Shown here one piece after another: positions 1 to 64,000 of a stretch of 64,000 bases of DNA. The stretch covers positions 73,452-137,451 of the forward strand of contig CAYTBY010000001.1 in NCBI GenBank assembly GCA_964436165.1, written 5' to 3'. Under the pieces are notes generated by a model. That model saw only the letters and a list, made by a program, of their open reading frames with translations. It had not been told where the DNA came from and ran no database searches. Numbering within the stretch: position 1 is the first letter of the stretch; each line of letters opens with the position of its first letter. The DNA comes from an uncultured Candidatus Saccharibacteria bacterium. GTDB lineage: Bacteria > Patescibacteriota > Minisyncoccia > 2-02-FULL-40-12 > GWA2-44-9. Position numbers and translations under genes: made by a program.

Positions 1-2373
1 TTGGGCCTTAGCGTGGGGTGTATAAACCATGATGGAAGCTACTTGTATGACGAAGGTCATACAACAAATCCCAAATCCCAAATCCCAAATTCCAAACAAA
101 TTCCAAATTCCAATGATCCCTCCTTCGCTGAAGCTTCCACCGTCGCTAAAGCTATGGCGGACAAGTCGGCGGGCAGGCAAAATTCAAAAGAAGAAAAATT
201 GGATAAAGAAAGAGATTTAACCGGAAGTTTCCATGTTGTTCATGAATTTTTGCGGCCGGTGACGAAGAAAGAGGCTTATGGCGCCGATATTACCTATGGT
301 ACTAATAATGAATATGGATTTGATTATTTGCGCGACAATATGGCCTACGATTCAAATCAGATGGCCCAAAGAACCGAGCACTCATTTGCAATCGTTGACG
401 AAGTCGATTCTATTTTAATTGACGAAGCCAGAACCCCGCTTATTATTTCCGCTCCCGACATTGATTCCGGAAAACTATACGAGACATTTTCCAGGGTTGT
501 CCCGAGTTTAAAAGAGAATGATGACTACAACGTTGATGAAAAACTCAAAGCTGTTTCTATAACTGAAAGCGGAATTGAAAAAGTTGAGAAAATGCTCGGT
601 CTTTCAAATATTTATGATGAAGGCGGAGTCCGTTATGTCCATCATTTGGAGCAAGCTCTAAAAGCCCAAATACTTTTTAGGCGGGATAAGGATTACGTGG
701 TCAAAGAGGGTGAAATTATTATTGTTGATGATTTCACGGGACGTTTAATGCCTGGCCGGCGCTGGTCGGAAGGTCTTCATCAGGCGATTGAGGCCAAAGA
801 GGGTGTCAATGTTCAGAAAGAGTCCCGGACTTTAGCCACTATTACTTTCCAGAATTATTTTCGTTTGTATAAAAAACTTGCCGGTATGACCGGAACGGCT
901 CGAACTTCAGCCGAGGAATTACACAAAGTATACAATATTGAGGTTATTTCCGTGCCGACAAATAAGCCGGCGATAAGAGGTGACTTAGCCGACAGGATTT
1001 ATAAAACAGAAATGGGCAAGTTCAAAGCAGTTGCCCGTGAAATTAAAGAACGAAACGAAAAGGGTCAGCCGGTTCTTATCGGGACGGTTTCTATTGAAAA
1101 AAATGAACTTCTCTCGATGCTTCTTCAGCGCGAAGGCGTTCAGCATAATATTTTAAATGCTAAAAATCATGAGAAAGAAGCAGAAATTATTGCTCAGGCG
1201 GGGCGCTTAGGTGCGGTGACGGTGGCGACCAACATGGCTGGCCGCGGCGTTGACATAATTCTTGGCGGCAACCCTGTTGAAGTCAAACTTCAACAGGGGG
1301 TGCGGGAGGCGGGGGGACTGCATGTAATTGGCACGGAGCGGCATGAAGCCCGCAGAATAGACGATCAGCTTCGCGGCCGTTCCGGCCGACAGGGCGATCC
1401 AGGTTCTTCTCAGTTTTTTGTTTCGACCGAAGATGATGTTATCCGCGTTTTTGGCGGTGACCGTCTGACGAATCTAATGAATACCCTTGGGATAGGGGAA
1501 GACGATGTTATAGAAAATCGTTTTGTTTCTCGGGCGATTGAGCAGGCCCAGTCAAGGATTGAAGGCCATAATTTTGATATTCGCAAATACGTTCTTGAGT
1601 ATGATGATGTGATGAATAAACACCGTGATGCCATCTATCGTTTGCGCAAAGAAATTTTGTTTTCTGATAATATTAAAGAAACTGTTTTGGGTTATGTTCT
1701 TGATGTCGTTAATCAAATAGTTATTCTCCATGCCCCTGAAGGAGAAACGGCCGAGTGGAATTTAGAAGAAATAGCCGAATCAATCAAAGCCCTTGTTGGT
1801 AGTCCGTCATCCGCCCCTTCTGGCGGAGGCGGAGGTTCTTTGCATTCTGAACTTCTGGAAGTTTCAAGCGATAAGAATTTTCATAAATTGTCAGAATATA
1901 TTCTTGATTATGTGACCAAGACCTATGAGGCTAAAGAGGGGGAAGTTGGAATTGAGATGATGAGACAACTTGAAAAGTTTGTTCTCTTGAGAACAATAGA
2001 CGAACTTTGGATGGATCATATTGAAGCGATGGAGTCGTTGCGTGAGTCGGTTCGTTTACGGGCTTACGGCCAGCGTGATCCGTTGATAGAATATAAAATC
2101 GAGGGTCAAAAAATGTTTGAGAATCTGCAAAATACGATCAAAGGCCAAGTGGCTAACCTCATTTTCAAAGTTTCGTTTATCCAACAACCGTGGGAAGTTA
2201 AGATGGAAGAGCGGAGACCTGATATTGTGGATAACGAATTAAGAAGTAAGAATAATGGTTTGGATGCTCAAAACCAAAATTCAAAATCCCAAATTCGTAA
2301 TTCAGCAGTTGGCCGCAACGACCCTTGTCCCTGTGGTAGCGGGAAGAAGTATAAGAAGTGTCATGGGGTCTAG
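1..2373 (+). CDS. secA: Preprotein translocase ATPase SecA, 5'-partial (ORF enters from window edge)
   Basis: Motifs KEAYGADITYGTNNEYGFDYLRDNMA, MAGRGVDIILGGN and RGRSGRQGDPGSS. C-terminal zinc finger NDPCPCGSGKKYKKCHG. Stop at 2371-2373. Confidence 0.9.
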   Translation: MGLSVGCINHDGSYLYDEGHTTNPKSQIPNSKQIPNSNDPSFAEASTVAKAMADKSAGRQNSKEEKLDKERDLTGSFHVVHEFLRPVTKKEAYGADITYGTNNEYGFDYLRDNMAYDSNQMAQRTEHSFAIVDEVDSILIDEARTPLIISAPDIDSGKLYETFSRVVPSLKENDDYNVDEKLKAVSITESGIEKVEKMLGLSNIYDEGGVRYVHHLEQALKAQILFRRDKDYVVKEGEIIIVDDFTGRLMPGRRWSEGLHQAIEAKEGVNVQKESRTLATITFQNYFRLYKKLAGMTGTARTSAEELHKVYNIEVISVPTNKPAIRGDLADRIYKTEMGKFKAVAREIKERNEKGQPVLIGTVSIEKNELLSMLLQREGVQHNILNAKNHEKEAEIIAQAGRLGAVTVATNMAGRGVDIILGGNPVEVKLQQGVREAGGLHVIGTERHEARRIDDQLRGRSGRQGDPGSSQFFVSTEDDVIRVFGGDRLTNLMNTLGIGEDDVIENRFVSRAIEQAQSRIEGHNFDIRKYVLEYDDVMNKHRDAIYRLRKEILFSDNIKETVLGYVLDVVNQIVILHAPEGETAEWNLEEIAESIKALVGSPSSAPSGGGGGSLHSELLEVSSDKNFHKLSEYILDYVTKTYEAKEGEVGIEMMRQLEKFVLLRTIDELWMDHIEAMESLRESVRLRAYGQRDPLIEYKIEGQKMFENLQNTIKGQVANLIFKVSFIQQPWEVKMEERRPDIVDNELRSKNNGLDAQNQNSKSQIRNSAVGRNDPCPCGSGKKYKKCHGV
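61..115 (+). repeat. Tandem heptamer repeat (CAAATCC/CAAATTC x about 7) inside secA coding sequence, encoding NPKSQIPNSKQIPNS
   Basis: Direct reading: caaatcccaaatcccaaatcccaaattccaaacaaattccaaattcc. A related caaaatcccaaattc recurs near the secA 3' end at about 2263-2300. Confidence 0.6.
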
Positions 2374-2439
2374 CGGATTTGACCCATGGCTACTAATATT
2401 TTACAATCCCTCTTAGTTTTATTGAAAATTATAAGGGGT

Positions 2440-4572
2440 ATGACGATGGAATTTAGTGCGTGGATAGCCGTTGGTTTAGTAGCTATTTTCGCTGTTTTTG
2501 TAAATAAAGATTCTCATCCTATGCCTAAAACTAAAAAAGTAGAAGTTATTGATGACATTCATGGAATAAAAGTCTCCGATCCTTATCGATGGCTCGAAGA
2601 AAATACTTCTCCTGAAGTGCAAGCTTGGGTTGACGAACAAAATGTCCATACCCGCTCACTCATTGACAAGATTAAATCGCGTGATGCGATCAAAGTGCGC
2701 ATGCGTGAACTTTTCAATCTAGATACGGTTGCAGTCCCTTATCCAAAGAATGGTCATTATTTTTTCGTCGAGCGTAAAGGCGGTCAGGATCTTGGTGTAC
2801 TTTATGTCCAAGACGGATTACTGGCTTCGCCACGTGTTCTCATAGATCAAAACACTCTTTCACCGGATAAAAAGACAGTCCTTTCAGGATGGACACCTTC
2901 GGAAGATGGCAAACTTTTAGCATACGGACTTTCCAAGACTGCTAATGATCGCAATAGTATTCGGATTCTGGACGTATCTTCAGGTAAAGATTTGTCTGAT
3001 GAAATTCCGGAAACTGGATATCCGAGTTTTGGAGCTTGGTCGTATGACGGTACCGGATTCTGGTATGTCCGTAGAGATCCAAATGCTCCCGAAAATGGCG
3101 AAGAGAAGTTCTATAAACGGATTTTCTATCATAGGCTAGGTGATGATCCCAAAAATGATGTTATTGTTTTTGGTGACGGCCGTGAAAAAACCGACTATCT
3201 TGGAGCTCAGGCTTCAAAAGACGGTCGGTGGTTGCTCGTTAGTGCCTATGTTACTACCGGAGAAAAACCAAGAAACGAACTTTACTTAAAAGATTTGCAA
3301 GATATTCAAGGTGGATTCATAATCGTTGTTGAAGGGAAAGATGCTATTTTTGGAGCAACATTTCATCGCGGTCTTCTGTATATCCTTACTAATTATAAAG
3401 CCCCGAATTGGACTATCAGGTCTGTTTCGCTTGAAAATGTTGGTGGAGGCATGGTCCAATGGAATACGGTTATTCCGGAAAATGACAATGCGGTTATTGA
3501 AACTTTCCTTACAGTTAAAAATCGTCTTTTTGTGCAGACACTCGAAAATGTTCATTCGGTTCTGGGGGAATATAGGCTCGACGGTTCTGTATTACAGGAA
3601 ATTCCACTTCCGTCTCTGGGTACGCTTGGTGGTATAACCGGCGAAGACGAAGGAGAGGAAATCTTTTTTGGTTTTACTTCATTCGTGGTTCCGCACAATG
3701 TCTATCGTCGGGATCTTAGTAATGGGGCAGTGAGTCTTTTCAAGAAAGCTGAAGGCGGGATTCAAGAGTCAGATTTTCAAGTAGAACAGAGATGGTATCA
3801 GTCAAAAGACGGGACCAAAGTCCCGATGTTCATAGTTTCAAAGAAGGGATTACAGCGAGATGGTAAAAATCCAACCATGCTGTACGGTTATGGAGGATTT
3901 AACATTTCTATTACGCCAAGCTTTACTAAAACAACCGTTTCTTTCCTTGAAGCGGGTGGGGTATACGTAGAGGCTAATCTTCGTGGCGGATCAGAGTTCG
4001 GCGAAAAGTGGCACGAAGGCGGTATGCGTAAGAATAAACAGAATGTATTTGACGATTTTATTGTAGCGGCAGAATTTCTTATCAGTGAAAAATATACTTC
4101 GAAAAATAAACTTGCTATTTTTGGCTGGTCAAACGGCGGACTTCTTGCTGGAGCTTGCCTCACCCAACGGCCGGATCTATACAAAGCCGTAGTGATCGGT
4201 AATCCTGTCCTTGATATGCTTCGCTATCATTTATTTGATGGCGGGCGTCTTTGGATTCCAGATTATGGATCCGCAGAAGAAGCGGATATGGCGCCTTACC
4301 TATTAAGCTATAGTCCATACCACAATGTTCGAAAGGGGACTAAATATCCATCAACCCTAATTCTTACTTCGGATAGTGATGACCGGGTTCATCCTGGACA
4401 GGCGTATAAAACAGTGGCCAGGCTTCAAGAGGCAAATATTTCCAAAAACCCGATTCTATTGCGGGTTGAAACAAAAGCTGGACATGGCGGTGCGGCGGCT
4501 ATTTCTGCTACCATTGAACAGTACGCCGATATCTGGAGTTTTGTATTCTGGCAGTTAGGGGTTAAAAACTAA
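2440..4572 (+). CDS. Prolyl oligopeptidase (S9A serine peptidase) with N-terminal membrane anchor
   Basis: Catalytic-region motifs GWSNGGLL (Ser), SDSDDRVHP (Asp) and AGHGG (His). N-terminal hydrophobic helix. RBS taagggg before ATG 2440. An in-frame ATG at 2386 is an alternative start. Confidence 0.8.
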   Translation: MTMEFSAWIAVGLVAIFAVFVNKDSHPMPKTKKVEVIDDIHGIKVSDPYRWLEENTSPEVQAWVDEQNVHTRSLIDKIKSRDAIKVRMRELFNLDTVAVPYPKNGHYFFVERKGGQDLGVLYVQDGLLASPRVLIDQNTLSPDKKTVLSGWTPSEDGKLLAYGLSKTANDRNSIRILDVSSGKDLSDEIPETGYPSFGAWSYDGTGFWYVRRDPNAPENGEEKFYKRIFYHRLGDDPKNDVIVFGDGREKTDYLGAQASKDGRWLLVSAYVTTGEKPRNELYLKDLQDIQGGFIIVVEGKDAIFGATFHRGLLYILTNYKAPNWTIRSVSLENVGGGMVQWNTVIPENDNAVIETFLTVKNRLFVQTLENVHSVLGEYRLDGSVLQEIPLPSLGTLGGITGEDEGEEIFFGFTSFVVPHNVYRRDLSNGAVSLFKKAEGGIQESDFQVEQRWYQSKDGTKVPMFIVSKKGLQRDGKNPTMLYGYGGFNISITPSFTKTTVSFLEAGGVYVEANLRGGSEFGEKWHEGGMRKNKQNVFDDFIVAAEFLISEKYTSKNKLAIFGWSNGGLLAGACLTQRPDLYKAVVIGNPVLDMLRYHLFDGGRLWIPDYGSAEEADMAPYLLSYSPYHNVRKGTKYPSTLILTSDSDDRVHPGQAYKTVARLQEANISKNPILLRVETKAGHGGAAAISATIEQYADIWSFVFWQLGVKN

Positions 4573-4600
4573 GCAGTCATATTTGACTGCTTTTATTTTT
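4573..4600 (+). terminator. Rho-independent terminator after the peptidase gene
   Basis: gcagtcatatttgactgc hairpin followed by ttttattttt. Confidence 0.55.
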
Positions 4601-4639
4601 AACTGAAATAGTAATATAATAAACCCCATATCCTATTCG

Positions 4640-4869
4640 GCTAGGAGTTATGATATATCATAACAACTTGCGCCGCATGGGTTTAATAACTTTTCATGAA
4701 AACTACTAAAGTTAAAAATAAAAAAGAGAACAAAACCGATTGGAAATATTTTGATGATTGTCTGATCTGCAAAGCTATGGAAAAAGCTGATAAGCGGGGT
4801 AGAAATTTGTCTATGGAAGAATTAAAATCAGCATTTAAAGAACAGAATAAGAAAAATAATAAAACTTAA
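4640..4869 (+). repeat. Copy 1 of a duplicated module of about 230 bp (half-palindrome operator plus 57-aa CxxC gene); paralogous to 9380-9618
   Basis: About 85% nucleotide identity to 9380-9600, including gctaggagttatgatatatcataac, atgggtttaataa and the first approximately 90 nt of the small ORF. Confidence 0.7.
4696..4869 (+). CDS. Small lysine-rich CxxC protein (57 aa), hypothetical
   Basis: ORF MKTTKVKNKKENKTDWKYFDDCLICKAM... Its stop TAA directly abuts the ATG of the next gene (translational coupling). Paralog at 9436-9618. Confidence 0.5.
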   Translation: MKTTKVKNKKENKTDWKYFDDCLICKAMEKADKRGRNLSMEELKSAFKEQNKKNNKT

Positions 4870-6342
4870 ATGAAGAAGGGTACAATTGGAAAAGTTGTAG
4901 ATTACTATTTTTCAAATCCACAATATTTGAGGGAGGTTGAGGGGGCGATGATAGAATTTTTTGAGGTCGAATCAGCTCAAGCGCTAAGAAGAAGGAGTAT
5001 GGATGAAAAAGAACTTGGATTTTTTACCGAATGGTTTATCTTTGATTATCAATGGAGAGATGGGGGAACTACGTTGGAAAGTTTTTGTGATAACAATCCG
5101 CTTGGTTTTGAGAAGGCAGATTTACAAATATATAAAGATTTACAGGCAAATCTCTATGGCATGTGGGAAGTGGTCTCTGTCGAGCCTGGCAAAAGTCTCG
5201 AATTGGAAAATCTACAGACCGGTAAAAAGTTCAACGTCAAAGAATATAAAGCCACTTTCCAATTACGTCCCAAAGACATTTTTTATAATCGCCTTGCCTT
5301 CATAGATAGCCGTTGGGAAATCGTAGGAGCTGATTCGTTCAATCTTGGCATTAAATTCAATAAATCCGTTAAGGAAATATGGCGAAAAGATAGATCTTTG
5401 ATTACCCCAAAAGATGCTGTTAAGATGTGGGATAGTCATTCTGATAATGGTGTTGAGTCGCATGGTGATTTGCGATCAATAGAAGAAGTGGAAGAAAAAT
5501 TTTCCAGGATGCTGAAGAAATTTAAGATTGATACTTTTGTTACAACGGGGCTAGTTAAAAAATGGATATACAATCTTAAACGTAATGCTACGGCACATAC
5601 AGAGATTATCGATCGTCTAACCGGATTGGTAAATTTTAACGATCTCGGTGAATCGCTAGACATAGAAGATCTCATCGGTTCATATAATGATTTTTATAAT
5701 TTATGTCTGCAAAAAGGTTTAAAAAATAAATCGCCCGGCCAGCTTGTAGCCGAAAGGGATAATTCTTATGAACCTGATTTTGAAATGAACATTACGCCTA
5801 TTGGCCACGGCGAAGATTTGGATAAATTATATGAGAAGGCTTTTAACGAAATGAATTCGGGAGATTATTATAACGCGCTCAAGAGTTTCGATAGGTGTTT
5901 TAAAGAATTTTTAAAAAGGCGTACCACAGTATTTTATATTTATCGTTTATATGCAAATAAGGCAGTATCTCATTTTGCATGTGGACAAAGAGCTGAAGGC
6001 AAAAAGATGGTCGATATGGCCTTAGAATTAAATCCGAATTATGATTTTGGTCAAAAACTCTTGCGTCAATATAAGGATGGTGAGTTCGATTTTGATATTA
6101 AGAAAATATTAGGGATAAAATTGTCTACAAATTATCTTAAAAAAGACTCTTCAGAACTTTATTATGACTTCCTTAAAACATTGGGTATTAATTTTGCCAC
6201 GCCAACTCTAACTACTTCGGAGATTAGGATATACAATCCAAAAGGCGAGCTTGTGAAAGCTGGCCGGAATGATCCTTGTCCGTGCAAAGCCAAGCATCCC
6301 GATGGCCGTTTCAAAAAGTTTAAACATTGTCACGGCCGGTAA
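4870..6342 (+). CDS. SEC-C motif domain protein (490 aa) with TPR-like C-terminal region; function unknown
   Basis: C-terminal NDPCPCKAKHPDGRFKKFKHCHGR matches the SecA C-terminal zinc-binding (SEC-C) motif seen in this window's secA. The rest is unassignable. Confidence 0.55.
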   Translation: MKKGTIGKVVDYYFSNPQYLREVEGAMIEFFEVESAQALRRRSMDEKELGFFTEWFIFDYQWRDGGTTLESFCDNNPLGFEKADLQIYKDLQANLYGMWEVVSVEPGKSLELENLQTGKKFNVKEYKATFQLRPKDIFYNRLAFIDSRWEIVGADSFNLGIKFNKSVKEIWRKDRSLITPKDAVKMWDSHSDNGVESHGDLRSIEEVEEKFSRMLKKFKIDTFVTTGLVKKWIYNLKRNATAHTEIIDRLTGLVNFNDLGESLDIEDLIGSYNDFYNLCLQKGLKNKSPGQLVAERDNSYEPDFEMNITPIGHGEDLDKLYEKAFNEMNSGDYYNALKSFDRCFKEFLKRRTTVFYIYRLYANKAVSHFACGQRAEGKKMVDMALELNPNYDFGQKLLRQYKDGEFDFDIKKILGIKLSTNYLKKDSSELYYDFLKTLGINFATPTLTTSEIRIYNPKGELVKAGRNDPCPCKAKHPDGRFKKFKHCHGR

Positions 6343-6457
6343 AGTTGCTGCACGATTCACTAAGCGGTTATTGGGCCACAAGATAGTTGGCATCCTTTGA
6401 CACAATATAAACTAAGTGATAAGATAGTATATATCTACAAAAGACGCATAGACTTTT

Positions 6458-7588
6458 ATGAATATCGAAATCGGTAAGAATATAATACAAAAAGGAGGAT
6501 TTAAGGCCTTTATCCCTAATACCTTCCCCCCTAGGGGCATTTTTAACCTACCCCAAGATATTTTGATAAAAGCTGCCGAAGCCGATCGTTTAGTCGGTAA
6601 ATTAGATGGGGTAACTCATACACTCCCTGATGTCGATTTTTTTCTCTCGATGTTTGTGGCTAAAGATGCTGAATCTTCTTCCCAAATCGAAGGCACTAAG
6701 GCAACTATCATAGATGCCATGGAGATAAAAGCAGGCGTTGCTATAAAAGATACTGATGCCGATGATATTTTGTATTATATTAAGGCACTAAACTATGGAC
6801 TCAAAAGATTAGAAAAATTTCCTTTATCACTTCGTCTAATTCGGGAAATTCACGCACAACTTATGACTGGAGCTCGGGCAACACATTTTTCAGATCCGGG
6901 AGAGTTTCGTAAATCTCAAAATTGGATTGGCGGCACAAGACCTGATAATGCTTCTTTTGTTCCGCCGACCGTAGAAGAAATGCAATGTGCTCTCAATGAT
7001 CTTGAGAAGTTTTTGCATAATGAAAAATCTACTTTGCCTATTATTCATGTTGCTTTGACCCATGCTCAGTTTGAAACTATACACCCTTTTCTTGATGGAA
7101 ATGGAAGGACGGGCCGATTAATAATTACCATGCTCTTGTGCCACAGAAATATGCTCGAAAGACCAGTACTTTTTCTATCTTCGTATTTCAGGAAATATCA
7201 AAAAGTTTATTATCAAAAACTCCTAGGCTATCATTATGGTGAAGTTGGAGCTTGGCTGAACTTTTTTCTTGATGGCGTGATTGAGACAGCTAACAATGGC
7301 ATTTTAGTTTCAAAACAGATAACTAAACTTCGAGAAGATGATATGGCAAAAATTCTGGCGCTTGCCAAAAGAGAATCGGAAAGCGGTGTTTTGGTGTTGC
7401 AAAAATTATATGCTCAGCCAATTGTTTCAACTCGAAATATTATGAAATGGACTGGCTTCAGTCGGGCTGGCGCCCAAAAACTCGTTGATAGATTTATTAA
7501 TCTTGGTATTCTTGAGCTGAAGGATGAGAAAGAAACATATGACCGCACTTATATTTATGGGAAGTATGTTCAGATCTTTACTCAATAG
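6458..7588 (+). CDS. Fic/DOC family protein (class II, N-terminal inhibitory motif present)
   Basis: Fic core motif HPFLDGNGRTGRL. Putative inhibitory motif SSQIEG, matching (S/T)xxxE(G/N), upstream of the core. C-terminal wHTH-like region. Confidence 0.85.
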   Translation: MNIEIGKNIIQKGGFKAFIPNTFPPRGIFNLPQDILIKAAEADRLVGKLDGVTHTLPDVDFFLSMFVAKDAESSSQIEGTKATIIDAMEIKAGVAIKDTDADDILYYIKALNYGLKRLEKFPLSLRLIREIHAQLMTGARATHFSDPGEFRKSQNWIGGTRPDNASFVPPTVEEMQCALNDLEKFLHNEKSTLPIIHVALTHAQFETIHPFLDGNGRTGRLIITMLLCHRNMLERPVLFLSSYFRKYQKVYYQKLLGYHYGEVGAWLNFFLDGVIETANNGILVSKQITKLREDDMAKILALAKRESESGVLVLQKLYAQPIVSTRNIMKWTGFSRAGAQKLVDRFINLGILELKDEKETYDRTYIYGKYVQIFTQ

Positions 7589-7772
7589 AATCGTGAAAAC
7601 AAAAACTAAAAAAGAAATATATTATAAGTGCAGGAAATGTGGCGATGAGATTTATTGGAATACCCGCAAGAAAATGATCCACTGTAAATGTGGCGCTATT
7701 GCTGTAGACGGATGCGAAGATTATATAAGGCTGATTGGCGAAGAAAATGATTATAAGTCAATCAAAAAATAG
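7524..7772 (+). CDS. Small zinc-ribbon protein (CxxC...CxC), hypothetical; start uncertain and overlaps the fic 3' end
   Basis: ORF with YYKCRKCGDEIYW...HCKCGAIAVDGCEDY. No clear RBS; the start may be an internal ATG at about 7557 or 7566. Confidence 0.3.
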   Translation: MRKKHMTALIFMGSMFRSLLNRIVKTKTKKEIYYKCRKCGDEIYWNTRKKMIHCKCGAIAVDGCEDYIRLIGEENDYKSIKK

Positions 7773-7816
7773 TTTCCTAATCGTCTAATCATATCAAAAA
7801 GTGCTATGAGAAATAA
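7773..7816 (+). repeat. Left copy of an imperfect direct repeat of about 45 bp bounding the TA/GNAT cassette
   Basis: tttcctaatcgtctaa is identical at 7773-7788 and 8944-8959. The following approximately 28 nt are similar (…aagtgctatgagaaataa vs …aagtgtcatgggaaataa). Confidence 0.6.
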
Positions 7817-7834
7817 AAAAAATCGCAGAGCGAC

Positions 7835-7873
7835 TTGCATTTTTAAATTGATGTACGTTATAATGTACGTATG
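7835..7873 (+). promoter_or_regulatory. Sigma70-like promoter with direct-repeat operator driving a leaderless phd-relE transcript
   Basis: TTGCAT, then 18 nt, then TATAAT (7859-7864). ATGTACGT repeats flank the -10 element. The ATG at 7871 lies about 7 nt downstream of the -10 with no SD. Confidence 0.5.
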
Positions 7874-8251
7874 AATATAAAGACAACCATACCTATCTCA
7901 GAAGCTAGGAAAAATATATTTAAAATCTCAGAAAAGATTCAAAAACCTGGTGTTTATTTTACTTTCACTGAAAAAGGCAAACCCAAGGGTGTTATTATGT
8001 CAGCCGAAGAGTTTGAATCTTGGACAGAAACAATGGAGGTTATGCAGCAATTTCCCAACCTTGACAAGGATATTGCCGAAGCTGATAGAGCAATCCGGAC
8101 CGGACAATATAAGAGATATCCCACCCTGGATGATCTTAAGAAGGACTGGGGTTTTAAAGTTGCAGAAAAAGTAAATAAAAAAGATGCCATTTCAATTGTA
8201 TCTAAAACCAAAAGTAAGAAAAAAACTTCAAGATATTCGGGAAAAAGATAG
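7871..8251 (+). CDS. Type II antitoxin, Phd/YefM family
   Basis: N-terminus ISEARKNIFKISEKIQKPGVYFTFTEKGKPKGVIMSAEEFESWTETMEV resembles Phd/YefM. The 3' end overlaps the toxin start. Confidence 0.65.
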   Translation: MNIKTTIPISEARKNIFKISEKIQKPGVYFTFTEKGKPKGVIMSAEEFESWTETMEVMQQFPNLDKDIAEADRAIRTGQYKRYPTLDDLKKDWGFKVAEKVNKKDAISIVSKTKSKKKTSRYSGKR

Positions 8252-8435
8252 GAAACGCATTGTCGGTGCTTTTGATTCTATAGTAAATGATCCTTTCTTT
8301 GGGAAGCAACTTCATGGCGAACGAGTCGGTCAATATTCGGTTCGGGTTTGGCCCCATCGAATTATTTATCGTGTTGATAAAAATCGATTACTTGTCATTA
8401 TTATCGAATTTGGTCATCGTCAGGGAATTTATTAA
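8184..8435 (+). CDS. Type II toxin, RelE/ParE family
   Basis: MPFQLYLKPKVRKKLQDIREKDRKRI...YSVRVWPHRIIYRVDKNRLLVIIIEFGHRQ; characteristic RelE/ParE pattern. Confidence 0.8.
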   Translation: MPFQLYLKPKVRKKLQDIREKDRKRIVGAFDSIVNDPFFGKQLHGERVGQYSVRVWPHRIIYRVDKNRLLVIIIEFGHRQGIY

Positions 8436-8438
8436 AAA

Positions 8439-8939
8439 ATGACAGAAAAATTATCTTCAAAATCCGTTGAGAAGAAAGAAAATTTACCTAAAGCCGAAAC
8501 TATAACCGGACAAGAACTTTTTGATTTAATCTATAAAGGAGAATCAGAGCCTCAAGATGATCGCTTTTTAAACTCTAAGGAAGGCGGAGTTTTTAAATAT
8601 TTTAATATCTAAAATCTTATAAATATACATAAAAGTCGTGATAACTTTTTCTATCCTATAATTAAAATTGATAATAAGATCGTTGCCATCTGCGAACTCG
8701 AAAAGAGCCCCTATGAAGAAAATTTATATTGGATAACTGGTGTTTCCGTAGATTCTACTTATCGAGGCAAGCGTTATGCGTCTATGGTTTTAGAAGAGAC
8801 ATTTAGATTTGCCGAAGAAAAAGGCGTTGCATTATTGGGTTCGCGGTATTCTGAGGAAGGATCTGCGAAGTTAAAATCAGTTTGTGATAGATTGGCAGAT
8901 AAATACGGAGTAGAATTTAGGGAGAGTGAGCATCAATAA
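8439..8939 (+). pseudogene. GNAT-family N-acetyltransferase interrupted by an in-frame TAA (8611-8613)
   Basis: A 58-codon ORF (MTEKLSSKSVEKKENL...) and a 108-codon startless ORF (…ITGVSVDSTYRGKRYASMVLEETFRFAEEKG…) lie in the same frame, separated by a single TAA. The GNAT CoA-binding motif is in the second part. Confidence 0.5.
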
Positions 8940-8943
8940 AATC

Positions 8944-8986
8944 TTTCCTAATCGTCTAAAATTTTAAGAAGTGTCATGGGAAATAA
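8944..8986 (+). repeat. Right copy of the direct repeat bounding the TA/GNAT cassette; includes the start of the 8976 gene
   Basis: See 7773-7816. The left copy carries a 22-codon remnant ORF (atgagaaataaa...) resembling the 5' end of this gene (atgggaaataat...). Confidence 0.6.
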
Positions 8987-9263
8987 TATGGAAAATTTAG
9001 AGCAAAAAATCCAAAAAATTGAGGAAAGAAATCAGCGAGTCGAAGTTGATAAAGCATGGGAAACAAGCTGGACAAGGCGAGTTTTGTTGGCCATATTTAC
9101 ATATATTTCAATCGGAGTGTATATGTGGGCAATTGAGATAACGCGCTCGTGGTTGAATGCAGTAGTACCCGCTGTGGCATTTATGCTATCAACGCTCACA
9201 ATGCCGCTTTTCAAAAAATTATGGCTGAAAAACAAGGAAAAATCCCTGCGTGACAGTATTTAA
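8976..9263 (+). CDS. Small membrane protein (2 TM), hypothetical
   Basis: ORF with hydrophobic segments LLAIFTYISIGVYMWAI and VVPAVAFMLSTL. Its 5' end appears to have been duplicated at 7806. Confidence 0.45.
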   Translation: MGNNMENLEQKIQKIEERNQRVEVDKAWETSWTRRVLLAIFTYISIGVYMWAIEITRSWLNAVVPAVAFMLSTLTMPLFKKLWLKNKEKSLRDSI

Positions 9264-9379
9264 AGTGTAAAAATGTGGTCTTGCTTGTCCTGAGGTATTC
9301 GAAGGATAAATAGCTCGGAACATCAGCAGTTTTCCGGGTCGAGAATATAGAGTAAAATCATTTTTTTGAAAATAATAAC

Positions 9380-9411
9380 GCTAGGAGTTATGATATATCA
9401 TAACTCCTAGC
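9380..9411. promoter_or_regulatory. Perfect 32-bp palindrome (putative operator) upstream of the small CxxC gene, copy 2
   Basis: gctaggagttatgatatatcataactcctagc equals its own reverse complement. Contains a tatgatat -10-like core. Only the left half is conserved in copy 1 (4640-4664). Confidence 0.55.
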
Positions 9412-9435
9412 ACTGTATGGGTTTAATAATTTTTT

Positions 9436-9618
9436 ATGAAAACCACTAAAGTTAAAAATAAAAAAGAGAACAAAACCGATTGGGAATATTTTGATGATTG
9501 CGGAATCTGCCAGGCCATGAAAGTAGCCGATAAACAAGGAAGAAGTCTATCGGGAAAAGAATTAGCAGAGGCATTTAAGAAGCAGAACAAAAAGAATAAT
9601 GATGAAAAATATAATTAG
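9436..9618 (+). CDS. Small lysine-rich CxxC protein (60 aa), paralog of 4696-4869
   Basis: MKTTKVKNKKENKTDWEYFDDCGICQAM...; N-terminus near-identical to copy 1. Confidence 0.5.
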   Translation: MKTTKVKNKKENKTDWEYFDDCGICQAMKVADKQGRSLSGKELAEAFKKQNKKNNDEKYN

Positions 9619-9655
9619 TGAGGGGAAATATAAACGGTTTGAGCGAAAAAATTAA

Positions 9656-9874
9656 ATGTCTAAACCGATAATCTCTAGCGGGATGAGACCAATAATTTGG
9701 GGATTGATATTTTTCGGGATAGGGGCGGTGGGCTGGGTATTCTCGGTTGTTCTGGCGGTTATTACTCTCGGGGCACTTAAATTTTTAACTTATATTTTTG
9801 GGTATTTATTTGCCTTGAGTTTGCCGGTGGCCGGTATTTGGGAACTCATCCGGTGGATTAAGAATAAAAAGTAA
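9656..9874 (+). CDS. Small 2-TM membrane protein, hypothetical
   Basis: 72-aa ORF, almost entirely hydrophobic (IIWGLIFFGIGAVGWVFSVVLAVITLGALKFL...). Confidence 0.4.
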   Translation: MSKPIISSGMRPIIWGLIFFGIGAVGWVFSVVLAVITLGALKFLTYIFGYLFALSLPVAGIWELIRWIKNKK

Positions 9875-9933
9875 GTTTATTAAATGAATCATCCGCGTCG
9901 AGCCTTATTTAAAAAAGTGATAAACTATATAAT

Positions 9934-11067
9934 ATGAAATTCGAATTAAGCCCTTTTCTCCAAGCCCTAGTCGCTATCCTAATTGTTGTCGGTGGACCCT
10001 TCCTTTTGTTCGGTCCCGGTCCGGTCCAAAGTCCTGTCCAAAATCCGGATACTAGCCCAAATACGGTTGAGCTTAATCTGAATAGTAAAATATACGTCGC
10101 TATTGAAGGAGAGGGCAAAATCTCGGTCATAGATCCCGTGGGACAGAAAGTCGTTAAGAACATCGATCTTTCCGGTTTTATGCCCCACAATGTTCAGGTT
10201 AGTCCGGACAATAAAACCGTCTGGGTTACCGGAAATGCCGCGGCTCATAGTCATTCCATCCGTCTTATTCAATCGGTAAATGCCGAGGGAGATAACCCGG
10301 ATGAAGTAATTGTGATTGATCCCTCTTCAGATAAGGTCATAAAAAGAATACCGATAAGACCGGGAATTCATTTGGCCCATGTTGTACTAACTCCCGATTC
10401 CAGATATGCCTATGTAACAGCTCAGACAGAGGGAGTCATCAATAAGATAGATGCGGTAAGTTTCAGATTGATAAAAAGTATTAAAACCGGAGAAGAAAGC
10501 CAGCCTCACGGATTAAGAATATCGCTTGATGAAAAATATGCCTATGTTGCAATGTTGGGCAGTAGGGCTTTGGGCATACTAGACCTTTCCAATGACAGCT
10601 TTTCTGAGATTTTCCTGGGCGGAGCAGCGGTACAGGCCGGCGTGACTCCGGATAATAAATATGCCGTAGTGTCTCTCTATGACACGAAGCGACTCGCCAT
10701 TTACGATGTTATCGGTAAAAAGATTAATTACGTTGAGCTTCCCGTAAGTGCCAAGGGGCCTATCCAGATGTACTCAACTCCTGATTCGCGTTTCATTTAT
10801 CTTGCCGATCAGGGATATTATTTTGAACAGCCGTCCAGCGAGTGGGTTTATAAAATTGATATGATGGCTAAAAAAGTCGTGAAAGAAATTAAAGCCGGAA
10901 AAGCGCCTCATGGCGTGGTCGTCTCCGGTGACGGAAAATTTGTTTATGTTACTAATCTTTTAAGTGAGGATGTTTCGGTGATAGATACTTCCAGCGATCA
11001 AGAAGTGGGACGGATCAAAGTTGGAAAAGAACCTAATGGTATAAGCGTGTGGAATAAAAATAACTAA
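9934..11067 (+). CDS. Secreted YVTN-type beta-propeller repeat protein
   Basis: N-terminal signal/anchor. Repeated units of about 40 aa, such as KIYVAIEGEGKISVIDPVGQKVV and KFVYVTNLLSEDVSVIDTSSDQEV, typical of the YVTN beta-propeller family. Confidence 0.6.
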   Translation: MKFELSPFLQALVAILIVVGGPFLLFGPGPVQSPVQNPDTSPNTVELNLNSKIYVAIEGEGKISVIDPVGQKVVKNIDLSGFMPHNVQVSPDNKTVWVTGNAAAHSHSIRLIQSVNAEGDNPDEVIVIDPSSDKVIKRIPIRPGIHLAHVVLTPDSRYAYVTAQTEGVINKIDAVSFRLIKSIKTGEESQPHGLRISLDEKYAYVAMLGSRALGILDLSNDSFSEIFLGGAAVQAGVTPDNKYAVVSLYDTKRLAIYDVIGKKINYVELPVSAKGPIQMYSTPDSRFIYLADQGYYFEQPSSEWVYKIDMMAKKVVKEIKAGKAPHGVVVSGDGKFVYVTNLLSEDVSVIDTSSDQEVGRIKVGKEPNGISVWNKNN

Positions 11068-11084
11068 TATAATACAATTAATAC

Positions 11085-11492
11085 ATGACTAATCAAAAAT
11101 TGTTTGAGTGGGCGTTGAGGATAGGCGTGGCCGGAGAATTTATCGGCCATGGGGTTTTTGCCTTGCAGGGCAAAAAGGATTGGATAGGATGGTTTGGAAA
11201 ATTTGGAGTTAATGATCCGGAGATGGCAAAGAATTTGCTATTTCTTATCGGTTTGACGGATTTGGCAGTGGCGGTGTTTGTTTTGATAAAACCGATCAGA
11301 ATTGCCCTTCTTTGGGCGGTGGCATGGGGATTCTGGACGGCGCTGTTGAGGCCGTTAGTCGGCATGCCCGTATGGGATTTTATCGAAAGGTGGGCGAACT
11401 GGGCGGCGCCGTTGGCATTGCTGGCTTTTTACGGATGGCCAAAGGGTTTGAAAAACTGGTTCAGGGTAAAGAATCAAGACATTGTTCAATAA
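11085..11492 (+). CDS. DoxX-like integral membrane protein
   Basis: 4 predicted TM segments. N-terminal LRIGVAGEFIGHGVFAL resembles the DoxX family signature. Low certainty. Confidence 0.35.
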   Translation: MTNQKLFEWALRIGVAGEFIGHGVFALQGKKDWIGWFGKFGVNDPEMAKNLLFLIGLTDLAVAVFVLIKPIRIALLWAVAWGFWTALLRPLVGMPVWDFIERWANWAAPLALLAFYGWPKGLKNWFRVKNQDIVQ

Positions 11493-11512
11493 ACTGTGAA
11501 GTAATATAAATT

Positions 11513-12001
11513 ATGTCCACCGAAAAAGAAAAAAATAAAAAACTGGCCCTCAAATTTTTAAAAGACCATAAAACGGCTGTGATTGCGACGGCCTCAAGAA
11601 GCGGGGAACCGGAAGCGGCGACACTTTTTTACGCTATCGATAATAATTTTACTTTTAGTTTCATGACCGATAAAGAAAGCAGGAAATACAAAAACTTAAA
11701 AGAAAATCCTCATGTTGCGATAGTAGTTGGTACCGGTCCGGACGTTATGTCGGTTCAATGCGGGGGTCATGCCGAAATAATTGATTATCTCAAAGATACG
11801 GATCGGGCCGAAAAGATAATAAGGAAGGTAATAGATAATACTAAACTGCATGGCGGTCCGCCTGCCTTGCCGGTGCTCATGAATCCAGATGTGGAGCTGG
11901 GTGTTTTTACGATAAAGCCGGAATGGATGACGATGCTTAATCTGGAGTATAAAAAAGACCCCGAAGGTTATAAGTCTGAATATTACAAGGTTCTTCCATA
12001 A
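11513..12001 (+). CDS. Pyridoxamine 5'-phosphate oxidase-like FMN-binding split-barrel protein (general stress protein 26-like)
   Basis: HKTAVIATASRSGEPEAATLFYAIDNNFTFSFMTDKESRKYKNLKENPHVAIVV resembles the PNPOx-like family. Confidence 0.55.
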   Translation: MSTEKEKNKKLALKFLKDHKTAVIATASRSGEPEAATLFYAIDNNFTFSFMTDKESRKYKNLKENPHVAIVVGTGPDVMSVQCGGHAEIIDYLKDTDRAEKIIRKVIDNTKLHGGPPALPVLMNPDVELGVFTIKPEWMTMLNLEYKKDPEGYKSEYYKVLP

Positions 12002-12127
12002 TTTAACTTAGGAACTGGCTCGGATAAAGAAGTGAGTTAAAGACCGTCTTTCGATTGATTTCGGGGCGGTTTTTGTCTGGACAAATAAAAAAATATAGGA
12101 TAGAACTCAGATAGTTTTCGGCGTTCT

Positions 12128-13279
12128 TTGAAAAGGCGGTTCAAATTGGACAACGTTAAAATTGCAGTCGAACTCCACGGGCATCAGCCTTTTTGGCAGC
12201 CTCGAAACATTATCGAGCAAATTTCCGGTGAATGTTACGATCCTATATTTAGTCTTGTGGAGGAAATCGACGGTTTTTGTTTCACGGTAAATACAAATCT
12301 CTGTCTCCTGGAACATTTGGAGAAATATCGTCTCGATGTCTTGGAAAAATTCAAAAGAATGGTTCAAGCTAAAAAGCTTGAGCTTGTGGCCTCAACGGCC
12401 CATCATCCCATTATGCCTTTGATACCAGAATCTGTTCAGATAATGCAGATAGAAGAGGATCTGAGAAAAAAGGAAGAACGTTTTGGCATTAAGCATACTT
12501 GTCAGGGCTTTTTCCTGCCCGAAATGGCTTTCTCGGCAAATATTGTCGAACTTTTAAAAAGCTATAAATATCGATGGACAGTTATCGACGATGTGCCGTT
12601 TGGGGCCCACTATGGTAAAAACTCGGTGCCGTTTAATAAAATAGTAAGTTTGAAAGGCTTTAAAGTATTCATGCGTTCTAACTATTGGAGCAATATGATA
12701 TCGTCGGGTAAATTTTCTTTTTGGGATATAAAAAACATGATGGAATCCCAACTTCCCAACTGGACGGGTAATGTTCCGGCGTATATCATCATTGCCATGG
12801 ATATCGAGACTTTCGGCCATCACCATCATCATTTGATAGATATGTTTTTAAGGCCGATGCTGAAAGAATGGGCGGGGAATAAAATTGTTTCCATCGAATC
12901 CCTTATTCCGGATTTCCAGGAAAGGAAGGTTCATTATCTGCCTGATGGTTCTTGGTCAACATCAATCGAGGATATCGAAAGAAACAATCCTTATCCTTTG
13001 TGGAGCGGTTTCAGCAGGAATCGTTACTTTCTTTGGAAGCTGGTCAATACCGCTCTTGAACATTTAGAGCAGGCTCCGGAGGATTGTCTTAAAATAACCA
13101 CTTCCTGTCATTGGTGGTGGATATCAAGGTCAGGCAACGAGCCGGACTTTATGAAAAAAGGCGCCGAGTTAGCCATGGATATCCTAAGAAAATATGGAAC
13201 CCAAGAAGAAAAGGCATCAGTTCAGGAGTGTTACGATAAACTGATGAAAGTTACGAAAGTTTTTGTAAATAATGATTAG
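12128..13279 (+). CDS. Glycoside hydrolase family 57-like protein
   Basis: GH57-like motifs: HGHQP near the N-terminus, LELVASTAHHP, FLPEMAFS (candidate nucleophile Glu) and AMDIETFGHH (candidate acid/base Asp). Confidence 0.45.
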   Translation: MKRRFKLDNVKIAVELHGHQPFWQPRNIIEQISGECYDPIFSLVEEIDGFCFTVNTNLCLLEHLEKYRLDVLEKFKRMVQAKKLELVASTAHHPIMPLIPESVQIMQIEEDLRKKEERFGIKHTCQGFFLPEMAFSANIVELLKSYKYRWTVIDDVPFGAHYGKNSVPFNKIVSLKGFKVFMRSNYWSNMISSGKFSFWDIKNMMESQLPNWTGNVPAYIIIAMDIETFGHHHHHLIDMFLRPMLKEWAGNKIVSIESLIPDFQERKVHYLPDGSWSTSIEDIERNNPYPLWSGFSRNRYFLWKLVNTALEHLEQAPEDCLKITTSCHWWWISRSGNEPDFMKKGAELAMDILRKYGTQEEKASVQECYDKLMKVTKVFVNND

Positions 13280-13321
13280 GACCTCTAATTTGCCATATTG
13301 GTTTTAAAAAATTTAAAAAGT

Positions 13322-13355
13322 AATCCACGGGACAGAAACCGTGGATTTTTATTTT
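13322..13355 (+). terminator. Rho-independent terminator
   Basis: aatccacgggacagaaaccgtggatt hairpin followed by tttatttt. Confidence 0.55.
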
Positions 13356-13377
13356 GTAAAATGTTTTAATTAAATTT

Positions 13378-14394
13378 ATGAAGAAAAAGAGAGAGATACT
13401 AGTGGCGATTAGCGGCGGTTTTGACCCAATTCATATTGGGCATGTTCGGTTAATACAGGAAGCTGGGAAATTAGGAAATAGACTGGTAGTAATTTTGAAT
13501 AATGATAATTGGCTCAAGAAAAAGAAGACCCATATTTTTATGCATCAAAAAGAGAGGAAGGAGATAATCGAATCAATTGAGGGAGTCGATGAGGTTATAA
13601 TCTCAAGCCATCCTAAAAACCCTAAAGATATGAGCGTCTCGAAGGAAATTTTAAAAATTAAACCCGATATTTTTGCTAATGGTGGAGATAGAAAGGAAGA
13701 AAAAGATATTTTGGAAGGAGAGGCCTGTCGTAAGGTCGGATGCAAGTTGGTTTTTAATGTTGGCCAGGGTGGAAAAATTCAGTCCAGTTCTTGGCTCTTA
13801 ACCAAATATGTCAACAAACTAAAGCCGGTTAGAAAATTAAATATTAATAAGATACTGAACGAACTGAGGATTGTATTTAGGAAATCCAAAATAAAATTTC
13901 CTGAAAAATTACGAATAAAAACATCGAAAATAATCCTTAGATTAATGAATCGTCGTCGGGGATTCGGTCTCTTTATAATTATCGGCTGGCAGGATAAGTG
14001 GCGTAAGTATACCGACTTGCCCGATTCAAGGCAGGATATTTATGTCAGGCACCATCAGAATATTTTAAAACACTACCACAGTCACAAACACGACATTGAA
14101 ACAACCGTTAATTTTGACGGAGCAATTCTTGTCGATAAGAGGGGCAACATTGTTCATTCCGGGATTATTATCGAGGGCTTAAGGCCGGGAGTAATTGCCG
14201 ATAAAATACGTCCTGGCCACTTTAAAGATCTTTCGGAGCAGTTTGGTTTTGGCGAAAAAGTCCACTCTCGGCACTTATCGGCCATAACTTGTTCCTATAT
14301 TTTTAAAGGAACAACGGTCATGACCGTTTCCGAAGAAAATGATTCTTTTCATGTCTTTGAAGGCGGGAGGATAATTTATAAAACTCACAATTAA
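13378..14394 (+). CDS. Fusion protein: N-terminal HIGH-motif cytidylyl/adenylyltransferase domain plus C-terminal diadenylate cyclase (DAC)-like domain
   Basis: N-terminus ILVAISGGFDPIHIGHVRLIQEAGKLGNRLVVILNND (HxGH nucleotidyltransferase). C-terminus GFGLFIIIG…FDGAILVDKRGNIVHSG…HSRHLSAITCS…TVMTVSEENDSFHVFEGGRI aligns with the DAC DGA and RHR(AA)…VSEETG motifs, with the second Arg replaced. Confidence 0.5.
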   Translation: MKKKREILVAISGGFDPIHIGHVRLIQEAGKLGNRLVVILNNDNWLKKKKTHIFMHQKERKEIIESIEGVDEVIISSHPKNPKDMSVSKEILKIKPDIFANGGDRKEEKDILEGEACRKVGCKLVFNVGQGGKIQSSSWLLTKYVNKLKPVRKLNINKILNELRIVFRKSKIKFPEKLRIKTSKIILRLMNRRRGFGLFIIIGWQDKWRKYTDLPDSRQDIYVRHHQNILKHYHSHKHDIETTVNFDGAILVDKRGNIVHSGIIIEGLRPGVIADKIRPGHFKDLSEQFGFGEKVHSRHLSAITCSYIFKGTTVMTVSEENDSFHVFEGGRIIYKTHN

Positions 14395-14457
14395 AATGTT
14401 TTGACTCCTGTTGTTTTTTATTGTATTCTCTAGCTCAAGAACCTTTACACTTAAAGG

Positions 14458-15975
14458 GTGTTAACTATGCAGGCTTTGGAACTATCGCGATGGCCGACCT
14501 TGCAGATTGGCAAGAGTCCGCCGGGGAAGTCGGTCGATATTTTTATTGTTGATTCAGCCAATATCCCACCCGATATTGAAAAGATGATCAAGAGTTCTAA
14601 GCTGTCTTGGAGTAATAAAGGTAATAATCTGATTGTTGCTAAGGATGTTGACTTCGTAAAGATCTTTGCGCCCATCAACTCTAAAAGTCCGAGGAGTCAG
14701 AGAGGAATTCTAAATAGGCTTCTTGAGAAATTTAAATTACTATGTCGGGAAGATTATGCTTTTGATGGATGTAATTTTGACATTCGAACCGATCTATTTA
14801 AGACGGAAGTGCTTGAATCATTCATGCTTGCTTTATATGAATTCTCGTGTTTTAAATCTGAGAAGAACTTGATCAAAGATATCTTTGTGTCTGGTGATCT
14901 GTCGGATGAGGAAATGAGAAGGATAAATAAAATTATTGCGATTCTGCCTTGGGTTTATTTCGTGCAAGATATGGTAAATTATCCTCCAAATTTCAAGCCG
15001 CCGGAAATTTTAGCTGAAACGATAAAAAAGCAACTTCGAGATTTGCCCGATATAAAAATAAATGAATGGGAAGGGGATTCTCTTCGGGATAAGTTTGATC
15101 CTGTTTGGAATGTGGGCAAGGGCTCAGATAATAAGCCGGTGGTTTTAAAAATAGAATATCTTTCCGAAAAACCCGTTAATGCTCAGCCGGTAGTTCTTGT
15201 AGGCAAGGGGGTTTGTTTTGATTCTGGCGGTATGAATGCAAAGATTAATGAAACTTTGGCAGAAATGAAGTTAGATATGGCCGGTGCTGCGGCTGTTGCT
15301 GGTATCTGCGGTTATATTGCTTCACAAAAATGGCCTGTCCATATAGTTGCTTACCTTCCTTTGGTTGAGAATCTACTCGATTCAAGATCCATCAAAGCCT
15401 CAGATGTCGTTTCCTTGCCTACCGTCGTCGACCCCAAAGATAAAAAGGATTTTGAATATATTGAAGTAGTAGATACTGACGCAGAAGGACGTCTTCTCCT
15501 GTGCGCTATGGTAAATCATGCCAGATTATACAACAACCCAGATTTAATAGTTACTGTTGCTACTCTTTGTGGAACGACCGAGGGCATGCTTGGCTCATAT
15601 GCCGCCGCCGCTGTTTCTAAGGTGAAAAAACTTCTAGAAGATATTGAAGCTGCCGGTGTAGCTACGGATGAGAATTATGCTTCTGTTCGGGTGAGTCCTG
15701 ATATGCTCGATGAATGCCAGACCGACATGGAAGGTGAAATTACAGACTGGAAAAATTATAGTAATTCTATTGATAGCGGCGATACCTTGATGGCGTTTGG
15801 ATTAATACAGCATTTTGCGGAAAATGTACCCTTTCTTCACCTAGATATATGTGGAGTAGCATTGTTGAAAGACAGTGTTATATATAAGTCAAAAAAAAGA
15901 AGGCCGAATGGCGCTTCTGGGTGGGGAGTGAGATCGGTTTCTGAGTTTTTAAAGAGACATTTTAACCTAACGTAA
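14458..15975 (+). CDS. pepA: Leucyl aminopeptidase (M17 family)
   Basis: VLVGKGVCFDSGGMNAK and VVDTDAEGRLLLCAM (NTDAEGRL signature). The start may be the ATG at 14467. Confidence 0.85.
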   Translation: MLTMQALELSRWPTLQIGKSPPGKSVDIFIVDSANIPPDIEKMIKSSKLSWSNKGNNLIVAKDVDFVKIFAPINSKSPRSQRGILNRLLEKFKLLCREDYAFDGCNFDIRTDLFKTEVLESFMLALYEFSCFKSEKNLIKDIFVSGDLSDEEMRRINKIIAILPWVYFVQDMVNYPPNFKPPEILAETIKKQLRDLPDIKINEWEGDSLRDKFDPVWNVGKGSDNKPVVLKIEYLSEKPVNAQPVVLVGKGVCFDSGGMNAKINETLAEMKLDMAGAAAVAGICGYIASQKWPVHIVAYLPLVENLLDSRSIKASDVVSLPTVVDPKDKKDFEYIEVVDTDAEGRLLLCAMVNHARLYNNPDLIVTVATLCGTTEGMLGSYAAAAVSKVKKLLEDIEAAGVATDENYASVRVSPDMLDECQTDMEGEITDWKNYSNSIDSGDTLMAFGLIQHFAENVPFLHLDICGVALLKDSVIYKSKKRRPNGASGWGVRSVSEFLKRHFNLT

Positions 15976-16007
15976 GGCCGGCCCAATAGGCCGGTTTTGT
16001 TTTTTAT
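15976..16007 (+). terminator. Rho-independent terminator
   Basis: ggccggcccaataggccgg hairpin followed by ttttgtttttt. Confidence 0.6.
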
Positions 16008-16016
16008 AATTTATTA

Positions 16017-16769
16017 ATGTACAATAATTTTATGTCCAAAGTTGGAACTCTTAAAATTTCACGGAGTGGGTTAAAGCTATTTCTCGAATGTCCGAGGTGT
16101 TTTTGGCTGGATTTGCACCACAAGATTAAAAGGCCGCCCGGATATCCGTATACTTTATCGGCGGCGGTGGATTACTTAGTAAAGAGGGAGTTTGATAAAT
16201 TTAGAGTGGAAGGGACCTTGCCCCCGGTTCTCACCCTGAGCGGAGTCGAAGGGTTAAAAGGTGCTAAGCTTTATGCTGGCGATAATCTTGCCGAGTGGAG
16301 AAATAATTTTAAAGGTATCTCATATTTTGATGAGTCGCTTAATGCAAATTTGTATGGCGCGGTTGACGATGTTTTAGAATTTAAAGACGGGTCATTGGCG
16401 GTTATCGATTATAAATCTTCCGGTTCAAAAGAGATAACTATTTACGATGACTATCAGAAACAGATGGATGTCTATAATTATATTCTTCAGCAGTTGGGCT
16501 ACGAAACATATCCCGAAGCATTTTTTGTTTTCTATCAGGTCATCAAAGAAGGGGAGGATGGTTTTCAAAACGCTTTAAAATTTAAAGAACAGGTAAAAGC
16601 GGTCAAGGTTAATAAGGATTGGGTGGGTCCGGCCTTTGAAGCGGCGGTAGAACTTGCCAGACAGGATTCGCCTCCGGCTCAAAGCGGAAATTCCCAAAAA
16701 CACTGCGACCATTGCCATTACGTCGAGCTGGCCTCTCAATTTAAAATGATCCCAGATTTGAATATTTAA
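16017..16769 (+). CDS. Cas4/RecB-like PD-(D/E)xK nuclease, standalone
   Basis: D…IDYK core (AVDDVLEF…LAVIDYKSS). QxxxY motif (YQKQMDVYNYI). Cys pairs at both ends (LECPRCFWL; HCDHCH) compatible with a Cas4-type Fe-S cluster. No cas genes adjacent. Confidence 0.55.
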   Translation: MYNNFMSKVGTLKISRSGLKLFLECPRCFWLDLHHKIKRPPGYPYTLSAAVDYLVKREFDKFRVEGTLPPVLTLSGVEGLKGAKLYAGDNLAEWRNNFKGISYFDESLNANLYGAVDDVLEFKDGSLAVIDYKSSGSKEITIYDDYQKQMDVYNYILQQLGYETYPEAFFVFYQVIKEGEDGFQNALKFKEQVKAVKVNKDWVGPAFEAAVELARQDSPPAQSGNSQKHCDHCHYVELASQFKMIPDLNI

Positions 16770-16793
16770 AAAAGCGTCCTCGCGGGACGCTTT
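16768..16793. terminator. Bidirectional terminator between convergent genes
   Basis: aaagcgtcctcgcgggacgcttt; a perfect hairpin with A/T flanks on both strands. Confidence 0.55.
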
Positions 16794-16799
16794 AGCAGC

Positions 16800-17474
16800 C
16801 TATCGATTAAAGTTTGCTATTTGTCGGTTAAGCCGAATTTCTTTCTTTTCTTCAGCTAAGTTTCGGCTTATCAGCTGATTAATTTCTTGGTGGGCTTTCA
16901 GGAGATCAACACCAGCTTGATGTTCGCTTGCCTTTAATTCTTCAACTTCGGATTGAAGTTCCTTGTTCTTGGCTTCGAGGGTTTCTTTTTGCTTTAAGGC
17001 CTCAAGAAGCTGCTCTCTAAGATTATTGTTATCAATCTTGGTTTGATTTAGTTTCGCCAGGCATTCAGTAAGGGTCTTTGCCAACTCCACATCGTCTCGA
17101 ACTTTCACACGGTGATTTCTCGGTTTTTCTGTCTCGTCAGAAGCCGTACCGACATTATCATTCATCCCTTTTCTTTTTAGGGCCGTTTTCCATGAATTGC
17201 CATCTTCGTATCCCTCCGCAAGGGCCAAGGATTTAGGCTGGCTGGAGCCTGGCACAAAATTTCCTCTCTTAAGAACAAGGATGTGGTGCTCCAAGAACTT
17301 CCTTAGGTTGATCGTAATTGACACCTGGGAAGCCCCTATAGCTTTTGCCAATTGTTTAGTGGTTGTTTCAAATCCGTTGCTAGACGAAACAGCACATTCT
17401 TTTCTCAAATAATTAATGATACTCTCGGCAACATTCTTGTGGTGTGTTTTCCTGGATGGCCGTGATTCTTGCAT
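16800..17474 (-). CDS. Putative DNA-binding protein: N-terminal wHTH-like domain plus C-terminal coiled coil
   Basis: N-terminus …LAKAIGASQVSITINLRKFLEHHILVLKRGNF (HTH-like). C-terminal heptad-rich region (LREQLLEALKQKETLEAKNKELQSEVEELK). Confidence 0.4.
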   Translation of the reverse strand: MQESRPSRKTHHKNVAESIINYLRKECAVSSSNGFETTTKQLAKAIGASQVSITINLRKFLEHHILVLKRGNFVPGSSQPKSLALAEGYEDGNSWKTALKRKGMNDNVGTASDETEKPRNHRVKVRDDVELAKTLTECLAKLNQTKIDNNNLREQLLEALKQKETLEAKNKELQSEVEELKASEHQAGVDLLKAHQEINQLISRNLAEEKKEIRLNRQIANFNR

Positions 17475-17583
17475 CAGATCCTCCTTGGGGAAGAGTGTTA
17501 AGGAACCCGAATCCTTATATTATACACGAGCTATAATATAAGTCAAGATCTATTGTCGGTGTAAATTGTGTTAAAATTCTACT

Positions 17584-19023
17584 ATGGCTAAAACACCTAA
17601 ATTATTTGCCGATCATTTTTATAAATTTTTCCAATGTCCGCATTGGATTTGGTACGACATCTATGCCGATGCGACCCAGAAAAAGAAAACCCCGGCGATA
17701 ATTGATATGATATATAAAGGCAAAGTTGCTAACGGAGCTAACATTCTGCGTGAGCATAAAAAATTCGAAGAAATAAAACCCGAGCTTTTACACGATCTGG
17801 AAGAAGCGTTTCTAGCTACTCTTGAAATGATGAAGCAAGGGAAAAATATTTATCATGGCGTCTTAATGCACGAGGATTGGGCGGGGATGCCGGATCTGCT
17901 TGAGGCAAGGCCAGGCAAGTCTAAACTCGGCGATTGGTACTATGTTGTCTATGATGTCCAGGCGTCTCTTGATCTTCGCGATGAGTATAAATTCCAATTA
18001 ATTTTTTACAGTTTAATTCTTGAACGTCTTCAGGGGGTCCGGCCAAAAGAGGCTTATGTTATTGATCCCCAGGGTAATGAGCGGTCTTTTAAAGTAGATG
18101 AATTTGTGGACCAGTTTCATCTGACCCGCGAGCAAATCGAAAAAATCTTGGATGGCGAGAAGCCGGCGCCATTTATTAAATCGACCTGCAAGAAAACCCC
18201 CTGGTATTCTCTTTGTTTCTCCGATGCCAAGGAGTGTAATGACGTTTCTCTGATATTTCGTTTGAGCCAGGCCGATCAAAGGCGATTATATGGTATTGGC
18301 ATTAAAACGGTTAGTGACTTGTCGGGAGCTGATGTGAATGAACTTCAGAATAAGCTAGAGGATTGGTCTTTTGATAAAATTGTCCGCTTTGTAAATCAAG
18401 CCAAAGCCCTTACAAATTATCAGCCGATGGTTTTGCGGAAGCCAATTTTTCCAGAGGTTGAACATGAAATATATTTTGATATCGAAGCCGATCCGACCAG
18501 GGACATCGATTACTTGTTGGGCTATTTGGTGAAAAGCAAGGACGGGGTTAAGTATAATTATTTCTTAGCTAATGATAAAAGCGAAGAAGAGGTGATTTGG
18601 AAAAAGTTCTTGGATTTCTTGGCCAAGCTCGATAATTTCGTTATTTATCATTATGCTTTTTATGAAAGGCAGGTTTTTGACCGCCTCGTTCTTAGATATG
18701 GCGCCCCCACGGTTTTAATCGAAAAATTTAAAGAAAACACTATAGATCTTTATAATAAAACAGTTGATACGGCTGTTCTGCCATTGTATTTTTATAGCCT
18801 AAAAGATGTGGCCGGATACCTCGGCTACAAATGGGATGATCCTACAGCCGGCGGAGCCGAATCTGTTGTCTGGTACAATGATTGGTTAGATAAGCGTGAT
18901 CCCGTGATTATGAAAAAAATCTTAAAATACAACGAAGACGATGTCCGGGCGACCCTCTTGATCAAAGAGTGGCTCGTGAACCAGAAACCCTCAAAACGAA
19001 GGGAAAAGCTGGACGAAGAATAA
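17584..19023 (+). CDS. TM0106-family RecB-like nuclease (N-terminal Cas4-like PD-(D/E)xK domain plus C-terminal RNase-H-like exonuclease domain)
   Basis: N-terminal FQCPHWIWYDIY and Cys cluster CKKTPWYSLCFSDAKEC. C-terminal YFDIEADPTRDIDYLLGY is a DnaQ/YprB-like exonuclease motif. Confidence 0.5.
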   Translation: MAKTPKLFADHFYKFFQCPHWIWYDIYADATQKKKTPAIIDMIYKGKVANGANILREHKKFEEIKPELLHDLEEAFLATLEMMKQGKNIYHGVLMHEDWAGMPDLLEARPGKSKLGDWYYVVYDVQASLDLRDEYKFQLIFYSLILERLQGVRPKEAYVIDPQGNERSFKVDEFVDQFHLTREQIEKILDGEKPAPFIKSTCKKTPWYSLCFSDAKECNDVSLIFRLSQADQRRLYGIGIKTVSDLSGADVNELQNKLEDWSFDKIVRFVNQAKALTNYQPMVLRKPIFPEVEHEIYFDIEADPTRDIDYLLGYLVKSKDGVKYNYFLANDKSEEEVIWKKFLDFLAKLDNFVIYHYAFYERQVFDRLVLRYGAPTVLIEKFKENTIDLYNKTVDTAVLPLYFYSLKDVAGYLGYKWDDPTAGGAESVVWYNDWLDKRDPVIMKKILKYNEDDVRATLLIKEWLVNQKPSKRREKLDEE

Positions 19024-19074
19024 ATTTAATCATTACATTAAGTATAGAGTCCTGCAACGGGACTTAAATTTTAT

Positions 19075-19103
19075 TTGACAAAAATATAAAAATAGAGTAT
19101 AAA
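19075..19103 (+). promoter_or_regulatory. Sigma70-like promoter for the 19143 gene
   Basis: TTGACA, then 17 nt, then TATAAA. RBS ggaaagagg 11 nt before ATG 19143. A hairpin-plus-T terminator of the upstream gene lies immediately before. Confidence 0.5.
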
Positions 19104-19142
19104 AATATAGATTGTATTGATATGGAAAGAGGTCTTTAACAC

Positions 19143-19739
19143 ATGGGTTCAAATAAAAACCTGCAAGCCGTAGGCAATCTATCCGGGCATGAAATTATCG
19201 GGACGAGGCAGTTGGGTGAATGGCCGAAAGATGAGATGGTGCGCCTTTGGGTCAGCGTATCTTCCGGAATCGTAAAGTATGGATTTACGATAGAGTATCG
19301 TGATCTAGAGTCGCCTCGCACGGGCATATTCGATGGAATAAGAATAGTCATCGACCCAGACGTGGGGTTTGAGATGCAGTGTTTTCTTCTTCTGCACCTT
19401 TTTGGTCATTCAGTTCAATGGGTTGCTCCATCGCTTGAACATAAGCTTGGAGAACTGCAGAATACGCAGGACCAGAAGCGCTTTATGCAAGTCTTGCACG
19501 ACTACGAGTTCGAAGCGGCTAGCTTTGGTATGCAGCTTATTCGAGAGGTTGGTGTCAAGGGTCTTGATCAATGGTACAGTGATTTTGTAGCAACTGACTG
19601 GAGATATGTCGAGGGATATTATCAAACAGGTTCGTTGCCAGATTGGAAAACTTGCATAGTCCGCGACTGTCCTACTATCTTGCCGGCGCCGATTCCGAAA
19701 CTACGGCATCGTCAAGTTGAAGTACGATTTGCTTTTTAA
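19143..19739 (+). CDS. Hypothetical protein (198 aa), first gene of a GC-rich island
   Basis: ORF with clear RBS. Contains LLLHLFGHSVQW but no recognisable HExxH. GC content visibly higher than flanking genes. Confidence 0.4.
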   Translation: MGSNKNLQAVGNLSGHEIIGTRQLGEWPKDEMVRLWVSVSSGIVKYGFTIEYRDLESPRTGIFDGIRIVIDPDVGFEMQCFLLLHLFGHSVQWVAPSLEHKLGELQNTQDQKRFMQVLHDYEFEAASFGMQLIREVGVKGLDQWYSDFVATDWRYVEGYYQTGSLPDWKTCIVRDCPTILPAPIPKLRHRQVEVRFAF

Positions 19740-19842
19740 ATAGCCGCTGCTTGGTCAAGCAGCTTTTTGTTTCGGTTGACAAAAATCTTTATTTAATTTA
19801 TTATATTATTGGTTCATTTCCAAACAAAACGAAGGAGAAGCT

Positions 19843-20463
19843 GTGAAGAAGATCATAGTGTGTCTCGTTGCGGCGGTCGGAATTCTTTTGGCGGATCAGG
19901 CGCCGGCTCAAGTTCTGGCTACCGCCGAAACCGGCGGTAAAGGCAATCACGCAGTATTAGTTTCTGCTAACGGTCTTTACCCTGAAGGCCTCACTCTTTT
20001 CAACGCCTATGGGCAATATGTTTACGGACTGACTGACTATATTGATGTGACAGTAGCCTACGGCAATATTTCTGCTTTAGGTGAAAGTCAAAATTATGTT
20101 GGCCTTGGATGGAATGCTGTTCTTCTTCGGAGAAGCCAGGCTTTCGTTGATGTTTCTTTTTTCAATGTTATTACTCTGCCCTTGAGCAACAGGAGCCAAG
20201 CCTCAACAGTTGTAATGACGCCTGCGGTTGTTGTAAGCAGGCCGATGACTGTGGCCGGAAAGTCCATAACCATCTATAGCGGATTGAACTCTCTGGTTCC
20301 AATCGGAGCTACACAAAATAAATTATTTACGCCGCCCGAAACCCTTTTTAATGTTCCCATCGGCATTTCGATGCCTTTAAGTAAGAAATGGATAGTTTGT
20401 GCTGAAGTTGATCCGGGTACTAACTTGAAAACATTAGGCCTTGGTGTTGTAAGGACCTTCTAA
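19843..20463 (+). CDS. Secreted beta-rich protein (signal peptide), GTG start, hypothetical
   Basis: RBS aaggagaag before GTG. N-terminus MKKIIVCLVAAVGILLADQAPAQVLA is signal-peptide-like. Own promoter (TTGACA-17-TATTAT) and terminator. Confidence 0.5.
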   Translation: MKKIIVCLVAAVGILLADQAPAQVLATAETGGKGNHAVLVSANGLYPEGLTLFNAYGQYVYGLTDYIDVTVAYGNISALGESQNYVGLGWNAVLLRRSQAFVDVSFFNVITLPLSNRSQASTVVMTPAVVVSRPMTVAGKSITIYSGLNSLVPIGATQNKLFTPPETLFNVPIGISMPLSKKWIVCAEVDPGTNLKTLGLGVVRTF

Positions 20464-20561
20464 CCAAAATCCCGACAAGTTGTCGGGTTTTTTATTCCTA
20501 GAATTGTTGGTGTTGACACCGTCCTAACCATATGCTATCATTCTAACCGCGTTAAGGTCCT

Positions 20562-21284
20562 TTGAAAATTCAACAGGAACCTGGGAGGGCACAAGAGATG
20601 GGATTGGTGGCATCTTTGCGTAGAAATTTTATGAAAGATGAAGATAAGAATCCGTCTGCGGTGACGGTAAATTCCGGTTTAGCCGGACTTCAGGCACCGT
20701 TAGCGGGTGTTACCCCTAGATCAATATTCTCGCCATTGTCTTCACCGGCAACTCAATATCAGTCCACCGTAAATACGGCCGAGGTTGATCCTCAACTTCA
20801 TGATGCATTGCTTTCAGCGATGAATAAAGTACCGGCCCCCGGACTTCAGGAGTTGTTACTTGTCATGGATGGGCTTGCAAATAGTCTTCCTCAAAATCAA
20901 CTTTGTCAAGTTGCTCTGAATGTTGTTGCGAAAAAGAACATTACATTAGCTCAAATTCAGGATGAATTATCTAAACGTCTGGCAGCACTCGATAAAGAAA
21001 ATGATGATTTTGTTGGAGCAGCTGAACGTCAATATAGTGTTGACATCGGTTCCAAAGAATCAGCCATTGCTTCAGATGATCAGCAGATAGCAGGCCTAAA
21101 TCAACAGATCATAAGTTTACAGGAAAAGATAAGAAATTTGGAAGGGCACAAAGCCAAGCTGCAAGAAGAAAATTCTGCTAGGAAGCAGGTAATTGACAAG
21201 AAAAAGGGCGGACTTGCCGCAGCCCATGCAAAGTTAAGGCAAGACGCGGCTTCGTTGCAAAACAGAATCTCTGGCGGAAGCTAG
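20562..21284 (+). CDS. Coiled-coil protein, hypothetical
   Basis: The C-terminal half is heptad-rich (QQIISLQEKIRNLEGHKAKLQEENSARKQ). The start may be an internal ATG (MGLVASL… or MKDEDK…). Confidence 0.4.
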   Translation: MKIQQEPGRAQEMGLVASLRRNFMKDEDKNPSAVTVNSGLAGLQAPLAGVTPRSIFSPLSSPATQYQSTVNTAEVDPQLHDALLSAMNKVPAPGLQELLLVMDGLANSLPQNQLCQVALNVVAKKNITLAQIQDELSKRLAALDKENDDFVGAAERQYSVDIGSKESAIASDDQQIAGLNQQIISLQEKIRNLEGHKAKLQEENSARKQVIDKKKGGLAAAHAKLRQDAASLQNRISGGS

Positions 21285-21300
21285 AGGAAAGGAGAGACAG

Positions 21301-22356
21301 ATGGAAACAGGAACGTCGAACCCGTCCTCTCTGTCCGACTTCGTCGGCGGAAAGGTAAAAGGATTTTGGGAGCGAAAAGAAGGAACTACCGGAATGGCAG
21401 TTGTCGCTCTCGCTGCCGTTGCAATTTTTGTGGGTTGGGGAGTGATCGTGCCATTCATTGTAGCGACTCTGCTCAATACTATTTATGCCGGGATTCTCAT
21501 CGTGGCGCTTGCTTTCATGTTAGCTACCCGTGGAGTATGGGTATCCATGTTCCAGAGTGCTTGTCGGGGTTTGACCCGCCTTTGGGCGAATATCGACCCG
21601 ATTGGTATCATGGAAGAAGATTTACGGCAGGATAAAAAAGAGCTTCTTGCTTTGGATAAGAATATGGACGAGCTTTCCGGTCAGGTTGAAGGTCTTCAAA
21701 AAGATGAAGAAAGTACAAAAGATAGTATTAATCAGGCTATGCGAGCTACTAAACAGGCAAGAGACAAGATTCAATCAGGAAAATTATCTTCTGCTGATCA
21801 GGAGGCGATGAATCGTCAGTTAATGCTTAATGGCAATGATGCCACTCGTAAGCAGGATTATCTCAAGTCTTTACTAAATCTCATGTCCACCCTGAAAGAT
21901 ATTTATAAGATGGCAGAGAAATGGCGTGGTCATCTTGATTATTTAATTCAGGATCGCGAAAATTTCATCACCATTTCAAAGAAAAAGCGTAGGATGTCAA
22001 TTACTGGCAATAACATCGTGAACAGGATGAAGGGTATTCTCCATGTCGATCCCGATCGGGTATATATGCTGAATGCAGCCATTGAAGCGCAAGCAGCACA
22101 ATACAATCAGCGTGTAGGTACGATCAAGAATTTTGTACGCACTTATCGAGACACTTTAGTTAAAGGTGACTTACAGAATGAAATGCATGCTCAGCAGGCG
22201 TTGCGCCAACTTGAAGAGTGGGAACGTCAACAGGGTGAGGCTGCTATTCAGCAGATCGAATCGAGAGATTTGAGTATGGCTGAGGTACATCCTCTTGCTG
22301 TATCGGCATCGGAAGTGAAAGCTTCCACTACGGAGCGGGCGAAGTATTTTCAATGA
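21301..22356 (+). CDS. Membrane-anchored (2 TM) coiled-coil protein, possibly PspA/IM30-like
   Basis: N-terminal TM helices (MAVVALAAVAIFVGWGVIVPFIVATLL; ILIVALAFMLA), then about 250 aa of predicted helix. WANIDPIGIMEEDLRQDKKEL loosely resembles the PspA N-terminus. Coupled RBS aggagag. Confidence 0.35.
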   Translation: METGTSNPSSLSDFVGGKVKGFWERKEGTTGMAVVALAAVAIFVGWGVIVPFIVATLLNTIYAGILIVALAFMLATRGVWVSMFQSACRGLTRLWANIDPIGIMEEDLRQDKKELLALDKNMDELSGQVEGLQKDEESTKDSINQAMRATKQARDKIQSGKLSSADQEAMNRQLMLNGNDATRKQDYLKSLLNLMSTLKDIYKMAEKWRGHLDYLIQDRENFITISKKKRRMSITGNNIVNRMKGILHVDPDRVYMLNAAIEAQAAQYNQRVGTIKNFVRTYRDTLVKGDLQNEMHAQQALRQLEEWERQQGEAAIQQIESRDLSMAEVHPLAVSASEVKASTTERAKYFQ

Positions 22357-22377
22357 GTCTTGGCGGCGGGCAGTAGT

Positions 22378-22407
22378 GTTTAGGGACAGAATCCTCTGTC
22401 CCTAAAC
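22378..22407 (+). promoter_or_regulatory. Perfect 13-bp-stem hairpin in the leader of the ABC transporter operon
   Basis: gtttagggacaga-atcc-tctgtccctaaac; not followed by a T-run. Lies 48 nt upstream of ATG 22455. Confidence 0.4.
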
Positions 22408-22454
22408 ATCGGAAACACGGCGGCGGAGAAAGAGAAAGAAAAAGGAGAAGGGCC

Positions 22455-24029
22455 ATGATCGACTGGACCAAACCAATTCCGAAATTCGGGCGCATCCTCG
22501 TAGCGGTGCTCGTTCTCGTTATGGGCGGGCGCTATCTGTTGAGCAAGACTGGTGTCACAACCAGTTCTGGCTCAACGTCAGCTATTCCGGCGGCACCGTC
22601 ATCAGGTGGTGCGTTGTCGGGCCTGACAAATCTGTTCAGCGGCAACAAGCCGTTGACGGTCTGCACCAATACCTGGGGCGGATATGCTGCGATGTACTAC
22701 TACAACGGCGGTAACACACCGTCCAAGGACTCCCGTTTCTATAAGGAGCAGGGCGTCCAGGTCGGTTTCGTGAATATCGATCCGCTTGGAGAATCGCGCG
22801 ATGCATGGAAATCTGACAGTTGTCAGGTTCTGTGGGTCACGGTTGACAGTTTTCCAACGGAATCGGCGGACTTGGCAGGGCTGAAGCCGAAGGTTTTCGT
22901 TCAGTATGACTGGTCGCGAGGCGGCGACGTTGTTATCGGCAGCGCCTCAGTTCGTTCGGTTCGGGACTTGCGCGGGAAGAAAGTCGCAGCAGCGACTGGC
23001 TCGCCTTCAATGACCCTTCTGGCCAAGCTCTTGGAAGCCGGTAGTCTTCGATATAGCGATATCGAGTTCATCGGTACTGATTCAGCTCCGCAAGCTGCGG
23101 AATTATTTAGGGCCGGGAAGGTTGATGTGGCCGTTGTCTGGTCGCCTGACGATCAGGATGCCCTAAAGGCAGTGTCCGGTTCTCGGGTATTGATGAGCAC
23201 GAAAGACGTGCCATATGCCATTGCGGACGTTTTGTACGCGAAGGAGTCGGTCATCAACGAACGCAGGGAAGATCTGGTCGGATTTACGGCCGGAGTTCTT
23301 ACGGCGTCGGCTGAACTGAATGCCAGTTCATCGGTTCGCAAACAGGCGGCGGCAGTTCTTGCCAAGGCAATGAAGCAGGACGTCGGATTCATGGAAGGCG
23401 CCGTTGAGAACGTGAGGTTCACGACTTACGGCGACAACCTTTCATTCTTCGAGATGACGGGTACCTCCAGAGGCTCTGTTACGGGCCAGGAGCTCTACAG
23501 TCAGATGGGCGCTACGTTTGCCGAACTTGGGTTAGCTCCCAATTCCTTGCCGAGCTGGCGGTCATTGACCGACACCTCGATCTTGGAAGCGGTGGGTACG
23601 AAGCTCAAGGCGACAGGTGATCAGGCGGCCGAAGGTGCCTTCAAGTTCTCGGCGCCGACTGCCGCAGAAGCGAGTGCGGAAGCATTTGCCACCAAGCACC
23701 TAACCGTTAACTTTGCAACAGATTCAGCCGAGCTTGATCTGGCTGCCAAGAAAACGATCGACAACGCTTTGGCGGGTACGGCTAAGTCATTTGCCAGTGT
23801 TCGGGCCCGTATCGTCGGCAACACCGACAATACCGGGTCGGCTGCCCATAACAGAGAACTGTCTCAACGCCGGGCTAATGCCGTGGCCGAATATCTTGTC
23901 AGAACTTATGGGTTTGACAAGAATCGATTTACGTCGCGGGGCGACGGTCCGGATAATCCGGTTGTGCCGAATACTACGCCTGAGGGAAGAGCCCAGAACC
24001 GCAGAACCGATTTCGAGCTAACCAAGTAA
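22455..24029 (+). CDS. ABC transporter substrate-binding protein (NitT/TauT-like) fused to a C-terminal OmpA/MotB peptidoglycan-binding domain
   Basis: N-terminal TM anchor. Periplasmic-binding-protein-like middle region. C-terminal NTDNTGSAAHNRELSQRRANAVAEYLV…RAQNRRTDFEL is an OmpA_C-like signature. Confidence 0.6.
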   Translation: MIDWTKPIPKFGRILVAVLVLVMGGRYLLSKTGVTTSSGSTSAIPAAPSSGGALSGLTNLFSGNKPLTVCTNTWGGYAAMYYYNGGNTPSKDSRFYKEQGVQVGFVNIDPLGESRDAWKSDSCQVLWVTVDSFPTESADLAGLKPKVFVQYDWSRGGDVVIGSASVRSVRDLRGKKVAAATGSPSMTLLAKLLEAGSLRYSDIEFIGTDSAPQAAELFRAGKVDVAVVWSPDDQDALKAVSGSRVLMSTKDVPYAIADVLYAKESVINERREDLVGFTAGVLTASAELNASSSVRKQAAAVLAKAMKQDVGFMEGAVENVRFTTYGDNLSFFEMTGTSRGSVTGQELYSQMGATFAELGLAPNSLPSWRSLTDTSILEAVGTKLKATGDQAAEGAFKFSAPTAAEASAEAFATKHLTVNFATDSAELDLAAKKTIDNALAGTAKSFASVRARIVGNTDNTGSAAHNRELSQRRANAVAEYLVRTYGFDKNRFTSRGDGPDNPVVPNTTPEGRAQNRRTDFELTK

Positions 24030-24043
24030 TGCCAGTAACAGTC

Positions 24044-24080
24044 GTAAAGATCAAAGGGGTAGGCGCCAACGGCCCTACCC
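24044..24080 (+). terminator. Intra-operon terminator/attenuator between the binding-protein and permease genes
   Basis: aggggtaggcgccaacggccctacccct hairpin followed by ctttttg. Confidence 0.5.
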
Positions 24081-24111
24081 CTCTTTTTGTAAGCACAGAA
24101 AGGAGACAGGT

Positions 24112-24918
24112 GTGGTGAAACAACTGCTGGCGGAATTGTTCGAACTCAGAGGGAATTTATCCGGTCAAAAAAAGATCATCATTGAAGTGGTGGGAGCTAT
24201 ATTCTTATTCTTGCTTTGGAAGGTAGTGGCAGATATGGAATTGATCTCGCCTTACATCTTGCCAAAGCCGCTAAATGTTTTCTCATCTTTTGGGGAATTG
24301 TACCGCAAAGATGATCTGATAAATAATATATTGTTCTCAGTTAAGTTGAACTTAGCCGGATGTTTGGAAGCGATCATCATCTCGTTGCCTATTGGATTCG
24401 TACTGGGGCTTTTCCCGGTATTCAAGGCCTTTAGCCAGAGATATCTGAGCGCAAGCCGATTTTTGCCTCTGCCGGCGGTACTTGGGATCTTTATCGCCGG
24501 ATTTGGCATTTACGTGAACATGAAAGTCCAATTCCTGGCAGTGAGCATTATTGTTTACCTTGTACCGGTTGTAGCTCAACGCGTCTCTGAAACGCCCCAA
24601 GTTTACATCGACACGGTCAAAACGCTCGGGGCTTCAAAATGGCAGACCATCCGCTGGGTTTTTATCCCGGATGTGTTTTCCAGGGTCTGGGCTGATATCG
24701 GAGTTTTGAGCGCCATCTCCTGGACCTACATTACTATTGCTGAAAAAATAAACGATAACGAAGGCGGGATAGGAGCTCTTGCAGAAATTTCCCGCCGACA
24801 GAGCAGAATAGATAAGGTGTATGCTGTTGTCATCCTTATTGCCCTTATCGGATGGTCATTTGATAAGGTCCATGCCTGGACGGACAAACGCATGTTTAAA
24901 TTCAAAAGGAGTGCTTAA
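24112..24918 (+). CDS. ABC transporter permease (NitT/TauT family)
   Basis: GTG start with RBS aaaggaga. 6 TM. Conserved TLGASKWQTIRWVFIPDV loop typical of this permease family. Confidence 0.75.
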   Translation: MVKQLLAELFELRGNLSGQKKIIIEVVGAIFLFLLWKVVADMELISPYILPKPLNVFSSFGELYRKDDLINNILFSVKLNLAGCLEAIIISLPIGFVLGLFPVFKAFSQRYLSASRFLPLPAVLGIFIAGFGIYVNMKVQFLAVSIIVYLVPVVAQRVSETPQVYIDTVKTLGASKWQTIRWVFIPDVFSRVWADIGVLSAISWTYITIAEKINDNEGGIGALAEISRRQSRIDKVYAVVILIALIGWSFDKVHAWTDKRMFKFKRSA

Positions 24919-24919
24919 G

Positions 24920-25726
24920 ATGGGTGTTATCCAATTTGCCAACACTGAACTGCCAGATATCCTTGAACTGCGTAATGTTACCCAGAGATATGATAACGGG
25001 AATGTGGTCATTGAGAACCTGGATCTTCTTATCGAAGACCAACCCAATGTAGGCCAATTTGAGGTCATTCTGGGAATGTCAGGATGCGGTAAATCAACCC
25101 TTCTTCGGTATTTCGCCGGCCTCCAAAAGCCAACTGCGGGCGAGGTGTTCATTAAAGGACAGCCCCGCAAAGATAACGATGCTATCAGCATGGTCTTTCA
25201 GCAATATTCATCGATGCACTTTCATACGGTAATGACCAACGTTATGCTGCCCCTGATATTCAGGGGGGTAAATAAAAAGGAAGCTCAACAAAGAGCGATG
25301 GAACTTATTAATGTTGTCGGTTTGGGAGGGCATGAGAAAAAATATGCCCAGTATCCGGCTCTTTCCGGAGGTCAACTCCAGAGGGTGGCGATAGCCAGAA
25401 GCTTGATTGCCAACCCCGAGATCGTGCTAATGGATGAACCATTCGGGGCTCTGGATATCCTTACCAGGACCGGAATGCAGTTGATGATAGCAGATTTGTG
25501 GCAACGGCTGCAATCAACCATTATCTTTGTTACCCACGATATTTCCGAAGCCGTTTTTCTTGCTCAGAACATCTACATCATGGGCGGAAAGCCGGCTAAG
25601 CTCATTGAGCGTATCTCGGTTGATATTCCGTTCCCCCGCACGGTAGCAACGAAACGTTCGTCCCAATTCACAAATCTGGTGGGACAAGTAGAAGATTTAG
25701 TTCTTAGAATGAATCAAGCGGTATAA
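24920..25726 (+). CDS. ABC transporter ATP-binding protein (NitT/TauT family)
   Basis: Walker A GMSGCGKSTL. Signature LSGGQLQRVAIARSL. Walker B VLMDEPFGALD. RBS aaaggag before ATG 24920. The longer ORF from 24821 is a frame run-in. Confidence 0.85.
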   Translation: MGVIQFANTELPDILELRNVTQRYDNGNVVIENLDLLIEDQPNVGQFEVILGMSGCGKSTLLRYFAGLQKPTAGEVFIKGQPRKDNDAISMVFQQYSSMHFHTVMTNVMLPLIFRGVNKKEAQQRAMELINVVGLGGHEKKYAQYPALSGGQLQRVAIARSLIANPEIVLMDEPFGALDILTRTGMQLMIADLWQRLQSTIIFVTHDISEAVFLAQNIYIMGGKPAKLIERISVDIPFPRTVATKRSSQFTNLVGQVEDLVLRMNQAV

Positions 25727-25735
25727 GCTACAAAA

Positions 25736-25764
25736 CAAAAAACCCGATCATCTGATCGGGTTTT
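25736..25764. terminator. Bidirectional terminator between convergent ABC ATPase and AAA ATPase genes
   Basis: aaaaaacccgatcatctgatcgggtttt. Confidence 0.6.
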
Positions 25765-25777
25765 ATATTGTCTTTAT

Positions 25778-27343
25778 TCAGGTTTTCTGGATCTGTCTTT
25801 GGGTGATATTCGTAAAATCTTCGGCAAAATCTTTCAGGAAGGGCGCCATGTTGGAAGTCTGGTCAAGGAGCAGCTGAGTTTTTAACTTATTTAGGACAGC
25901 GGCCCTGACATCATTTTTTGTAACTCCGGTTTTTGTTTTGTTTTTGCGGTCTCGTTTCATGGCATTGGATACGGCATCATCGGTCGTTCCGGCGATCATC
26001 GCTCCGTTGATAACATGGGACAGGTTGAATGTCAGTTTTTGTTCGTTGGCCCTGGTTACGTCGTATAGAACCCTATCAGCAGAATACATTTCTGAAGCGA
26101 TATGGTCGGCCATCTCATCAATGTTGCCTTCACCCGAAGCTATGGGCGTGTTTTTGAGATGAATTCTGGCAATTGACTTGCCGGCTTCTTGGTCTGGCCG
26201 GCCCACTTCGATGACGTGATTTATTCTTTTATCCCGGGTAACTGCTTCATCCAGTATTTCCGGTTTATTGGTGGCTAAGATTATAATTGAACGGGAACGG
26301 TTCATCTGGGTCAGAAATACTGTGACCAGGGGATCTGTGGCGTCTGAACTCTTGCCCGAGCCTCTTTTTCGGAAAATAGCGTCGGATTCATCAAAGGCAA
26401 TGATGGCCGGAAAGTTATACTTTTCGAAGTGTGATTCCCCGGCAAGGAATACCTGCTCGATAGTGTTTTCGGCAACGCCTACCAGGGGCTCAAGGATCTC
26501 GGCCCCATTGATGAGTAAAAATCCTCCGGCTGCTTTTTCTTGTCCATGTGTCCTGGCCATGGATGTGGCTGCGGCTTCTATAAGCATGGTCTTGCCGCAA
26601 CCCGGCGGGCCTATTAAAAGAAAGCCCTTTGGAACCTTCGCATTGTAATAAGCATGAAGATCTTTTTCGGTGTATGGAAGCTCAAAGGCTTCTCTTAGTT
26701 TCTCTTTAGCTTCTTCCTGGCCGCCGATGTCATCCCAGGTTATTTTAGCTTCCTGGCTGAAAAGGAATCGTTCTTCTGTTTTTCCGAGATTCAAAATAAT
26801 TATGCTGGCAGAGATATCAACGACTACCCTGTCGCCGGCCTCTATTTTACCGGCCATCATTCCGTTAAAGACAACCCGCCTCCCGTTGTTATAATTTATC
26901 TCGCTGGTCATTTCATCAATGACCCGGCGGACGGTTCCGACTTCACCATAAGGATAATTTTGCGCCGTATCGGTTATCTGCATTGTCTGGGATGAAATTT
27001 TAACTGTTGCTCCGGGCAGTATTTCTTTTTCTTTGGGCAAAAATACTTCAAGCAGGCGGCCGCCCTGGAGGATAATGGCAGTCGGGTCTTTCGGGTCGAG
27101 TTTGTTGACGGCGACGACGATCCCGAAAAGGAATGGCGGAGAAGAAAGTTTCCTTGCCTCTTCGACTTGTTTCTTGATGAGAAGTTTAATATTTCGCAGG
27201 TGATCTTTTAGCTCTTTGGGGTCATCGGTCTGGAGCATAGGATCCTCTTCCGGGGTTTTATACTCACCTCTTTTAACGAAATCAACGGCGTCTTTCCACT
27301 GACTCGGCAGAAGATCAGAGTCAAGAGAATCGAATAGGTCCAT
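25778..27343 (-). CDS. AAA+ ATPase (CDC48/PAN/ARC-like unfoldase architecture: N-domain plus single AAA module plus C-terminal extension)
   Basis: Walker A LLIGPPGCGKTM. Walker B IIAFDESD. Second region of homology present. No TM segment and no HExxH, so not FtsH. Confidence 0.7.
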   Translation of the reverse strand: MDLFDSLDSDLLPSQWKDAVDFVKRGEYKTPEEDPMLQTDDPKELKDHLRNIKLLIKKQVEEARKLSSPPFLFGIVVAVNKLDPKDPTAIILQGGRLLEVFLPKEKEILPGATVKISSQTMQITDTAQNYPYGEVGTVRRVIDEMTSEINYNNGRRVVFNGMMAGKIEAGDRVVVDISASIIILNLGKTEERFLFSQEAKITWDDIGGQEEAKEKLREAFELPYTEKDLHAYYNAKVPKGFLLIGPPGCGKTMLIEAAATSMARTHGQEKAAGGFLLINGAEILEPLVGVAENTIEQVFLAGESHFEKYNFPAIIAFDESDAIFRKRGSGKSSDATDPLVTVFLTQMNRSRSIIILATNKPEILDEAVTRDKRINHVIEVGRPDQEAGKSIARIHLKNTPIASGEGNIDEMADHIASEMYSADRVLYDVTRANEQKLTFNLSHVINGAMIAGTTDDAVSNAMKRDRKNKTKTGVTKNDVRAAVLNKLKTQLLLDQTSNMAPFLKDFAEDFTNITQRQIQKT

Positions 27344-27506
27344 GTTCCATCTCTCTCTGCAATGTTAAGGTTCTGATAAGTTATGCTAATATAATACATT
27401 TCTTGAATATTGTCAAAGAAATTCTTACCTTGTTTATTTTCTCATGGTGTTTGCTTTTTATTATTCAATATGTTTTAATTCTCAAAGTGATTTTGTTTAA
27501 TCAGCT

Positions 27507-28880
27507 GTGTCTAAGAATACTTACTTCCTAATAGCCATTCTCGTCGGATCTGTTTTTTTGTTTGCCTTTGTTTGGCCGGAGGCGGTCAATAAGGGCATTG
27601 ATTGGACTAACAAGCAATCGGAAAGCGTAGGCGGATTTAAGTTGCCTAAAGTTCCGGAAAAGGATTTCCAGCTGGGCCTCGACCTTCTGGGCGGAGTTCA
27701 TTTATTGTACGAGGCTGATCTGTCGAAAATTGAGGCATCGGGCAGGAATGATGCGATGCAGGGCATCCGGGATGTTATTGAACGGAGGGTTAATTTCTTT
27801 GGCGTTTCTGAACCATTAGTTCAGGTTTCGGGTGATAACCGCCTTATTGTTGAGTTAGCCGGCATAAGCGATGTTAATCAGGCGATTAAGATGATAGGCG
27901 AGACCCCGTTTCTTGAATTTAAAGAAGAGGCGCCGAATGCTCAGGAGCTGGTTGATGAATTTAAGGAAAAGCAATCGGCCGGCCAAACAAGCGAACTTGA
28001 CGGTTTTCTTCTGAATGAGCAACTATATGTTTCAACGGGGTTAAATGGCAAGCATTTAGAGCGGGCTCAGGTAGTCTTCGATCCTCAAACTAGCCAGCCC
28101 CAGGTCAGCTTAAAATTGAACGAAGAAGGGGCTCAACTTTTCGGAGAAATCACCACTCGAAATCTTGGTAAGACGGTGGCTATTTATTTGGACGGTTTAG
28201 CCATAAGTACGCCGGTTGTTCAAAGCGCGATTACTGATGGCAACGCGGTTATTACCGGCAAATTTACGCCTCAAGAATCAAAACTTCTGGCCAATCGGTT
28301 AAATTCCGGAGCTTTGCCGGTGCCTATTAAAATAATATCTCAGCAGACAGTCGGGGCTTCTTTAGGTAGCGAGTCATTGGCTAAAAGTCTAAGGGCCGGG
28401 ATTTACGGACTTATTTTTGTCGGGCTTTTCATGATAGCTTTCTATCGTTTGCCGGGATTATTCTCTGTTCTAGCCCTGTTTGTTTATGTTTTAATTGTTT
28501 TATCTATCTACAAACTACTTCCAGTTACTCTTACTCTGGCCGGTATTGCTGGTTTTATCTTGTCCCTAGGTATCGCCGTGGATGCTAATATTTTAATATT
28601 CGCCAGAATGAAGGAAGAGCTATCGGCTGGAAAAACTCTGGCTTCATCAATGAGGGAAGGATTCTCGCGGGCTTGGCTTTCTATTCGGGACAGCCATGTT
28701 ACCACTCTTCTTGGAGCAGGAGTGCTTTACATCTTTACGACCTCGATTGTAAAAGGTTTTGCTTTGACTCTCAGCATCGGCGTTCTGATCAGTCTGTTCA
28801 CGGCTATTATGGTCACCAGATCCTTCTTATTATTATGTACTAGCACTTGGTTCGAGTCTAAAAAGTGGCTGTTCAGATAA
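27507..28880 (+). CDS. secD: Protein translocase subunit SecD
   Basis: GTG start. N-terminal TM, large periplasmic domain, then C-terminal 5-TM bundle (…GIAVDANILIFARMKEE…). Confidence 0.85.
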   Translation: MSKNTYFLIAILVGSVFLFAFVWPEAVNKGIDWTNKQSESVGGFKLPKVPEKDFQLGLDLLGGVHLLYEADLSKIEASGRNDAMQGIRDVIERRVNFFGVSEPLVQVSGDNRLIVELAGISDVNQAIKMIGETPFLEFKEEAPNAQELVDEFKEKQSAGQTSELDGFLLNEQLYVSTGLNGKHLERAQVVFDPQTSQPQVSLKLNEEGAQLFGEITTRNLGKTVAIYLDGLAISTPVVQSAITDGNAVITGKFTPQESKLLANRLNSGALPVPIKIISQQTVGASLGSESLAKSLRAGIYGLIFVGLFMIAFYRLPGLFSVLALFVYVLIVLSIYKLLPVTLTLAGIAGFILSLGIAVDANILIFARMKEELSAGKTLASSMREGFSRAWLSIRDSHVTTLLGAGVLYIFTTSIVKGFALTLSIGVLISLFTAIMVTRSFLLLCTSTWFESKKWLFR

Positions 28881-28882
28881 TT

Positions 28883-29782
28883 ATGTCAAAAATTTACACA
28901 ATTATGTTTTTTGTTTCGATGGGTCTAACTCTAGGAGCAATTGTTTTGTTTTTAATTTTCGGTTTAAACTTTGGAGTTGATTTTCGGGGCGGCAGTATTG
29001 TGGAATTAGAGTTTTCGAATGAGAAACCGCCGGTTGCTGATGTCCAGGCATATTTAGAAAAAGGTTTATCACTCCACGACTTTAGCTTTAACGAAGTCGG
29101 AGAAATGGGATTGGTGATCAGGTCCGGTAATTTATCCGAAGAAGACCATCAGCAGTTACTAAATATTTTGAAAGAAAAATATTCTGACCAGACGATTGAG
29201 GAAAAGCGGTTTGATTCGGTCGGGCCGATTGTTGGCCAAGAACTTAAAGACATGAGCGTCCGGGGTATAATCATAGCCCTCTTGGTTATAATAATGTATA
29301 TCGCTTATGTTTTCAGGAAGATGTCAGTTGTTTTGTCTTCTTGGGCCATGAGCGTTTCGGCCATGGTTGCTCTTGCCCATGATATTATTATTCCGATTGG
29401 AGTTTTTTCTTGGCTGGGCTATTTTTATAATGTTGAAATAAGCGCCGTCTTCGTGGCTGCCTTATTGACAATCTTGGGTTATTCTGTTTCAGATACAGTA
29501 GTCATATTTGACAGGGTTAGGGAAAATGTTATAAGAAATAGATTGAGGGAGGATTTTGGCAAGGTTGTCCACAAGAGTATTTTTCAAACTCTCACCCGAT
29601 CCCTGAATACGACCTTTACTACCCTCCTGTCATTGATTGCTATTTATCTGTTCGGGGGAGAGAGTCTGAGATATTTTGCCCTGGCTTTGATAATCGGTAT
29701 TTTCTTGGGAGCCTATTCTTCGATATTTGTCGCTTCGCCATTGCTGGTTTGGTGGTCGGGATGGACAAAAAAGAATAGGTAG
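28883..29782 (+). CDS. secF: Protein translocase subunit SecF
   Basis: DFRGGSIVELEF, …VIFDRVREN…; immediately follows secD. An in-frame upstream ATG at 28865 overlaps the secD stop. Confidence 0.85.
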   Translation: MSKIYTIMFFVSMGLTLGAIVLFLIFGLNFGVDFRGGSIVELEFSNEKPPVADVQAYLEKGLSLHDFSFNEVGEMGLVIRSGNLSEEDHQQLLNILKEKYSDQTIEEKRFDSVGPIVGQELKDMSVRGIIIALLVIIMYIAYVFRKMSVVLSSWAMSVSAMVALAHDIIIPIGVFSWLGYFYNVEISAVFVAALLTILGYSVSDTVVIFDRVRENVIRNRLREDFGKVVHKSIFQTLTRSLNTTFTTLLSLIAIYLFGGESLRYFALALIIGIFLGAYSSIFVASPLLVWWSGWTKKNR

Positions 29783-29812
29783 ATTATAATAATTAGGTAT
29801 TATCTAACGGGA

Positions 29813-30961
29813 TTGACTTCTATAACTAATAATGCTATTGTATGTGGAGGTACAATAGACTATCATAGGGTCATGTCAAATCAAGCAGTAATAACCAAAA
29901 CGGTCGCTTCTTTGGTAAAAAATATATCAACTCGCAACAAGGATATTATATCCAGGCGTTTTGGTTTGAAAACAGGCAAAAAGGAGACTCTGGAGTCGAT
30001 AGGCAAGAGCTATGGAATTACCAGGGAAAGAGTAAGGCAGATAGAGGAATTTTCCATTAACCAGTTGTCTAAGGTTGTTGCTTCGACTCCCGATGTTTCA
30101 AAATACGTTTCTTTGGCCAAGGAAATACTAGGCGGTAACGGGGGGGTGATGAGGGAGGCTGAGTTATTTAAAGCATTTAGCGGAAACGATAAGGAGAGTG
30201 TTGTAAATGCCTCGCTTGTTTTTATTCTTTCTCTGGCCGGCGAGCCTGCCTCGCCGACTCGCCTCGCCGAAGCCTCCGGCGTAGCGCGGGCAGGCGGGCC
30301 GGTAAGATTCGGTGAAAACGAGTCATACTATTCCTTCTGGGGTTTAAATAGGGAAAGTGCCGATATGTTTAAAAATGGGATTTCTGCCCTGGTCAGTTCA
30401 TTTGCAAAAAACGGAAGCCCGGTGGCTTATACCGACTTGGTTTCTTTTGCCCAGGCTAACAGCATCTCAAATTCTAAAGACGTTGTGGTTTATTTGAATT
30501 TGAGCAAGGAGCTTGGAAGAAATGTTTTTGGCCAAATTGGTTTAGCCAGTTGGGCCGAAGTAAAACCAAAAGGAGTCAGAGATAAAGCCTATTTGGTTTT
30601 GAAGAAAGAGAAAAATCCAAAACACTTTACCGAGATTGCCAAACTTATAAACTCAACCGGTTTTTCTGATAAGAGAGCTAATGTTCAGACTGTTCATAAC
30701 GAACTGATTAAGGATAAAAGATTCGTTTTAGTCGGCCGTGGAATGTATGGGTTATCGGAATGGGGTTATCAGCCGGGTACGGTCAAAGAAGTGTTGGTCA
30801 GCGTTCTCAAGAACCATGGCAAGCCCTTAGCCAAGGCCGAACTTGTGGCCAAGGTTTTGGATACCCGAATGGTCAAAGAAAACACAATATTATTAAATCT
30901 TCAGGATTCTAAAGTTTTTTCAAAACGGGAAGACGGAACTTACGTCTTAAAAAAGGCGTAA
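29813..30961 (+). CDS. Putative transcription factor: sigma-70 region-4-like HTH near the N-terminus plus C-terminal HARE-HTH-like domain
   Basis: TLESIGKSYGITRERVRQIEE is a sigma-70 region 4.2-type motif. C-terminal WGYQPGTVKEVLVSVLKNHGKPLAKAELVAKVL…FSKREDGTYVLKK is a HARE-HTH-like pattern. The probable start is ATG 29873. Confidence 0.45.
   Translation: MTSITNNAIVCGGTIDYHRVMSNQAVITKTVASLVKNISTRNKDIISRRFGLKTGKKETLESIGKSYGITRERVRQIEEFSINQLSKVVASTPDVSKYVSLAKEILGGNGGVMREAELFKAFSGNDKESVVNASLVFILSLAGEPASPTRLAEASGVARAGGPVRFGENESYYSFWGLNRESADMFKNGISALVSSFAKNGSPVAYTDLVSFAQANSISNSKDVVVYLNLSKELGRNVFGQIGLASWAEVKPKGVRDKAYLVLKKEKNPKHFTEIAKLINSTGFSDKRANVQTVHNELIKDKRFVLVGRGMYGLSEWGYQPGTVKEVLVSVLKNHGKPLAKAELVAKVLDTRMVKENTILLNLQDSKVFSKREDGTYVLKKA
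30233..30305 (+). repeat. GC-rich palindromic element inserted in frame in the 29813 gene (encodes LAGEPASPTRLAEASGVARAGGPV)
   Basis: ggccggcgagcctgcc…cgccgaagcctccggcg…ggcaggcgggccgg has nested inverted repeats. About 75% GC inside an approximately 38% GC gene. Confidence 0.5.
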
Positions 30962-31061
30962 AGATAATGCAAATCAACGAATGACATGCGAATGCTACAA
31001 ATAAACATTCGCGGTATTCGCATATATTTGTAGATTAGCATTATGTAATGAGCTTCAGCGA

Positions 31062-32315
31062 ATGACTTCTTTTCTTTTAATACTAAATACTTTTAAGACG
31101 GTCTTTGTCCTCCTTATCTCCATTTGGTGGCTTTACTTACCTGTCTTTTTATTTTTACTATCCTATCTCGCCGTTAAAAACTATACTAATCTCAAATACC
31201 GCCTCTCTCTTGAGTGGACACTTCTTGAAATAAAAGTTCCAAAAGAAAATCGAAAAAGCCCCAAGGCGATGGAGCAGATTTTTGCCGGTTTACATGGCGT
31301 TTATACTATTAAAAAAAAGTGGCATAAGATATTTTTTAAGGGCGAGATGCTGGCTTGGTTCTCTTTTGAAATAGTTGGCAAGGGTGGTGAGACCCACTTT
31401 TATGTAAGAACTCAAACTGAATACAAGAATGTGGTAGAAGCCCAGATATATGCCCAGTATCCGGAGGCAGAAGTCGTTGAGTCGGTTGACTACATTAATG
31501 ATCTGCCCCTCTATTTGCCTGATGATAAATATGACCTGTGGGGAACTGAGCTAATTTTAAACAAGGAGGATGCCTATCCAATAAGAACTTATCCTGAATT
31601 TGAAGAAAAAGGAACCGGTCCGGAAGATGCAAAAAGAGTAGATCCAATGGCATCTATATCTGAGCTTTGCAGTACTCTTCACGCCGGTGAGCAGATCTGG
31701 CTTCAAATAATAGGTACTCCGATAGGAGATGATTGGATAAAGAAAGGCCAGGCCGTACTTGATAAGCTTATGGGTAAGGAAGCGGTCAAAAGCGGAAACT
31801 TTCTTTCTGATATGGTTTTTGCCATAGATAAGGCAATTAGCGGAATCGGCAGTGTTCCGGTTGATAAAAAAGAAGAAAGGAAAGAGAGAGTTAACTTAAG
31901 TCCAGGCAAAGAGGATATAATGAAGGCCATGGAAAAAAGCTGGGATAAGCTTGGGTATCAAACCGGCATCAGGTATTTATATATCGGACCTAAAGATAAT
32001 TTCCATCAATCCCACGTCGCCGGTATTAACGGTGCTTTTCGGCAGTTCTCTTCCCAAAATTTAAATGGTTTCAAATCGAATAAATACACCATAACTCACG
32101 CTAGAGGCTTATTTAAAAATTCAAAACTTTTAACGAGAAAGAAGGCCATTTATCAGGCATTTAGGGAGAGGCAGGTCATGCTTTTTAAATATGTGCTTAA
32201 TACTGAAGAATTAGCTACTATTTACCACTTACCGGATATTGGAGTCAGGGCGCCGTTATTGCCTAGAGTTGAGGCCAAGAGAGGTGAACCCCCGGTAGGA
32301 TTGCCAATTACATGA
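31062..32315 (+). CDS. Membrane protein (N-terminal 2 TM plus large soluble domain), partner of the downstream ATPase
   Basis: ORF overlaps the next gene by ATGA (32312). Hydrophobic N-terminus FVLLISIWWLYLPVFLFLLSYLAV. Confidence 0.45.
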   Translation: MTSFLLILNTFKTVFVLLISIWWLYLPVFLFLLSYLAVKNYTNLKYRLSLEWTLLEIKVPKENRKSPKAMEQIFAGLHGVYTIKKKWHKIFFKGEMLAWFSFEIVGKGGETHFYVRTQTEYKNVVEAQIYAQYPEAEVVESVDYINDLPLYLPDDKYDLWGTELILNKEDAYPIRTYPEFEEKGTGPEDAKRVDPMASISELCSTLHAGEQIWLQIIGTPIGDDWIKKGQAVLDKLMGKEAVKSGNFLSDMVFAIDKAISGIGSVPVDKKEERKERVNLSPGKEDIMKAMEKSWDKLGYQTGIRYLYIGPKDNFHQSHVAGINGAFRQFSSQNLNGFKSNKYTITHARGLFKNSKLLTRKKAIYQAFRERQVMLFKYVLNTEELATIYHLPDIGVRAPLLPRVEAKRGEPPVGLPIT

Positions 32316-34093
32316 TTAAAAAAGATAAAGATATTGTTGTTATCGGTGAGACGAATTTTCGCAATCAGCGTTGGCGATTTGGCATAAAAGAAGATGACCG
32401 TCGGCGCCATATGTATGTGGTTGGTTCAACGGGAATGGGCAAGACAGAATTCTTGAAGAATATGGCCATTCAGGACATTGAAGCCGGCCGGGGCCTTGCC
32501 TTTATTGACCCTCACGGCGATTCAGCCGATGCCCTTCTTGACTATATTCCAAAAGAAAGAATAAAAGATGTCATTTATTTGGATCCTGGCGATCTGTCTT
32601 TTCCGATTGCTTTCAATGTGATGGAAAAAGTTGATTTTGAGTTCAGGCATTTGGTTGCTTCCGGCTTGCTTGGTGTATTTAAGAAAATATTCGGCATTGA
32701 GGTTTGGTCGGGAAGGATGGAATATATTTTAAATAATACTATCTTGGCCTTGCTAGAATATCCAGATGCGACTCTACTCGGCATAAATAAGTTATTGTCC
32801 AATAAGGAGTATAGGAGAAAGGTGGTTGATAATGTAAAAGACCCGATAGTAAAGTCATTTTGGGTTGATGAGTTTGCAAAATATACAGAAAGATTTGCCG
32901 CCGAAGCGACGCCGGCTATTCAGAATAAGATCGGTCAGTTTATTTCTAACAATCTTATTCGCAATATCATCGGCCAAGTCCATTCGACTATTGATATCAG
33001 AAAGATAATGGATGAGGGCAAAATTTTAATAGTCAATATTTCCCGCGGTAAAATAGGGGAGGACGCTTCGCGTTTGCTTGGTGCTCTTTTAGTAACCAAG
33101 ATTCAGCTTGCCGCCATGTCGCGGGTTGATATTCCGGAGAACCAGAGAACGGACTTCTATCTGTATGTAGATGAGTTTCAGCACTTTGCCACAGAGTCAT
33201 TTGCTAACATTTTATCAGAAGCCAGGAAATACCATTTAAGTTTAATTATGGCTCATCAATATATAAAGCAGATGGAAGAACATGTGATGGATGCGGTTTT
33301 TGGCAATGTTGGTACGATTGTATCTTTTAGGGTTGGTGCGGAGGATGGCGAATTTTTGGAAAAATGGTTTCAGCCTGATTTCATGATGAATGATATTGTC
33401 AATCTTGGTAAATATAATATTTACATAAAGTTAATGATAGACGGCGTTTCTTCAAGAGGTTTTTCGGCGGCGACTATCCCGCCCCTTCCCGAGCTTGAAA
33501 AGTCGAATCGGGAAGAAGTGGTTGACTATTCAAGAAAAACATATGCTACCTCAAGAGAAATTGTTGAGAAAAGTATTGCCGAATGGGCGGGAATGGATGG
33601 TGAGGAGCATAAAAAAGAAGGCTACAGCGGACCAAGGCCGGACTCAAGACCTAGACAGCCATATGCGACATTTGAAAGACGGGGGGAACCGTCACAATTT
33701 CAAAATCAGCGTCCACAGCAGTCATTTAATCGGCCACCAGCTCCTCTCCCTAGTCAACTCATTAGGCCACAACCAGGGTCAGTTCAACCGCAAACCATAC
33801 CTCAGATACAACCTCAACCAGTGCAACCCAAGTTTGAACAGAAACCGCAGGTCCAGTTACAGTCTAAATCGGAACCAGCCCAATCACAACGACTGAGCGA
33901 AGAGCGAGGGAGTACTGAGCATAGAAATGCGAATGTACCCTCATCCGGGCTACCTTTAAATGAAGCCCTTAAAACCGGTCCGGTTAATTTTCGTGGCAGG
34001 AGGATAGAAGATAAAAGAGAAAAACCAAAAATTGAAGTTGATACAGATGCTCTCAAGAAGATCTTGGATGAGGCGATGGGAAAAAAGGAATAG
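32312..34093 (+). CDS. TraD/VirD4-like (type IV coupling protein / FtsK-HerA superfamily) ATPase with C-terminal P/Q-rich low-complexity tail
   Basis: Walker A VVGSTGMGKT. FIDPHGD, a DPxGD-type motif of TrwB/TraD-like proteins. Walker B LYVDEFQHF. …MAHQYIKQM. Confidence 0.55.
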   Translation: MIKKDKDIVVIGETNFRNQRWRFGIKEDDRRRHMYVVGSTGMGKTEFLKNMAIQDIEAGRGLAFIDPHGDSADALLDYIPKERIKDVIYLDPGDLSFPIAFNVMEKVDFEFRHLVASGLLGVFKKIFGIEVWSGRMEYILNNTILALLEYPDATLLGINKLLSNKEYRRKVVDNVKDPIVKSFWVDEFAKYTERFAAEATPAIQNKIGQFISNNLIRNIIGQVHSTIDIRKIMDEGKILIVNISRGKIGEDASRLLGALLVTKIQLAAMSRVDIPENQRTDFYLYVDEFQHFATESFANILSEARKYHLSLIMAHQYIKQMEEHVMDAVFGNVGTIVSFRVGAEDGEFLEKWFQPDFMMNDIVNLGKYNIYIKLMIDGVSSRGFSAATIPPLPELEKSNREEVVDYSRKTYATSREIVEKSIAEWAGMDGEEHKKEGYSGPRPDSRPRQPYATFERRGEPSQFQNQRPQQSFNRPPAPLPSQLIRPQPGSVQPQTIPQIQPQPVQPKFEQKPQVQLQSKSEPAQSQRLSEERGSTEHRNANVPSSGLPLNEALKTGPVNFRGRRIEDKREKPKIEVDTDALKKILDEAMGKKE

Positions 34094-34180
34094 GTTTTTT
34101 ACTTTAGCCTCAACTGTGGATTTGTTTTTGTATCTGCCTGTGCTATTTTTATCTTAGCACATTTCGTAGAGGAGGAATAA

Positions 34181-34525
34181 ATGGAAGACCAGAAGGCACT
34201 TAAGGCGGTGGGTATTTATGAGCAGTATTTTATAACTCATGATATTCCGAATATAAAACATCCTCATAATGAATTTTTTCGTAATGTGAATGAGGCATTG
34301 GCTCATTGTCACAGCATGATAAAGGGGATAAAAGACTTTCTTTCCATTGATGGTATGGAAAAAAGAGCCGCACAACGCATTGGTTTTATTGAGGGATGTC
34401 TTGCTACTGCTGGCAAGGTTACAGTAGAGACGTTGAAGGCGTATAATCGTCCCGAAGAAGGCACAATTAGCGAGATAACCCACGAGCCATTAACCTACGA
34501 AGATTTACATGATTGGGAATATTAG
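34181..34525 (+). CDS. Hypothetical protein (114 aa)
   Basis: Strong RBS gaggagg 7 nt upstream of the ATG. No recognisable motifs. Confidence 0.4.
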   Translation: MEDQKALKAVGIYEQYFITHDIPNIKHPHNEFFRNVNEALAHCHSMIKGIKDFLSIDGMEKRAAQRIGFIEGCLATAGKVTVETLKAYNRPEEGTISEITHEPLTYEDLHDWEY

Positions 34526-34661
34526 TCTCTCGTACTACAGCTCTTGCAAAATGCAGGGGCTTTTCTTTTATGTTTTAAAAATGTATTATTTTAGTATCAA
34601 CTTTTTAATTTTGAATTATAATTTTGCATTTTGATTTTTTAATTTTAAATTTATTAAAACC

Positions 34662-35927
34662 ATGCCCTCCAAATTCTATAAAAAATATATCCGTATTCCC
34701 CCCAGTGAATCAATAGATATTCGGGATATAATGCCTATCATCCACCATCCGCTTTTTCAGCGTTTGCTTCATATCTCTCAATTAGGCACAACATTGAATG
34801 TTTTTCCGGGAGCGACTCATAACCGTTTTGAACATGCTCTAGGCGTTTACGGTAAAACAAAAAGATTTTCGAAGAGAATGGTTGAGGACGGTTTTTTGAC
34901 ATCATATGAGGCCAAGAATGTGTCTCTTTTTGGCCTGCTTCATGACGTTGGCCATGGACCCTTTTCCCATGTTATGGAAGAATTAACGCCTCTTAGCGGC
35001 AACGAAGACGAGAACGGCCTGGTCGTTTTAAAGTTATTAAAAAAGGAGATAAAAAAAGCCGGCGGTGATTACGAATTTATTAAAAAGATCTCTTCCCACA
35101 AAAATCATCTTTATCGGATAGTAATGGATAAGAATGTCGGGATGGACAAGCTTGATTACCTGGAACGCGATGTTTATCATACCGGATTTGGCCAGAGACC
35201 GGATATCGAAAGTTTATTCAATTATCTCGTTTACTTAAAGGGCCATTTGGTTATTGACAAAAAATCTCTTGAAGCGGCCAAGCAGATGCAGAAACTGTAT
35301 CTCTATATGTATAAAGAGGTGTATCTTCATAAATCAGCGCTCATCAGCCAGAGGTTTCTCCAGAAAATGGTATCTATGCTTGCCCGCTTAATTAAGCTTG
35401 ATCTGGCTCAGCTTTGGCGTCTTAACGATAAAGAACTGATCGCCCTTATCTATACCAACCCCGATAAAAATCTGAAACTTCTCTACGATTGTTATAAAAA
35501 CAGGGCATTTCCCAGTACGGGAGTGGTGATACGACTCAAGAGCAGAGAGTTTAAAGAGAGAATTGCCGGCAAGAAAATAAAGGTTATCGGAGAGAACAAA
35601 GCGTTTTTTCAAAAGTTTATGAAGCATACTTCCCCGGAAGATCTTGAGAATCTTGAATCGAAAGTCGCAAAACTTATAAATGTTTCCTCTCACAAAGTGG
35701 TTATTGTTCCGACCCTAACTCCGTGGCGTTTTGTTCCGGAGGATATTTTATACCACGATGACGGCCGGATACTTTCGCTTAAAGACACTCAAAGAGAGTA
35801 TTTTGATGCTCTTCGATCTGAGATGAGTGACTATTTGGCTATTCGGGTTTGCATCGTCGGTGATAGGGGAGTATTATATAAAAATTCTTTGAAAATATAT
35901 AATCTTATCAAGAAGGAGACGCAATGA
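34662..35927 (+). CDS. HD-domain dNTP triphosphohydrolase (dGTPase/SAMHD1-like)
   Basis: RFEHALGVYGKT…LLHDVGHGPFSHVME; the H…HD…D metal-binding pattern of the dGTPase family. Confidence 0.65.
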   Translation: MPSKFYKKYIRIPPSESIDIRDIMPIIHHPLFQRLLHISQLGTTLNVFPGATHNRFEHALGVYGKTKRFSKRMVEDGFLTSYEAKNVSLFGLLHDVGHGPFSHVMEELTPLSGNEDENGLVVLKLLKKEIKKAGGDYEFIKKISSHKNHLYRIVMDKNVGMDKLDYLERDVYHTGFGQRPDIESLFNYLVYLKGHLVIDKKSLEAAKQMQKLYLYMYKEVYLHKSALISQRFLQKMVSMLARLIKLDLAQLWRLNDKELIALIYTNPDKNLKLLYDCYKNRAFPSTGVVIRLKSREFKERIAGKKIKVIGENKAFFQKFMKHTSPEDLENLESKVAKLINVSSHKVVIVPTLTPWRFVPEDILYHDDGRILSLKDTQREYFDALRSEMSDYLAIRVCIVGDRGVLYKNSLKIYNLIKKETQ

Positions 35928-36145
35928 CATGTGTTCGGAATGATGATTGGAACCCAGATCCGCAGATTATGGCGAAGATTAAAGAGGAAATATCTAAATT
36001 ACCGGCAGAACAGCTTAGGTACGGAAGGATAAGTTCGGGTGATAAGTTACTTACTTGGAGTGAATTTATAACAGAGATTGAGCTTGGGACAGAATTCGGC
36101 CGGATGATATATTACATATACGTTGATGACGACCCAGAGCAATAG
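35924..36145 (+). CDS. Small hypothetical protein, translationally coupled (ATGA overlap) to the dGTPase-like gene
   Basis: 73-aa ORF MTCVRNDDWNPDPQIMAKIKEE…; the start overlaps the upstream stop. Confidence 0.35.
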   Translation: MTCVRNDDWNPDPQIMAKIKEEISKLPAEQLRYGRISSGDKLLTWSEFITEIELGTEFGRMIYYIYVDDDPEQ

Positions 36146-36149
36146 GAAA

Positions 36150-36479
36150 CTATTGCTTTTTTTGTTTGTCCTCAATTTCATCCATTTCATCCATTATCTG
36201 ATTAAATAATTCTCCTCTTTGCTCATTCCAAGCCTGCTTACGAGCACTTTCAAGAGCTTCCAGCCCCTCCTGGATATAACCAGCCTCAATATAGAGCCTT
36301 GCCATTCTTTGGTTAAACTTAATAGCGTCTTCCGGATTAATTACTTGCCTTTCTTCTCGTTCAGTCCATTGTTGAAGAAGTTGATGAACTTCTGGGTCTT
36401 CGACTCCTTTTGATTTTAGAGCATCAATAAGTTTCTGGTCTGATACTTCTCTATTTTCTAGTATTGGAAACTCCTTCAT
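36150..36479 (-). CDS. Acidic helical hypothetical protein
   Basis: 109-aa ORF. Predicted all-helical and highly charged. Confidence 0.35.
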   Translation of the reverse strand: MKEFPILENREVSDQKLIDALKSKGVEDPEVHQLLQQWTEREERQVINPEDAIKFNQRMARLYIEAGYIQEGLEALESARKQAWNEQRGELFNQIMDEMDEIEDKQKKQ

Positions 36480-36528
36480 GTATAAGATTATATCCTAGAA
36501 AAACAAAAAGTGCGAAGGAGTCAAAGGA

Positions 36529-36804
36529 TTATTTAACTTTTCTCTCAACGGATGTAAGTCGGACATCTATAGATTCAACTTTGGTTTCCAGTCGTGAAAA
36601 TTCCTTTTTTGAAGGTATTTCTAAAACAACATCGAGAATAGTTTTCAGGGTGCCGTCCATTTTATCAAAGCGGGTATCCATAGCATCAAAACGCTCATCA
36701 ACTTTAGCGAACCGGTTTGCGGTTATTTGAGCCAGAGTATTGAAGCCGACGCTTCGGTCGGCTCCCCGACCTTTCAGCGTCGGGGTTGTCATTTTCTTTG
36801 GCAT
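36529..36804 (-). CDS. Hypothetical protein (91 aa)
   Basis: ORF MPKKMTTPTLKGRGADRS… The start codon directly abuts the conserved inverted-repeat motif (see 36806-36939). Confidence 0.35.
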   Translation of the reverse strand: MPKKMTTPTLKGRGADRSVGFNTLAQITANRFAKVDERFDAMDTRFDKMDGTLKTILDVVLEIPSKKEFSRLETKVESIDVRLTSVERKVK

Positions 36805-36805
36805 A

Positions 36806-36939
36806 CCCAGTAGTGAAACTTCCAGTTGCCTTTAATTTTTTCAATAAAAAGCTAAATAAGAAGTTATTCAATGTTATCTAGTCTTACCCATGATAGTAGA
36901 AATACTGGCTAGAAAAAATCTGGAAGTTCTACTACTGGG
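36806..36939 (-). promoter_or_regulatory. 20-bp inverted-repeat pair (arms 36806-36825 and 36920-36939) in the 5' leader, abutting the start codon
   Basis: cccagtagtgaaacttccag and ctggaagttctactactggg (18/20 complementary), 94 nt apart. The arm next to the ATG matches the motif upstream of ftsW (47846-47864). Confidence 0.5.
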
Positions 36940-37143
36940 CATATTTTAAGTATAAAAAATTGATTGTTAATGTCAAATACTTTTCCCAAAGTGCTTGCCA
37001 CGTGATTGCGTAGCAATTTTACGTGGTCCGTCCACTCACCCTTGGATGGAACACCATAGAACAGCTAGTTTTAAGGTGGCAGCAGGTTTTTAATAGTTTT
37101 GTACCTAGTTTAGCAAGTTAAGATTAATTACTCAAATAAAACG

Positions 37144-37185
37144 AAAGCCGCTCTTGGGGAGCGGCTCGTCGGTTTTTTGTGAGAA
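37144..37185. terminator. Bidirectional rho-independent terminator
   Basis: gccgctc-ttgggga-gagcggc, with T-rich tracts on both strands. Confidence 0.55.
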
Positions 37186-37208
37186 CCGACAAACTTGGGT
37201 TCGGTGGG

Positions 37209-37607
37209 TCACATATACTGATGGACGACCCACCCGAACAGCAGGGCGATGAGCGGATACAGGACTGCGAGAGCGACTCCTCTTGCGATAGCTTCTCCTG
37301 CCCCCTCCTCTTTCTTGGGTATGTCAGAGGTGTCGTGATACGTCAGAAAGCTGACGACCATCGCGATGCCGATTGCCTGCACCACGGAGAGGTGTGGTAG
37401 TCCGAGCGTCGGAACCATAAACCATCCCCATAACACGCTCAATGCGTAACCCCGCAACAGCGAGGAAAGAACCAACATGGCAACGATGCGACGGACGAAC
37501 CCACCCACGATTGCAAGGAACACCATAGCTTTTGCCTCCTTTAACCGATTTTTTTCTGAACTTGTCCTAATTATAGCAAATTTAGGGCACTTTGTCAAAT
37601 CAGCCAA
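37209..37607 (-). CDS. GC-rich small membrane protein, hypothetical (the likely start is the internal Met MVFLAIV…)
   Basis: Hydrophobic ORF directly 3' of tRNA-Lys. About 58% GC, against about 40% around it. Confidence 0.4.
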   Translation of the reverse strand: MADLTKCPKFAIIRTSSEKNRLKEAKAMVFLAIVGGFVRRIVAMLVLSSLLRGYALSVLWGWFMVPTLGLPHLSVVQAIGIAMVVSFLTYHDTSDIPKKEEGAGEAIARGVALAVLYPLIALLFGWVVHQYM

Positions 37608-37639
37608 AAACCTTGAAAAATCGGGTTATTTTAACATTG

Positions 37640-37712
37640 TCCGCCCGGCTGGGATCGAACCAGCGACCACTTGCTTAAAAGGCAATTGCTCTACCAACTG
37701 AGCTACGGGCGG
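37640..37712 (-). tRNA. tRNA-Lys (anticodon UUU)
   Basis: Reverse complement ccgcccgTAgctcagttggtagagcAattgcCTTTTAAgcaagTggtcgctggttcgatcccagccgggcggA. 7-bp acceptor stem, D and T arms, anticodon loop cUUUUaa. CCA not encoded. Confidence 0.85.
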
Positions 37713-37803
37713 GATAGATTGCTAGATAACTAGCAAATAATATCATAAAAAATTAGTATTTCCAAGCTCGTGATACGATAATAAAACAGGCATCCAGCCT
37801 GTT

Positions 37804-38265
37804 TTAATTCGGTTTGATACTGCTAATTGTAATATAAGTTCCGATTGCCGTCACGAATGCTCCGGTTAGGAATTTAAGCAAGAAAATATTTTTAGATTCG
37901 CCTAAAATTACAATGCCTATCAGTATGGATATTAACGGTGCGGCCATGGTAATACTGGAGGTTAATGCGACTGAACCACCTCTTAATGATAACGAAAGAT
38001 TTGATAACAAATATGAAGAGTTCATGACTAAACCGGCAATTACGGCAAGAACGATCGGTATGGCTGTTAACTTTCCGTAGTTTGCATTATCGGAATGTCC
38101 TTGAATAGCCAAGACTGTTAATCCGACTATAGCGCTACAAACACCATTAATAATAACGAATATTCTTGGATCAAGTCCGTAATTATTAACAGAAATTTTA
38201 GCGATTGGACTACCAAGGCCAAAGAGCAGAGTTGATATTAATGCAAATTTAATCCTAGGATCCAT
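37804..38265 (-). CDS. Small 4-TM membrane protein (EamA/SMR-like), hypothetical
   Basis: 153-aa hydrophobic ORF. Loose resemblance to a half EamA domain. Confidence 0.4.
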   Translation of the reverse strand: MDPRIKFALISTLLFGLGSPIAKISVNNYGLDPRIFVIINGVCSAIVGLTVLAIQGHSDNANYGKLTAIPIVLAVIAGLVMNSSYLLSNLSLSLRGGSVALTSSITMAAPLISILIGIVILGESKNIFLLKFLTGAFVTAIGTYITISSIKPN

Positions 38266-38420
38266 GTTGTCCCCCTTTTTTTGTAAATGTTCGATAGTCG
38301 GTATATTGTAGATTATTTTACATGATCCGTCAAATTATAAGCTTGATTTTTGAATTTTTTTGTTATATAATCTGGGGCAGTCAGTTGGTTCTTTTACCAA
38401 AGGTTAAAGGAGCGGTAAAC

Positions 38421-38816
38421 ATGGTTGTAACTAGGGTCTTGGCGCTACTATTTATTTTTGTTGCTGGTTTTGGCGTCTGGAGCAGTTGTCAGCACGGTCA
38501 AGATATTAGCAGGGCAGTGGAAATAAATCCGGAGGTTCATATTACAGGCGATATTAATAGCCGTTTGATGTATGTTGATGAAACCACCAAAGAGGTCCAA
38601 GTATTAACATTCGAGGATATAAAAAGAGATATTGTTTTTGAAGCGGATGATGGATTCCTCTATTTTTTAAAAGAAGAAAAGGTTAAAATTTTGCCCGTAG
38701 CTTTTATCTGCGGGAAAAAAAGAAATCTGGAATGTGATTTGACTAAACCTTATGTTTTATACGTTGCAACAAGGAAGGTTAAGCCATTGCTTGTACGCAA
38801 AAACGCGGCATCCTAA
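38421..38816 (+). CDS. Hypothetical protein with N-terminal TM anchor
   Basis: RBS aaaggag before ATG 38421 (MVVTRVLALLFIFVAG…). An in-frame ATG further upstream (38322) lacks an RBS. Confidence 0.4.
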   Translation: MVVTRVLALLFIFVAGFGVWSSCQHGQDISRAVEINPEVHITGDINSRLMYVDETTKEVQVLTFEDIKRDIVFEADDGFLYFLKEEKVKILPVAFICGKKRNLECDLTKPYVLYVATRKVKPLLVRKNAAS

Positions 38817-38893
38817 TAGCGGCTAATTCAGCCGTTTTTAATTTGCTATTTTTATGTTAAAATGAGGTCATAAATGGTCAAAAACATTTTCTG

Positions 38894-39667
38894 ATGAAGA
38901 TTATTGTTCAAAATTTAGCGACGGAATACCGTGATGAGGGCGAAGGACCGGTAATGCTTTTATTACACGGCTGGAAGGATAGTTTATATACTTTCGATGA
39001 TTTAATGCCGTCTTTGCTGGCCAGGTGGAGAGTTGTTCGTCTTGATTTGCCTGGATTTGGTGAAAGCGAAGCGCCGGGTGGGGCTTGGAATCTAGATGAT
39101 TATATCCATTTTGTTAATGAGTTTATTCAGAAACTTAATCTTCAAGTCGATGTTTTAGCCGGTCATTCATTCGGTGGCCGAATTGCCATAAAAGGCCAAG
39201 CCGTCAAACTTTTTAAAGCGAACAAACTTGTCCTGATAGCTCCGGCGGGTATTGCCAGAAAACAGAAATTACGTAAATCAATTTTAAAAGTTATGGCTAA
39301 AATCGGCGGGTTTTTAGCCGACATTCCGCCTTTAATTTTGTGGAGGCAGGAAATAAGAAAAAAGATGTATAATCTGATCGGCAGTGATTATCTTAATGCC
39401 GGGCCATTAAGGGGGACATTCCTAAAAATAATTGCCGAAGATTTAAGTGTAAAGGCAAGAGATATTACTGTCCCGACTCTGATAATCTGGGGAGCCAATG
39501 ATACTCAGACTCCTCTGGCTGACGGCCAGAAACTGTCTCGATTAGTATCTGGTTCAGAGTTTAAGGTAATCAACGGCGCCGGACATTTTGTCCATCGGGA
39601 GAAACATCAAGAAGTCGCAAAATTAATAGAAGATTTTTATGATAAGAAAATGGCTGTCTCGTTATAG
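38894..39667 (+). CDS. Alpha/beta-fold hydrolase
   Basis: LLHGWKDS, nucleophile elbow GHSFGG, C-terminal …GHFVHRE. Confidence 0.7.
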   Translation: MKIIVQNLATEYRDEGEGPVMLLLHGWKDSLYTFDDLMPSLLARWRVVRLDLPGFGESEAPGGAWNLDDYIHFVNEFIQKLNLQVDVLAGHSFGGRIAIKGQAVKLFKANKLVLIAPAGIARKQKLRKSILKVMAKIGGFLADIPPLILWRQEIRKKMYNLIGSDYLNAGPLRGTFLKIIAEDLSVKARDITVPTLIIWGANDTQTPLADGQKLSRLVSGSEFKVINGAGHFVHREKHQEVAKLIEDFYDKKMAVSL

Positions 39668-41072
39668 TTGGCGCTATCCGCGCTCTCTTGTTTACATGTT
39701 TCAATTAAGCGAATATAATATCCATGATTTTTGGGCTTGGTATAAAAGAACGGATGACTTTAGCCGGGTTGAACGGCGCAAACAGCTCGAGATGACCTTA
39801 AAGGCTGTTTTATTGATGGTAGTTGCTTTAGCCATGCTGACTCTTTCCTATCTCGCCGTAGCCGTTACATTATGGTTTTTCGCGAGTTCATATAAGTATA
39901 TATTGTTTTTTATTTTTGTTTTGGTTTCTCCTTATCTTTTAGCATATGAGCTGGTTGTCTCGTTACTGATGGTAAAATTTTTTATCCAACGGCCAATCGA
40001 GTATTTTATTATAAAAAAAGCACGGCAGAGGCTTCAAACGCACAAAGCCATCAGGATAGGCATTGCCGGCAGTTTTGGCAAAACAACGATGCGGGAAATT
40101 CTTAAAACCGTTCTGTCTGAAGGAAAAAAAGTAGCCGCCCCGCCCCACAGCTACAATACCATGCTGGGATTAAGCCGGTTCATTATGGATTTAAGGGGCG
40201 ACGAAGAAGTTCTTATTTTTGAACTTGGCGAATATTATCCGGGAGATGTCCGCAGATTGTGCGAATTAGTAAGACCGCAAATAGGTATTATAACCGGGGT
40301 CAATGAAGCTCATTTGGAAAAGTTCGGCAGTTTGGATAAAACGGCGGGTACTATTTTTGAACTGGCCGATTGGCTCAAAGAGAGCCTTATCTATGTTAAT
40401 GGAGAAAATAAACTAGCCAGAGAAAACGCTTCTGCTCGACACCTAATATATGGCAGAAATGGTTTTGGCCCTTGGAAAGTTGAAAATGCCGCCACTGACT
40501 TAACGGGTACAAAATTTACTTTGACAAGAGATGGCCAGAGATTAGAGGTTGGATCAAAACTCCTTGGCTTGCATCAGATTGGTCCTTTGGTAGTTGCGGC
40601 CGATATCGCAAATCATTTAGGAATTTCTCTTGATAAAATTAAAAAGGGAATTGAAAAAACCAAGTCATTTGACCATCGTCTTGAGCCAAGATTTGATTCA
40701 AGCGGGGTAATTACCCTCGATGATAGTTATAACGGAAACCCGGACGGAGTCAGGGCGGTAATCGAATTTCTCGCATCCTTAAAGGGTCATCGAAGATTTT
40801 ATGTGACGCCAGGATTGGTTGAAATGGGACCTCGGCTGAAGGAAGTTCACAAAGAAATAGGCCGGAACTTAGCAAAAGCGGGGATAGAAAAGGTGGTTTT
40901 AATTAAAAATTCTGTGACCGGTTATATAGAAGAAGGGCTTAGGGAATCCCACTATCTGGGCGAGGTGATTTGGTTTAATGATGGTTTGTCTGCTTTTAGG
41001 GCCTTGCCCCATTTAACTGTAAAAAATGACGTGGTTTTGCTTCAGAATGACTGGCCCGATCAGTACAAATAA
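39639..41072 (+). CDS. murF: Mur ligase, MurF-like (UDP-MurNAc-tripeptide--D-Ala-D-Ala ligase), with an unusual N-terminal transmembrane region of about 110 aa
   Basis: IGIAGSFGKTTMREIL (P-loop), …DDSYNGNPD…; immediately upstream of ddl. N-terminus with 3 hydrophobic helices. Exact start uncertain. Confidence 0.65.
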   Translation: MIRKWLSRYSWRYPRSLVYMFQLSEYNIHDFWAWYKRTDDFSRVERRKQLEMTLKAVLLMVVALAMLTLSYLAVAVTLWFFASSYKYILFFIFVLVSPYLLAYELVVSLLMVKFFIQRPIEYFIIKKARQRLQTHKAIRIGIAGSFGKTTMREILKTVLSEGKKVAAPPHSYNTMLGLSRFIMDLRGDEEVLIFELGEYYPGDVRRLCELVRPQIGIITGVNEAHLEKFGSLDKTAGTIFELADWLKESLIYVNGENKLARENASARHLIYGRNGFGPWKVENAATDLTGTKFTLTRDGQRLEVGSKLLGLHQIGPLVVAADIANHLGISLDKIKKGIEKTKSFDHRLEPRFDSSGVITLDDSYNGNPDGVRAVIEFLASLKGHRRFYVTPGLVEMGPRLKEVHKEIGRNLAKAGIEKVVLIKNSVTGYIEEGLRESHYLGEVIWFNDGLSAFRALPHLTVKNDVVLLQNDWPDQYK

Positions 41073-41078
41073 TATAAA

Positions 41079-42248
41079 ATGATAGATATGACTAAAACCA
41101 TAGCTGTTATTTTTGGCGGTCGGAGCGCTGAACATGATGTCTCGATTATCACCGCTCACACACCCATTATCCAATCCCTCCTAGCGGTGGGGGAGTTTGA
41201 TGTTTGGCCCGTTTATATTTCCAAAGACGGACTTTGGTATTCAGATAAGGCCATGAATGATATTTTGTATTTTAAAAATGATAACTTTGAAGCCAATCCG
41301 GCTAAACATAAAAAAATTCAGCTCTTATTTGATCAAGGATTAAAAATAATCTGGCCAGGTATTAGATCTAAAACGGTTAAGATTGATGTTGTTTTTCCGG
41401 CAATGCACGGCACTTTTGGAGAAGACGGCAGTTTAATGGGTCTTCTCCGGATGGCCGGTGTTCCTTTCGTTGGCTGTGATCTGTTTGCTTCGGCGGTGGC
41501 AATGGATAAGGTTTTAACGAAACAGGTTTTAGCCGTCGAAGGCATTCCGGTCGTGCCATATGTTTGGTTTACTAAATTTGATTGGAAAGAAAATAAAAAT
41601 GCCTGGAAAGAAAAAATTTCTAAGCTAAAATGGCCGGTTTTTGTAAAGCCAGTTCATCTTGGTTCCAGCATTGCCATTACCAAAGTCAAAGAAGAGAAGG
41701 ATTTAGAAAATGCAATCGAGGTAGCTTTTCATTATGACGATAAAGTTTTGGTTGAAGAAGGGGTGGCAAATCTTATAGAAGTAACTCTGCCAATAATAGG
41801 CAATGAAAAATTACAGCTGGCGGCGATAGAGCGGCCCCTGAATAAAACCGAATTTTTTGATTTTGAGGACAAATATCTTTCCGGCGGCAAAAAGGGAAGC
41901 GGGGTCAATAGCCAATACAGCGAGATCCCGGCCAATATCAGCTCCGAGCTCAAAGAACGGGTAGAGGATCTGGGCAGACAAACCTATAAGATACTGGGAT
42001 GCTCCGGCATTGCTCGGGTTGACTTTTTGATTGAGGGTTCGCTTAATCAGGTTTATGTAAACGAAGTAAACACTCTTCCGGGGAGTCTTTACTGCCATAA
42101 TTGGAGAAAGGTTGGAGTTTCAGACGCAGAACTTGTTACGAAGCTAGTCTCTTTGGCCGAAGAGCGTTTTAATTCCCGCAAAAATACAACCTATACTTTT
42201 AAATCGGATATTTTGAAGAAAACCGGCGGCCGGAAGATGGCGGAATAA
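41079..42248 (+). CDS. ddl: D-alanine--D-alanine ligase
   Basis: IAVIFGGRSAEHDVSI…; ATP-grasp motifs. Confidence 0.85.
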   Translation: MIDMTKTIAVIFGGRSAEHDVSIITAHTPIIQSLLAVGEFDVWPVYISKDGLWYSDKAMNDILYFKNDNFEANPAKHKKIQLLFDQGLKIIWPGIRSKTVKIDVVFPAMHGTFGEDGSLMGLLRMAGVPFVGCDLFASAVAMDKVLTKQVLAVEGIPVVPYVWFTKFDWKENKNAWKEKISKLKWPVFVKPVHLGSSIAITKVKEEKDLENAIEVAFHYDDKVLVEEGVANLIEVTLPIIGNEKLQLAAIERPLNKTEFFDFEDKYLSGGKKGSGVNSQYSEIPANISSELKERVEDLGRQTYKILGCSGIARVDFLIEGSLNQVYVNEVNTLPGSLYCHNWRKVGVSDAELVTKLVSLAEERFNSRKNTTYTFKSDILKKTGGRKMAE

Positions 42249-42271
42249 AATTTTTGTGATAATATCTAATT

Positions 42272-43714
42272 ATGCAGCGTAATAATATACTTGAGACTAA
42301 AGATCTTGTTGGAAAAGAAGTTCAGCTTTTTGGCTGGGTTAATGTCCGGCGTGACCACGGCAAAATAATTTTTATAGATTTGCGTGACCGTTCAGGCGTG
42401 GTTCAGGCTGTTTTTGGCCCCTGGACTCAAGGACTTTACGAAACTGCCAATCAACTTAGGAGTGAATGGGTGATTCGGATCAAAGGCAAAGTCAAAGAAC
42501 GTCCGGAAAAAATGGTTAATCCAGAGACCGAAACAGGAAAGATTGAAATTGAACCCTTGGAATTAGAAGTCTTGAACGAGGCTCTTACCCCGCCCTTTCC
42601 CTTGGATACTCCAGGTGATGATATTGACGAGGATGTGCGTCTCAAATTCCGCTATTTAGATTTGCGGAGGCCGCGACTTCAGAAAAATATAAAATTTCGT
42701 TCAGATTTTGTCGATAGAATAAGACAATTTTTATTTAAAAAAGGTTTTGTAGAGATAGAAACCCCGATCTTATCGGCTCCTACACCCGAAGGTTCAAGGG
42801 ATTTTGTTGTTCCTTCCAGGTTGAATCCAGGTAAATTTTTTGCCCTACCTCAAAGTCCTCAACAATATAAACAGCTTTTAATGGTTGCCGGTTTTGAAAA
42901 GTATTTTCAAATAGCCAGATGTTTCCGTGACGAAGACTTGAGAGCTGACAGAGGATTTGAGCATACCCAAGTTGATATTGAAGTAAGTTTTATAAATCAG
43001 GAGGAATTTATGGCTTTGGATGAGGAAATGATGATTACGGTAGTAGGGGGTATGGGTTATAAAATAAAACAAAAACCTTTCCCGGTCTTTACCTATAAAG
43101 AAGCAGTGGAAAAATTTGGAGCTGATAAATTTGATTTGCGAACTGAAGAAGATAAGGCGAATGGTGTTCTGGCCTATGCCTGGGTTAAAGATTTTCCATT
43201 TTTTGAAAAAGTGGATGCTGCGCACGAAGACAAAAGGAGCGAATCCTCCTTCGCCAAGGCTTCGGAGGACGATGGGAAGTGGACGTTTACTCACAATCCA
43301 TTTTCACACGCCAAACCGGAGCATGTCGATTGGTTATTAAAAGGAGAACATATTGGCGAAATACTCACAACTCAATATGATCTAGTTTGTAATGGATTTG
43401 AAGTTGGCGGAGGAAGTATTCGAGCTCACAAGCCGGAGATGCTTCATGCGGTGTTTAGGATAATGGGTTATGGCGAGAAAGAGATCGAAGAACAATTTGG
43501 TCATATGTTAGAGGCTTTCAAGTACGGTGCTCCGCCTCATGGCGGAATTGCTCATGGGATTGAAAGAAATTTGATGACCCTGACGGGTGAGTCATATTTG
43601 CGAGAAACTCAGGCCTTTCCCCAGACAAGTTCCGGCCGGACTTCAGTTATGGCTGCACCGAGTGAGCTAAGCAAAAAACAACTCAAGGAGCTCCATCTAA
43701 AGATAGAAAAGTAG
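42272..43714 (+). CDS. aspS: Aspartate--tRNA ligase (short archaeal/eukaryal-type, no GAD insertion)
   Basis: N-terminal OB fold. Class II motif FQIARCFRDEDLRADRGFEHTQVDIE matches the AspRS signature FRDED.RADRQ.EFTQ.D.E. Confidence 0.85.
   Translation: MQRNNILETKDLVGKEVQLFGWVNVRRDHGKIIFIDLRDRSGVVQAVFGPWTQGLYETANQLRSEWVIRIKGKVKERPEKMVNPETETGKIEIEPLELEVLNEALTPPFPLDTPGDDIDEDVRLKFRYLDLRRPRLQKNIKFRSDFVDRIRQFLFKKGFVEIETPILSAPTPEGSRDFVVPSRLNPGKFFALPQSPQQYKQLLMVAGFEKYFQIARCFRDEDLRADRGFEHTQVDIEVSFINQEEFMALDEEMMITVVGGMGYKIKQKPFPVFTYKEAVEKFGADKFDLRTEEDKANGVLAYAWVKDFPFFEKVDAAHEDKRSESSFAKASEDDGKWTFTHNPFSHAKPEHVDWLLKGEHIGEILTTQYDLVCNGFEVGGGSIRAHKPEMLHAVFRIMGYGEKEIEEQFGHMLEAFKYGAPPHGGIAHGIERNLMTLTGESYLRETQAFPQTSSGRTSVMAAPSELSKKQLKELHLKIEK
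43236..43268 (+). repeat. 30-nt palindromic repeat inserted in frame in aspS (encodes SSFAKASED); a second copy lies in the Mur ligase at 61529-61558
   Basis: tcctccttcgccaaggcttcggaggacg vs tcctctttcgcgcaaggcttcggaggacg: 27/29 identical, with TCCTCC/GGAGGA inverted arms. Confidence 0.55.
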
Positions 43715-43717
43715 CGT

Positions 43718-44656
43718 ATGAGATTAAAGCTTTACACTGTAACAATTACAATCATTGTTCTCTTTACCGTAAATATTTTTTTGGCTGTAAAAAATTCTCG
43801 TGATATAATTCTTAGCGAACCGGCATCCTTTAGCAATTATAATTATGATGACGAGGCTTACCTTCTTCCCATTTCTGAACCAAATTACATTCCTATTCTC
43901 AACGCTAATCTTCCCAGGCCGGTTCTAAGCGGTAAGTCAGCCCTGGTCTACGATACTCGTTCGAGCCGTTTTCTATACGAAAAAGATATAGATTTAAAAC
44001 TGCCAATCGCTTCGTTAACTAAAGTTTTGAGCGCGGTTATTGTTTTGGAAAAACTTAATTTGGAAGACATTGTAACCGTATCAGAGCAGTCTATAAAAGT
44101 CGACGGCGAGAAACAAGATTTATATTTAGGCGAAAAATTAAGCGTTAAAAATCTTCTCAAGCTGATGCTGATTGAATCATCCAATGATGCGGCTTATGCT
44201 TTGGCGGAATATGCAAAAACCAGAGATATTAACTTTATTGAAGCAATGAATGCTAAAGCCGCGGCTATTAGCATGAAGAATTCTTTATTTTTGGATCCAG
44301 CCGGTTTGGAGGATAGGGCCTATTCGACCGGAGAAGATTTAGTTAAACTGGTAGAATACTCCCTGAACTATCAGGAAATCTGGGATATATCTTCCGAGAA
44401 AACAGCGATAATAGAATCAAGCGACGAAAGGATAAAACATTCTGTGATTAGCACTAATCGTTTGCTGGGTTTGATAAAGGATATCGTCGGCGGTAAGACG
44501 GGTTTTACTGAAGGTGCTGGTCAGTGTATGATTCTTGTTGCCAGCGTACCAGAATACGACGGTAAGATTATTAGTATTGTTTTAGGTTCAGGCGATAGAT
44601 TTGGCGATACCCAGAAGTTAATAGAATGGACCAGAACGGCGTATAGGTGGAGATAG
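43718..44656 (+). CDS. D-alanyl-D-alanine carboxypeptidase (PBP5-like serine peptidase)
   Basis: SxxK (ASLTKVL), SxN (ESSND) and KTG (GKTGFT) motifs. N-terminal anchor. Confidence 0.75.
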   Translation: MRLKLYTVTITIIVLFTVNIFLAVKNSRDIILSEPASFSNYNYDDEAYLLPISEPNYIPILNANLPRPVLSGKSALVYDTRSSRFLYEKDIDLKLPIASLTKVLSAVIVLEKLNLEDIVTVSEQSIKVDGEKQDLYLGEKLSVKNLLKLMLIESSNDAAYALAEYAKTRDINFIEAMNAKAAAISMKNSLFLDPAGLEDRAYSTGEDLVKLVEYSLNYQEIWDISSEKTAIIESSDERIKHSVISTNRLLGLIKDIVGGKTGFTEGAGQCMILVASVPEYDGKIISIVLGSGDRFGDTQKLIEWTRTAYRWR

Positions 44657-44667
44657 ATCATTCAAAC

Positions 44668-44740
44668 GTAACTAGTAATTAGTAACTAGTAATTAGAAAA
44701 TTTAAGTATATTCAATTACCAATTACCAATTACCAATTAC
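44668..44740. repeat. Intergenic tandem repeats: 2 x TAACTAGTAATTAG, then 4 x CAATTAC (opposite orientation of the GTAATT core)
   Basis: gtaactagtaattagtaactagtaattag … caattaccaattaccaattaccaattac. Confidence 0.7.
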
Positions 44741-44743
44741 TCT

Positions 44744-45817
44744 TTGGCTGGAGACGTTTTCACAATCTTCAATGTTGTCCGTATTTTTGCCGTTGCAACG
44801 GTGGCTTTTTTTGTTACGCTTTTTATTACACCCTTTTGGACAAAAATTTTATATAAGTATCAGCTAGGCAAAGGAGTGGTCCGTCATGAGAATGCGCCTA
44901 TTTTTTCGGAACTTCACAAGAAAAAAGTCGGCATTCCCACAATGGGCGGAGTGGTTATTTGGGCGACGGTATCATTACTAACGATTGGCTATTGGCTGTT
45001 GGCAAAGCTATATCCCGATACGGCTATAGGCAGCATAAATTTTCTTTCCCGCGGCCAAACCTGGGTTCCTTTCGCCGCTTTAATAGTGGCGGCCTTATTT
45101 GGCTTATTGGATGATATGCTGGGTGTTTTGCGCAGAGGTCCTTGGGGCGGGGGATTAAGGATGCGCGACCGTTTGGTTATGTATGCAATTGTCGGGGCTG
45201 GTGGTGCCTGGTGGTTCTATGCCAAGCTCGGTTGGGATTTTATAAACATTCCTTTCCTTGGCGATTGGACCATCGGCTGGCTCTATATCCCGTTTTTTAT
45301 TTTTATAATTATTGCCTCGGCTTTTTCGGCTAATGAAACAGACGGCCTTGATGGCTTGGCGGCTGGAGTTTTTCTGACAATGTTCGGAGCCTATGCGGCT
45401 ATTGCTTTTGATCAGGGGAGAATGGATCTGGTTGTTTTTCTGGCGGCGATTATGGGTTCTTTGGTTGCTTTTTTGTGGTTTAACATCTATCCGGCCAGAT
45501 TTTTTATGGGTGATACCGGTTCAATGTCGCTTGGAATAACCCTTGGGGTCGTGGCGATGCTTACTAATGCGCCCCTGCTCCTTATCCCGATTGCCCTCGT
45601 TTTTATAATGGAATCCGGTTCGGTGATAATCCAGTTAACATCAAAAAAATTACGCCAGAAAAAAGTATTTCTCTCTACTCCAATCCACCACCACTTCGAA
45701 GCCCTCGGCTGGCCCGAAACCCAAGTTACAATGCGATTTTGGATGGTAAGTGCTATCGGGGCAATAATCGGTCTTATTATATTTCTCGTTGACTCCAAAA
45801 TCCCCCCGTTATTTTAA
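44744..45817 (+). CDS. mraY: Phospho-N-acetylmuramoyl-pentapeptide transferase
   Basis: DDMLGV, NETDGLDGLAAG, FMGDTGSMSLG; about 10 TM. Confidence 0.85.
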   Translation: MAGDVFTIFNVVRIFAVATVAFFVTLFITPFWTKILYKYQLGKGVVRHENAPIFSELHKKKVGIPTMGGVVIWATVSLLTIGYWLLAKLYPDTAIGSINFLSRGQTWVPFAALIVAALFGLLDDMLGVLRRGPWGGGLRMRDRLVMYAIVGAGGAWWFYAKLGWDFINIPFLGDWTIGWLYIPFFIFIIIASAFSANETDGLDGLAAGVFLTMFGAYAAIAFDQGRMDLVVFLAAIMGSLVAFLWFNIYPARFFMGDTGSMSLGITLGVVAMLTNAPLLLIPIALVFIMESGSVIIQLTSKKLRQKKVFLSTPIHHHFEALGWPETQVTMRFWMVSAIGAIIGLIIFLVDSKIPPLF

Positions 45818-45826
45818 TTGTCTTAT

Positions 45827-45866
45827 AATAGTTTCGTTCGAAACCATTATAAGACAATTTCAAAAT
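45827..45866. terminator. Strong hairpin after mraY (12-bp perfect stem with a nested palindromic loop)
   Basis: ttgtcttataat-agtttcgttcgaaacc-attataagacaa. Confidence 0.5.
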
Positions 45867-45981
45867 ATTCTTAATATAAGAAGAACCGAGTCGGTTCTTT
45901 GGCGAAAAACTTGACTATTTCTTGACTTTGTGTTATTAGTGGAAGATTACTCTTTGACAACTCAATAAGGAGACCCGCTAA

Positions 45982-47754
45982 ATGGTGAATTGGGCTAAGA
46001 GATTTCTGGATAGACGAATAACTAATCCCGGCGTCAGGTTGATGGTCAATGCCATAGGTCAAGAGAAGGGCGTAAAAAAGGTATTTTTAGTCAGTATCTC
46101 CGGCTCCATACTGGGCGCATTTGTGCCGCTGATATACGGAAAAGTTATCAGAATGGCCGGAGACCGAACCTTCACCGTAGAATATATCCTTCTTTTTGTG
46201 CTGATGTGGATGACTATTGATCAAATACGCAACTGGACCACCAGATATTCGGATAAACAGGGCGTTTATACTTCCTGGGACGCTGACTATAATCTTTTTA
46301 TGAAGTCCTTGGCTCATTTGGTCCGGCTTCCGATGTCTTATTTATCAGAGCAACGGCTTCATAAGACCGTAGAAAGAGCGGCGCGGGGAGCGGACTATCT
46401 GGGAAGAATGATAAGAGACGTTCTATTTTCGCTTATTCCCCACTTCTTGAGTTTAGTATTTTCTTTTGTTCTCATGTTCTGGCTTCAGTGGCAGCTGGGC
46501 GTCCTTGTTCTTCTAACCGTGATCCTTTATACCTTCGCGATGACATCCAATAACAAGAAAATAGTTACTCTGAACCGGGAGAATAGAAAAATTTGGGAAG
46601 AGGCCTGGGGTCATATGGGTGATGTGACGAGTAATATCAAAGCCGTTAAGGCCAATACCAATGAAGAGTTTGAGATAGAAAGGATCGAAATTAATTTCAG
46701 CAAGTGCTACGGCAATGAGAGAAAAGTTCAAGATCTAAGGAATAGAATTCAGGCCTATGAACATTTTATATTCGGCTGCGGTTCTGTAATAACCCTTGCT
46801 CTTGGTTCTCTGATGTTAAGGTGGGGGATGATCGATGCCGGCGGTTTGTTCTCTTTCCTTGGATATATTCAGCTGGCCTATACTCCGTTTAGCCGCTTGG
46901 CCCACAACTGGCGGTTTGTTCTGGAGACATTGGTTGTTGAAGAAAGAGTCGCCAAGTTTCTGGAAGTGGAAAGAGAGAATTATGAGAGCGGAGATGAAAT
47001 ACTGATCACCGGAGATATTGAGTTTAGGAATGTAACCTTTAAGTATGGAGAATCGGGGAGCGATGTTCTGAAAAATATTAATTTATCAATTAAAGAAGGC
47101 GAAACCGTAGCTCTTGTCGGAGGGAGCGGTGTCGGTAAAACAACCCTGATAGATCTGTTGTGCAGGTATTATGATCCTTCAGACGGACTGATAACAATTA
47201 ACGGCCTGGATATAAAAAAGTGGACGCTTAAGTCGCTCAGGTCTCAAATGGGCGTGGTTCCTCAAGACGTATCTCTTCTCAACGATACCATTAAACTCAA
47301 TATTGCCTACGGAGATATTGAAAAAATATCTGATAAGGCGGCCATAGAAGATGCGGCCAGAGCTTCTTATGCCCATAACTTTATTACCGGCGATAGATTC
47401 ACCAATGGCTATGATCAAATAGTGGGTGAAAGAGGCATAAAGCTTTCAGCCGGTCAGAAACAAAGAGTGGCTATTGCCAGAGCCCTGCTCCGAGACCCTA
47501 AAATTCTTATCCTTGATGAAGCGACTTCGGCTCTTGATTCTGAATCAGAGATGTACGTCCAGCAGGCCCTGGAAGTGCTTATCAAGAGCAGAACGACCTT
47601 GATTATAGCTCATCGTTTGAGTACGGTTAAAAAGGCGGACAAGATTGTTGTCCTTCACGATGGAGGAGTTGCCGAAATTGGCAAGCACTACGAGCTGATA
47701 GCCAGAGATGGAATATATAAGAAACTCATTAATCTGCAGAGTTTCAAGGAATAG
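45982..47754 (+). CDS. ABC transporter, fused permease/ATPase exporter (MsbA-like)
   Basis: 6 TM N-terminal domain. Walker A GGSGVGKTTL. Signature LSAGQKQRVAIARAL. Walker B ILILDEATSALD. Confidence 0.8.
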   Translation: MVNWAKRFLDRRITNPGVRLMVNAIGQEKGVKKVFLVSISGSILGAFVPLIYGKVIRMAGDRTFTVEYILLFVLMWMTIDQIRNWTTRYSDKQGVYTSWDADYNLFMKSLAHLVRLPMSYLSEQRLHKTVERAARGADYLGRMIRDVLFSLIPHFLSLVFSFVLMFWLQWQLGVLVLLTVILYTFAMTSNNKKIVTLNRENRKIWEEAWGHMGDVTSNIKAVKANTNEEFEIERIEINFSKCYGNERKVQDLRNRIQAYEHFIFGCGSVITLALGSLMLRWGMIDAGGLFSFLGYIQLAYTPFSRLAHNWRFVLETLVVEERVAKFLEVERENYESGDEILITGDIEFRNVTFKYGESGSDVLKNINLSIKEGETVALVGGSGVGKTTLIDLLCRYYDPSDGLITINGLDIKKWTLKSLRSQMGVVPQDVSLLNDTIKLNIAYGDIEKISDKAAIEDAARASYAHNFITGDRFTNGYDQIVGERGIKLSAGQKQRVAIARALLRDPKILILDEATSALDSESEMYVQQALEVLIKSRTTLIIAHRLSTVKKADKIVVLHDGGVAEIGKHYELIARDGIYKKLINLQSFKE

Positions 47755-47756
47755 AT

Positions 47757-47784
47757 CCGAGAGAAATCTCGGGTTTTTTGTTGT
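47757..47784 (+). terminator. Rho-independent terminator
   Basis: ccgagagaaatctcgg followed by gttttttgtt. Confidence 0.6.
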
Positions 47785-47800
47785 ATAATTAAGTTATGCC

Positions 47801-47864
47801 AGGTAGTAGAAGTTCCGAATACCTGGCTGGCGGCTTAAATTTATCGGAACTTTCACTACCTGGA
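47801..47864 (+). promoter_or_regulatory. Inverted-repeat pair in the ftsW leader (arms about 47801-47819 and 47846-47864), abutting the start codon
   Basis: ccaggtagtagaagttccg … cggaactttcactacctgg (17/19 complementary). Motif shared with 36806-36939. Confidence 0.5.
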
Positions 47865-48937
47865 TGGTTAAAGCGTTACTTTTCATAACCCTAGTCCTTC
47901 TTGTTTTTGGTTTGGTTGTTTTGTCGTCGGCGGGGATTGTCGAGGGTCAGAAGAAATTTGGCTCGTCATATTATTATTTAAATCATCAGCTGTTTGGAGT
48001 GGCCATCGGTCTGGCGGCGATGTTTATACTGTCAAAGATTGACTATAAATTTTGGAAGAAGGTTTCACTTCCAATACTGCTCGGAGCATTGTTTGTTCTG
48101 GCCCTAGTTTTTATTCCTCCTTTCGGTCATGGCCTTAAGGGAGCTAATCGGTGGATAAATGTGGCTGGTTTTTCTTTCCAGCCGTCAGAGCTTTTAAAAC
48201 TAGGACTTATTATTTACCTTGCCGCCTGGTTCGGTAACCGAGACGAAAGAATAAGAAACTGGACTTATGGCATGGCTCCGTTTTTTCTGGTTTTGTCTTT
48301 TGTGGCGGCTTTGCTGGCTCTTCAGCCGGATATCGGAACGCTCATAGTGGTAACATTAATCTCTCTGGCTATTTATTTCTTTGCCGGTTCAAGGTTAAAA
48401 CATCTAGCCATTATCGGAGTTGTTATCGCTGTTGTTTTGGTGGGGATGATATGGCTTGAACCGTATCGTTTTAATAGGATAAAGACATTTCTTGATCCGT
48501 CATTTGAACCACAGGGGATTTCTTATCAGCTTAATCAATCACTGATCGGTATTGGTTCAGGCGGGATGTTCGGTGTCGGATTCGGTAAAAGTACCCAAAA
48601 GTTCGGTTTTCTTCCCGAGGTTATTCACGATTCCATATTTGCTATTGTTGTAGAAGAGTTAGGATTTGTGGGGGCATCATTTTTGGTAGGACTGTTTTTG
48701 CTTTTTACTTTTTTGATGGTTTGGACGGCTAATAATATAAGCGATAAATTCGGCAAACTTTTGATTATGGGAATGGCAACTTGGGTTATCGGCCAGGCAT
48801 TTTTGAATATTATGGCTATATCCGGTCTGGCGCCTTTAACCGGCATCCCTCTGCCATTTGTTAGCTATGGCGGAACGGCAATGATGACGATTCTCGCCGG
48901 AATGGGGATTGTATTAAATATCGCCAGAAGAGCTTAA
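47864..48937 (+). CDS. ftsW: SEDS-family peptidoglycan glycosyltransferase FtsW/RodA
   Basis: 10 TM. Conserved …NIMAISGLAPLTGIPLPFVSYGGT… near the C-terminus. Sits in the cell-wall gene cluster. Confidence 0.8.
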   Translation: MVKALLFITLVLLVFGLVVLSSAGIVEGQKKFGSSYYYLNHQLFGVAIGLAAMFILSKIDYKFWKKVSLPILLGALFVLALVFIPPFGHGLKGANRWINVAGFSFQPSELLKLGLIIYLAAWFGNRDERIRNWTYGMAPFFLVLSFVAALLALQPDIGTLIVVTLISLAIYFFAGSRLKHLAIIGVVIAVVLVGMIWLEPYRFNRIKTFLDPSFEPQGISYQLNQSLIGIGSGGMFGVGFGKSTQKFGFLPEVIHDSIFAIVVEELGFVGASFLVGLFLLFTFLMVWTANNISDKFGKLLIMGMATWVIGQAFLNIMAISGLAPLTGIPLPFVSYGGTAMMTILAGMGIVLNIARRA

Positions 48938-49037
48938 TTATACTTGCTGGCCGTCTTTGGGATGAGTCTCCGCTCGAAAGCACAAACGGATTATTGTGAG
49001 TTCATTGTAGTTTGCAAGTTGTGAATTTTAAATCAAT

Positions 49038-49075
49038 ATGTTTATAATATGTCCGGTCGGACATATTATAAACAT
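49038..49075. promoter_or_regulatory. Perfect 18-2-18 palindrome (putative autoregulatory operator overlapping a TATAAT) upstream of the PaaX-like gene
   Basis: atgtttataatatgtccg-gt-cggacatattataaacat. Confidence 0.6.
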
Positions 49076-49104
49076 ATATATTCTGATATTAATATTAACC
49101 AAAA

Positions 49105-49623
49105 ATGAAAGGGGATTTTATTTTAAAATTTATAGAGGTAATGAGGGAAATCGGTTGCGGATTAAGCGAGAGCTGGGATCAGAGGCCGGTTTATAAAGGT
49201 TGTAGATTTGGCCGCTCGAAAAGGCGAGTTGATCAGGGTTTCAGAAATCTTAGAGAACGAGGGCTTATTGTTGAACGGCGAAGCGGTAAATTTAAGTTTA
49301 CGCCCGAAGGTCAGGAATGGTATCGTAGCGCATTGCTGAAATATTTCAGATCTACCGGCCAAAAGTGGGATAAGAAGTGGAGGGTGGTGATTTTTGACAT
49401 ACCGGAAGAATTAAGCAGAGAACGAGTTAAATTCAGAAGAAAATTAAAATCTCTAGGTTTCTATATGTTGCAAAAGAGCGTCTTTATATTTCCTTACCCC
49501 TGCGAAGAGGAAATAGCCGGTTTTGCTAATCAGCTAAAGGTCGGGGATTACATTAATGTTTTAATTGCCGAATCAGCCGGTTATTTGGACGAAGAGGTGC
49601 GAGGGTTTTACGGCTTTAAATAG
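49105..49623 (+). CDS. PaaX-like transcriptional regulator (N-terminal wHTH plus C-terminal Cas2-like ferredoxin-fold domain)
   Basis: The C-terminal KKWRVVIFDIPEELSRERVKFRRKLKSLGFYMLQKSVFIF has the Cas2/PaaX_C pattern beta-hh-D-helix-QxSVF. The N-terminal 90 aa are wHTH-like. No CRISPR array or cas1 anywhere in the window. Confidence 0.5.
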   Translation: MKGDFILKFIEVMREIGCGLSESWDQRPVYKGCRFGRSKRRVDQGFRNLRERGLIVERRSGKFKFTPEGQEWYRSALLKYFRSTGQKWDKKWRVVIFDIPEELSRERVKFRRKLKSLGFYMLQKSVFIFPYPCEEEIAGFANQLKVGDYINVLIAESAGYLDEEVRGFYGFK

Positions 49624-49649
49624 TAAAAATAGCCGCTTAAATAATTACA

Positions 49650-49682
49650 TTTATAAAGTGTCCGACCGGACATAGTATAAAC
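49650..49682. promoter_or_regulatory. Second, imperfect copy of the TTTATAA-N-GTCCG-N2-CGGAC palindrome, downstream of the regulator and upstream of the 49765 operon
   Basis: tttataaagtgtccg-ac-cggacatagtataaac; the centre is inverted relative to the site at 49038-49075. Confidence 0.55.
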
Positions 49683-49764
49683 GCAGATAATTTAATTAAT
49701 TGCGCTTGATTTTTATTAATGGTTTGGTAGAATGGGGTTTATTGTTCTTTTTATGGAGGATAAA

Positions 49765-50004
49765 ATGAAAACGGGACCATTAAATCAAGTTTCTAACAAA
49801 GCACTTATAGCCATAGATAGAATATCAAAAGTTTTACTAAAAACTCCGAACGATGAATGGGAGTTTGTACTTTTACAAGCCAAAGAAAAAACCAAAAAAA
49901 TTTCTTTTGATCAAGCTCACACGAGAATAGAAAATATGAAGTATAAATGGGCTAAAAGACTTGCAAATAAAAATCGTGCTTCAAGAAAAAGGGGAGTAAG
50001 ATGA
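49765..50004 (+). CDS. Small basic hypothetical protein
   Basis: RBS ggagga before ATG 49765 (MKTGPLNQ…). Its stop overlaps the next start (ATGA). Confidence 0.35.
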   Translation: MKTGPLNQVSNKALIAIDRISKVLLKTPNDEWEFVLLQAKEKTKKISFDQAHTRIENMKYKWAKRLANKNRASRKRGVR

Positions 50005-50357
50005 AGGCATTGTTGTGTGAGTATGGAGACAAAAGAAAAAATACTCATTCGGTAATCGTATTGTTGCCTTCAGGAAAAATTGAAGCGGGCATTGGCGATC
50101 TGATAAATGTTGCTCTCGAACTGGAAGGAGAGAAAATTCGAGTTTGGATAATACGCGCTGCCGAGATAGCCTCTTTTAAAACGATTAAGGAAGTTGAGGT
50201 TGGAGGTCGCTTTTTGTTAGAAGTTTTAGAGTATCGGAATGCTCGGGTTGAATATGAGCTTCAGAGTGTCCAATTGAAAGATCGGCTTATGCATCTAATG
50301 CTGACAAAAAACTCTGATGCCTTTACATTTTTAGACGTTGGCTCCGTTGTCCTATAA
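50001..50357 (+). CDS. Hypothetical protein (118 aa)
   Basis: ORF coupled to the upstream gene. Followed by a terminator. Confidence 0.4.
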   Translation: MKALLCEYGDKRKNTHSVIVLLPSGKIEAGIGDLINVALELEGEKIRVWIIRAAEIASFKTIKEVEVGGRFLLEVLEYRNARVEYELQSVQLKDRLMHLMLTKNSDAFTFLDVGSVVL

Positions 50358-50365
50358 ATAAAAAA

Positions 50366-50395
50366 ATCCGCTTATTGGCGGATTTTTAAATGGGC
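50366..50395. terminator. Rho-independent terminator
   Basis: aaatccgcttattggcggattttt. Confidence 0.6.
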
Positions 50396-50404
50396 TTTGT
50401 TGTC

Positions 50405-50767
50405 CTAAATGCAACCCGATGGCGGAATGGCCACTGTTTCTATCTTAAATTCTGGAAGGGGGTTTTTGTATATTTTAATATATGCTCCTGAAGGAGGAAA
50501 CTCACTAACGTTCATGACTATAGCCGTCCGGCCGTCTTTAAAAAATATAGTTGAGAATACCAGGCTTGATATGACAGTTTTTTTTCTTCTTATCCCAGAT
50601 TCAACTGCAAGATTAGTATTTTTGTGAACTACCTTAATGTATTCTCCTTCGGATACTAATTCCCACTTTTTTCTTAAGCTTTGTTCTCTGGTAGAAATAT
50701 AAAAATATAGCCATCCGGTTAATAGTAAAAGGGAGAGCGTAATAAAATAGCCCATGAGTACCGCCAT
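50405..50767 (-). CDS. Membrane-anchored hypothetical protein
   Basis: N-terminal TM MAVLMGYFITLSLLLLTGWLYFYI. Confidence 0.4.
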   Translation of the reverse strand: MAVLMGYFITLSLLLLTGWLYFYISTREQSLRKKWELVSEGEYIKVVHKNTNLAVESGIRRKKTVISSLVFSTIFFKDGRTAIVMNVSEFPPSGAYIKIYKNPLPEFKIETVAIPPSGCI

Positions 50768-50856
50768 TTCATCTCCTCTTTAACGTAAAGGAACTTCAGG
50801 GCTAATATATATTGAATTCGATTAAAATTCAATAATCCAAATCATCAAACAGGAGG

Positions 50857-51117
50857 TTATTTAGTTGGGGCGGCGAGGAGTCGTGCCGCTGAAGATTTCA
50901 GTCTTGAGGCCTTATTTTTTTTGATAACGCCGGTTTTAGCGGCCTTATCAATGGCTTTGTATGTCTTAGCTAATTGGCTCTGAGCCTCCTTGGGGTTGGC
51001 TACGGCCTTTTTGAGGTCCTTTATCGCTGATTTATAAGTATCTGCCCGCTTTAAATTCCTGGCTCTTCGCCCCACTGATTGTCTCAATGCTTTTTTAGCT
51101 GATGCTGTTATCGGCAT
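50857..51117 (-). CDS. rpsT: 30S ribosomal protein S20
   Basis: MPITASAKKALRQSVGRRARN…KAIDKAAKTGVIKKNKASRLKS; the typical S20 sequence. Confidence 0.85.
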   Translation of the reverse strand: MPITASAKKALRQSVGRRARNLKRADTYKSAIKDLKKAVANPKEAQSQLAKTYKAIDKAAKTGVIKKNKASRLKSSAARLLAAPTK

Positions 51118-51237
51118 AGTTTATGATATGATACTAAATTTTTATTTTTTATGCAAGGCCCTTGCTTTATATTTCCGCGAGTGTTAGTCTTGAAATACCG
51201 TTATTTGACAAGGGAAGCCCGTCTTCCCAAGGAGATG

Positions 51238-51660
51238 ATCATGAGAAAGATCATGGCATTGTTTTCTATTTATGCATTTCTTCTTTTGTTTGCATCATCG
51301 GTATTGGCTCAGGTGGCTCTACCCGATTATTCCGGTTGGGACAGCAGACCTACCTCATCTCGAGCGGTTCATAATGGCAATAATGTTGTACTTAGTGGTA
51401 CTTACTATTATCATCGTGATCAGTCAAATATGCGTGAAGAATCTATCAGTGTGTTAAATGATGAGAGTGGAAGAGAATGGCTTATTTTGTATGCATATTT
51501 CCAACATACTCCCGATCATGTGAATGAAAACCTTCCGCGTTATCATGTTTTTGAATATCAAAACGGCAGATGGGTTCATGTCCAGGATTTTTCTGACAGT
51601 ACTAATTTTAATGGTGATTTAAGTGACTTTTTAAAAAACCAATATAACCTCGTATTCTAA
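51238..51660 (+). CDS. Secreted hypothetical protein (signal peptide)
   Basis: RBS aaggag before ATG. MIMRKIMALFSIYAFLLLFASSVLAQ. Confidence 0.45.
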   Translation: MMRKIMALFSIYAFLLLFASSVLAQVALPDYSGWDSRPTSSRAVHNGNNVVLSGTYYYHRDQSNMREESISVLNDESGREWLILYAYFQHTPDHVNENLPRYHVFEYQNGRWVHVQDFSDSTNFNGDLSDFLKNQYNLVF

Positions 51661-51695
51661 TGTAGATTTTTTATGGCTCGCTTCTAGCGGGCCTT

Positions 51696-53807
51696 TTATT
51701 TGTTTAGGGGGGCTAGATCACTCTTTATTTTTCTTATCTGCTCCCTTAGCGTCAAAGCTCTGTCGTACTCCATTTTTTTGGCGGCCCGTTCCATCATTTT
51801 GGTAAGTTGAGCGACAATCTTGCCTTTACTGCTATTACCAAAAACAAAAACCGTATCATCTTCTTCCTGGCCCCAACGACGAGTTTTACTAGTTCCATTA
51901 TTGGAAATCGGGAGGTCAAAATTACTAATTGATTTTTGAATGGTTGTTGGCGTAATGTCGTTGGCTTTATTGTGCTCTTCCTGTTTGGTTCTTCGGCGCA
52001 TGGTTTCGCCGATCGAAGCTTTAATTGATTTAGTCAACTTATCGGCATACATAATAACATGCCCGTTAACGTGTCTGGCCGCTCGGCCCATAGTTTGGAT
52101 TAGCGTCGTGGTATTGCGGAGGAATCCTTCTTTATCGGCGTCGAGGATGGCGATCAGTGAAACTTCAGGCAAATCCAAGCCTTCTCGCAAAAGATTTACT
52201 CCAACTAAGACATCATGGTGGCCCAGGCGGAAGTCCTTTAATATTTTTAATCGTTCAAGGGTTTTAATCTCAGAATGAATGTAGTTAACTTTTATTTTGG
52301 CATCGGCCAGATACTCCGATAAATCTTCGGCCATTCTCTTGGTTAAAGTGGTAACGATAACCCTTTCTTTATTCGCAGTCCGCTTTTTAATTTCTGAAAG
52401 CAGGTGTTCCATCTGATTTTTGCTAGGTTGTATTTCTATAGTCGGATCTAAGAGTCCTGTCGGCCGGATAAGCTGTTCGGCAATATTTGCTTTACCGGCC
52501 TTTTCAAGTTCATATATTCCGGGTGTGGCTGAAACATAAACTGTTTTCTGTATTCTTTTATTAAATTCTAAAAACTTTAACGGCCGGTTATCAAGGGCTG
52601 ACGGCAAGCGGAAACCGTAGTCAACTAGGGTGCTTTTTCTGGAATGATCCCCGTTAAACATTCCCCTGATCTGGGGAATAGAAATATGCGACTCGTCCAT
52701 AATGGTCAGGAATTCCCCCTTTGATCCGCCTTTGGCGGAAAAGAAATCAATCAGGGTATAGGGCGGTTCGCCAGGTTTGCGGAAATCAAGATGCCGCGAG
52801 TAGTTCTCAATGCCGTGGCAGTAGCCGGTTCGTTTCATCATGTCAATGTCGTACATTGTTTTTTCGTAAAGCCGGGCCGCTTCCTGGAGTTTTTTGGCTT
52901 TCTTTAAAACTTTCATTGTTTGCTGAAGTTCGCCTTTTATATTTTCTATAGCGATGGCAATTTTACTATCCGAAGTCAGCCAGTATTTTGCCGGTAGAAT
53001 TGTGGTTTCGACTATTTTTTCAAACTCAGGTTCTTTGGTTTCAAGTTCTTCCGGTTCAGAGATAGTGGCATGCATGACTTTGATCCCGTACGAAGTAGCC
53101 GCGCTGCGGTCCTTAGGACTCGCGACGAAGTCGCGAGCGCGACTTCGTACGGGATTATCCATGCTATTATTCGGAAACGTTATTTTAAAAATATTCTGGC
53201 CATCGGGGCCCATCAGTTCTATTTCATTTCTTGTTTTTCGGAAACATCCGCGCTTCAATTCTATATCTTGGGCATACTGGAGCCGTATCAATCCGCGGAT
53301 AAGTTCGTCCGGTTTTATTTTCTGGCCTTCAAATATGTTGAGGCCCATGTTTCTATATTCTTCCGGTGAGCCAAGGTTGTAGATGCAAGAAACAGAGGCG
53401 ACAATAATTACATCATCTCGTGACATTAAGGCTTGGGTTGTGGCATGGCGAAGCCGGTCAAGCTCCTCGTTTATTTTAGAATCTTTTTCGATGTAGGTGT
53501 CAGTGTGAGGTATGTAGGCTTCGGGCTGGTAGTAGTCGTAATATGAAACGAAATAATGGACGGCGTTGTGCGGGAAAAATTCTTTGAATTCTTTATATAA
53601 TTGGGCGGCGAGGGTCTTGTTGTGGGAAATAATCAGAGTTGGTTTCTGGTACTGCTCAATGACTTTAGCCATCGTAAACGTTTTTCCGCTTCCGGTTACA
53701 CCCAAAAGCACCTGGTGTTTTTTCCCGGACTTTAATCCCTTGGCGAGTTGTTGAATCGCCTGTGGCTGATCTCCTGTTGGCGAATATTTTGATATCAGTT
53801 TAAACAC
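51696..53807 (-). CDS. uvrB: Excinuclease ABC subunit B
   Basis: GVTGSGKTFTMAKVIE, YFVSYYDYYQPEAY, …GYCHGIENYSRHLD…; full length, about 45 aa longer than typical in domain 2. Confidence 0.9.
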   Translation of the reverse strand: MFKLISKYSPTGDQPQAIQQLAKGLKSGKKHQVLLGVTGSGKTFTMAKVIEQYQKPTLIISHNKTLAAQLYKEFKEFFPHNAVHYFVSYYDYYQPEAYIPHTDTYIEKDSKINEELDRLRHATTQALMSRDDVIIVASVSCIYNLGSPEEYRNMGLNIFEGQKIKPDELIRGLIRLQYAQDIELKRGCFRKTRNEIELMGPDGQNIFKITFPNNSMDNPVRSRARDFVASPKDRSAATSYGIKVMHATISEPEELETKEPEFEKIVETTILPAKYWLTSDSKIAIAIENIKGELQQTMKVLKKAKKLQEAARLYEKTMYDIDMMKRTGYCHGIENYSRHLDFRKPGEPPYTLIDFFSAKGGSKGEFLTIMDESHISIPQIRGMFNGDHSRKSTLVDYGFRLPSALDNRPLKFLEFNKRIQKTVYVSATPGIYELEKAGKANIAEQLIRPTGLLDPTIEIQPSKNQMEHLLSEIKKRTANKERVIVTTLTKRMAEDLSEYLADAKIKVNYIHSEIKTLERLKILKDFRLGHHDVLVGVNLLREGLDLPEVSLIAILDADKEGFLRNTTTLIQTMGRAARHVNGHVIMYADKLTKSIKASIGETMRRRTKQEEHNKANDITPTTIQKSISNFDLPISNNGTSKTRRWGQEEDDTVFVFGNSSKGKIVAQLTKMMERAAKKMEYDRALTLREQIRKIKSDLAPLNK
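53088..53153 (-). repeat. 66-bp GC-rich nested-palindrome element inserted in frame in uvrB (encodes VRSRARDFVASPKDRSAATSYG)
   Basis: cgtacgaagt…gtccttaggac…tcgcgacgaagtcgcga…acttcgtacg. Outer 10-bp inverted arms plus two internal perfect palindromes. About 68% GC inside an approximately 40% GC gene. Confidence 0.6.
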
Positions 53808-53823
53808 GTGTTACTCTTAAGGC

Positions 53824-54447
53824 ATGATTAGTTATCTAGAGGGAAGAATTGAACATTTGGGTGATAAATACGTTATTTTGAGTACGGGCGGCATAGGGTA
53901 TAAGGTAATAGTAGTCCCCAAAGTACTTAATATTTTATCAAATTCAACTCCGCATGTCAACCCCCTTGACGATACCAATAACACAAAGGCAGCCTTTGTA
54001 CGGCTGTTTATTCATTCCCAATTGAATATGCGGGAAGGGACTTTTGATATGTATGGGTTTCAGAATAAAGAAGATTTAGAATTGTTTCACTTATTGACCA
54101 GTGTATCGGGTATCGGGCCCAAAGGGGCGATGAATGTTCTTTCGGTTGTTGAGCCAAAGCATTTGAAGGCGGCGGTGGTCAATGAAGATGCCGCCTATTT
54201 AAAAAGGGTGTCGGGGCTTGGGCCGAAGACGGCCTCGCGGCTTATTCTCGAACTTAAAAACAAAGTTGACCATATTGATATGGGGGATATGAAGGGTGTG
54301 GATTTGGGTCAGGATGGCCAGGCGACGGAGGCTTTGCTTGTTTTGGGTTATAGCGCCGGACAGGCCAAGGAGGCGCTGAAAGAAGCCCGGGGCAAAACAT
54401 TAGAAGAGCGGGTTCGCGAGGCATTGAGGTTGTTGGGAAAAAGGTAA
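53824..54447 (+). CDS. ruvA: Holliday junction DNA helicase RuvA
   Basis: MISYLEGRIEHLGDKYVILSTGGIGYKV…; HhH motifs …SGIGPKGAMNVLS… and …VSGLGPKTASRLILEL. Confidence 0.8.
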   Translation: MISYLEGRIEHLGDKYVILSTGGIGYKVIVVPKVLNILSNSTPHVNPLDDTNNTKAAFVRLFIHSQLNMREGTFDMYGFQNKEDLELFHLLTSVSGIGPKGAMNVLSVVEPKHLKAAVVNEDAAYLKRVSGLGPKTASRLILELKNKVDHIDMGDMKGVDLGQDGQATEALLVLGYSAGQAKEALKEARGKTLEERVREALRLLGKR

Positions 54448-54478
54448 ACTTTTGCTCTCGCAAAAGTTTTAATATTTT

Positions 54479-54808
54479 ATGGATAAAATTAGGAAAATAT
54501 TTTTAAATTCAATCCCTATTTTAGTGATGGTTAGTTTGATTCCGTTAATTTCTAATGATTTTATGCTGATGGGAGTTTTTGGATTGGTGATCGTCGGATC
54601 ATTTTTTATAAAAAGGGGCCAGAATGATTGGATAATATTTATAGCCGGATTTTGCTTAATGATATTTTTTGAATACATTTTTATCCTGACAGGAGTGGAG
54701 GTTTTTTATAGGAATACTTTATTTGGAATAATGCCAATTTGGCTTCCGTTGTTATGGGCATATGGGTTTGTCGCCATAGGCAGAGTTGTTAAAATTTTAG
54801 ATAAGTAA
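54479..54808 (+). CDS. Small membrane protein, hypothetical
   Basis: 109-aa ORF with 3 hydrophobic helices. Confidence 0.4.
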   Translation: MDKIRKIFLNSIPILVMVSLIPLISNDFMLMGVFGLVIVGSFFIKRGQNDWIIFIAGFCLMIFFEYIFILTGVEVFYRNTLFGIMPIWLPLLWAYGFVAIGRVVKILDK

Positions 54809-54810
54809 TA

Positions 54811-55827
54811 ATGAAATCATTCCTACAAACTAAAGAGTGGTTGGAGTTTCAGAAGGAAGTAGGCCACAAGACGTGGCGATTTTCGAATGGCCCTACTTCG
54901 CTAGGAAGCTTCGAAGGGCAAGGAAAAATAACGGCCAATATTATTAAACTGGGTTTGCCTTTGGGCAAGAGTTTTTTATATATACCTCATGGGCCGGAGA
55001 TTGATTTTAATAAGATTCAAAGCGGATTGAAAAATGAACTGGCGAATTTCGTAAAATATTTAAAGGACTTAGCTAAGGCGGAAAAAGCCATTTTTATAAA
55101 AATAGAACCTTTTTCGGACGTAGTCATTGAGCTTTTGCATGTCAAAGGAATGCGCCGGTCATCCAAACAAATCCAGCCGTATAAAACGGTGGTTCTTGAT
55201 TTAAGTTTACCTGAAGAGCATTTACTGGGGAAAATGCATGCTAAGACAAGGTATAATATTAAAGTTGCTGAGAACAACGGCATTGTTGTTAAGGACAGCA
55301 ACGATCTAGATACTTTTTGGAAATTATTAGGCAAGACGACAAAGCGTGATAGATTTGCCAGTCATCCTAAAGTTTATTATAAAAAACTGCTGGAGCATTT
55401 TCCCGCCGAAGGCGGATCCGCCTCTGGCGGAAATGATATGAAAGTCGATTTGGTTATGGCGTACCTGCCCGCCGGACAGGAGGGTCATAACGATCGGGCT
55501 GTGGCCGGAGCAATATTGATGACTTATGGTGATACCTGCTATTATCTTTACGGTGCTTCTGACTATGAGTACAGGTCGGTAATGGCCCCATATGCGCTTC
55601 ACTGGGAGAATATAAAGTATTTGAAAGGTCGAGGTATAAAATACTACGATTTTTGGGGGATTGATGCCCAGAAATGGCCAGGGGTGACGAGATTTAAACT
55701 TGGTTGGCTTGGCTCGCCGAAGTCAGACGAAGGCGGCGGGGGACTAAAAGAATATCCCGGTTCCTTTGATTTAGTTACCTCTAAATTTTGGTATTTTGTT
55801 TATAACATTGCCAGAAAAGTATTTTAG
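54811..55827 (+). CDS. FemAB-family peptidoglycan aminoacyltransferase-like protein
   Basis: N-terminus FLQTKEWLEFQKEVGHKTWRF resembles FemX/FemAB starts. Length and tandem GNAT-fold pattern are consistent. Contains a Gly-rich insert (GGSASGGND) over the DNA palindromes ccgccgaaggcgg/gcggatccgc. Confidence 0.5.
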   Translation: MKSFLQTKEWLEFQKEVGHKTWRFSNGPTSLGSFEGQGKITANIIKLGLPLGKSFLYIPHGPEIDFNKIQSGLKNELANFVKYLKDLAKAEKAIFIKIEPFSDVVIELLHVKGMRRSSKQIQPYKTVVLDLSLPEEHLLGKMHAKTRYNIKVAENNGIVVKDSNDLDTFWKLLGKTTKRDRFASHPKVYYKKLLEHFPAEGGSASGGNDMKVDLVMAYLPAGQEGHNDRAVAGAILMTYGDTCYYLYGASDYEYRSVMAPYALHWENIKYLKGRGIKYYDFWGIDAQKWPGVTRFKLGWLGSPKSDEGGGGLKEYPGSFDLVTSKFWYFVYNIARKVF

Positions 55828-55857
55828 GTGTGTTAATTAAGAAAAGTTGGTAATAAA

Positions 55858-55884
55858 TAACCCCGCCGTGGCGGGGTTATTTAC
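55858..55884. terminator. Bidirectional terminator
   Basis: aaccccgccgtggcggggtt followed by atttac. Confidence 0.55.
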
Positions 55885-55895
55885 GGAAAAAGTAA

Positions 55896-56153
55896 TTAGG
55901 AAAGATGTTTGGAAACGAGTTTGGTCATTTCAAACATGCTGACCGTTGCTTTGCCGCCGAACACCTTTTTGAGGGCTTCGTCAGCGTTGATATTCCTCCT
56001 GTTGACCTTATCCTGAAGGCCTTTGGACTTGATGTAAGCCCACAATTTCTTGACTACTTCCGACCTGGGCATGGGGCCCTGACCGACGACCACAGCTAGA
56101 TCCGAGCTGATGTTCATTGGCTTCATGAACGCAGCATTTGGTTTTCTTGCCAT
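55896..56153 (-). CDS. SWIB/MDM2 domain protein
   Basis: …MPRSEVVKKLWAYIKSKGLQDKVNRRNINADEALKKVFGGKATVSMFEMTKLVSKHL matches the SWIB domain pattern. Confidence 0.65.
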   Translation of the reverse strand: MARKPNAAFMKPMNISSDLAVVVGQGPMPRSEVVKKLWAYIKSKGLQDKVNRRNINADEALKKVFGGKATVSMFEMTKLVSKHLS

Positions 56154-56365
56154 ATGATTTATCGAAGTCACTTCAAAATCCTGTATTTTAAAGAGGACCT
56201 CAATGCGACTTCTTAGTTAGTTATTTATTTAGGCACCTTGCCTTTAAATAAACATACTATAATTTTTTACAAATTACCATACCCCCCCCTTTGTTCGGTT
56301 TTACGTTGGCATTTTTTACGGTGTTAATATAAGATCTATGTAATAGCTTTTTAACATTAATATGG

Positions 56366-57064
56366 ATGGATATGAGTGCATTCTTGAGATTCTGTTTGAA
56401 GTTTATAACCTCTTCTTTTGAATATTGTTTAAATTTGTTCAATCTTGCGGCTAGTGCCGTGTTCAGAGGTGATGGTGTTCATCGGGGAAACGGTCAGCCG
56501 GTACTTCTTATTCCGGGTTTCTTAATCGGAGATATTTCAATGGCCGTAATTAAATTTTGGCTTAAGAGAATGGGTTATTCAGCCTATCCCTCCAACGCTT
56601 CGGTAATGGGAGCTTGTCCGTATAAAACCGCTCAATGTCTTGAGCAAAAACTCGATGATATTTATCATAGAACTGGCCAGCCGGTCATTGTTATTGGCTA
56701 TAGTTTGGGAGGAGCAATAGCTCGTTTTCTTGCCCGTAAGTATCCGGCAAAGGTAGGTCAGGTTATTACGATAGGTACGCCCCCGTTATCCGATATCAAG
56801 GTTGATCCGTTTCTTTATAAGCTTTTTCAGAAGTTCAATCCGGAATGTATTAGTCGTTGCGATTGCGAAATGGTCAGAGGGCTTAGAAATCCAAATCCAG
56901 TTTTTGAAACACTTGTCTACTCTAAAGACGATGAAACTGTTTTGTCTGCTGTTTCGGAGGTTGTCACTAATGGAAGTTATCACCAAGTTTCTGGTTCTCA
57001 CGGTGGATTAGTGGTTAATCCCGAAGTTTATAAAATCATTGCCCTATGTTTAAGCCGTTCATAA
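56366..57064 (+). CDS. Lipase/esterase-like alpha/beta hydrolase
   Basis: Nucleophile elbow GYSLGG; …LIPGFLIGD…; start uncertain. Confidence 0.5.
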   Translation: MDMSAFLRFCLKFITSSFEYCLNLFNLAASAVFRGDGVHRGNGQPVLLIPGFLIGDISMAVIKFWLKRMGYSAYPSNASVMGACPYKTAQCLEQKLDDIYHRTGQPVIVIGYSLGGAIARFLARKYPAKVGQVITIGTPPLSDIKVDPFLYKLFQKFNPECISRCDCEMVRGLRNPNPVFETLVYSKDDETVLSAVSEVVTNGSYHQVSGSHGGLVVNPEVYKIIALCLSRS

Positions 57065-57077
57065 AAACGGCTTTTTG

Positions 57078-57106
57078 TTGACTTTTATTCTATTCTTGAG
57101 TATAAT
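57078..57106 (+). promoter_or_regulatory. Consensus sigma70 promoter producing a probable leaderless helicase mRNA
   Basis: TTGACT, then 17 nt, then TATAAT. The ATG at 57112 lies 6 nt after the -10; no SD. Confidence 0.5.
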
Positions 57107-57111
57107 ACATT

Positions 57112-58323
57112 ATGACACAAACATCTGGCCGCCGGGGTTTTAATGACCTTGGCATTTCTCCGGAATTCTTAAAAATTCTCGAGCAAAATAATTTTACTGT
57201 TCCGACGCCCATCCAACACCAGGCTATTAAGCCGGCGATGGAGGGTAAAGATATTGTCGGCATTGCCCAGACTGGAACGGGGAAAACTCTGGCTTTTGGC
57301 TTGCCGTTGCTCCAGCGTCTTCGAGGCGGAAATGGAATCGGTCTTATTCTTTTGCCAACTCGCGAGCTTGCCATTCAGGCCGACGAAATGCTACAGAAAA
57401 TCGGCCGTTCTCTTGGATTAGCAACCGCTGTTCTTATAGGCGGTGAATCGATGGGAAGGCAGTTAATGGCCTTGCGCCGCCGGCCCAATATAATCATTGC
57501 TACCCCTGGCCGTTTGGTTGATCATCTTGAACAGGGGAATTTAAAATTAGACCTGGTCCGGATAATTGTTTTAGATGAAGCCGATCGGATGCTTGATATA
57601 GGTTTTGCTCCTCAAATAAGAAAAATATTTTGTTTTGTTCCTGCTCAGCGCCAGACAATGCTTTTTTCTGCAACCATGCCCGCCGAGATAGTAGGAATTG
57701 CCGCTGAATATATGGCCTCGCCGGTTCGAGTTGAAGTTGCTCCGTCCGGAACTCCGGCTGAACTTGTGGATCAGGAAATATTTTTAGTAAAGAAAGAAGA
57801 AAGGGTAATGCTTCTAGGAAAAATTTTGGATGAGAATAAGGGGACAGTATTAGTTTTTGCCCGGACAAGACATGGGGCTCGCAAGATTTGTTCTGCTATC
57901 CGGAGCATGGGCCACAAAGTTGCCGAGATACACTCTGACCGTTCACTCGGCCAGCGCAAAGAAGCTCTAGCCGGATTTAAATCCGGTGTTTACCGGATTC
58001 TTGTGGCAACCGATATTGCCGCCAGGGGCATTGATGTAAAGAATATCCAACTTGTACTAAATTTTGATTTGCCCGATAATACTCAGGATTATGTTCATCG
58101 TATTGGCCGGACCGGCCGGGCCGGCGAAGAGGGCCGGGCGATATCGTTTGCCATGCCCGATCAAAGACGGGATGTCCGTGATATCGAACGTCTTATTCGC
58201 AAGGAAATTCCCGTTACTCCCCATGGTGATCAGCCGGTATCATTTGATACTCCCGCTGTCCGAAGTTTCGGTCCTAACAGACATTTGCGCCAAAGTCCTC
58301 GTCGTTGGCGCCGTCTCCGCTAA
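57112..58323 (+). CDS. DEAD-box ATP-dependent RNA helicase
   Basis: Q motif, AQTGTGKT, DEAD (VLDEADRML), SAT, HRIGRTGRAG. Confidence 0.85.
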   Translation: MTQTSGRRGFNDLGISPEFLKILEQNNFTVPTPIQHQAIKPAMEGKDIVGIAQTGTGKTLAFGLPLLQRLRGGNGIGLILLPTRELAIQADEMLQKIGRSLGLATAVLIGGESMGRQLMALRRRPNIIIATPGRLVDHLEQGNLKLDLVRIIVLDEADRMLDIGFAPQIRKIFCFVPAQRQTMLFSATMPAEIVGIAAEYMASPVRVEVAPSGTPAELVDQEIFLVKKEERVMLLGKILDENKGTVLVFARTRHGARKICSAIRSMGHKVAEIHSDRSLGQRKEALAGFKSGVYRILVATDIAARGIDVKNIQLVLNFDLPDNTQDYVHRIGRTGRAGEEGRAISFAMPDQRRDVRDIERLIRKEIPVTPHGDQPVSFDTPAVRSFGPNRHLRQSPRRWRRLR

Positions 58324-58475
58324 GCTCTTATTTTAAACTGTAAGTTTTTGACTTTTCATTCGTCTTTTAAAATAGTAAGGTAATTTATAATAAACTTTTA
58401 CGTTTGGCTATGTTCAAGGCCTAAAAGCCTTTTTGGGCAGGAGTTGAATTAAGCCAAGGTAAGGAAGGCAATAAA

Positions 58476-59321
58476 TTGTATAAATCGAAATCATTAATAA
58501 CGCTAGTTATCGGCGGCGTTCTTATGGTCGGTGTCGCCTTAGGTTCTTATATGTCAAGCGGATCGGTTCCGTTTGCTTTTGCCCATGATGATGACGATGA
58601 TGAGCAAAAAGTAGATAAAGAAGTTCTAGAGCAGTTATATTTGGCCGCTTTCGGCAGGCCGGTTGATGAGAATGGCAAGAAGTTCCATCTTGGTAAAAAT
58701 TTGAAACAAGTTTTAAGAGACATCAATAGCTCCGAAGAGCGAAGATACTATTCGGCTTTATTTAAGGCCGTAAAGGCCTATGAAGAAGCGGTGCGAGCGC
58801 CAGGTGATTTGAGCGCGGCTGATAAACAGAAATATCTTGATGCTATCAATACGGCTCTTGCAACTTTACTAGCCTGGGTTGAGACATTGCCTCAACAGCA
58901 CATTTGTAATGGAGTGGTCGGAATTATGGAGGCCCGTCAAGCTATTCAGGATGCGTATGATCGTATGAGCCCCACTGCCCAAGCTGCATCTCGAAAAGGA
59001 ATTTTCAATGCCCTGAAGCATATCGGTGGTCCTAAGAATATTGATTTACCGTTTAAGCGTTGTATAGATCCAAGCCCAACCCCGTCCCCATCTGTAAGCC
59101 CGACACCTTCAGTAACACCAACCCCAAGTGTAACTCCAACCCCGAGTGTAACCCCAACACCGAGTGCAACTCCAACCCCGACTCCTTCTGCAACTCCCAC
59201 TCCCACTCCCACGCCCTCCGCAACTCCCACCCCGACACCCGAAGTAACCCCGACTCCCACTCCGTCAGCTACCCCAACCCCGACTCCATCAGTCACTCCG
59301 ACTCCGACCCCTACTCCGTAA
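58476..59321 (+). CDS. Secreted protein with C-terminal Pro/Thr/Ser-rich tandem-repeat tail
   Basis: TTG start with RBS aaggaagg. Signal-like N-terminus. C-terminal (PTPS[VA]T)n for about 80 aa. Confidence 0.5.
59071..59318 (+). repeat. Coding tandem repeat (about 18-nt units) encoding the PT-rich linker
   Basis: ccaaccccgagtgtaactccaaccccgagtgtaacccc… repeated, degenerate. Confidence 0.7.
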
Positions 59322-59381
59322 TCAGATTTAAACTAAAAAACCATGTCTAGTCAGGCGTGGTTTTTAGGTTTAAAATAAAAG

Positions 59382-59588
59382 ATGCGGTATATAGTCAAGG
59401 TTAAATTAAATAAGGATTTTGTCGAGGTAAATGGCGACGAGATAACTGTCGGTATAAAGGCAAAACTGGAGAAGGGGAGGGCCAATGAGGAATTAATAAA
59501 AAAACTGGCTAGGTACTTTAAGATACCAGCTTCGTCGGTCAAAATTGTCTCCGGCCGGACATCCAGGAGAAAGGTGATTAGCTTCTAA
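59382..59588 (+). CDS. DUF167/YggU-family protein
   Basis: IVKVKLNKDFVEVNGDEITVGIKAKLEKGRANEELIKKLARYFKIPASSVKIVSGRTSRRK matches the YggU pattern (…GkAN.alI.fLak.l.v..s.v.i.sG.tsR.K). Confidence 0.6.
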   Translation: MRYIVKVKLNKDFVEVNGDEITVGIKAKLEKGRANEELIKKLARYFKIPASSVKIVSGRTSRRKVISF

Positions 59589-59670
59589 TTAATTGCCCAC
59601 AGGTATGATGTTGCCTTATTGTATTGGTTTGTTATAACGAGGTACGAGGTAAAAATAACTTTATATAACC

Positions 59671-60084
59671 ATGCCAAAAGAAACAATCGAAACGACGAAG
59701 TCGGCTAAAAAAACCAAGGCCTATCTTATGGTTCTCTTGATCGGAGTGGCTTTGACGGTCTGGTCAGTATTTTTTAAAAATAAGAATAGCGATAATGAGT
59801 TAGTCGGGAACAAAGAGATGTCAGACGAAGAAGGAGAAGATAGCGATTTGGGCAGCGAGGTGAGCAGTTATCTGGAAGGCAGGCTTGAGAATTCGGATAA
59901 TCTGGTGCAGGGTAATTATAAACTCATGTCGGCGCTTTCCCGTATTTATATAAAAACAAGCAGGGATTTTAGTTCTTTGGTTGGTTCTGATGTCCTTGTT
60001 ACCATTGATGGCTCAACGGAAAGTTTTACCCTCCTGAATATAGAAAAAAGAGTCGAGAAGGACGGCTATATTCAGTCGCGGTAA
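59671..60084 (+). CDS. Membrane-anchored hypothetical protein
   Basis: N-terminal TM LMVLLIGVALTVWSVFF; acidic linker. Confidence 0.4.
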   Translation: MPKETIETTKSAKKTKAYLMVLLIGVALTVWSVFFKNKNSDNELVGNKEMSDEEGEDSDLGSEVSSYLEGRLENSDNLVQGNYKLMSALSRIYIKTSRDFSSLVGSDVLVTIDGSTESFTLLNIEKRVEKDGYIQSR

Positions 60085-60091
60085 TCCCTCA

Positions 60092-60465
60092 ATAAAAAAA
60101 GCCCTCATCTATAGCTTCAAAAGCTAAAACTATAGATGAAGGCGGGAGAGATGAAACTCTCCCGTTGCTGGGGCGTTTAGGTCCCAGCTACCCACCGCCG
60201 GAAGGGTTGTTAACGCATAACCATCGCCACCTTTCTGATCGGCCGGACAAGCTATGAATGAGCTATCCGGGAAGCGCCCATTTGGCCTCGGCTTTTGGTA
60301 CTTGCTTATTTTTTAGGCGGACCTCTTGATCTGGCCACGTGAAATCCATTCGCGTAGCCCGTCCCGCGACATTGCGAGGACCGGGAATGTTGAGCCAGTC
60401 GGGGCTCAGAAAAGGTCTCTTCTGCTTATAGCAGTTTCGTGAGACCTTTTCTGAGCCTCTATTTG
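60092..60465 (-). ncRNA. Candidate structured non-coding RNA of about 375 nt (identity unresolved)
   Basis: No ORF of at least 60 codons. 17-bp perfect stem ggctcagaaaaggtctc/gagaccttttctgagcc with a nested ctgc-ttata-gcag. Further perfect hairpins: cgggagag/ctctcccg, gctggg/cccagc, gtcc…ggac. At the low-coordinate end, a hairpin plus U-run that is a terminator only on the minus strand. Confidence 0.3.
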
Positions 60466-60558
60466 TATCACAGGAAATTGACGTTATTTAAAGTATACCA
60501 TACTACATATTATCTGTCAATAGCTAAAATGGCCCAGAATATGCTATAAATTAAGTAA

Positions 60559-62016
60559 ATGCTCAAAGAAAGTAGTTTAGACAAAATACTTTATAGAGTC
60601 AAGAAGCTGATTCCGGGATCAGTTTTTAATTTTTTTCAGCCGTATTATCACGCTGTCTTAGCTTATGCCGGTGCGGCTTTTTACGGTTTTCCGTCAAGAA
60701 AATTAAAAGTTATTGGTGTGACCGGAACAAAAGGCAAGTCAACCGTTGTTTATCTGGCTTCTAAATTATTAGAAGCCAGGCTTCAAGGTGGACAGAAGCC
60801 TGGCTTCGGGAAGAGTGGAGTCGCCGCTTGCGGTTCCCTTGGTTTTAAAATAAAGAGTAAGGAATGGCCAAATACTTTAAAAATGACTATGCCCGGCCGG
60901 TTTCGTCTGCAGAAACTCATGGCCGAAGCGGTTAGGGCCGGCTGTGAATACTTTATTCTTGAAGTTACCTCCGAGGGCATCAAACAGAAAAGGCATTTGG
61001 GTATTTGGTTTGATTGCGCCGTTTTTACCAATCTTCACAAAGAACATATTGAAAGCCACGGTTCATTCGAGAATTATTATCAGGCCAAGCAGGAATTATT
61101 CAGGCGGACAAAAAATATCCATGTTATCAATGCCGATGACCAGTATACCAAATTATTAGGTGATTTTCCGGCTGAACATAAAATATTTTACGGTTTTACC
61201 AAAGGTGACTTGGTTGCCGGTAATTTAAAACTTTCTGATCTCGGTTCTTCTTTTGAGGTTTATGGTACGACTTATAATATCCACCTGGCCGGGAAGTTTA
61301 ATATTTTAAATTGTCTGGCTGTTTTATCGATCGGCGCGATGTATGGCATAGATCTGCCCTCGGCAAAACATATACTAGAATCAGTCAAATTTATCCCTGG
61401 CAGAATGGAGTTTATCCCTGCCTTCGTTAAAACTTCGGCGGGCGAGCAAAAAGAACCGTTCAAGGTGGTGGTGGATTATGCACATACACCCGAGTCGTTA
61501 CGAAGTGTTTATGAAACGTTAAAAAATAGTCCTCTTTCGCGCAAGGCTTCGGAGGACGCCCAAAATACAAAACGTAAGCTTATATGTATTTTGGGCGCTG
61601 CCGGGGGCGGGAGGGACAAGTGGAAGAGGCCGGAGTTTGGGAGAATAGCGGCGCAGTACTGTGATGAAATAATTCTGACGAATGAAGACCCCTATGAAGA
61701 AAACCCAGAAGCAATTCTGGAAGAAATTGCTTCTGGGTTTTCGCAAGCGCCAAATCACAAATCATCCCGATTTTATCGAGGATCCTCGATTGCAAAGCAA
61801 TCGGGACAAATCACAAATAAATCCCAAGCTCCAAATGTCCAAAAAATTATGGATAGAAAAGAAGCCATAAAGAAGGCCTTGACTTTAGCTCAAGAGGGTG
61901 ATACTGTAATCATCACGGGCAAAGGTTCGGAGACTTCAATGGCCGTATCGGGGAATAGGAAAATTCCCTGGTCGGACAAGGGAGTTATTGAGGAGTTTTT
62001 GACGACGAAATACTGA
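60559..62016 (+). CDS. Mur ligase family protein (MurE-like)
   Basis: VIGVTGTKGKSTV (P-loop), …DYAHTPESL…; carries two in-frame repeat insertions (61529-61558 and 61751-61818). Confidence 0.7.
   Translation: MLKESSLDKILYRVKKLIPGSVFNFFQPYYHAVLAYAGAAFYGFPSRKLKVIGVTGTKGKSTVVYLASKLLEARLQGGQKPGFGKSGVAACGSLGFKIKSKEWPNTLKMTMPGRFRLQKLMAEAVRAGCEYFILEVTSEGIKQKRHLGIWFDCAVFTNLHKEHIESHGSFENYYQAKQELFRRTKNIHVINADDQYTKLLGDFPAEHKIFYGFTKGDLVAGNLKLSDLGSSFEVYGTTYNIHLAGKFNILNCLAVLSIGAMYGIDLPSAKHILESVKFIPGRMEFIPAFVKTSAGEQKEPFKVVVDYAHTPESLRSVYETLKNSPLSRKASEDAQNTKRKLICILGAAGGGRDKWKRPEFGRIAAQYCDEIILTNEDPYEENPEAILEEIASGFSQAPNHKSSRFYRGSSIAKQSGQITNKSQAPNVQKIMDRKEAIKKALTLAQEGDTVIITGKGSETSMAVSGNRKIPWSDKGVIEEFLTTKY
61751..61818 (+). 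mobile_element. MITE-like element inserted in frame in the Mur ligase gene: 12-bp direct repeats flanking a 40-bp palindromic core
   Basis: caaatcacaaat | cat-cccgatt-ttATCGAGGATCCTCGATtgcaaagc-aatcggg-a | caaatcacaaat. Encodes HKSSRFYRGSSIAKQSGQITNK between duplicated SQAPN. Confidence 0.6.
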
Positions 62017-62125
62017 GGTCAGCAGACCGAATGTATCCGTGAACTTTTATCTCATTTAAATTGACGATTAAACTCGGAAGGAGTATTATCTCTTCAGCAT
62101 CTGTTCTTTAAAAGGGGATTAATTA

Positions 62126-62770
62126 TTGCTGATAACGGAAGATCTGTCCCTAGATCAAATCCGAAAAAAGTACGGCAAGGCATTCCCCGGGACCAGTCCC
62201 CATCACTTAGTTCCGAGAAGTAGAAATGGAAGCGGAAGTCAGTTCAATCTTTTTCCATATAAACGAGATGCCCATTCTGCCTATCATCACATTTTCTATA
62301 ACTTAAAAATTGATGAGGTTTGGAATAATCTTTCTCAAATCCATAATTCAATATTTAGTTCCGGCAATATATATATTTACCAATGGTGGATAGCTCCTTG
62401 TTCACTTGATAGGGCAGAAGATAAAGAAAGACAAGAGTTCGAAAAACAGAAACAAAAAAGAATAAATAAATTACTGCCAGCTTCTGATTTTAAGAAAAAA
62501 TGGATTAAGTGTTTCGGCAATGATTCATTGGATCATGCCAGGGTATATCTTAAATACATGATGCTCTTTATGGTTTTTGGCGTAAATATGATTAGTCCGG
62601 ATCAGCTTTTTGATAATGGTAATTTAGCAGAATTTTTTGAAACTTCTTCGTCGAAAGGCTATCGCTTATGGGCATTTGAGATATGCTTTGGGAAAAATTA
62701 TCCCAAGGTCCAAACTATTAAAGCTAAGATAAGGAAAATAATAAAAAAAGCTACCCACTCCTCTCCATAA
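62126..62770 (+). CDS. HNH endonuclease domain protein with C-terminal extension of unknown function
   Basis: TTG start with RBS aaagggga. HHLVPRSRNGSGSQFNLFPYKRDAHSAYHHIF fits the HNH pattern HH…P…GG…N…H…H. Confidence 0.5.
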   Translation: MLITEDLSLDQIRKKYGKAFPGTSPHHLVPRSRNGSGSQFNLFPYKRDAHSAYHHIFYNLKIDEVWNNLSQIHNSIFSSGNIYIYQWWIAPCSLDRAEDKERQEFEKQKQKRINKLLPASDFKKKWIKCFGNDSLDHARVYLKYMMLFMVFGVNMISPDQLFDNGNLAEFFETSSSKGYRLWAFEICFGKNYPKVQTIKAKIRKIIKKATHSSP

Positions 62771-62821
62771 CGGAGAGTTTTTATTTTTTAACTTTCTGTG
62801 ATAAAATGACCCCATACGCTG

Positions 62822-63268
62822 ATGTCCTTCTTTAAACGCAACTCATTTTCTGAAAAACGACCTAATCCGGCGGTGTTTTGGGTCATGATAATTATTCTCC
62901 TGTTGTTATTGGCCGGTTCGGTTAAAATGTTGGGCCGGTCAGATGATTTGGCGGCCAAAGTGCCGGCTCCGACACCTACCGAGAGCCGGGAACCCAGATT
63001 CTATACAGTTTCATATAAAAGCGGAGTTTTTAGTCCGACTAATTTGAGGATACATGCCGGCGATACGGTTAGATTTAAGAATGACGGTTTCTTCAGCATT
63101 CGGGTCATTTCCGATCCGCAAGTAGGGAGCAATAAAATCCCTTTGTTCGATAGTGTCGGCGATATACCCCAGGGCAGTTATTTTTCTTATACATTCGCCG
63201 AAAAAGGGATATTCGGTTATCATAATAGCAAGGACCCCGAAGAACAGGGGAGTATTATTGTAAGATAA
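62822..63268 (+). CDS. Membrane-anchored hypothetical protein (possible cupredoxin-like beta-sandwich)
   Basis: N-terminal TM. C-terminal …RIHAGDTVRFKNDGFFSIRVIS… is a beta-rich pattern. No metal-ligand Cys. Confidence 0.35.
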   Translation: MSFFKRNSFSEKRPNPAVFWVMIIILLLLLAGSVKMLGRSDDLAAKVPAPTPTESREPRFYTVSYKSGVFSPTNLRIHAGDTVRFKNDGFFSIRVISDPQVGSNKIPLFDSVGDIPQGSYFSYTFAEKGIFGYHNSKDPEEQGSIIVR

Positions 63269-63274
63269 ATTTCC

Positions 63275-63559
63275 GTGAAGAACCCCATTACATTTCGTGT
63301 CGAGTCATCTCTGGGGGCGGTATTTATATCGCTTCTGGCTTTCTTTTTTATTGGTTTGATGTTTATCGCCGTAAAAAACTTTGAGACCGATATTGATATT
63401 ATGACCGCTACCTCTGGCGGCAGTAAAATAACCCATCTTTCAGAATCAGAAAGATCGCTTATCTTGGAATGGGTTGAAAATAAAAATGTTGAGATTCCGG
63501 AAAGCAGCGGATATAAATATCTGGTGAGGAAATATCCCGATAGGCCTTGGCTGGACTAG
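63275..63559 (+). CDS. Small membrane-anchored hypothetical protein
   Basis: 94-aa ORF; TM AVFISLLAFFFIGLMFIAV. Confidence 0.35.
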   Translation: MKNPITFRVESSLGAVFISLLAFFFIGLMFIAVKNFETDIDIMTATSGGSKITHLSESERSLILEWVENKNVEIPESSGYKYLVRKYPDRPWLD

Positions 63560-63565
63560 AGAAGC

Positions 63566-63600
63566 TAGTAGTATGTAGTATGTAGTGGGTAGTAAGGAAA
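63566..63600. repeat. Intergenic short tandem repeat (TAGTA units)
   Basis: ctagtagtatgtagtatgtagtgggtagtaagg. Confidence 0.5.
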
Positions 63601-63607
63601 ATAAAGA

Positions 63608-64000
63608 ATGACTTTAAGATTAAATTTATTTTGGAAAGAGGTCGTTTTATTCGGCTTAACCCTGTTATTGGGTATTTTTTCTGCTTACAACTATACGCCG
63701 CTTATAGAAAAAAGCATTATCGAACCGTCGTCATTCTCCTGGGACAGCATCGTTATTTTTCTTATTTTTGCCGCCATATTTTCGCTAGTTGTTTTGAAAT
63801 TCAAGCGGATCGGCGCGGTTTCTTTCAGGTTTCTTCTTCTGCTGGTTGTTTTTTCCGGTTCTCAGACTATTTTTGGTTCTATTTTAGCCTCTCCCTGGGA
63901 TTTATTTACGGCTCTTCTGATGGTGTTTATTTTTATGTCCGTTAAAAATGTTCTTATCCATGATTTGGGGATGGTTCTGGGTATTGCCGGAATTTCGAGT
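63608..64000 (+). CDS. Polytopic membrane protein, 3'-partial (runs off window end)
   Basis: ATG 63608 gives MTLRLNLFWKEVVLFGLTLLLGIF… with at least 4 TM segments. The listed ORF 63631-63945 is in another frame of the same region. Confidence 0.45.
   Translation, partial: MTLRLNLFWKEVVLFGLTLLLGIFSAYNYTPLIEKSIIEPSSFSWDSIVIFLIFAAIFSLVVLKFKRIGAVSFRFLLLLVVFSGSQTIFGSILASPWDLFTALLMVFIFMSVKNVLIHDLGMVLGIAGISS

Follow-up and report, generated by a model that had tools for sequence, protein, structure and literature searches.

In this study, we found that a GC-rich palindromic segment lying in frame within a uvrB gene is very probably one copy of a family of non-autonomous, MITE-like palindromic elements of the Patescibacteria (Paceibacteria), the host being a relative of Yanofskybacteria. 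This conclusion is carried by the anatomy of the element, its dispersed copies, a target duplication with one pair of empty and filled sites and the lineage specificity of the insert in UvrB. Intragenic copies are frame-preserving variants, and near-identical copies lie at different loci of one genome. The literature searched yielded no account of MITE-like or RPE-like elements in Patescibacteria, and the palindromic family with its 71-nt unit has apparently not been described before.

Structure of the uvrB copy

The DNA analysed, called the window here, is 64 kb long. The features of the host gene and of the element are as follows.

51696 to 53807, minus strand: uvrB host gene from the ORF list, 703 aa, GTG start
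53082 to 53156, minus strand: the 25 inserted codons, NPVRSRARDFVASPKDRSAATSYGI, UvrB residues 218-242, between strands FKITF and KVMHA of domain 2
53084 to 53154, minus strand: palindromic element of 71 nt, TCCCGTACGAAGT...ACTTCGTACGGGA, delimited by the family alignment; its 'A' orientation is the uvrB sense strand
53084 to 53096: terminal inverted repeat of 13 nt, TCCCGTACGAAGT on the plus strand, a perfect match to its partner
53142 to 53154: terminal inverted repeat of 13 nt, ACTTCGTACGGGA on the plus strand
53097 to 53099: bulge AGC between the terminal repeat and the middle stem
53100 to 53104: middle stem (5 bp), 5' half on the plus strand, CGCGC, paired with 53137-53141 in the RNA and DNA folds
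53137 to 53141: middle stem, 3' half, GCGCG, from the folds
53105 to 53108: junction TGCG
53109 to 53119: inner hairpin GTCC-TTA-GGAC (GTCCTTAGGAC), with a loop that varies among copies
53120 to 53136: inner hairpin TCGCGAC-GAA-GTCGCGA (TCGCGACGAAGTCGCGA), the most variable stem of the family
53080 to 53083: decayed copy of the target-site duplication, TTGA on the plus strand, TCAA in gene orientation
53155 to 53158: decayed copy of the target-site duplication, TTAT on the plus strand, ATAA in gene orientation, matching its partner at two of four positions

The sequence-only reading had recognised a palindromic in-frame segment in uvrB, and this observation was confirmed with small errors in its coordinates. 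It had placed the segment at 53088-53153; the sequence is there, with arms beginning at 53087 and 53142, so that the start was off by one, and the element really spans 53084-53154. The 10-nt arms that it gave (cgtacgaagt/acttcgtacg) are present within longer inverted arms, which comprise the perfect 13-nt termini and in the uvrB copy extend to 14 nt (ATCCCGTACGAAGT/ACTTCGTACGGGAT at 53083-53096 and 53142-53155). Both inner perfect palindromes were located, at 53109-53119 and 53120-53136. The segment is indeed GC-rich relative to the gene; the value for 53088-53153 is 65%, not 68%, against 43% for the gene and 42% for the window. The 22 in-frame codons also stood, since 53085-53150 encodes 22 residues, while the inserted unit proper is longer: 71 nt plus a 4-nt duplication make a net insertion of 75 nt, exactly 25 codons.

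Within the element, the GC-rich interior adopts a Y-shaped fold, in which the 5-bp stem bears the two hairpins. Folding as RNA and as single-stranded DNA, which had been proposed as a check, gave energies far below those of shuffled sequences in both cases: -44.9 kcal/mol for RNA (z = -4.7; none of 200 shuffles as good) and -30.7 kcal/mol for DNA (z = -6.8). The element was also the most stable 80-nt fold of the window (-48.3, in a scan at 10-nt steps whose mean was -14.9, sd 5.6). Because both folds beat their shuffles and no other 80-nt fold of the window is as stable, the palindrome is not a chance structure.

The insert in UvrB and its relatives

The identity of the host gene is well supported: its homologues at E = 0 bear the name excinuclease ABC subunit B and belong mostly to Candidatus Yanofskybacteria, and a PDB search with the protein matched UvrB structures down to E = 1e-223. 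The minus-strand reading frame runs across the insert as ...DNPVRSRARDFVASPKDRSAATSYGIK.... In the protein alignment the insert falls in a hypervariable loop of domain 2, where relatives have a gap and where close relatives vary by 0-42 residues. It lies within the unaligned stretch opposite residues 205-240 of B. caldotenax UvrB (2fdc_A). The estimate that this UvrB is 30-45 aa longer than the canonical protein agrees with the alignment of query residues 201-267 to 2fdc_A 205-240, which leaves about 31 extra residues, 25 of them from the element. A structure prediction from a 40-sequence alignment was too poor for use (mean pLDDT 52.6, pTM 0.37), and residues 212-242 had pLDDT below 50, as did much of the same model. 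The same uvrB insertion was recovered in independent ENA, NCBI and JGI assemblies, and it is therefore no assembly artefact.

Alignment with orthologues supported the expectation that the 22 residues are lineage-specific: the closest UvrB relative (P0002; 90-93% amino acid and 82% nucleotide identity) has none of them, the insert being absent. Another relative (P0007) carries the element at the same site in the same orientation, and two more (P0008 and P0009) carry it reversed, at another codon of the same loop, where it is read as FIPY(K/E)VASPRSQGLATKSRARLRTG. This second uvrB site provides an empty and filled pair, with AGA-TTCA-CT in the empty allele (L166) and AAA-TTCA-[71 nt]-TTTA-CT in the filled one (L001). 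The window copy and its orthologue L002 are identical at 66 of 71 element positions, compared with 76-77% across the gene, and all five differences are unpaired. In the uvrB gene tree the window allele is sister to an empty allele, and so is L001. To account for this conflict between the tree and the presence or absence of the element, the element must have inserted repeatedly at one site or been lost precisely, or the loop must have been exchanged. Many relatives carry an insert of about 17 aa (GPIYS..SAKNK(F/Y)TPSEG), which was considered as a decayed older copy and rejected, as its alignment was no better than that of shuffles (p = 0.37-0.98).

At the window copy the duplication has decayed to ATAA/TCAA, and therefore its insertion mechanism leans on the evidence from the family. 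Its ancestral duplication was probably TCAA, because the other flank in the L002 orthologue is still TCAA. We presume that the element struck this TCAA in the turn of the domain 2 beta-hairpin, that the copy is transcribed and translated along with the gene, and that the product is a 25-residue hydrophilic surface loop which the protein probably tolerates.

The dispersed family

A search for other genomic copies, the further check proposed from the sequence, was positive: pattern scans detected at least 172 copies that share these termini, in genomes of Patescibacteria and in metagenomes, at least 127 of them non-redundant. A collection of species-representative genomes contributed 41 copies in 40 loci, of which 38 carry labels of Patescibacteria lineages and two are labelled only 'bacterium', so that all named lineages are Patescibacteria; the metagenome scan added at least 120 further stretches with copies. 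Pattern scans of viral contigs found no copy of the 71-nt family. Copy number per genome was 1-5 under the strict pattern. Length variants have 58-81 nt between the arms, and others reach about 110-125 nt; solo arms are either degenerate or part of these longer variants.

The covariance model R1 scored the uvrB copy at 95 bits on the minus strand (E = 5e-18) and 37 bits on the plus strand. With filters off, it found no second family member in the whole 64 kb, the next best hit being a generic hairpin with E = 0.23. The suggestion that related in-frame elements of this family lie in other genes of the window did not hold. Other short GC-rich palindromic in-frame inserts do occur there, with sequences that differ from that of the uvrB element. 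A search of Rfam 15 at E up to 10 gave no family matching the element; the sole match of the window at gathering score was a tRNA at 37640-37712.

The flanks of the copies indicate how they arrive. Their consensus is A-TGAA-[TCCCG...CGGGA]-TGAA; among the matches listed, 43 of 75 canonical copies show a perfect 4-nt duplication, and 14 more agree at three of the four positions. The duplicated tetranucleotide tracks the insertion site (TGGA, TGAG, TTCA, TTAA, TCAA and others), and the targets are TNNA sites, with TGAA favoured. The movement appears recent in at least one MAG (CAYZNJ), which has three copies at three loci with 1-3 differences in 67 nt. Among the matches listed, pairs of copies from different genomes differ on average at 10.6 positions, and only 0.9% of them at two or fewer. 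The 71-bp element with its 13-bp terminal repeats (TCCCGTACGAAGT) inserts with a 4-bp target-site duplication at TNNA, and its inverted repeats may be recognised by a DDE-type transposase that mobilises it in trans. No transposase gene bounded by these inverted repeats, as an autonomous partner would be, was present in 1.2 Mb of flanking loci. Long pairs of 12-mers at two loci (L022 and L093) were examined as such a partner and attributed to chance, with housekeeping genes between them; L093 holds pilin-like and NAD-ligase-like genes.

In the alignment of 25 copies, 98.6% of cells in the stems are paired, compared with 27-46% in slid controls. The terminal repeats are paired in 99.7% of cells; the search pattern itself dictated their positions 2-12, and the outermost pair, outside that pattern, is U-A in 22 copies and C-G in the other 3. 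Nine pairs have changes on both sides, and none of 500 shuffles matched the observed covariation. In helix 3, the TCGCGAC hairpin, six of nine pairs show changes of this kind; columns 15/62 of the middle stem covary through G-C, U-A and U-G, and helix 4, the GTCC hairpin, is 100% paired with a loop that is different in nearly every copy. The stem sequences are near-invariant even in distant genomes while the loops are saturated, and selfish spread alone does not explain this invariance. Hairpin-templated (quasipalindrome) correction, rather than selection, could give part of the covariation.

Reading frame and start codons

Among the matches listed, the 20 copies internal to genes all preserve the frame, 13 in sense and 7 in antisense orientation. 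Removal of the element in silico restored a long spanning ORF in 17 of 67 frame-preserving copies and in only 0-1 of 58 frame-breaking ones (Fisher p = 9e-6 to 1.6e-4; among the matches listed). The canonical element is free of stops in five of its six reading frames, and these five are open in 73-94% of copies as against about 54% of shuffles. The predicted peptide has the consensus PVRSLARxxxASPKDLGGATSYG; a 46-aa concatenated peptide profile searched against a protein database was uninformative, with four candidates and UvrB itself missed.

Many copies lie on start codons. Among the matches listed, 41 of 77 canonical copies abut the ATG of an ORF of at least 60 codons, in sense orientation, and at most four candidates have the opposite orientation; only 7% of the TGAA sites of the window meet the same start criterion (p = 7e-27). 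Copies with an AT-rich interior behave likewise, 21 of 43 abutting a start, and many of them have stops in all frames. At such insertions the terminal A of the element together with a TG.. duplication regenerates the ATG. Stop codons do not explain the orientation bias, since the relevant frame of the start-codon copies is open in either orientation. The lineage has few Shine-Dalgarno motifs and has TATAAT-like boxes 5-9 nt before the ATG. An outward -10 promoter, TAACTT, in the right end was considered and dropped, as the GC-rich class has CTACTT at this place.

These observations allow a tentative and rather doubtful extension of the main finding, in which the family is a transposable 'start-codon cassette' that, in a single orientation, either targets the ATG of leaderless or short-leader genes or persists there and gives their mRNA a conserved Y-shaped 5' structure that would change stability or initiation. 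If so, the stem conservation and the bias in orientation at starts would reflect an RNA-level function, and organisms largely without Shine-Dalgarno-led initiation would have in this family a mobile cis-regulatory module. The link with start codons could make translation initiation in uncultured bacteria directly testable.

Alternative explanations

An unlikely reading takes the family as primarily a cis-acting nucleic-acid module used by the host, for example a 5' mRNA structure acting on the stability or translation initiation of leaderless or short-leader genes, that was spread by transposition, with the uvrB copy a stray and tolerated insertion. The position of so many copies just 5' of an ATG on the mRNA strand, the bias beyond what stop codons impose, the stop-filled AT-rich copies at starts, the scarce Shine-Dalgarno motifs and the conserved stems with free loops all agree with it. 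G-U wobbles also favour the strand of the start-codon copies, 41 against 7, although this asymmetry comes mostly from one alignment column. However, the start-linked genes are unrelated housekeeping genes, which from their N-terminal sequences we take to be rplC, pgk, dnaA, ftsX, an aaRS and a sugar transferase; presence of a copy differs between close relatives, internal copies occur in both orientations and the target duplications mark the copies as insertions. Selection against disruptive insertions could alone enrich start-codon sites. We consider it still less probable, and indeed very unlikely, that the element is REP/BIME-like or derived from IS200/IS605 (PATE-like), a single-stranded DNA hairpin moved by a tyrosine HUH transposase (RAYT/TnpA) and not by a DDE enzyme. 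Its hairpins are conserved with compensatory changes, the wobble pairs are strand-asymmetric and conservation is stronger in the right-hand flank than in the left-hand one, as this origin might suggest. Y1 transposases do not duplicate their target but insert beside a fixed one, whereas the element has perfect 13-bp terminal repeats and a direct repeat that depends on the site, and the L166/L001 pair demonstrates a true duplication. The copies are moreover intragenic and not confined to extragenic space, and an unsystematic look noticed no RAYT-like gene beside any copy. In favour of this origin, the plus strand has a GTAG ahead of the middle stem (AAGTAGCC), and GTAG-tagged REP superfamilies have been described (PMC3733652).

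Excision from the mRNA as an intron-like insertion, which would leave the UvrB protein unchanged, is highly improbable. Conservation in the stems of resident copies far exceeds that of the surrounding loop and of the gene's synonymous sites, which might be expected of such an RNA, but excision would tolerate any length or stop, and the frame test contradicts it: of about 58 members that break the frame or contain stops, none is intragenic, against 17 of 67 frame-preserving ones. Besides the Rfam result, no ribozyme-like core is evident, and two non-orthologous copies (L012 and L039) resemble the window copy as closely as the orthologous copy does. Local, non-mobile hairpin-templated duplication or slippage in a variable loop could produce the non-family palindromic inserts of the window; for the uvrB element its probability is practically negligible, and it is already refuted by the dispersal of the non-redundant copies, with the same termini, over unrelated loci of many genomes. 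The MITE-like family therefore remains the best explanation.

Relation to known elements and implications

Among known systems, bacterial MITEs (Correia, ERIC/IRU, RUP, QMITE1 and those of Anabaena; for example the Correia elements of Neisseria and QMITE1 of Coxiella) are among the closest in kind: like the element, they are small and dispersed, lack a transposase, have terminal repeats and a short duplication and form a strong hairpin. The element has no gene of its own in its 71 nt, its 13-nt terminal inverted repeats are perfect, its duplication has a fixed length of 4 nt, of which the uvrB copy retains two positions, and its copies are dispersed, with evidence of recent movement, one of them lying in the window. 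It differs from these MITEs in that no cognate insertion sequence is known, in being at the small end of their size range (71 bp), and in that 71 + 4 = 75 nt makes whole codons, five of six frames are open and an ATG is regenerated. Correia elements, which mostly lie between genes, duplicate TA. Occasional in-frame fusions of bacterial MITEs with host ORFs have been described (PMC10969869; PMC5896051).

The comparison with RPEs, made from the sequence at the outset, holds for behaviour. RPEs are palindromic, dispersed, about 150 bp long and translated in frame when inside genes (PMC10969869). Like the element, they often lie in unrelated housekeeping genes with a conserved peptide, apparently tolerated in surface regions (PMC10969869). 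They are restricted to Rickettsia (Alphaproteobacteria) and measure about 100-150 bp, whereas the element is 71 bp, about half their size, and belongs to Patescibacteria; by host and size it would stand apart from the RPE families. Sharp terminal inverted repeats of 13 bp and a target duplication of 4 bp distinguish the element from RPEs as classically described, and about half of its copies are at start codons. The family would thus be a second, independent instance of the RPE phenomenon, and its mechanism is more tractable because the inverted repeats and target duplications are clear.

Patescibacteria (Candidate Phyla Radiation) have very small genomes, and a selfish palindromic repeat can still persist there, we suggest because the element is 'coding-compatible', with whole codons, almost no stops and an end that regenerates a start. 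The family accounts for some of the unusual extra GC-rich loops and N-terminal extensions that predicted CPR proteins show, and it is relevant to annotation, start-site calling, structure prediction and the alignment of CPR proteins.

REP/BIME sequences share with the element GC-rich hairpins, a conserved structure and a GTAG beside the stem. REPs (PMC3733652) are single extragenic hairpins of 20-40 nt, in high copy and without terminal repeats or duplications, while copies of the element are intragenic or at starts and number only a few per genome under the strict pattern.

Results

The element in uvrB

The palindromic block and its parts were located in the uvrB gene as follows:

51696-53807, minus strand: uvrB, 703 aa, with the GC-rich palindromic block within
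53084-53154: the 71-nt element
starts 53087 and 53142: the element's 10-nt arms (motif search)
53109 and 53120: the element's inner palindromes (motif search)

All motifs named in the sequence-only reading were there, with its coordinates off by one base. Its arms were confirmed, but the complementary ends are longer, perfect over 14 nt and 94% complementary over 17 nt. The GC content is 65% in the palindromic block versus 43% in the gene. The folding that had been proposed as a check was strong both as RNA (-44.9 kcal/mol, z = -4.7) and as DNA (-30.7 kcal/mol, z = -6.8), with no shuffle as good in either case, and among the 80-nt windows of the 64 kb the element ranked top in stability (-48.3 against a mean of -14.9, sd 5.6). 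The fold is Y-shaped: an outer stem of 13-14 bp leads over a 3-nt bulge to a middle stem of 5 bp, which bears two hairpins. No match was found in Rfam.

The UvrB homologues belong to Candidatus Yanofskybacteria and further Patescibacteria. Aligning 40 of these proteins showed a loop, flanked by FKITF and I.KIMHA, that holds from 0 to 42 extra residues. The block is wholly absent from P0002, the closest relative of the window's UvrB, and occupies the same place in P0007 (NPVRSRARDRVASPKDRGAATSYG), which agreed with the earlier expectation that the 22 residues are lineage-specific. P0008 and P0009 carry FIPY(K/E)VASPRSQGLATKSRARLRTG, and since their DNA has the element inverted, a few codons from the window's site, the loop has been hit at two sites. 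At the second site, the empty allele L166 (P0005) reads AGA-TTCA-CT and the filled locus L001 reads AAA-TTCA-[71 nt]-TTTA-CT; the difference is a 71-nt insertion plus a 4-nt duplication, one duplicate having a synonymous C-to-T change. At the window's site, the carrier locus L002 and the window keep TCAA on opposite flanks, from which we infer that the ancestral duplication was TCAA.

The net gain in the window's uvrB is 75 nt, or 25 codons (UvrB residues 218-242). The HMMER alignment with B. caldotenax UvrB covered residues 2-200 and 268-696 and left residues 201-267 unaligned, facing 2fdc_A residues 205-240. Length-matching with insert-free relatives would place the insertion at the turn matching about F216-D219 of B. 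caldotenax UvrB, which by the published boundaries would be in domain 2, the UvrA-binding domain. The AlphaFold model of UvrB was of too poor quality to inform on the insert position. Another relative, P0036, has 1222 aa with intein and LAGLIDADG Pfam hits; therefore, uvrB has been invaded by an intein too in some relatives.

A dispersed family in Patescibacteria

Scanning with the pattern CCGTACRAAGT-N35-60-ACTTYGTACGG gave 41 copies in 40 loci of the species-representative genome collection, where about 3-4 are expected by chance by our own estimate, and at least 120 further matching stretches in metagenome contigs; the viral contigs scanned had none. The search for other copies, suggested earlier, thus revealed a family at many loci rather than a unique sequence. 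Patescibacteria lineages were named in 38 of the 40 locus titles, and the remaining two say just "bacterium"; the named hosts are Yanofsky-, Zambryski- and Nomurabacteria, Paceibacterota, 'Patescibacteria group' and MAGs labelled Saccharibacteria. Among the matches listed, 127 copies were left once identical ones were collapsed, of which 77 had the canonical GC-rich interior, 7 were otherwise GC-rich and 43 were AT-rich, the last mostly with 75 nt between the same ends.

When the canonical copies were oriented by their interior, the flank consensus was A-TGAA-[TCCCGTACGAAGT ... ACTTCGTACGGGA]-TGAA. Of 75 copies, 43 have the 4-nt flanking repeat in perfect form, and its sequence varies with the site (TGAA, TGGA, TGAG, TTCA, TCAA, TTAA, TAAA and others). 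By the strict pattern, a genome has few copies (1-5). Three copies at three unrelated loci of one MAG are just 1-3 nt apart over 67 nt, against a between-genome mean of 10.6, which suggests that the element has moved recently within a genome.

Five near-identical copies with AT-rich interiors occur in MAG H41-bin087_1 (L010 2390-2600, L020, L026, L035 and L043). Each is enclosed by a second, degenerate family member and lies between type IV pilin-like genes, in the spacer of a gene cluster that is repeated. Longer variants with the same ends, unrelated AT-rich interiors and TTCA or TGAA duplications were seen at L038 322-433 (about 112 nt) and L020 7102-7225 (about 125 nt); these may be what is left of a larger parent element.

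Copies inside genes

Long ORFs contain 20 canonical copies, 13 sense and 7 antisense. As this class presupposes an open frame, a non-circular test was run, in which the element and one repeat were deleted in silico and a long ORF spanning the site was sought. Such an ORF was restored in 17 of the 67 copies with a net length divisible by three and in 0-1 of 58 others (Fisher p 9e-6 to 1.6e-4), so genes exclude frame-breaking or stop-containing variants. This exclusion is expected if the insert is translated, and gene-internal copies are accordingly probably read through in frame. Splicing-out of the insert would not predict it. For five of the six frames of the canonical element, 73-94% of copies lack a stop, compared with about 54% of shuffles.

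Copies at start codons

In 41 of the 77 canonical copies, an ATG opening at least 60 codons follows directly, always on the same element strand; the opposite orientation has at most four candidates, and just 7% of the window's TGAA sites are followed by such a start (p = 7e-27). This sense-oriented occupation of start codons is an unusual and statistically solid trait of the family. The regenerated ATG consists of the element's last base, A, and the TG of the duplicated target. The ATG upstream of the element is retained in 31 of 40 start-codon copies. It is in frame when the unit is 75 nt, and the protein would then either gain 25 N-terminal residues or begin at the regenerated ATG. An adjoining start is also found in 21 of 43 AT-rich copies despite their stops, and here the downstream ATG must therefore be used.

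Few genes in these genomes have a Shine-Dalgarno motif, and many ATGs have a TATAAT-like box 5-9 nt upstream, which suggests that mRNAs of this lineage are leaderless or short-leader. In the window, a Shine-Dalgarno-like tetramer stands within 20 nt of the start in just 7 of 31 genes; many of the upstream regions inspected (e.g., genes at 9934, 11513, 16017, 42272, 57112 and 60559) show such a box at this same distance of 5-9 nt from the ATG.

The start-codon habit may reflect either target choice or the survival of harmless insertions. Stop codons do not explain the orientation bias, both orientations being open in that frame.

Discussion

Across 25 aligned copies, 98.6% of cells are paired, nine pairs have changed on both sides, most stem positions are invariant and the loops vary in almost every copy. 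The covariation score was reached by 0 of 500 shuffles, a statistic inflated by kinship among copies, and slid controls were 27-46% paired; 11 of the 13 outer pairs are set by the search pattern. Hairpin-templated correction of quasipalindromes can yield 'compensatory' changes without selection. Despite these caveats, the constancy of the stem sequence against saturated loops indicates that the nucleic acid itself is under constraint. Wobble pairs prefer the strand reading PVRS... by 41 to 7, one column supplying most of them. In two genomes, the start codon of one sugar-transferase-like gene (MKKADLFFNV...) carries a copy (L034 1724-1794 and L040 7183-7257), and one inner hairpin is wholly different between the two in both length and sequence (7-bp versus 9-bp stem), yet perfect in each.

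In the uvrB tree, the window adjoins an empty allele, L004 (82% nt identity), with the other carrier, L002, at 76%; likewise, the filled L001 adjoins the empty L166 (86%), with the other carrier, L003, at 78%. Between the elements of the window and L002 there are 5 differences in 71 positions, each at an unpaired base, and between those of L001 and L003 there is one, while the non-orthologous copies in L012 and L039 are as close to the window copy as the orthologous L002 copy is. This tree, these differences and these equally close copies are compatible with three histories: an ancient insertion that was kept under constraint and lost precisely in some alleles, repeated hot-spot insertion, or loop exchange. 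L002, which shares the window's uvrB insertion, has a second family copy (74 bits) at 423-497; it lies near ruvA-side genes, some 1.3 kb upstream of uvrB.

The element works like a MITE and agrees with that class in every feature tested, bar a cognate insertion sequence; none with the element's inverted repeats was found in 1.2 Mb of flanking loci. As proposed earlier, it also resembles Rickettsia palindromic elements (RPEs) in its probable in-frame translation (PMC10969869). Host and size differ from those of RPEs, and we do not class the element among them. A full-text literature search for such elements in CPR, Patescibacteria and Parcubacteria returned nothing relevant, and the family appears to be undescribed within the literature searched.

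The sequence-only reading had also proposed related elements in other genes of the window. GC-rich in-frame inserts are indeed a real pattern there, but they are not members of this family: R1, a covariance model of the family, found no second member in the 64-kb window. The FemAB-like gene at 54811-55827 has three or four short, partly palindromic inserts of this kind, which are missing from the homologues beside uvrB in L001, L003 and L004 and do not match the uvrB element model. The inserts and repeats are:

about 55395-55425, 55470-55490 and 55710-55740: FemAB-like gene inserts PAEGGSASGG, LPAGQEG and LGSPKSDEG
119-137 and 43245-43263, also L108 7579-7597: small in-frame repeat CCTCCTTCGCNRARGCTTC
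30231-30310: 75% GC block LAGEPASPTRLAEASGVARAGGPVRF, inside ORF 29813-30961

The small repeat, with two window copies against 0.03 expected by chance, encodes PSFAEAS or SSFAKAS in a SecA-like ORF and in ORF 42272-43714. In fold stability, the 75% GC block comes second among the 80-nt stretches of the window (-46.9 kcal/mol), and it may be an inserted element as well. Shortly before ORF 60559-62016, at 60391-60470, a perfect inverted repeat of 17 bp (GGCTCAGAAAAGGTCTC / GAGACCTTTTCTGAGCC), without Rfam match, gives a hairpin of -41.8 kcal/mol. The 16-nt arm GCTAGGAGTTATGATA makes a back-to-back palindrome at two separate window sites, perfect at 9380-9411 and 81% complementary at 4640-4671.

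Follow-up and report, generated by a model that had tools for sequence, protein, structure and literature searches.

To our knowledge, very few classes of large (>400 nt) structured RNA occur in bacteria beyond rRNA, RNase P RNA, tmRNA and introns. OLE, GOLLD, ROOL and raiA have unexpected architectures, and half of GOLLD is variable. For the CPR radiation, whose genomes measure about 1 Mb or less, we know of almost nothing on ncRNA.

In 10 of 35 circular CPR genomes, Lui et al. 2021 found RNase P RNAs that scored below the Rfam cut-offs, with helices missing or extended; lowering the RF00010 thresholds still recovered these diverged RNAs, which kept P4 and other core features (PMC8172020). 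The locus described here lies upstream of murE in the window, our term for the whole stretch of 64,000 nt of DNA analysed. It is like those RNase P RNAs in its CPR host, in the size of the window copy and in falling below default Rfam thresholds. Unlike them, it gives no match at E≤10, has no P4-type long-range helix and no multi-helix core common to its members, and the gene at the murE site is missing in close relatives.

A second comparison is with GOLLD, ROOL and OLE (also raiA and HEARO), with which it has in common that the gene stands alone and carries a promoter and a terminator of its own, here predicted. Like these RNAs, it packs several hundred nt of dense, G+C-enriched structure into an A+T-rich genome, joins a conserved part to highly variable parts, and has a narrow taxonomic range. 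It differs from them in matching none of their Rfam models, in its CPR (Yanofskybacteria) host clade, in its fixed chromosomal site by murE rather than in prophages or beside tRNAs, and in its conserved part, which is small (leader, hairpin H1 and motif M2, ~150 nt) and can occur twice per RNA.

We consider it probable that the minus strand at window positions 60093–60485 encodes, as a gene in its own right, a stable and highly structured ncRNA of ~393 nt, the shortest known member of an uncatalogued modular family. As judged from sequence, the family consists of modular RNAs of 0.39–0.95 kb, predicted at this single locus in some, but not all, genomes of the Candidatus Yanofskybacteria type (CPR, Paceibacteria). 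Transcription signals, homology at a fixed locus, synteny and base-pair covariation were all observed. Neither Rfam 15 nor the searchable literature describes this RNA family. We are evenly divided on whether it stands as the first example of a new class of large modular CPR (Yanofskybacteria) RNAs, built from one or two core units and interchangeable accessory domains; the repeatable unit of the proposed class is a leader or UAUA-motif, a long helix, and CUCAACAU-hairpin-CUAGACCAA.

A predicted transcription unit divergent from murE

The RNA region (60092–60465) falls between two plus-strand genes. The upstream one (59671–60084) encodes 137 aa without a Pfam match; the other is murE (60559–62016), with Mur_ligase_M and Mur_ligase_C domains, and its closest MurE relatives are in Candidatus Yanofskybacteria (CPR, Paceibacteria). 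The intervening region, which the preliminary description had already taken for ORF-free, holds no ORF longer than 38 aa. It is single copy within the 64-kb window, and its G+C content is 0.53–0.54, against 0.34–0.44 in the flanks. Folding of the minus strand gave –160 kcal/mol, compared with –118 ± 5.9 for dinucleotide shuffles (z = –7.1; 0/100 shuffles equal). The plus strand of the same region folded as well (z = –7.5), so folding energy cannot decide the strand.

Transcription signals were found on the minus strand (Table 1). A terminator scan called the hairpin at 60101–60143, with 20 pairs and the tail TTTTTTTATT, on that strand only: TTTTTTT (60094–60100) follows the hairpin there, and on the plus strand GGGAGAG stands in its place. 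Hairpin and U7 fit the pattern of an intrinsic (Rho-independent) terminator. The preliminary description had recognized both the hairpin and the restriction of its U-run to the minus strand, although it placed the hairpin at 60097–60138. We set the transcript 5′ end 6–8 nt downstream of the –10 hexamer, and the 3′ end within the U-run. An earlier proposal of a minus-strand structured non-coding transcript of about 375 nt agrees well with the ~375–390 nt predicted here from promoter and terminator. The promoter itself is an addition to that account.

The promoter type is family-wide. TTGACN-17-TGn-TAnnnT precedes 10/10 family members at the equivalent place on the same strand, and a G+C-rich hairpin with a U-run ends 8/8 full-length members, on the same strand as the promoter. 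Wobble pairs point the same way: a U-G in the M7 helix CCUUCAUC/GAUGAGGG is invariant in 6/6 members; on the plus strand it would turn into a C-A mismatch, and so would a frequent U-G in H1. Such signals predict that the minus strand has a transcription unit of its own here, complete with promoter and terminator. Relative to murE the gene is divergent; it converges with the upstream plus-strand gene, and 8 nt separate the stop codon of the latter from the 3′ end of the RNA. In most RNA-bearing loci, the murE ATG is preceded at 8–11 nt by a TGnTATAwT –10-like element, with the whole RNA element upstream of it. As in independent bacterial ncRNA genes generally, promoter and terminator lie on one strand, there is no ORF, and the structure covaries. 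Transcription would start at the gene's own strong sigma-70 promoter, proceed away from murE, and be stopped by the intrinsic terminator.

Table 1. Features of the RNA gene in the window, in order of predicted transcription
Feature	Position	Strand	Basis or composition
Sigma-70-type promoter	60492..60520	-	Consensus scan, 11/12 matches plus TG extended -10
Promoter parts	-35 TTGACA 60520-60515; -10 TATACT 60497-60492	-	17-nt spacer ending TGG
Predicted primary transcript, ~393 nt	60093..60485	-	Inferred from promoter and terminator
5′ leader (UAACGUCAAUUUCCUGUGAUACAAAUAG)	60458..60485	-	Aligned 5′ ends of members
H1	60403..60457	-	17-bp stem, internal loop, apical 5-bp hairpin CUGCU-AUA-AGCAG
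M2 core motif	60349..60394	-	CUCAACAU, U, CCCG, GU, (CCUCGC-AAUGUC-GCGGGA), CGGG, CUACGCGAA
Central stretch, poorly conserved	60271..60348	-	Aligns with L096, L006 and L004 in patches only
M3 hairpin CCGGAUAGCU-CAUUCAU-AGCUUGUCCGG, after CCAAAU motif	60243..60270	-	
Conserved CAGAAAGGUGGCGAU, then hairpin GGUU-AUGCGUUAAC-AACC	60205..60237	-	Alignment of window, L096 and L006
M5 hairpin GCUGGG-ACCUAAACGC-CCCAGC, conserved GGGUAG before	60167..60188	-	
M6 hairpin GGGAGAG-UUUCAU-CUCUCCC	60144..60163	-	
M7 hairpin GCCUUCAUCUAUAG...CUAUAGAUGAGGGC (60101-60143) and U7 (60094-60100)	60094..60143	-	

Homologs at the murE locus

Among 80 genome loci gathered with a MurE alignment, an nhmmer search with the RNA region matched only L003, L004 and L006, all immediately upstream of murE and antisense to it. 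The contigs of the closest MurE proteins added L082, L084, L092, L093, L096 and L098. Nine other Candidatus Yanofskybacteria-like assemblies thereby carry homologs in the same place and the same orientation, and the family stands at ten members including the window, eight of them full length. The closest relative is L096, with a MurE 80% identical and a partial contig. L098 is identical to L099 and L100. From promoter to terminator, the window copy measures ~393 nt and is the shortest form; the homologs span 0.56–0.95 kb, at about 560 nt (L092), 600 (L098), 610 (L093), 615 (L082), 635 (L004), 700 (L003) and 950 nt (L006).

The site is empty, murE abutting the upstream gene, in L002, L005, L007–L011, L085, L094, L095, L097 and L101. 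Because L002, L085, L094, L095, L097 and L101 are equally close relatives, the RNA would be dispensable in those genomes or encoded elsewhere. The contigs looked up under P0019, P0008, P0010, P0013 and P0014 have loci without the RNA, and the 700-nt gap upstream of murE in L039 was rejected as a member, its sequence being unrelated.

A metagenome scan with the H1 pattern gave one true member, L089, with the same sequence as L003. The other five matches, look-alikes forced by the pattern, were rejected: a single sample contributed L086–L088 and L090, which are long inverted repeats in nested arrangement, and L091 is in apparently coding sequence. Covariance model R1, built on H1, scored these five at 23–31 bits, equally on both strands. 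Scans of viral contigs and BLAST against phages gave chance matches in apparently coding regions, or nothing. The copy at L082 contains an inserted dispersed palindromic element.

Leader, H1 and M2

The elements common to all members are the 5′ leader, the long hairpin H1 and the motif M2, of which every member carries at least one copy. The window leader is the counterpart of the conserved leader AAGACGNUAAAG-UUCYUUAUAU of the homologs.

H1 is the hallmark of the RNA family. Its family form is GGGGUUCAGAAAAGGYCUC, an A-rich internal loop, a small apical hairpin, and GAGRCCUUUUCCGAGCCCC; in the window the internal loop is asymmetric (ACGAAA / AA). This is the 17-bp stem with a nested hairpin seen in the preliminary description, which put it at 60399–60452, 4–5 nt off its actual position (60403–60419 pairing with 60441–60457); the nested 5-bp hairpin is ctgct-tat-agcag at 60422–60434. 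In an alignment of eight sequences, 92.7% of H1 cells were paired and four pairs were altered on both sides, covariation that comes from few independent events in a family of ten members in one narrow clade. The covariation score was reached by 0/500 shuffles, and pairing fell to 29–61% in a slide control in which the partner was moved by 1–3 columns. L082 and L098 retain the helix with a largely different stem sequence; GAAAAG/CUUUUC, for example, is replaced by CCCAGC/GCUGGG in L082. In 758 kb, R1 matched family members only.

M2 has the general form CUCAACAU-CCCG(hairpin)CGGG-CUAGACCAA, the inner hairpin often with an AAUNNC loop. Its outer stem has two independent compensatory events, CCCG/CGGG being replaced by UCCG/CGGA in L096 and by CCCA/UGGG in L093, and the inner stem, registered by hand, covaries too. 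A previously noted gtcc..ggac hairpin is present in the window as gtcc..cgc..gcg..ggac at 60362–60382. A regular-expression scan for M2 over both strands of 830 kb found it in or beside the RNA genes, plus two chance matches. The constant part of the family consists of leader, H1 with its A-rich internal loop, and M2; we infer that it would be the functional core, perhaps a platform that binds a protein or another RNA.

Downstream modules

Several downstream elements of the window copy are common to L006 and L004 and partly to L003, L092, L093 and L096. They are the CCAAAU motif with its hairpin, CAGAAAGGUGGYGAU, the hairpin with a UGCGYUAAC loop, GGGUAG with the GCUGGG/CCCAGC hairpin, the GGGAGAG/CUCUCCC hairpin, and the CCUUCAUC...GAUGAGGG hairpin. 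The central stretch that precedes them contains AAGAGG-UCCG-CCU, possibly a UNCG-type hairpin, and a GCCGAGGCCAAAU motif; structure in this stretch (60271–60348) comes from single-sequence folding.

Pairs in M2, M3, M6 and M7 were counted on stems registered by hand, because MAFFT alignments of M2 and of the 3′ half were out of register for some members. The basal stem of M3 keeps all six pairs, as CCGGAU/GUCCGG in the window, CCCGCA/UGCGGG in L006 and GUCCGC/GCGGAC in L004. The next hairpin (60205–60237) has a conserved loop, UGCGYUAAC, and its support is sequence conservation. M5 was among the stems reported before, gctggg/cccagc, in which 60167–60172 indeed pair with 60183–60188; it is identical in the window, L006 and L004, hence gives no covariation signal either way. 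Likewise present is the reported cgggagag/ctctcccg stem (60143–60150 with 60157–60164), the region of M6, whose helix is retained as GGAGAGC/GCUCUCC with a UUCG loop in L006, GGGAGGG/CCCUCCC in L004 and GGCGCGG/CCGCGCC in L092. The compensatory changes for which a comparison with relatives had been proposed were thus seen in H1, M2, M3 and M6. RNAalifold on four sequences recovered local hairpins only, with a covariation term of 0, so we claim no global fold.

M7 differs from a plain intrinsic terminator. Its CCUUCAUC/GAUGAGGG helix is conserved in six members, the window and five homologs (L003, L004, L006, L092, L093), and because in those five it is internal and without a U-run, we read M7 as a structural module of the RNA, apparently co-opted as an intrinsic terminator in the short window copy. 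Beyond the internal M7, the same five homologs continue with another helix and a second copy of M2. A 300-nt domain, D5, comes next in L003, L006 and L093 and is missing from the window, L004 and L092; it contains GAGCGGGAGAACCCCGC, GNRA-capped hairpins and GCCUCCAAAGYCUCGGUCC. In L098, M3–M7 are missing, and H1 and M2 are joined straight to D5. M3–M7 of the window, like the second core copy and D5 of other genomes, would then be accessory domains that are swapped, duplicated or lost.

Known RNA families

Rfam 15 covariance models were run at gathering thresholds and, on short stretches, at E≤10 with permissive filters. At gathering thresholds, nothing was matched in four homologous loci, and tRNA-Lys was the only match in the whole 64-kb window; a permissive scan of the full window added nothing. 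At E≤10, with matches down to roughly 15–20 bits considered, the window copy, L082, L089, L006 and L098 gave chance matches to miRNA-type hairpins only. RNase P RNA (RF00010/RF00011) was matched neither at gathering score nor, in these five members, at E≤10, and the OLE, GOLLD, ROOL, raiA and HEARO models were likewise without a match in them at E≤10. SRP RNA and 6S RNA were also without an Rfam match, and the multi-hairpin architecture is unlike either. ARAGORN found no tmRNA in the window or the nine loci. A full-text literature search found no description of such an RNA.

These results bear on the preliminary description, which had considered a divergent RNase P RNA, tmRNA or SRP RNA as well as a novel RNA, and had called for a covariance-model search. 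That search gave no match to a known family, and the housekeeping identities lost ground on other counts: what members have in common is a leader, one hairpin and one local motif rather than a multi-helix core, and the resemblance in size to RNase P RNA and tmRNA is a coincidence of the window copy, homologs reaching ~950 nt. The evidence favours the novel RNA.

By reading the sequences, we found neither the P4 strands of RNase P RNA (GGAAAGUCCGG ... ACAGAA-CCGGCUUA) nor an enclosing P1. Look-alikes of P4 are halves of local hairpins, CCCG/CGGG in M2 and CCUUCAUC/GAUGAGGG in M7. Threading by eye on type A RNase P RNA picked out colinear GGCCAAAU, GGGUAG and CCGCCUUCAUC and was rejected, these strands pairing locally. 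A hammerhead-like GAUGA-(helix)-UCAAC in the two-unit RNAs was also rejected; core nucleotides differ, and there is no Rfam match.

Alternative explanations

That this is a strongly diverged RNase P RNA, or some other universal housekeeping RNA, missed by standard covariance models is very improbable. Size (~390 nt) and high expression signals of the window copy would fit, look-alikes of short motifs can be made out by eye, no RNase P RNA was found elsewhere in the 64-kb window, and there is the precedent of CPR RNase P RNAs below Rfam cut-offs. Those diverged RNAs, however, are still found with RF00010 and keep many conserved features (PMC8172020), whereas five members of the present family gave no RNase P, tmRNA, SRP or 6S match at E≤10, and ARAGORN nothing. 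The best P4 look-alike, CCCG, is half of a local covarying hairpin and not of a long-range helix, and the partner of CCUUCAUC is the local strand GAUGAGGG. Variation of the kind seen in these RNAs, L098 being without M3–M7 and the window without D5, would be impossible for a ribozyme core. The locus is also empty in close relatives. The RNase P idea fails because there is no model match, no P4-type long-range helix and no common multi-helix core. Read on the other strand, the element could be a cis-regulatory leader of murE (a riboswitch, T-box or attenuator), with H1 as terminator or anti-terminator. Such a leader would have to lie on the mRNA strand, within the 5′ UTR, and the signals are on the opposite strand: promoters and terminators are conserved on the minus strand throughout, no U-run follows H1 on the plus strand in the window or homologs, and the U-G pairs of M7 (invariant) and H1 become C-A mismatches. 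The RNA is directly upstream of murE in every case, H1 lies ~100 nt before the start codon, and the plus strand folds as well as the minus; against this, murE has its own –10-like element downstream of the whole RNA element, and close relatives express murE without the element. Because of the strand evidence and murE's own TGnTATAwT element, we regard a plus-strand leader as extremely improbable.

Two further explanations accept the minus-strand transcript. It is unlikely, though conceivable, that convergent antisense transcription itself is what matters, insulating murE from the upstream operon or interfering with read-through from that operon, the RNA product being incidental. The arrangement of the genes lends itself to this: in RNA-less L085, L094 and L095, murE directly adjoins the upstream gene, with which it is presumably co-transcribed; where the RNA is present, its cassette stands between these genes, and murE carries a promoter-like element of its own; and the RNA gene converges on the upstream gene to within 8 nt of its stop codon. 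Yet interference would need no compensatory helices, no conserved core motif and no structured modules extending to 950 nt, and G+C enrichment and the fold z-score point to selection on the RNA itself. We give a similarly small chance to the RNA, or relic, of a selfish or mobile element (degenerate intron-like or satellite, for example), inserted upstream of murE in an ancestor and now decaying at different rates. Site and orientation are constant, with a single copy at each locus, the window included; flanking repeats are absent, and the neighbourhoods encode no associated transposase, reverse transcriptase or nuclease; group I and II intron, HEARO and ribozyme models are unmatched; viral contigs and phage genomes yielded no copies; and the near-consensus promoter is kept in 10/10 copies. 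These observations are set against patchy presence among close relatives at one locus, extreme variation in length and modules with duplication of the core unit, and the dispersed palindromic element within the L082 copy. Both explanations are minor readings; neither explains covarying structure together with near-consensus promoters in ten copies.

Possible roles and modular architecture

An independent ncRNA gene therefore remains our preferred reading. Its product would be a folded RNA or RNP that acts in trans and does not work through base-pairing with a neighbouring mRNA. A strongly promoted RNA gene of 0.4–1 kb implies real use, because CPR genomes are so small. If it does represent a new class, the RNA could be an RNP scaffold or a ribozyme with a function peculiar to ultra-small host-dependent cells. 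The claim is limited to a small family, in one clade and at one locus. For metatranscriptomics, covariance-model surveys and structure determination, this family is a concrete target.

The family is also a natural experiment in RNA modularity, with the same core, different domains, and one or two units per RNA. The window, L098 and L082 each have one unit of the form 'UAUA-rich strand, long helix, CUCAACAU, hairpin, CUAGACCAA', and the longer RNAs have two. Because the window copy has this arrangement once, as do L098 and L082, we take it for a complete single-unit form. Without the second core copy and D5 of most homologs, it could instead be a remnant that has decayed, and not a short form that functions. 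We place no reliance, both strings being A/U-rich, on a further observation made by eye: in D5-bearing members, the leader GUUCUUUAYAU could pair with AUGUAAAAAAC in D5 at 9–10 of 10–11 positions.

A promoter-like element upstream of murE

In seven compared loci that carry a homolog of the RNA gene upstream of murE (L003, L004, L006, L082, L084, L092 and L096), an extended -10-like element, TGnTATAwT, occupies the same place as its counterpart in the window. The element ends only 8–11 nt before the murE ATG, and this short distance suggests that the murE mRNA would be leaderless or nearly so; the sequence arrangement likewise suggests that murE is transcribed back-to-back with the RNA gene. 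In two close relatives that lack the RNA at this site (L085 and L094), the upstream gene abuts murE instead.

Features of the window

Feature	Window position	Strand	Remarks
tRNA-Lys	37640–37712	minus	anticodon UUU; RNA of a known family
A+T-rich imperfect palindrome	44662–44747		intergenic, between plus-strand ORFs 43718–44656 and 44744–45817
Palindromic element, ~85 nt	53070–53160	minus	inside UvrB gene 51696–53807
ORF, 281 aa	58476–59321	plus	C-terminal (T/S)P repeats, ~90 residues
Stretch with extended -10-like element before murE	60542–60561	plus	TGCTATAAA

Assembly breaks and metagenomic look-alikes

Four independent assemblies (L001, which starts at window position ~60406, L083, L084 and L096) break inside the RNA gene or right beside it. 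For two of the four, the break falls within the inverted repeat of H1, the long hairpin of the RNA gene. Assembly was disrupted either by this long perfect hairpin or by strain-level variation of the RNA.

The H1 pattern also matched a family of repeats in metagenome sample Ga0307982 (L086, L087, L088 and L090), which are composed of very long nested inverted repeats. At the centre, these repeats are similar to the base of H1 (CCCCCCUCGGGGGGGCUCAGAAAAG...CUUUUUCUGAGCCCCGGACUGG), and CUCGGGGUUCAUAUAA comes some 100 nt downstream. This resemblance is mostly forced, because the search pattern itself selected these matches; the repeats do share additional bases beyond those that the pattern imposed. 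Scores with R1, the covariance model built on H1, were only 25–31 bits, on both strands.

Other elements in the window

The ~85-nt palindrome in the UvrB gene (ATCCCGTACGAAGT...ACTTCGTACGGGAT) lies in frame, directly after the UvrB interaction domain, and adds the peptide NPVRSRARDFVASPKDRSAATSYGI to the protein. Related copies were found within the RNA homolog of L082; compared locus L008 has several of them and L020 a single one. The element has the look of a dispersed Yanofskybacteria repeat of the RPE or MITE type, one whose insertion appears to be tolerated in protein genes and RNA genes alike.

The intergenic A+T-rich palindrome, which surfaced only through a chance match to a miRNA model (E = 0.003), is built of short tandem units (GTAACTAGTAATTAG twice ... 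CAATTAC four times) and could represent a terminator or else a repeat element. The tRNA-Lys is the sole RNA of its kind, that is, of a known family, within the 64-kb window. No Pfam match was found for the 281-aa ORF, which probably encodes a linker protein that is either secreted or located on the cell surface; its (T/S)P repeat run drives the local GC skew to extreme values, from -0.4 to -0.64.

Follow-up and report, generated by a model that had tools for sequence, protein, structure and literature searches.

CPR bacteria have tiny genomes, and their otherwise conserved proteins and rRNAs carry odd insertions. Rickettsia palindromic elements (RPEs) measure ~100–150 bp, are restricted to Rickettsia and its relatives, and diverge from copy to copy as ordinary sequence families. 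REPs are extragenic by definition, and their sequences are species-specific. The end hairpins of IS200/IS605 elements stand in the same orientation on the active strand, and attC sites, with almost no sequence conservation, are arranged in arrays of cassettes beside an integrase gene. Correia elements have terminal inverted repeats (TIRs) and a TA duplication, while PARCELs are longer and encode amphipathic repeats. The RPEs are reportedly the subject of Ogata et al. 2000, ‘Selfish DNA in protein-coding genes of Rickettsia’.

The window analysed here, a stretch of 64,000 nucleotides, holds a palindromic insert in a murE-type Mur ligase gene. An earlier note on this DNA had proposed a small, non-autonomous palindromic element lying in frame in that gene; this view is supported, and the element is also repeated. 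The insert very probably belongs to a dispersed palindromic repeat family. Our main reading, to which we give a probability of roughly 0.7, is that this is a dispersed family of small palindromic mosaics in CPR genomes, non-autonomous and resembling both REP/BIME units and the RPEs of Rickettsia. The family is apparently undescribed: no description of the element was found in the searchable literature, subscription-only papers lying outside it, even when the 16-mer was used as a text string.

The murE copy and its insertion site

MurE enzymes are the best solved relatives of the host Mur ligase, and its homologues come from Candidatus Yanofskybacteria. The element encodes residues 403–416 of the protein, the 14 amino acids SRFYRGSSIAKQSG, which form coil with pLDDT < 50 in the AlphaFold model; they lie in a predicted disordered surface loop of the C-terminal domain. 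This loop has 6 aa in Thermotoga maritima MurE versus 33 aa in the host enzyme. Since the element lies between heptamer units and in a disordered loop, the frame and fold of MurE are preserved, and we infer that the peptide has no adaptive role and is tolerated as a passenger. Among the other 119 homologues listed, the element is common to P0002 only; P0001 and P0002 are mutual closest relatives and are 85.8% identical outside the loop. An HNH-like-looking ORF just downstream of murE (62126–62770) gave no match in Pfam.

Table 1 Features of the murE locus (window positions; H1 and H2, variable modules of the element)
Feature	Position	Strand	Remarks
murE-type Mur ligase, 485 aa, host gene	60559–62016	+	Intact frame; Pfam Mur_ligase_M and Mur_ligase_C
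Perfect 18-bp inverted repeat with 8-nt loop, in conserved murE codons ENPEAILEEIASGFS	61699–61742		Ends 22 nt upstream of the element
Microsatellite (CAAATCA)2, pre-existing, left of the insertion point	61751–61764	+	Encodes part of PNHKS
Inserted palindromic element, 42 bp, minimal family member	61765–61806		Stretch missing from the L123 and L124 empty sites
Left conserved arm TCCCGAT	61765–61771		Pairs with 61800–61806
Variable module H1, 3-nt loop TTT	61772–61774		Commonest H module (8 tallies)
Central perfect 16-bp palindrome ATCGAGGATCCTCGAT, with GGATCC within	61775–61790		Conserved in the family
Variable hairpin module H2 TGCAAAGCA, stem TGC/GCA, loop AAA	61791–61799		Module recurs elsewhere
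Right conserved arm ATCGGGA	61800–61806		Pairs with the left arm
In-phase continuation of this microsatellite on the right-hand side (CAAATCA CAAAT)	61807–61818	+	Continues the left array

The element is composed of TCCCGAT + TTT + ATCGAGGATCCTCGAT + TGCAAAGCA + ATCGGGA. Its perfect 16-bp palindrome, seen in the earlier note, is confirmed in place, and the inverted arms described there are present but span 8 bp rather than 7, forming perfect terminal inverted repeats (TCCCGATT at 61765–61772 and AATCGGGA at 61799–61806). Two further measures need correction: 44 bp, not 40, lie between the flanking 12-mers, and the unit absent from relatives amounts to 42 bp or 14 aa instead of a 22-aa insert. 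The H2 module TGCAAAGCA and its complement TGCTTTGCA were found again as modules in other genomes, and the stems of modules of this kind covary. As DNA, the copy folds into two adjacent bulged hairpins at −11.4 kcal/mol (z −3.5); one strand of the element can adopt either two adjacent hairpins, with one bulged base each, or a four-way junction.

The 12-mer CAAATCACAAAT does occur twice, at 61751–61762 and 61807–61818, with 12/12 identical positions. Such flanks, together with perfect 8-bp TIRs and membership of a multi-copy family, would suit a classical MITE, as had been proposed; such an element would be a TIR-bearing deletion derivative of a DDE-type insertion sequence, and 12 bp of target would have been duplicated on its entry. 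However, the direct repeat belongs to an older 7-bp microsatellite, (CAAATCA)n, whose units are equally numerous where the element is missing. The empty site of the related murE L123 reads CCAAATCACAAATCA|CAAATCACAAAA; both L123 and L124 match filled sites except that exactly 42 bp are missing and have an equal number of heptamer units, the second filled/empty pair being L001 versus L124. Because filled and empty murE differ by exactly this length, no target site was duplicated. An insertion of 56 bp (44 + 12) would also shift the reading frame.

The family as a whole points the same way. Direct repeats are not a general trait of the flanks; when these are joined without the element, an in-phase 7-bp repeat appears in 7/109 copies, compared with 0.34% of random junctions, and every one of the seven is a heptamer array. 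Complementarity between the flanks stops 0–3 nt from the arms, and intragenic copies have lengths in multiples of 3 with no duplication added (40/46 copies in long frames versus 24/67 outside). A MITE in the classical sense is therefore highly improbable. A model with 7-bp duplications, in which the heptamer arrays would be stacked footprints, was rejected for murE, where the unit number is the same in filled and empty sites. The motif SQAPN, read earlier as duplicated around the insert, occurs twice in the protein, but the insertion did not create it; the corresponding DNA copies (61741–61755 and 61822–61836) are 13/15 identical and 81 nt apart. On the other strand, the right flank (61807–61818) presents TTG ending against the element.

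Upstream of the element, conserved murE codons form a hairpin with a DNA fold of −18.6 kcal/mol (z −8.6; P = 0.0006 under synonymous-codon resampling). Hairpins of different sequence occupy the same murE position in L001, L124, L125 (22 bp) and L127, and this structure is possibly linked to an insertion hot spot. In a search of the window region with Rfam at permissive thresholds, it alone attracted matches, all sub-threshold and to generic hairpins. The surroundings could also be taken to mean that the palindrome was born in place by slippage or template switching, unrelated to sequences elsewhere: loop length is hypervariable across 120 homologues, the site lies just 3′ of the perfect 18-bp hairpin, and unrelated hairpin-rich inserts occur at the same place in other lineages. 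Against this stands the 7-16-7 core, which recurs at no fewer than 128 positions across 64 further assemblies, so that an independent local origin is not credible.

The GGATCC centre of a perfect palindrome looks like a synthetic linker, which would fit a BamHI-linker or adapter chimera or a mis-assembly. This has practically no chance of being correct, since L002, an ENA assembly of independent origin, matches the window at 99.9% identity, insert included. The element was also recovered across independent projects and years (RIFCSP, NC_groundwater, ENA, JGI and Logan), and it lies in frame with lineage-specific variable modules.

Within the 64-kb window, neither a 3-mismatch pattern nor blastn-short found a further copy, and the palindrome itself has 1 match at ≤3 mismatches (0.33 expected; 28/100 shuffles reach 1). 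The palindrome is not significant from the window alone, and its significance rests on other genomes. The earlier note's concern that it might be found nowhere else holds for the window and fails decisively in related genomes. In L001 and L122, the 42-bp element is 100% identical, although the murE DNA there is merely 76.8% identical. The exact 40-nt variant was met in the JGI metagenome collection in one other murE only, of the P0002 type; being confined to murE of sister lineages, it gives no evidence of recent movement. A single old insertion held by sequence constraint and a recent or independent insertion are equally probable accounts of the murE copy. Viral contigs in IMG/VR returned 0 matches, and hence no sign of phage carriage.

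A repeat family in CPR genomes

Among species-representative genomes, the pattern ATCGAGGATCCTCGAT-N(2-14)-AATCGGG was found in at least 119 stretches from 64 assemblies, compared with ~0.2 expected by chance on our own estimate, and nearly all carriers are Patescibacteria/CPR MAGs. The 119 genome loci contain 128 cores. The family plan comprises TCCCGAT, hairpin 1, ATCGAGGATCCTCGAT, hairpin 2 and ATCGGGA; its consensus has dyad symmetry, and element lengths run from 42 to 90 bp, with ten copies at the minimal 42 nt. The 30-nt core (7-16-7) is near-invariant, which is partly forced by a search pattern that demanded the 16-mer and one arm; the second arm, not so demanded, is present in 113/130 cores (L001 and the window included). 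Variant cores also exist (...GGATCCCGAC and ...GGATCCACGAT), as do simple GTCCCGAY-loop-RTCGGGAC hairpins (n = 47) and, in Magasanikbacteria, a mosaic with other units. The core further exposed MAGs that had been mislabelled as Gammaproteobacteria.

Copies are many per genome and lie both between and inside genes, the intragenic ones in frame and without target-site duplication. Stop-free frames of at least 150 aa hold 46/113 copies (~40%). Intragenic copies use all three codon phases (19/8/11) and either orientation, and their hosts include LeuRS, TopA, an IleRS-like synthetase, ArgRS, DnaG, PolX, PBP2 and a P-type ATPase; Pfam confirmed ten host frames as real genes.

A near-invariant 30-nt core in MAGs labelled as many CPR lineages could also be expected of a host-selected cis element, either a place where a conserved CPR protein binds, cleaves or recombines DNA (a part of the nucleoid or of the replication, repair, junction-resolving or DNA-uptake machinery) or a terminator-like structure, with intragenic copies as tolerated by-products. 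Dyad symmetry is typical of sites for dimeric proteins, CCCGAT is ~3-fold over-represented in the window, and terminator-like CCCGAY...RTCGGG hairpins occur there at 20471, 25743 and 36765. In addition, the flank consensus WTT(G) may resemble the cleavage preference of RuvC. Set against these points, the copies occupy non-homologous places, in any codon phase and either orientation and in essential genes; their number varies from 1 core in many assemblies to 19 in one; and the orthologue comparison suggested in the earlier note found the murE copy missing from most orthologues. Identical hairpin modules are common within genomes, as copying predicts (13.2% of within-assembly pairs versus 0.48% between assemblies). 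We consider a host-selected role unlikely, and the non-autonomous repeat family described above remains our preferred reading.

Pairing, flanks and possible routes of spread

The hairpin modules are diverse, with 173 distinct among 226, yet almost perfectly paired (98.9% of cells). Perfect terminal stems average 4.3 bp in these modules and 0.39 bp in shuffled ones. Double-sided stem changes number 47; shuffles give 15.8, with 0/500 attaining 47, and one-sided stem changes are lacking. Mismatches are divided evenly between G-T (13) and A-C (12), and this equality means that there is no wobble bias. Hairpins that vary while staying perfectly paired, without wobble intermediates, point to DNA-level structure and not to RNA, and we infer that RNA folding does not lie behind their perfection. 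A DNA-level process would hold the variable hairpins perfect, be it strand-symmetric selection or a correction that uses the opposite arm as template; template switching may explain how they remain so.

This pairing also bears on the reading as an RNA unit, structured or guide (ribozyme, sRNA or TIGR-Tas stem-loop guide), that overlaps murE by chance. Conserved and variable segments do alternate and the stems covary, as such a unit would predict, and TIGR-Tas systems have been reported chiefly in phages and CPR bacteria, with some arrays having palindromic stems (10.64898/2026.09.09.750476). Nevertheless, G-U intermediates are absent and mismatches are strand-symmetric, while the consensus forms a perfect dyad throughout, a symmetry that an RNA would not need. 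Many copies lie in ORFs, in either orientation. Rfam gave no match to the element at gathering thresholds, only generic hairpins at permissive ones; at the former, eight element-bearing loci searched with Rfam 15 yielded one tRNA only. There is very little room for an RNA unit of any kind. A TIGR-Tas guide array was rejected, the copies being single rather than arrayed, their variable parts being self-complementary hairpins and not free spacers, no box C or box D motif being visible on reading the core, and no neighbour gene being recurrent.

The flanks of the element carry a one-sided signal with the consensus WTTG. TTG directly adjoins 23.4% of element sides, versus 2.1% in the background (P = 3.5e-37), and is missing in about half of the copies. 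It stands on both sides in 1/109 copies where 6 were expected, and a palindromic TTG|CAA target was rejected for this reason. Two truncated copies lie against tRNA-gene 5′ halves that are duplicated and stop within the anticodon loop, at ...TTG| and ...CTG|.

When 1,069 ORFs of the 119 loci were clustered, the recurrent neighbours proved to be housekeeping proteins and four-helix proteins of the 23S-rRNA-IVS type, and no transposase emerged. The 8-kb blocks around the 128 copies contain no recurrent transposase or other trans-acting gene, and no gene-bearing element with the same ends was found in 855 kb of flanking DNA.

Taken as present or past non-autonomous mobile DNA, the element would be copied in trans by an enzyme whose target, on DNA that is single-stranded or cruciform, is the conserved foot of the folded hairpins. 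Insertion would occur 3′ of a short one-sided target (TTG) and without duplication, and exit would leave no footprint. Spread through a hairpin- or single-strand-specific enzyme is probable. Naming its class by analogy is tentative; the nearest models of mechanism are the RAYT transposases of REP/REPIN elements and the single-strand ‘peel and paste’ of IS200/IS605-type elements. More speculative still is an undescribed class of structure-specific mobile DNA across the CPR, with a four-way-junction or double-hairpin substrate, an enzyme new to transposition, and insertion and excision free of footprints. Under this doubtful extension, the elements would, together with heptanucleotide microsatellites and long perfect hairpins in conserved codons, be a main source of the lineage-specific peptide insertions of CPR proteins, and their hairpins would be kept by fold-back correction, not by selection.

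The family offers one concrete DNA-level source of CPR insertions, with cases in murE, aminoacyl-tRNA synthetases, topoisomerase I, primase and PBP2. The rigid 30-nt core should make a trans-acting enzyme findable by phylogenetic profiling and gives a simple sequence marker for CPR contigs, and the perfectly compensated hairpins form a natural data set on palindrome maintenance in DNA.

Comparison with known systems

The classic MITE footprint of TIRs and target-site duplication, invoked in the earlier note, is absent: terminal inverted repeats are present, a fixed-length target-site duplication is not, and the anatomy of the family, with a one-sided flank preference, is instead of the REP/BIME/RPE type. 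PARCELs of Mollicutes and the Correia/NEMIS repeats of Neisseria share with the CPR elements palindromic repeats that are read through either way or lie within transcription units, but have no conserved-variable-conserved-variable-conserved plan. With attC sites, the CPR elements share the look of a folded-strand recombination site, with a conserved foot, extrahelical bases and a variable paired end; unlike attC, they are strongly conserved, dispersed singly and also found inside genes.

IS200/IS605 elements and PATEs, their palindrome-associated miniature derivatives, resemble the CPR elements in the lack of duplication, a seemingly precise excision, a flank signal that is one-sided where present, and imperfect hairpin ends with an extrahelical base. 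In contrast to IS200/IS605, the halves of the CPR element form a perfect dyad, and only about half of the copies adjoin TTG. Genes for TnpA or TnpB did not appear in the neighbourhood of any copy.

REP, BIME and REPIN sequences likewise consist of hairpin units that occur singly, in inverted pairs and in mosaics, without target-site duplication. The inverted-dimer build of the CPR elements resembles that of REPINs, and folded single strands are the likely substrate in both. The differences are that 41% of CPR element copies lie in long ORFs and that the core is common to many CPR lineages; such a distribution of a 30-nt core is unusual for REP-type elements and could hint at a role for the host. 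Among the recurrent neighbours in the 8-kb blocks around copies, no RAYT gene appeared. REP superfamilies are defined by a GTAG/CGTC tag (PMC3733652), which is not general here: TGTAG stands on 10/218 sides, mainly in one Magasanikbacteria mosaic.

Like the CPR elements, RPEs are short palindromes dispersed in reduced genomes, intergenic as well as in frame in essential genes such as aminoacyl-tRNA synthetases, where they add a short surface peptide and function is kept; no transposase is known for either. The murE copy shows this trait, an in-frame insertion in a conserved housekeeping gene whose orthologues mostly have no insert. By description, the CPR elements differ from RPEs in their length of 42–90 bp, their tripartite 30-nt core, their two freely varying paired hairpins and their occurrence in another radiation; alongside Rickettsia, they would provide a second independent case in which selfish palindromes have spread into the coding sequence of reduced genomes.

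The palindromic insert in murE

The insert lies within an ORF for a 485-aa murE-type Mur ligase, whose nearest solved relatives are MurE enzymes, in a Candidatus Yanofskybacteria-like (CPR/Parcubacteria) genome; the G+C content of the window is 41.7%. The direct repeats, arms, 16-bp palindrome and doubled SQAPN listed in an earlier note, which was made from the sequence alone, were all found in the window. Since an independent ENA assembly of the region (L002) matches at 99.9% identity, the element region is real sequence.

Features of the window and of related loci
Feature	Locus	Position	Details
murE-type Mur ligase	window	60559-62016 (+)	Pfam Mur_ligase_M, Mur_ligase_C
Hairpin upstream of loop	window	61699-61742	18 bp, 8-nt loop
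SQAPN coding copies	window	61741-61755; 61822-61836	
12-bp direct repeat	window	61751-61762; 61807-61818	CAAATCACAAAT
42-bp insert	window	61765-61806	
8-bp arms	window	61765-61772; 61799-61806	TCCCGATT; AATCGGGA
16-bp palindrome	window	61775-61790	ATCGAGGATCCTCGAT
214-aa ORF	window	62126-62770 (+)	directly downstream of murE
281-aa ORF	window	58476-59321 (+)	
Perfect heptanucleotide microsatellites	window	65-90; 97-113; 44713-44740; 63568-63586	CAAATCC; CAAATTC; CAATTAC x4; GTAGTAT
Terminator-like hairpins	window	20471-20500; 25743-25775; 36765-36800	CCCGAY...RTCGGG, then T runs
murE loop insert	L125 (P0062)		two tandem copies of a 44-nt unit, read in two frames
murE loop insert	L127 (P0105)		36 nt inside (CCAATTT)n
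murE loop insert	L126 (P0082)		~70 nt
tRNA half with truncated element	L032; L095	7820-7971; 825-990	
PF05635 genes with repeat-array flanks	L055; L121; L109; L107	5071-5460; 3280-3642; 6019-6381; 4881-5240	
Mosaic, Magasanikbacteria RIFOXYC2_FULL_40_16	L015, L040, L044, L046, L060, L094, L103		
Matches with non-CPR labels	L017, L025, L039, L047, L052, L059, L072, L083, L087, L088, L093, L106		

When the query MurE is aligned with its best 119 homologues by score, the loop flanked by '...EEIxSGxS' and 'ILDRKEAI' proves hypervariable in length. Relative to homologues such as P0014 ('SQAPNHKSQITKILD'), the window protein has 14 extra residues, SRFYRGSSIAKQSG, equivalent to 42 bp with limits exactly at the 8-bp arms. 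The earlier note's in-frame insertion in a Mur ligase holds, with the frame intact and the insert missing from most orthologues, although not at the proposed size of 23 residues. The receiving loop has 33 residues here and 6 in Thermotoga maritima MurE; AlphaFold modelling (mean pLDDT 78.5) puts residues 403-416 within a coil (392-425, pLDDT <50) that links helix 383-391 to strand 426-429.

The DNA of the P0014 gene (L123) provides an empty site, CCAAATCACAAATCA joined directly to CAAATCACAAAA. It already contains the (CAAATCA)n heptanucleotide, with the same number of units as the filled site, so that the 'direct repeat' is a pre-existing microsatellite and nothing was duplicated on insertion. 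A second filled/empty pair gave the same outcome: the P0002 gene (L001) has an identical 42-bp stretch flanked by ...ACCAGTTA and CCAATTACC..., and in its relative L124 (P0034) ...ACCAATTT directly abuts CCAATTACC.... Both pairs contradict the proposed 12-bp target-site duplication (TSD), and a 56-bp 'element plus TSD' (44+12) would destroy the reading frame. Nor did insertion produce SQAPN...SQAPN, which is a separate loop feature (81 nt apart, 13/15 nt identical, with two synonymous differences between the coding sequences). A similar stretch, 'KSQAPNSK', in topoisomerase I of an unrelated CPR genome (L074) suggests that SQAPN is another microsatellite-derived dispersed motif.

Three murE lineages share the identical 42 bp: that of the window, L001, and a metagenome murE of P0002 type (L122). 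DNA identity is 76.8% between window and L001 and 91.8% between L001 and L122; the window MurE and P0002 group as sisters, with 85.8% identity outside the loop against at most 79% for all others. One insertion in a common ancestor is possible, after which the element was frozen by constraint while the flanking microsatellite turned over (its units are CAAATCA vs CCAATTA). Alternatively, this variant may have entered the homologous site repeatedly. At gene-average divergence, we calculate probabilities of ~2e-5 for 42 unchanged bases and ~0.04 for the 12 'free' bases; in the JGI metagenome collection, the exact variant was found at no locus besides murE.

The MurE loop is a hot spot: unrelated inserts, rich in hairpins, occupy this place in other Yanofskybacteria (L125, L126, L127). 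Conserved codons directly upstream (ENPEAILEEIASGFS) form a long perfect hairpin (synonymous-codon resampling, P = 0.0004-0.0008 for window, L001 and L124). Its stem has 18 bp in the window, 12 bp in L001, L124 and L127, and 22 bp in L125, but L123 has just 7 bp. Its sequence varies between lineages, and the hypervariable loop begins straight after its 3' arm. Two nearby ORFs have no Pfam match: the 214-aa ORF (E ≤ 0.01), whose 'HHLVPRSRNGS...N...H..HH' is reminiscent of HNH nucleases, and the 281-aa ORF, which has a long (T/S)P-rich low-complexity C-terminal tail.

A widespread family of modular palindromes

The window contains no second copy of the element, and the 16-bp palindrome by itself is statistically unremarkable there. 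The earlier note's concern that the repeat might occur nowhere else holds only within the window: scanning 596 Gb with the pattern ATCGAGGATCCTCGAT-N(2-14)-AATCGGG returned at least 119 matching stretches in other genomes, where we estimate ~0.2 by chance. Among the matches listed, these belong to 64 assemblies labelled Yanofsky-, Magasanik-, Wolfe-, Taylor-, Harrison-, Kaiser-, Jorgensen-, Portnoy- and Nealsonbacteria, Sungiibacteriota, Paceibacterota, Minisyncoccia, 'Patescibacteria group' and 'uncultured Saccharibacteria', with up to 19 cores in a single genome. A few come from public MAGs whose records name Gammaproteobacteria, Rikenellaceae or Flavobacteriales; L047, the sole such record checked, is mislabelled, since it encodes a protein with 98% identity to one from Magasanikbacteria. 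No match was found among IMG/VR viral contigs.

The family consensus, a perfect dyad, reads (G)TCCCGAT, H1, ATCGAGGATCCTCGAT, H2, ATCGGGA(C), and 113 of 130 cores among the matches listed also have the arm outside the search pattern. H1 and H2 (3-45 nt, 173 distinct modules in 226) are nearly always perfect hairpins, with a mean terminal stem of 4.3 bp vs 0.39 bp when shuffled. Across 29 equally long half-elements, pairing holds in 98.9% of cells, with 47 double-sided compensations vs 15.8 in shuffles (0/500 as high) and no one-sided ones; mismatches in 120 distinct modules comprise 13 G-T and 12 A-C. The hairpin foot with its extrahelical base is conserved, and the distal stems are free. A single DNA strand of the 42-mer folds into a pair of adjacent hairpins with one bulged base each (-11.4 kcal/mol, z -3.5), and the same bases could form a four-way junction. 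The strand symmetry argues for a DNA-level rather than an RNA-level structure.

Elements range from 42 to 90 bp (42 bp in ten, among the matches listed), the window copy being a minimal form with H1 = TTT and H2 = TGCAAAGCA. Variant cores (...GGATCCCGAC and ...GGATCCACGAT), elements nested in hairpin loops and 47 simple GTCCCGAY-loop-RTCGGGAC hairpins also occur. Modules are shuffled between copies, and identical ones are shared by 13.2% of within-genome pairs vs 0.48% between genomes, as predicted by copying inside genomes. In Magasanikbacteria RIFOXYC2_FULL_40_16, the element is a single module within a larger repeated mosaic with outer inverted repeats TGTCATTRCGAG...CTCGCAATGACA, in the order TGTCATTACGAG, GTCCCGAC hairpin, GTGTAG, element, TAATCTCGT, more hairpin modules, CTCGCAATGACA. 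In the window, which also holds terminator-like hairpins, CCCGAT/ATCGGG is ~3-fold over-represented (46 vs 15.9 expected).

Genic context and flanking sequence

Stop-free frames of at least 150 aa contain only 46 of the 113 complete copies but 77% of random segments; the family thus shows depletion in genes, though far from exclusion. Lengths are multiples of 3 in 40/46 copies inside such frames vs 24/67 outside, all three codon phases are used (19/8/11) and, by reading, the conserved core has stop codons in none of six frames. Pfam identified ten host frames: LeuRS, topoisomerase I, IleRS-like, P-type ATPase, ArgRS, ValRS-like, DnaG, PolX, pyruvate:ferredoxin-oxidoreductase-type and PBP2.

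Read outward from each arm, the flank consensus is A-W-T-T-T-G adjoining TCCCGAT. TTG directly borders the element on 23.4% of sides vs 2.1% in the background (P = 3.5e-37), but on both sides in 1/109 copies vs 6 expected (P = 0.016); it is a one-sided signal, found in the window copy at the right side in minus-strand reading. Complementarity between flanks stops 0-3 nt from the arms, and perfect hairpins of at least 9 bp are enriched in the flanks (7.8% vs 1.7%). Removing the element yields an in-phase 7-bp tandem repeat in 7/109 copies (GGAAATT, CCAAATT, CCAATTT, CAAATCA...) vs 0.34% of random junctions. Such arrays have one (W)TTG per unit on one strand, which would account for both the array association and the phase. 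Two truncated copies adjoin duplicated 5' halves of tRNA-Ala(TGC) and tRNA-Cys(GCA), which end in ...TTG and ...CTG in the anticodon loop; the order is tRNA half, truncated element (left arm, H1, central palindrome), short spacer and intact tRNA gene.

Heptanucleotide runs are common in CPR loci (61 in 855 kb, ~7 per 100 kb), and at distances up to 60 nt from the palindromic element they are ~4.6-fold enriched. They are often in frame within genes, giving peptides such as SQITNHK, PISNFQF and NSKFQI in proteins that are unrelated (murE, LeuRS, TopA, ATPase).

Proposed mobilisation and known systems

The element is multi-copy and palindromic, with footprint-free empty sites, no duplication, a one-sided flank preference and copying within genomes. 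We propose that it is non-autonomous and would be handled by a trans-acting enzyme reading folded single-stranded or cruciform DNA. The cognate transposase sought in the earlier note did not emerge, as none recurs among 1,069 ORFs neighbouring the copies. Because one-sided intermediates in the stems are wholly absent, fold-back templating, in which the arms would be corrected from each other, is suggested to keep stems paired, rather than slow compensatory selection. Separately, genes for PF05635 (23S-rRNA-intervening-sequence protein, ~120 aa) have ~7-bp tandem-repeat arrays in inverted orientation on either side, and look like a cassette with repeat-array ends.

The family is widespread and unusually rigid in design, which makes the enzyme question tractable. 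The element does not fit a classical MITE, as the earlier note had it, the TSD of that 'classic' footprint being absent at empty sites. Nor does it fit the definition of REPs, being neither extragenic nor tagged with GTAG/CGTC; it matches none of the Rfam families tested and lacks the defining property of TIGR arrays. Full-text literature, searched also with the 16-mer itself as text, contained no description of the family. The phenomenon has precedent, however, in the Rickettsia palindromic elements, in-frame selfish palindromes in essential genes, and it is this family that is undescribed in the literature searched. Those elements are its closest precedent in behaviour, whereas REP/BIME/REPIN elements are closest in structure; the Magasanikbacteria mosaic resembles a BIME but has its own outer inverted repeats, and the variable terminal structure is reminiscent of integron attC sites. 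By analogy, REP/REPIN-RAYT and the 'peel and paste' transposition of IS200/IS605 may offer the nearest mechanistic models.
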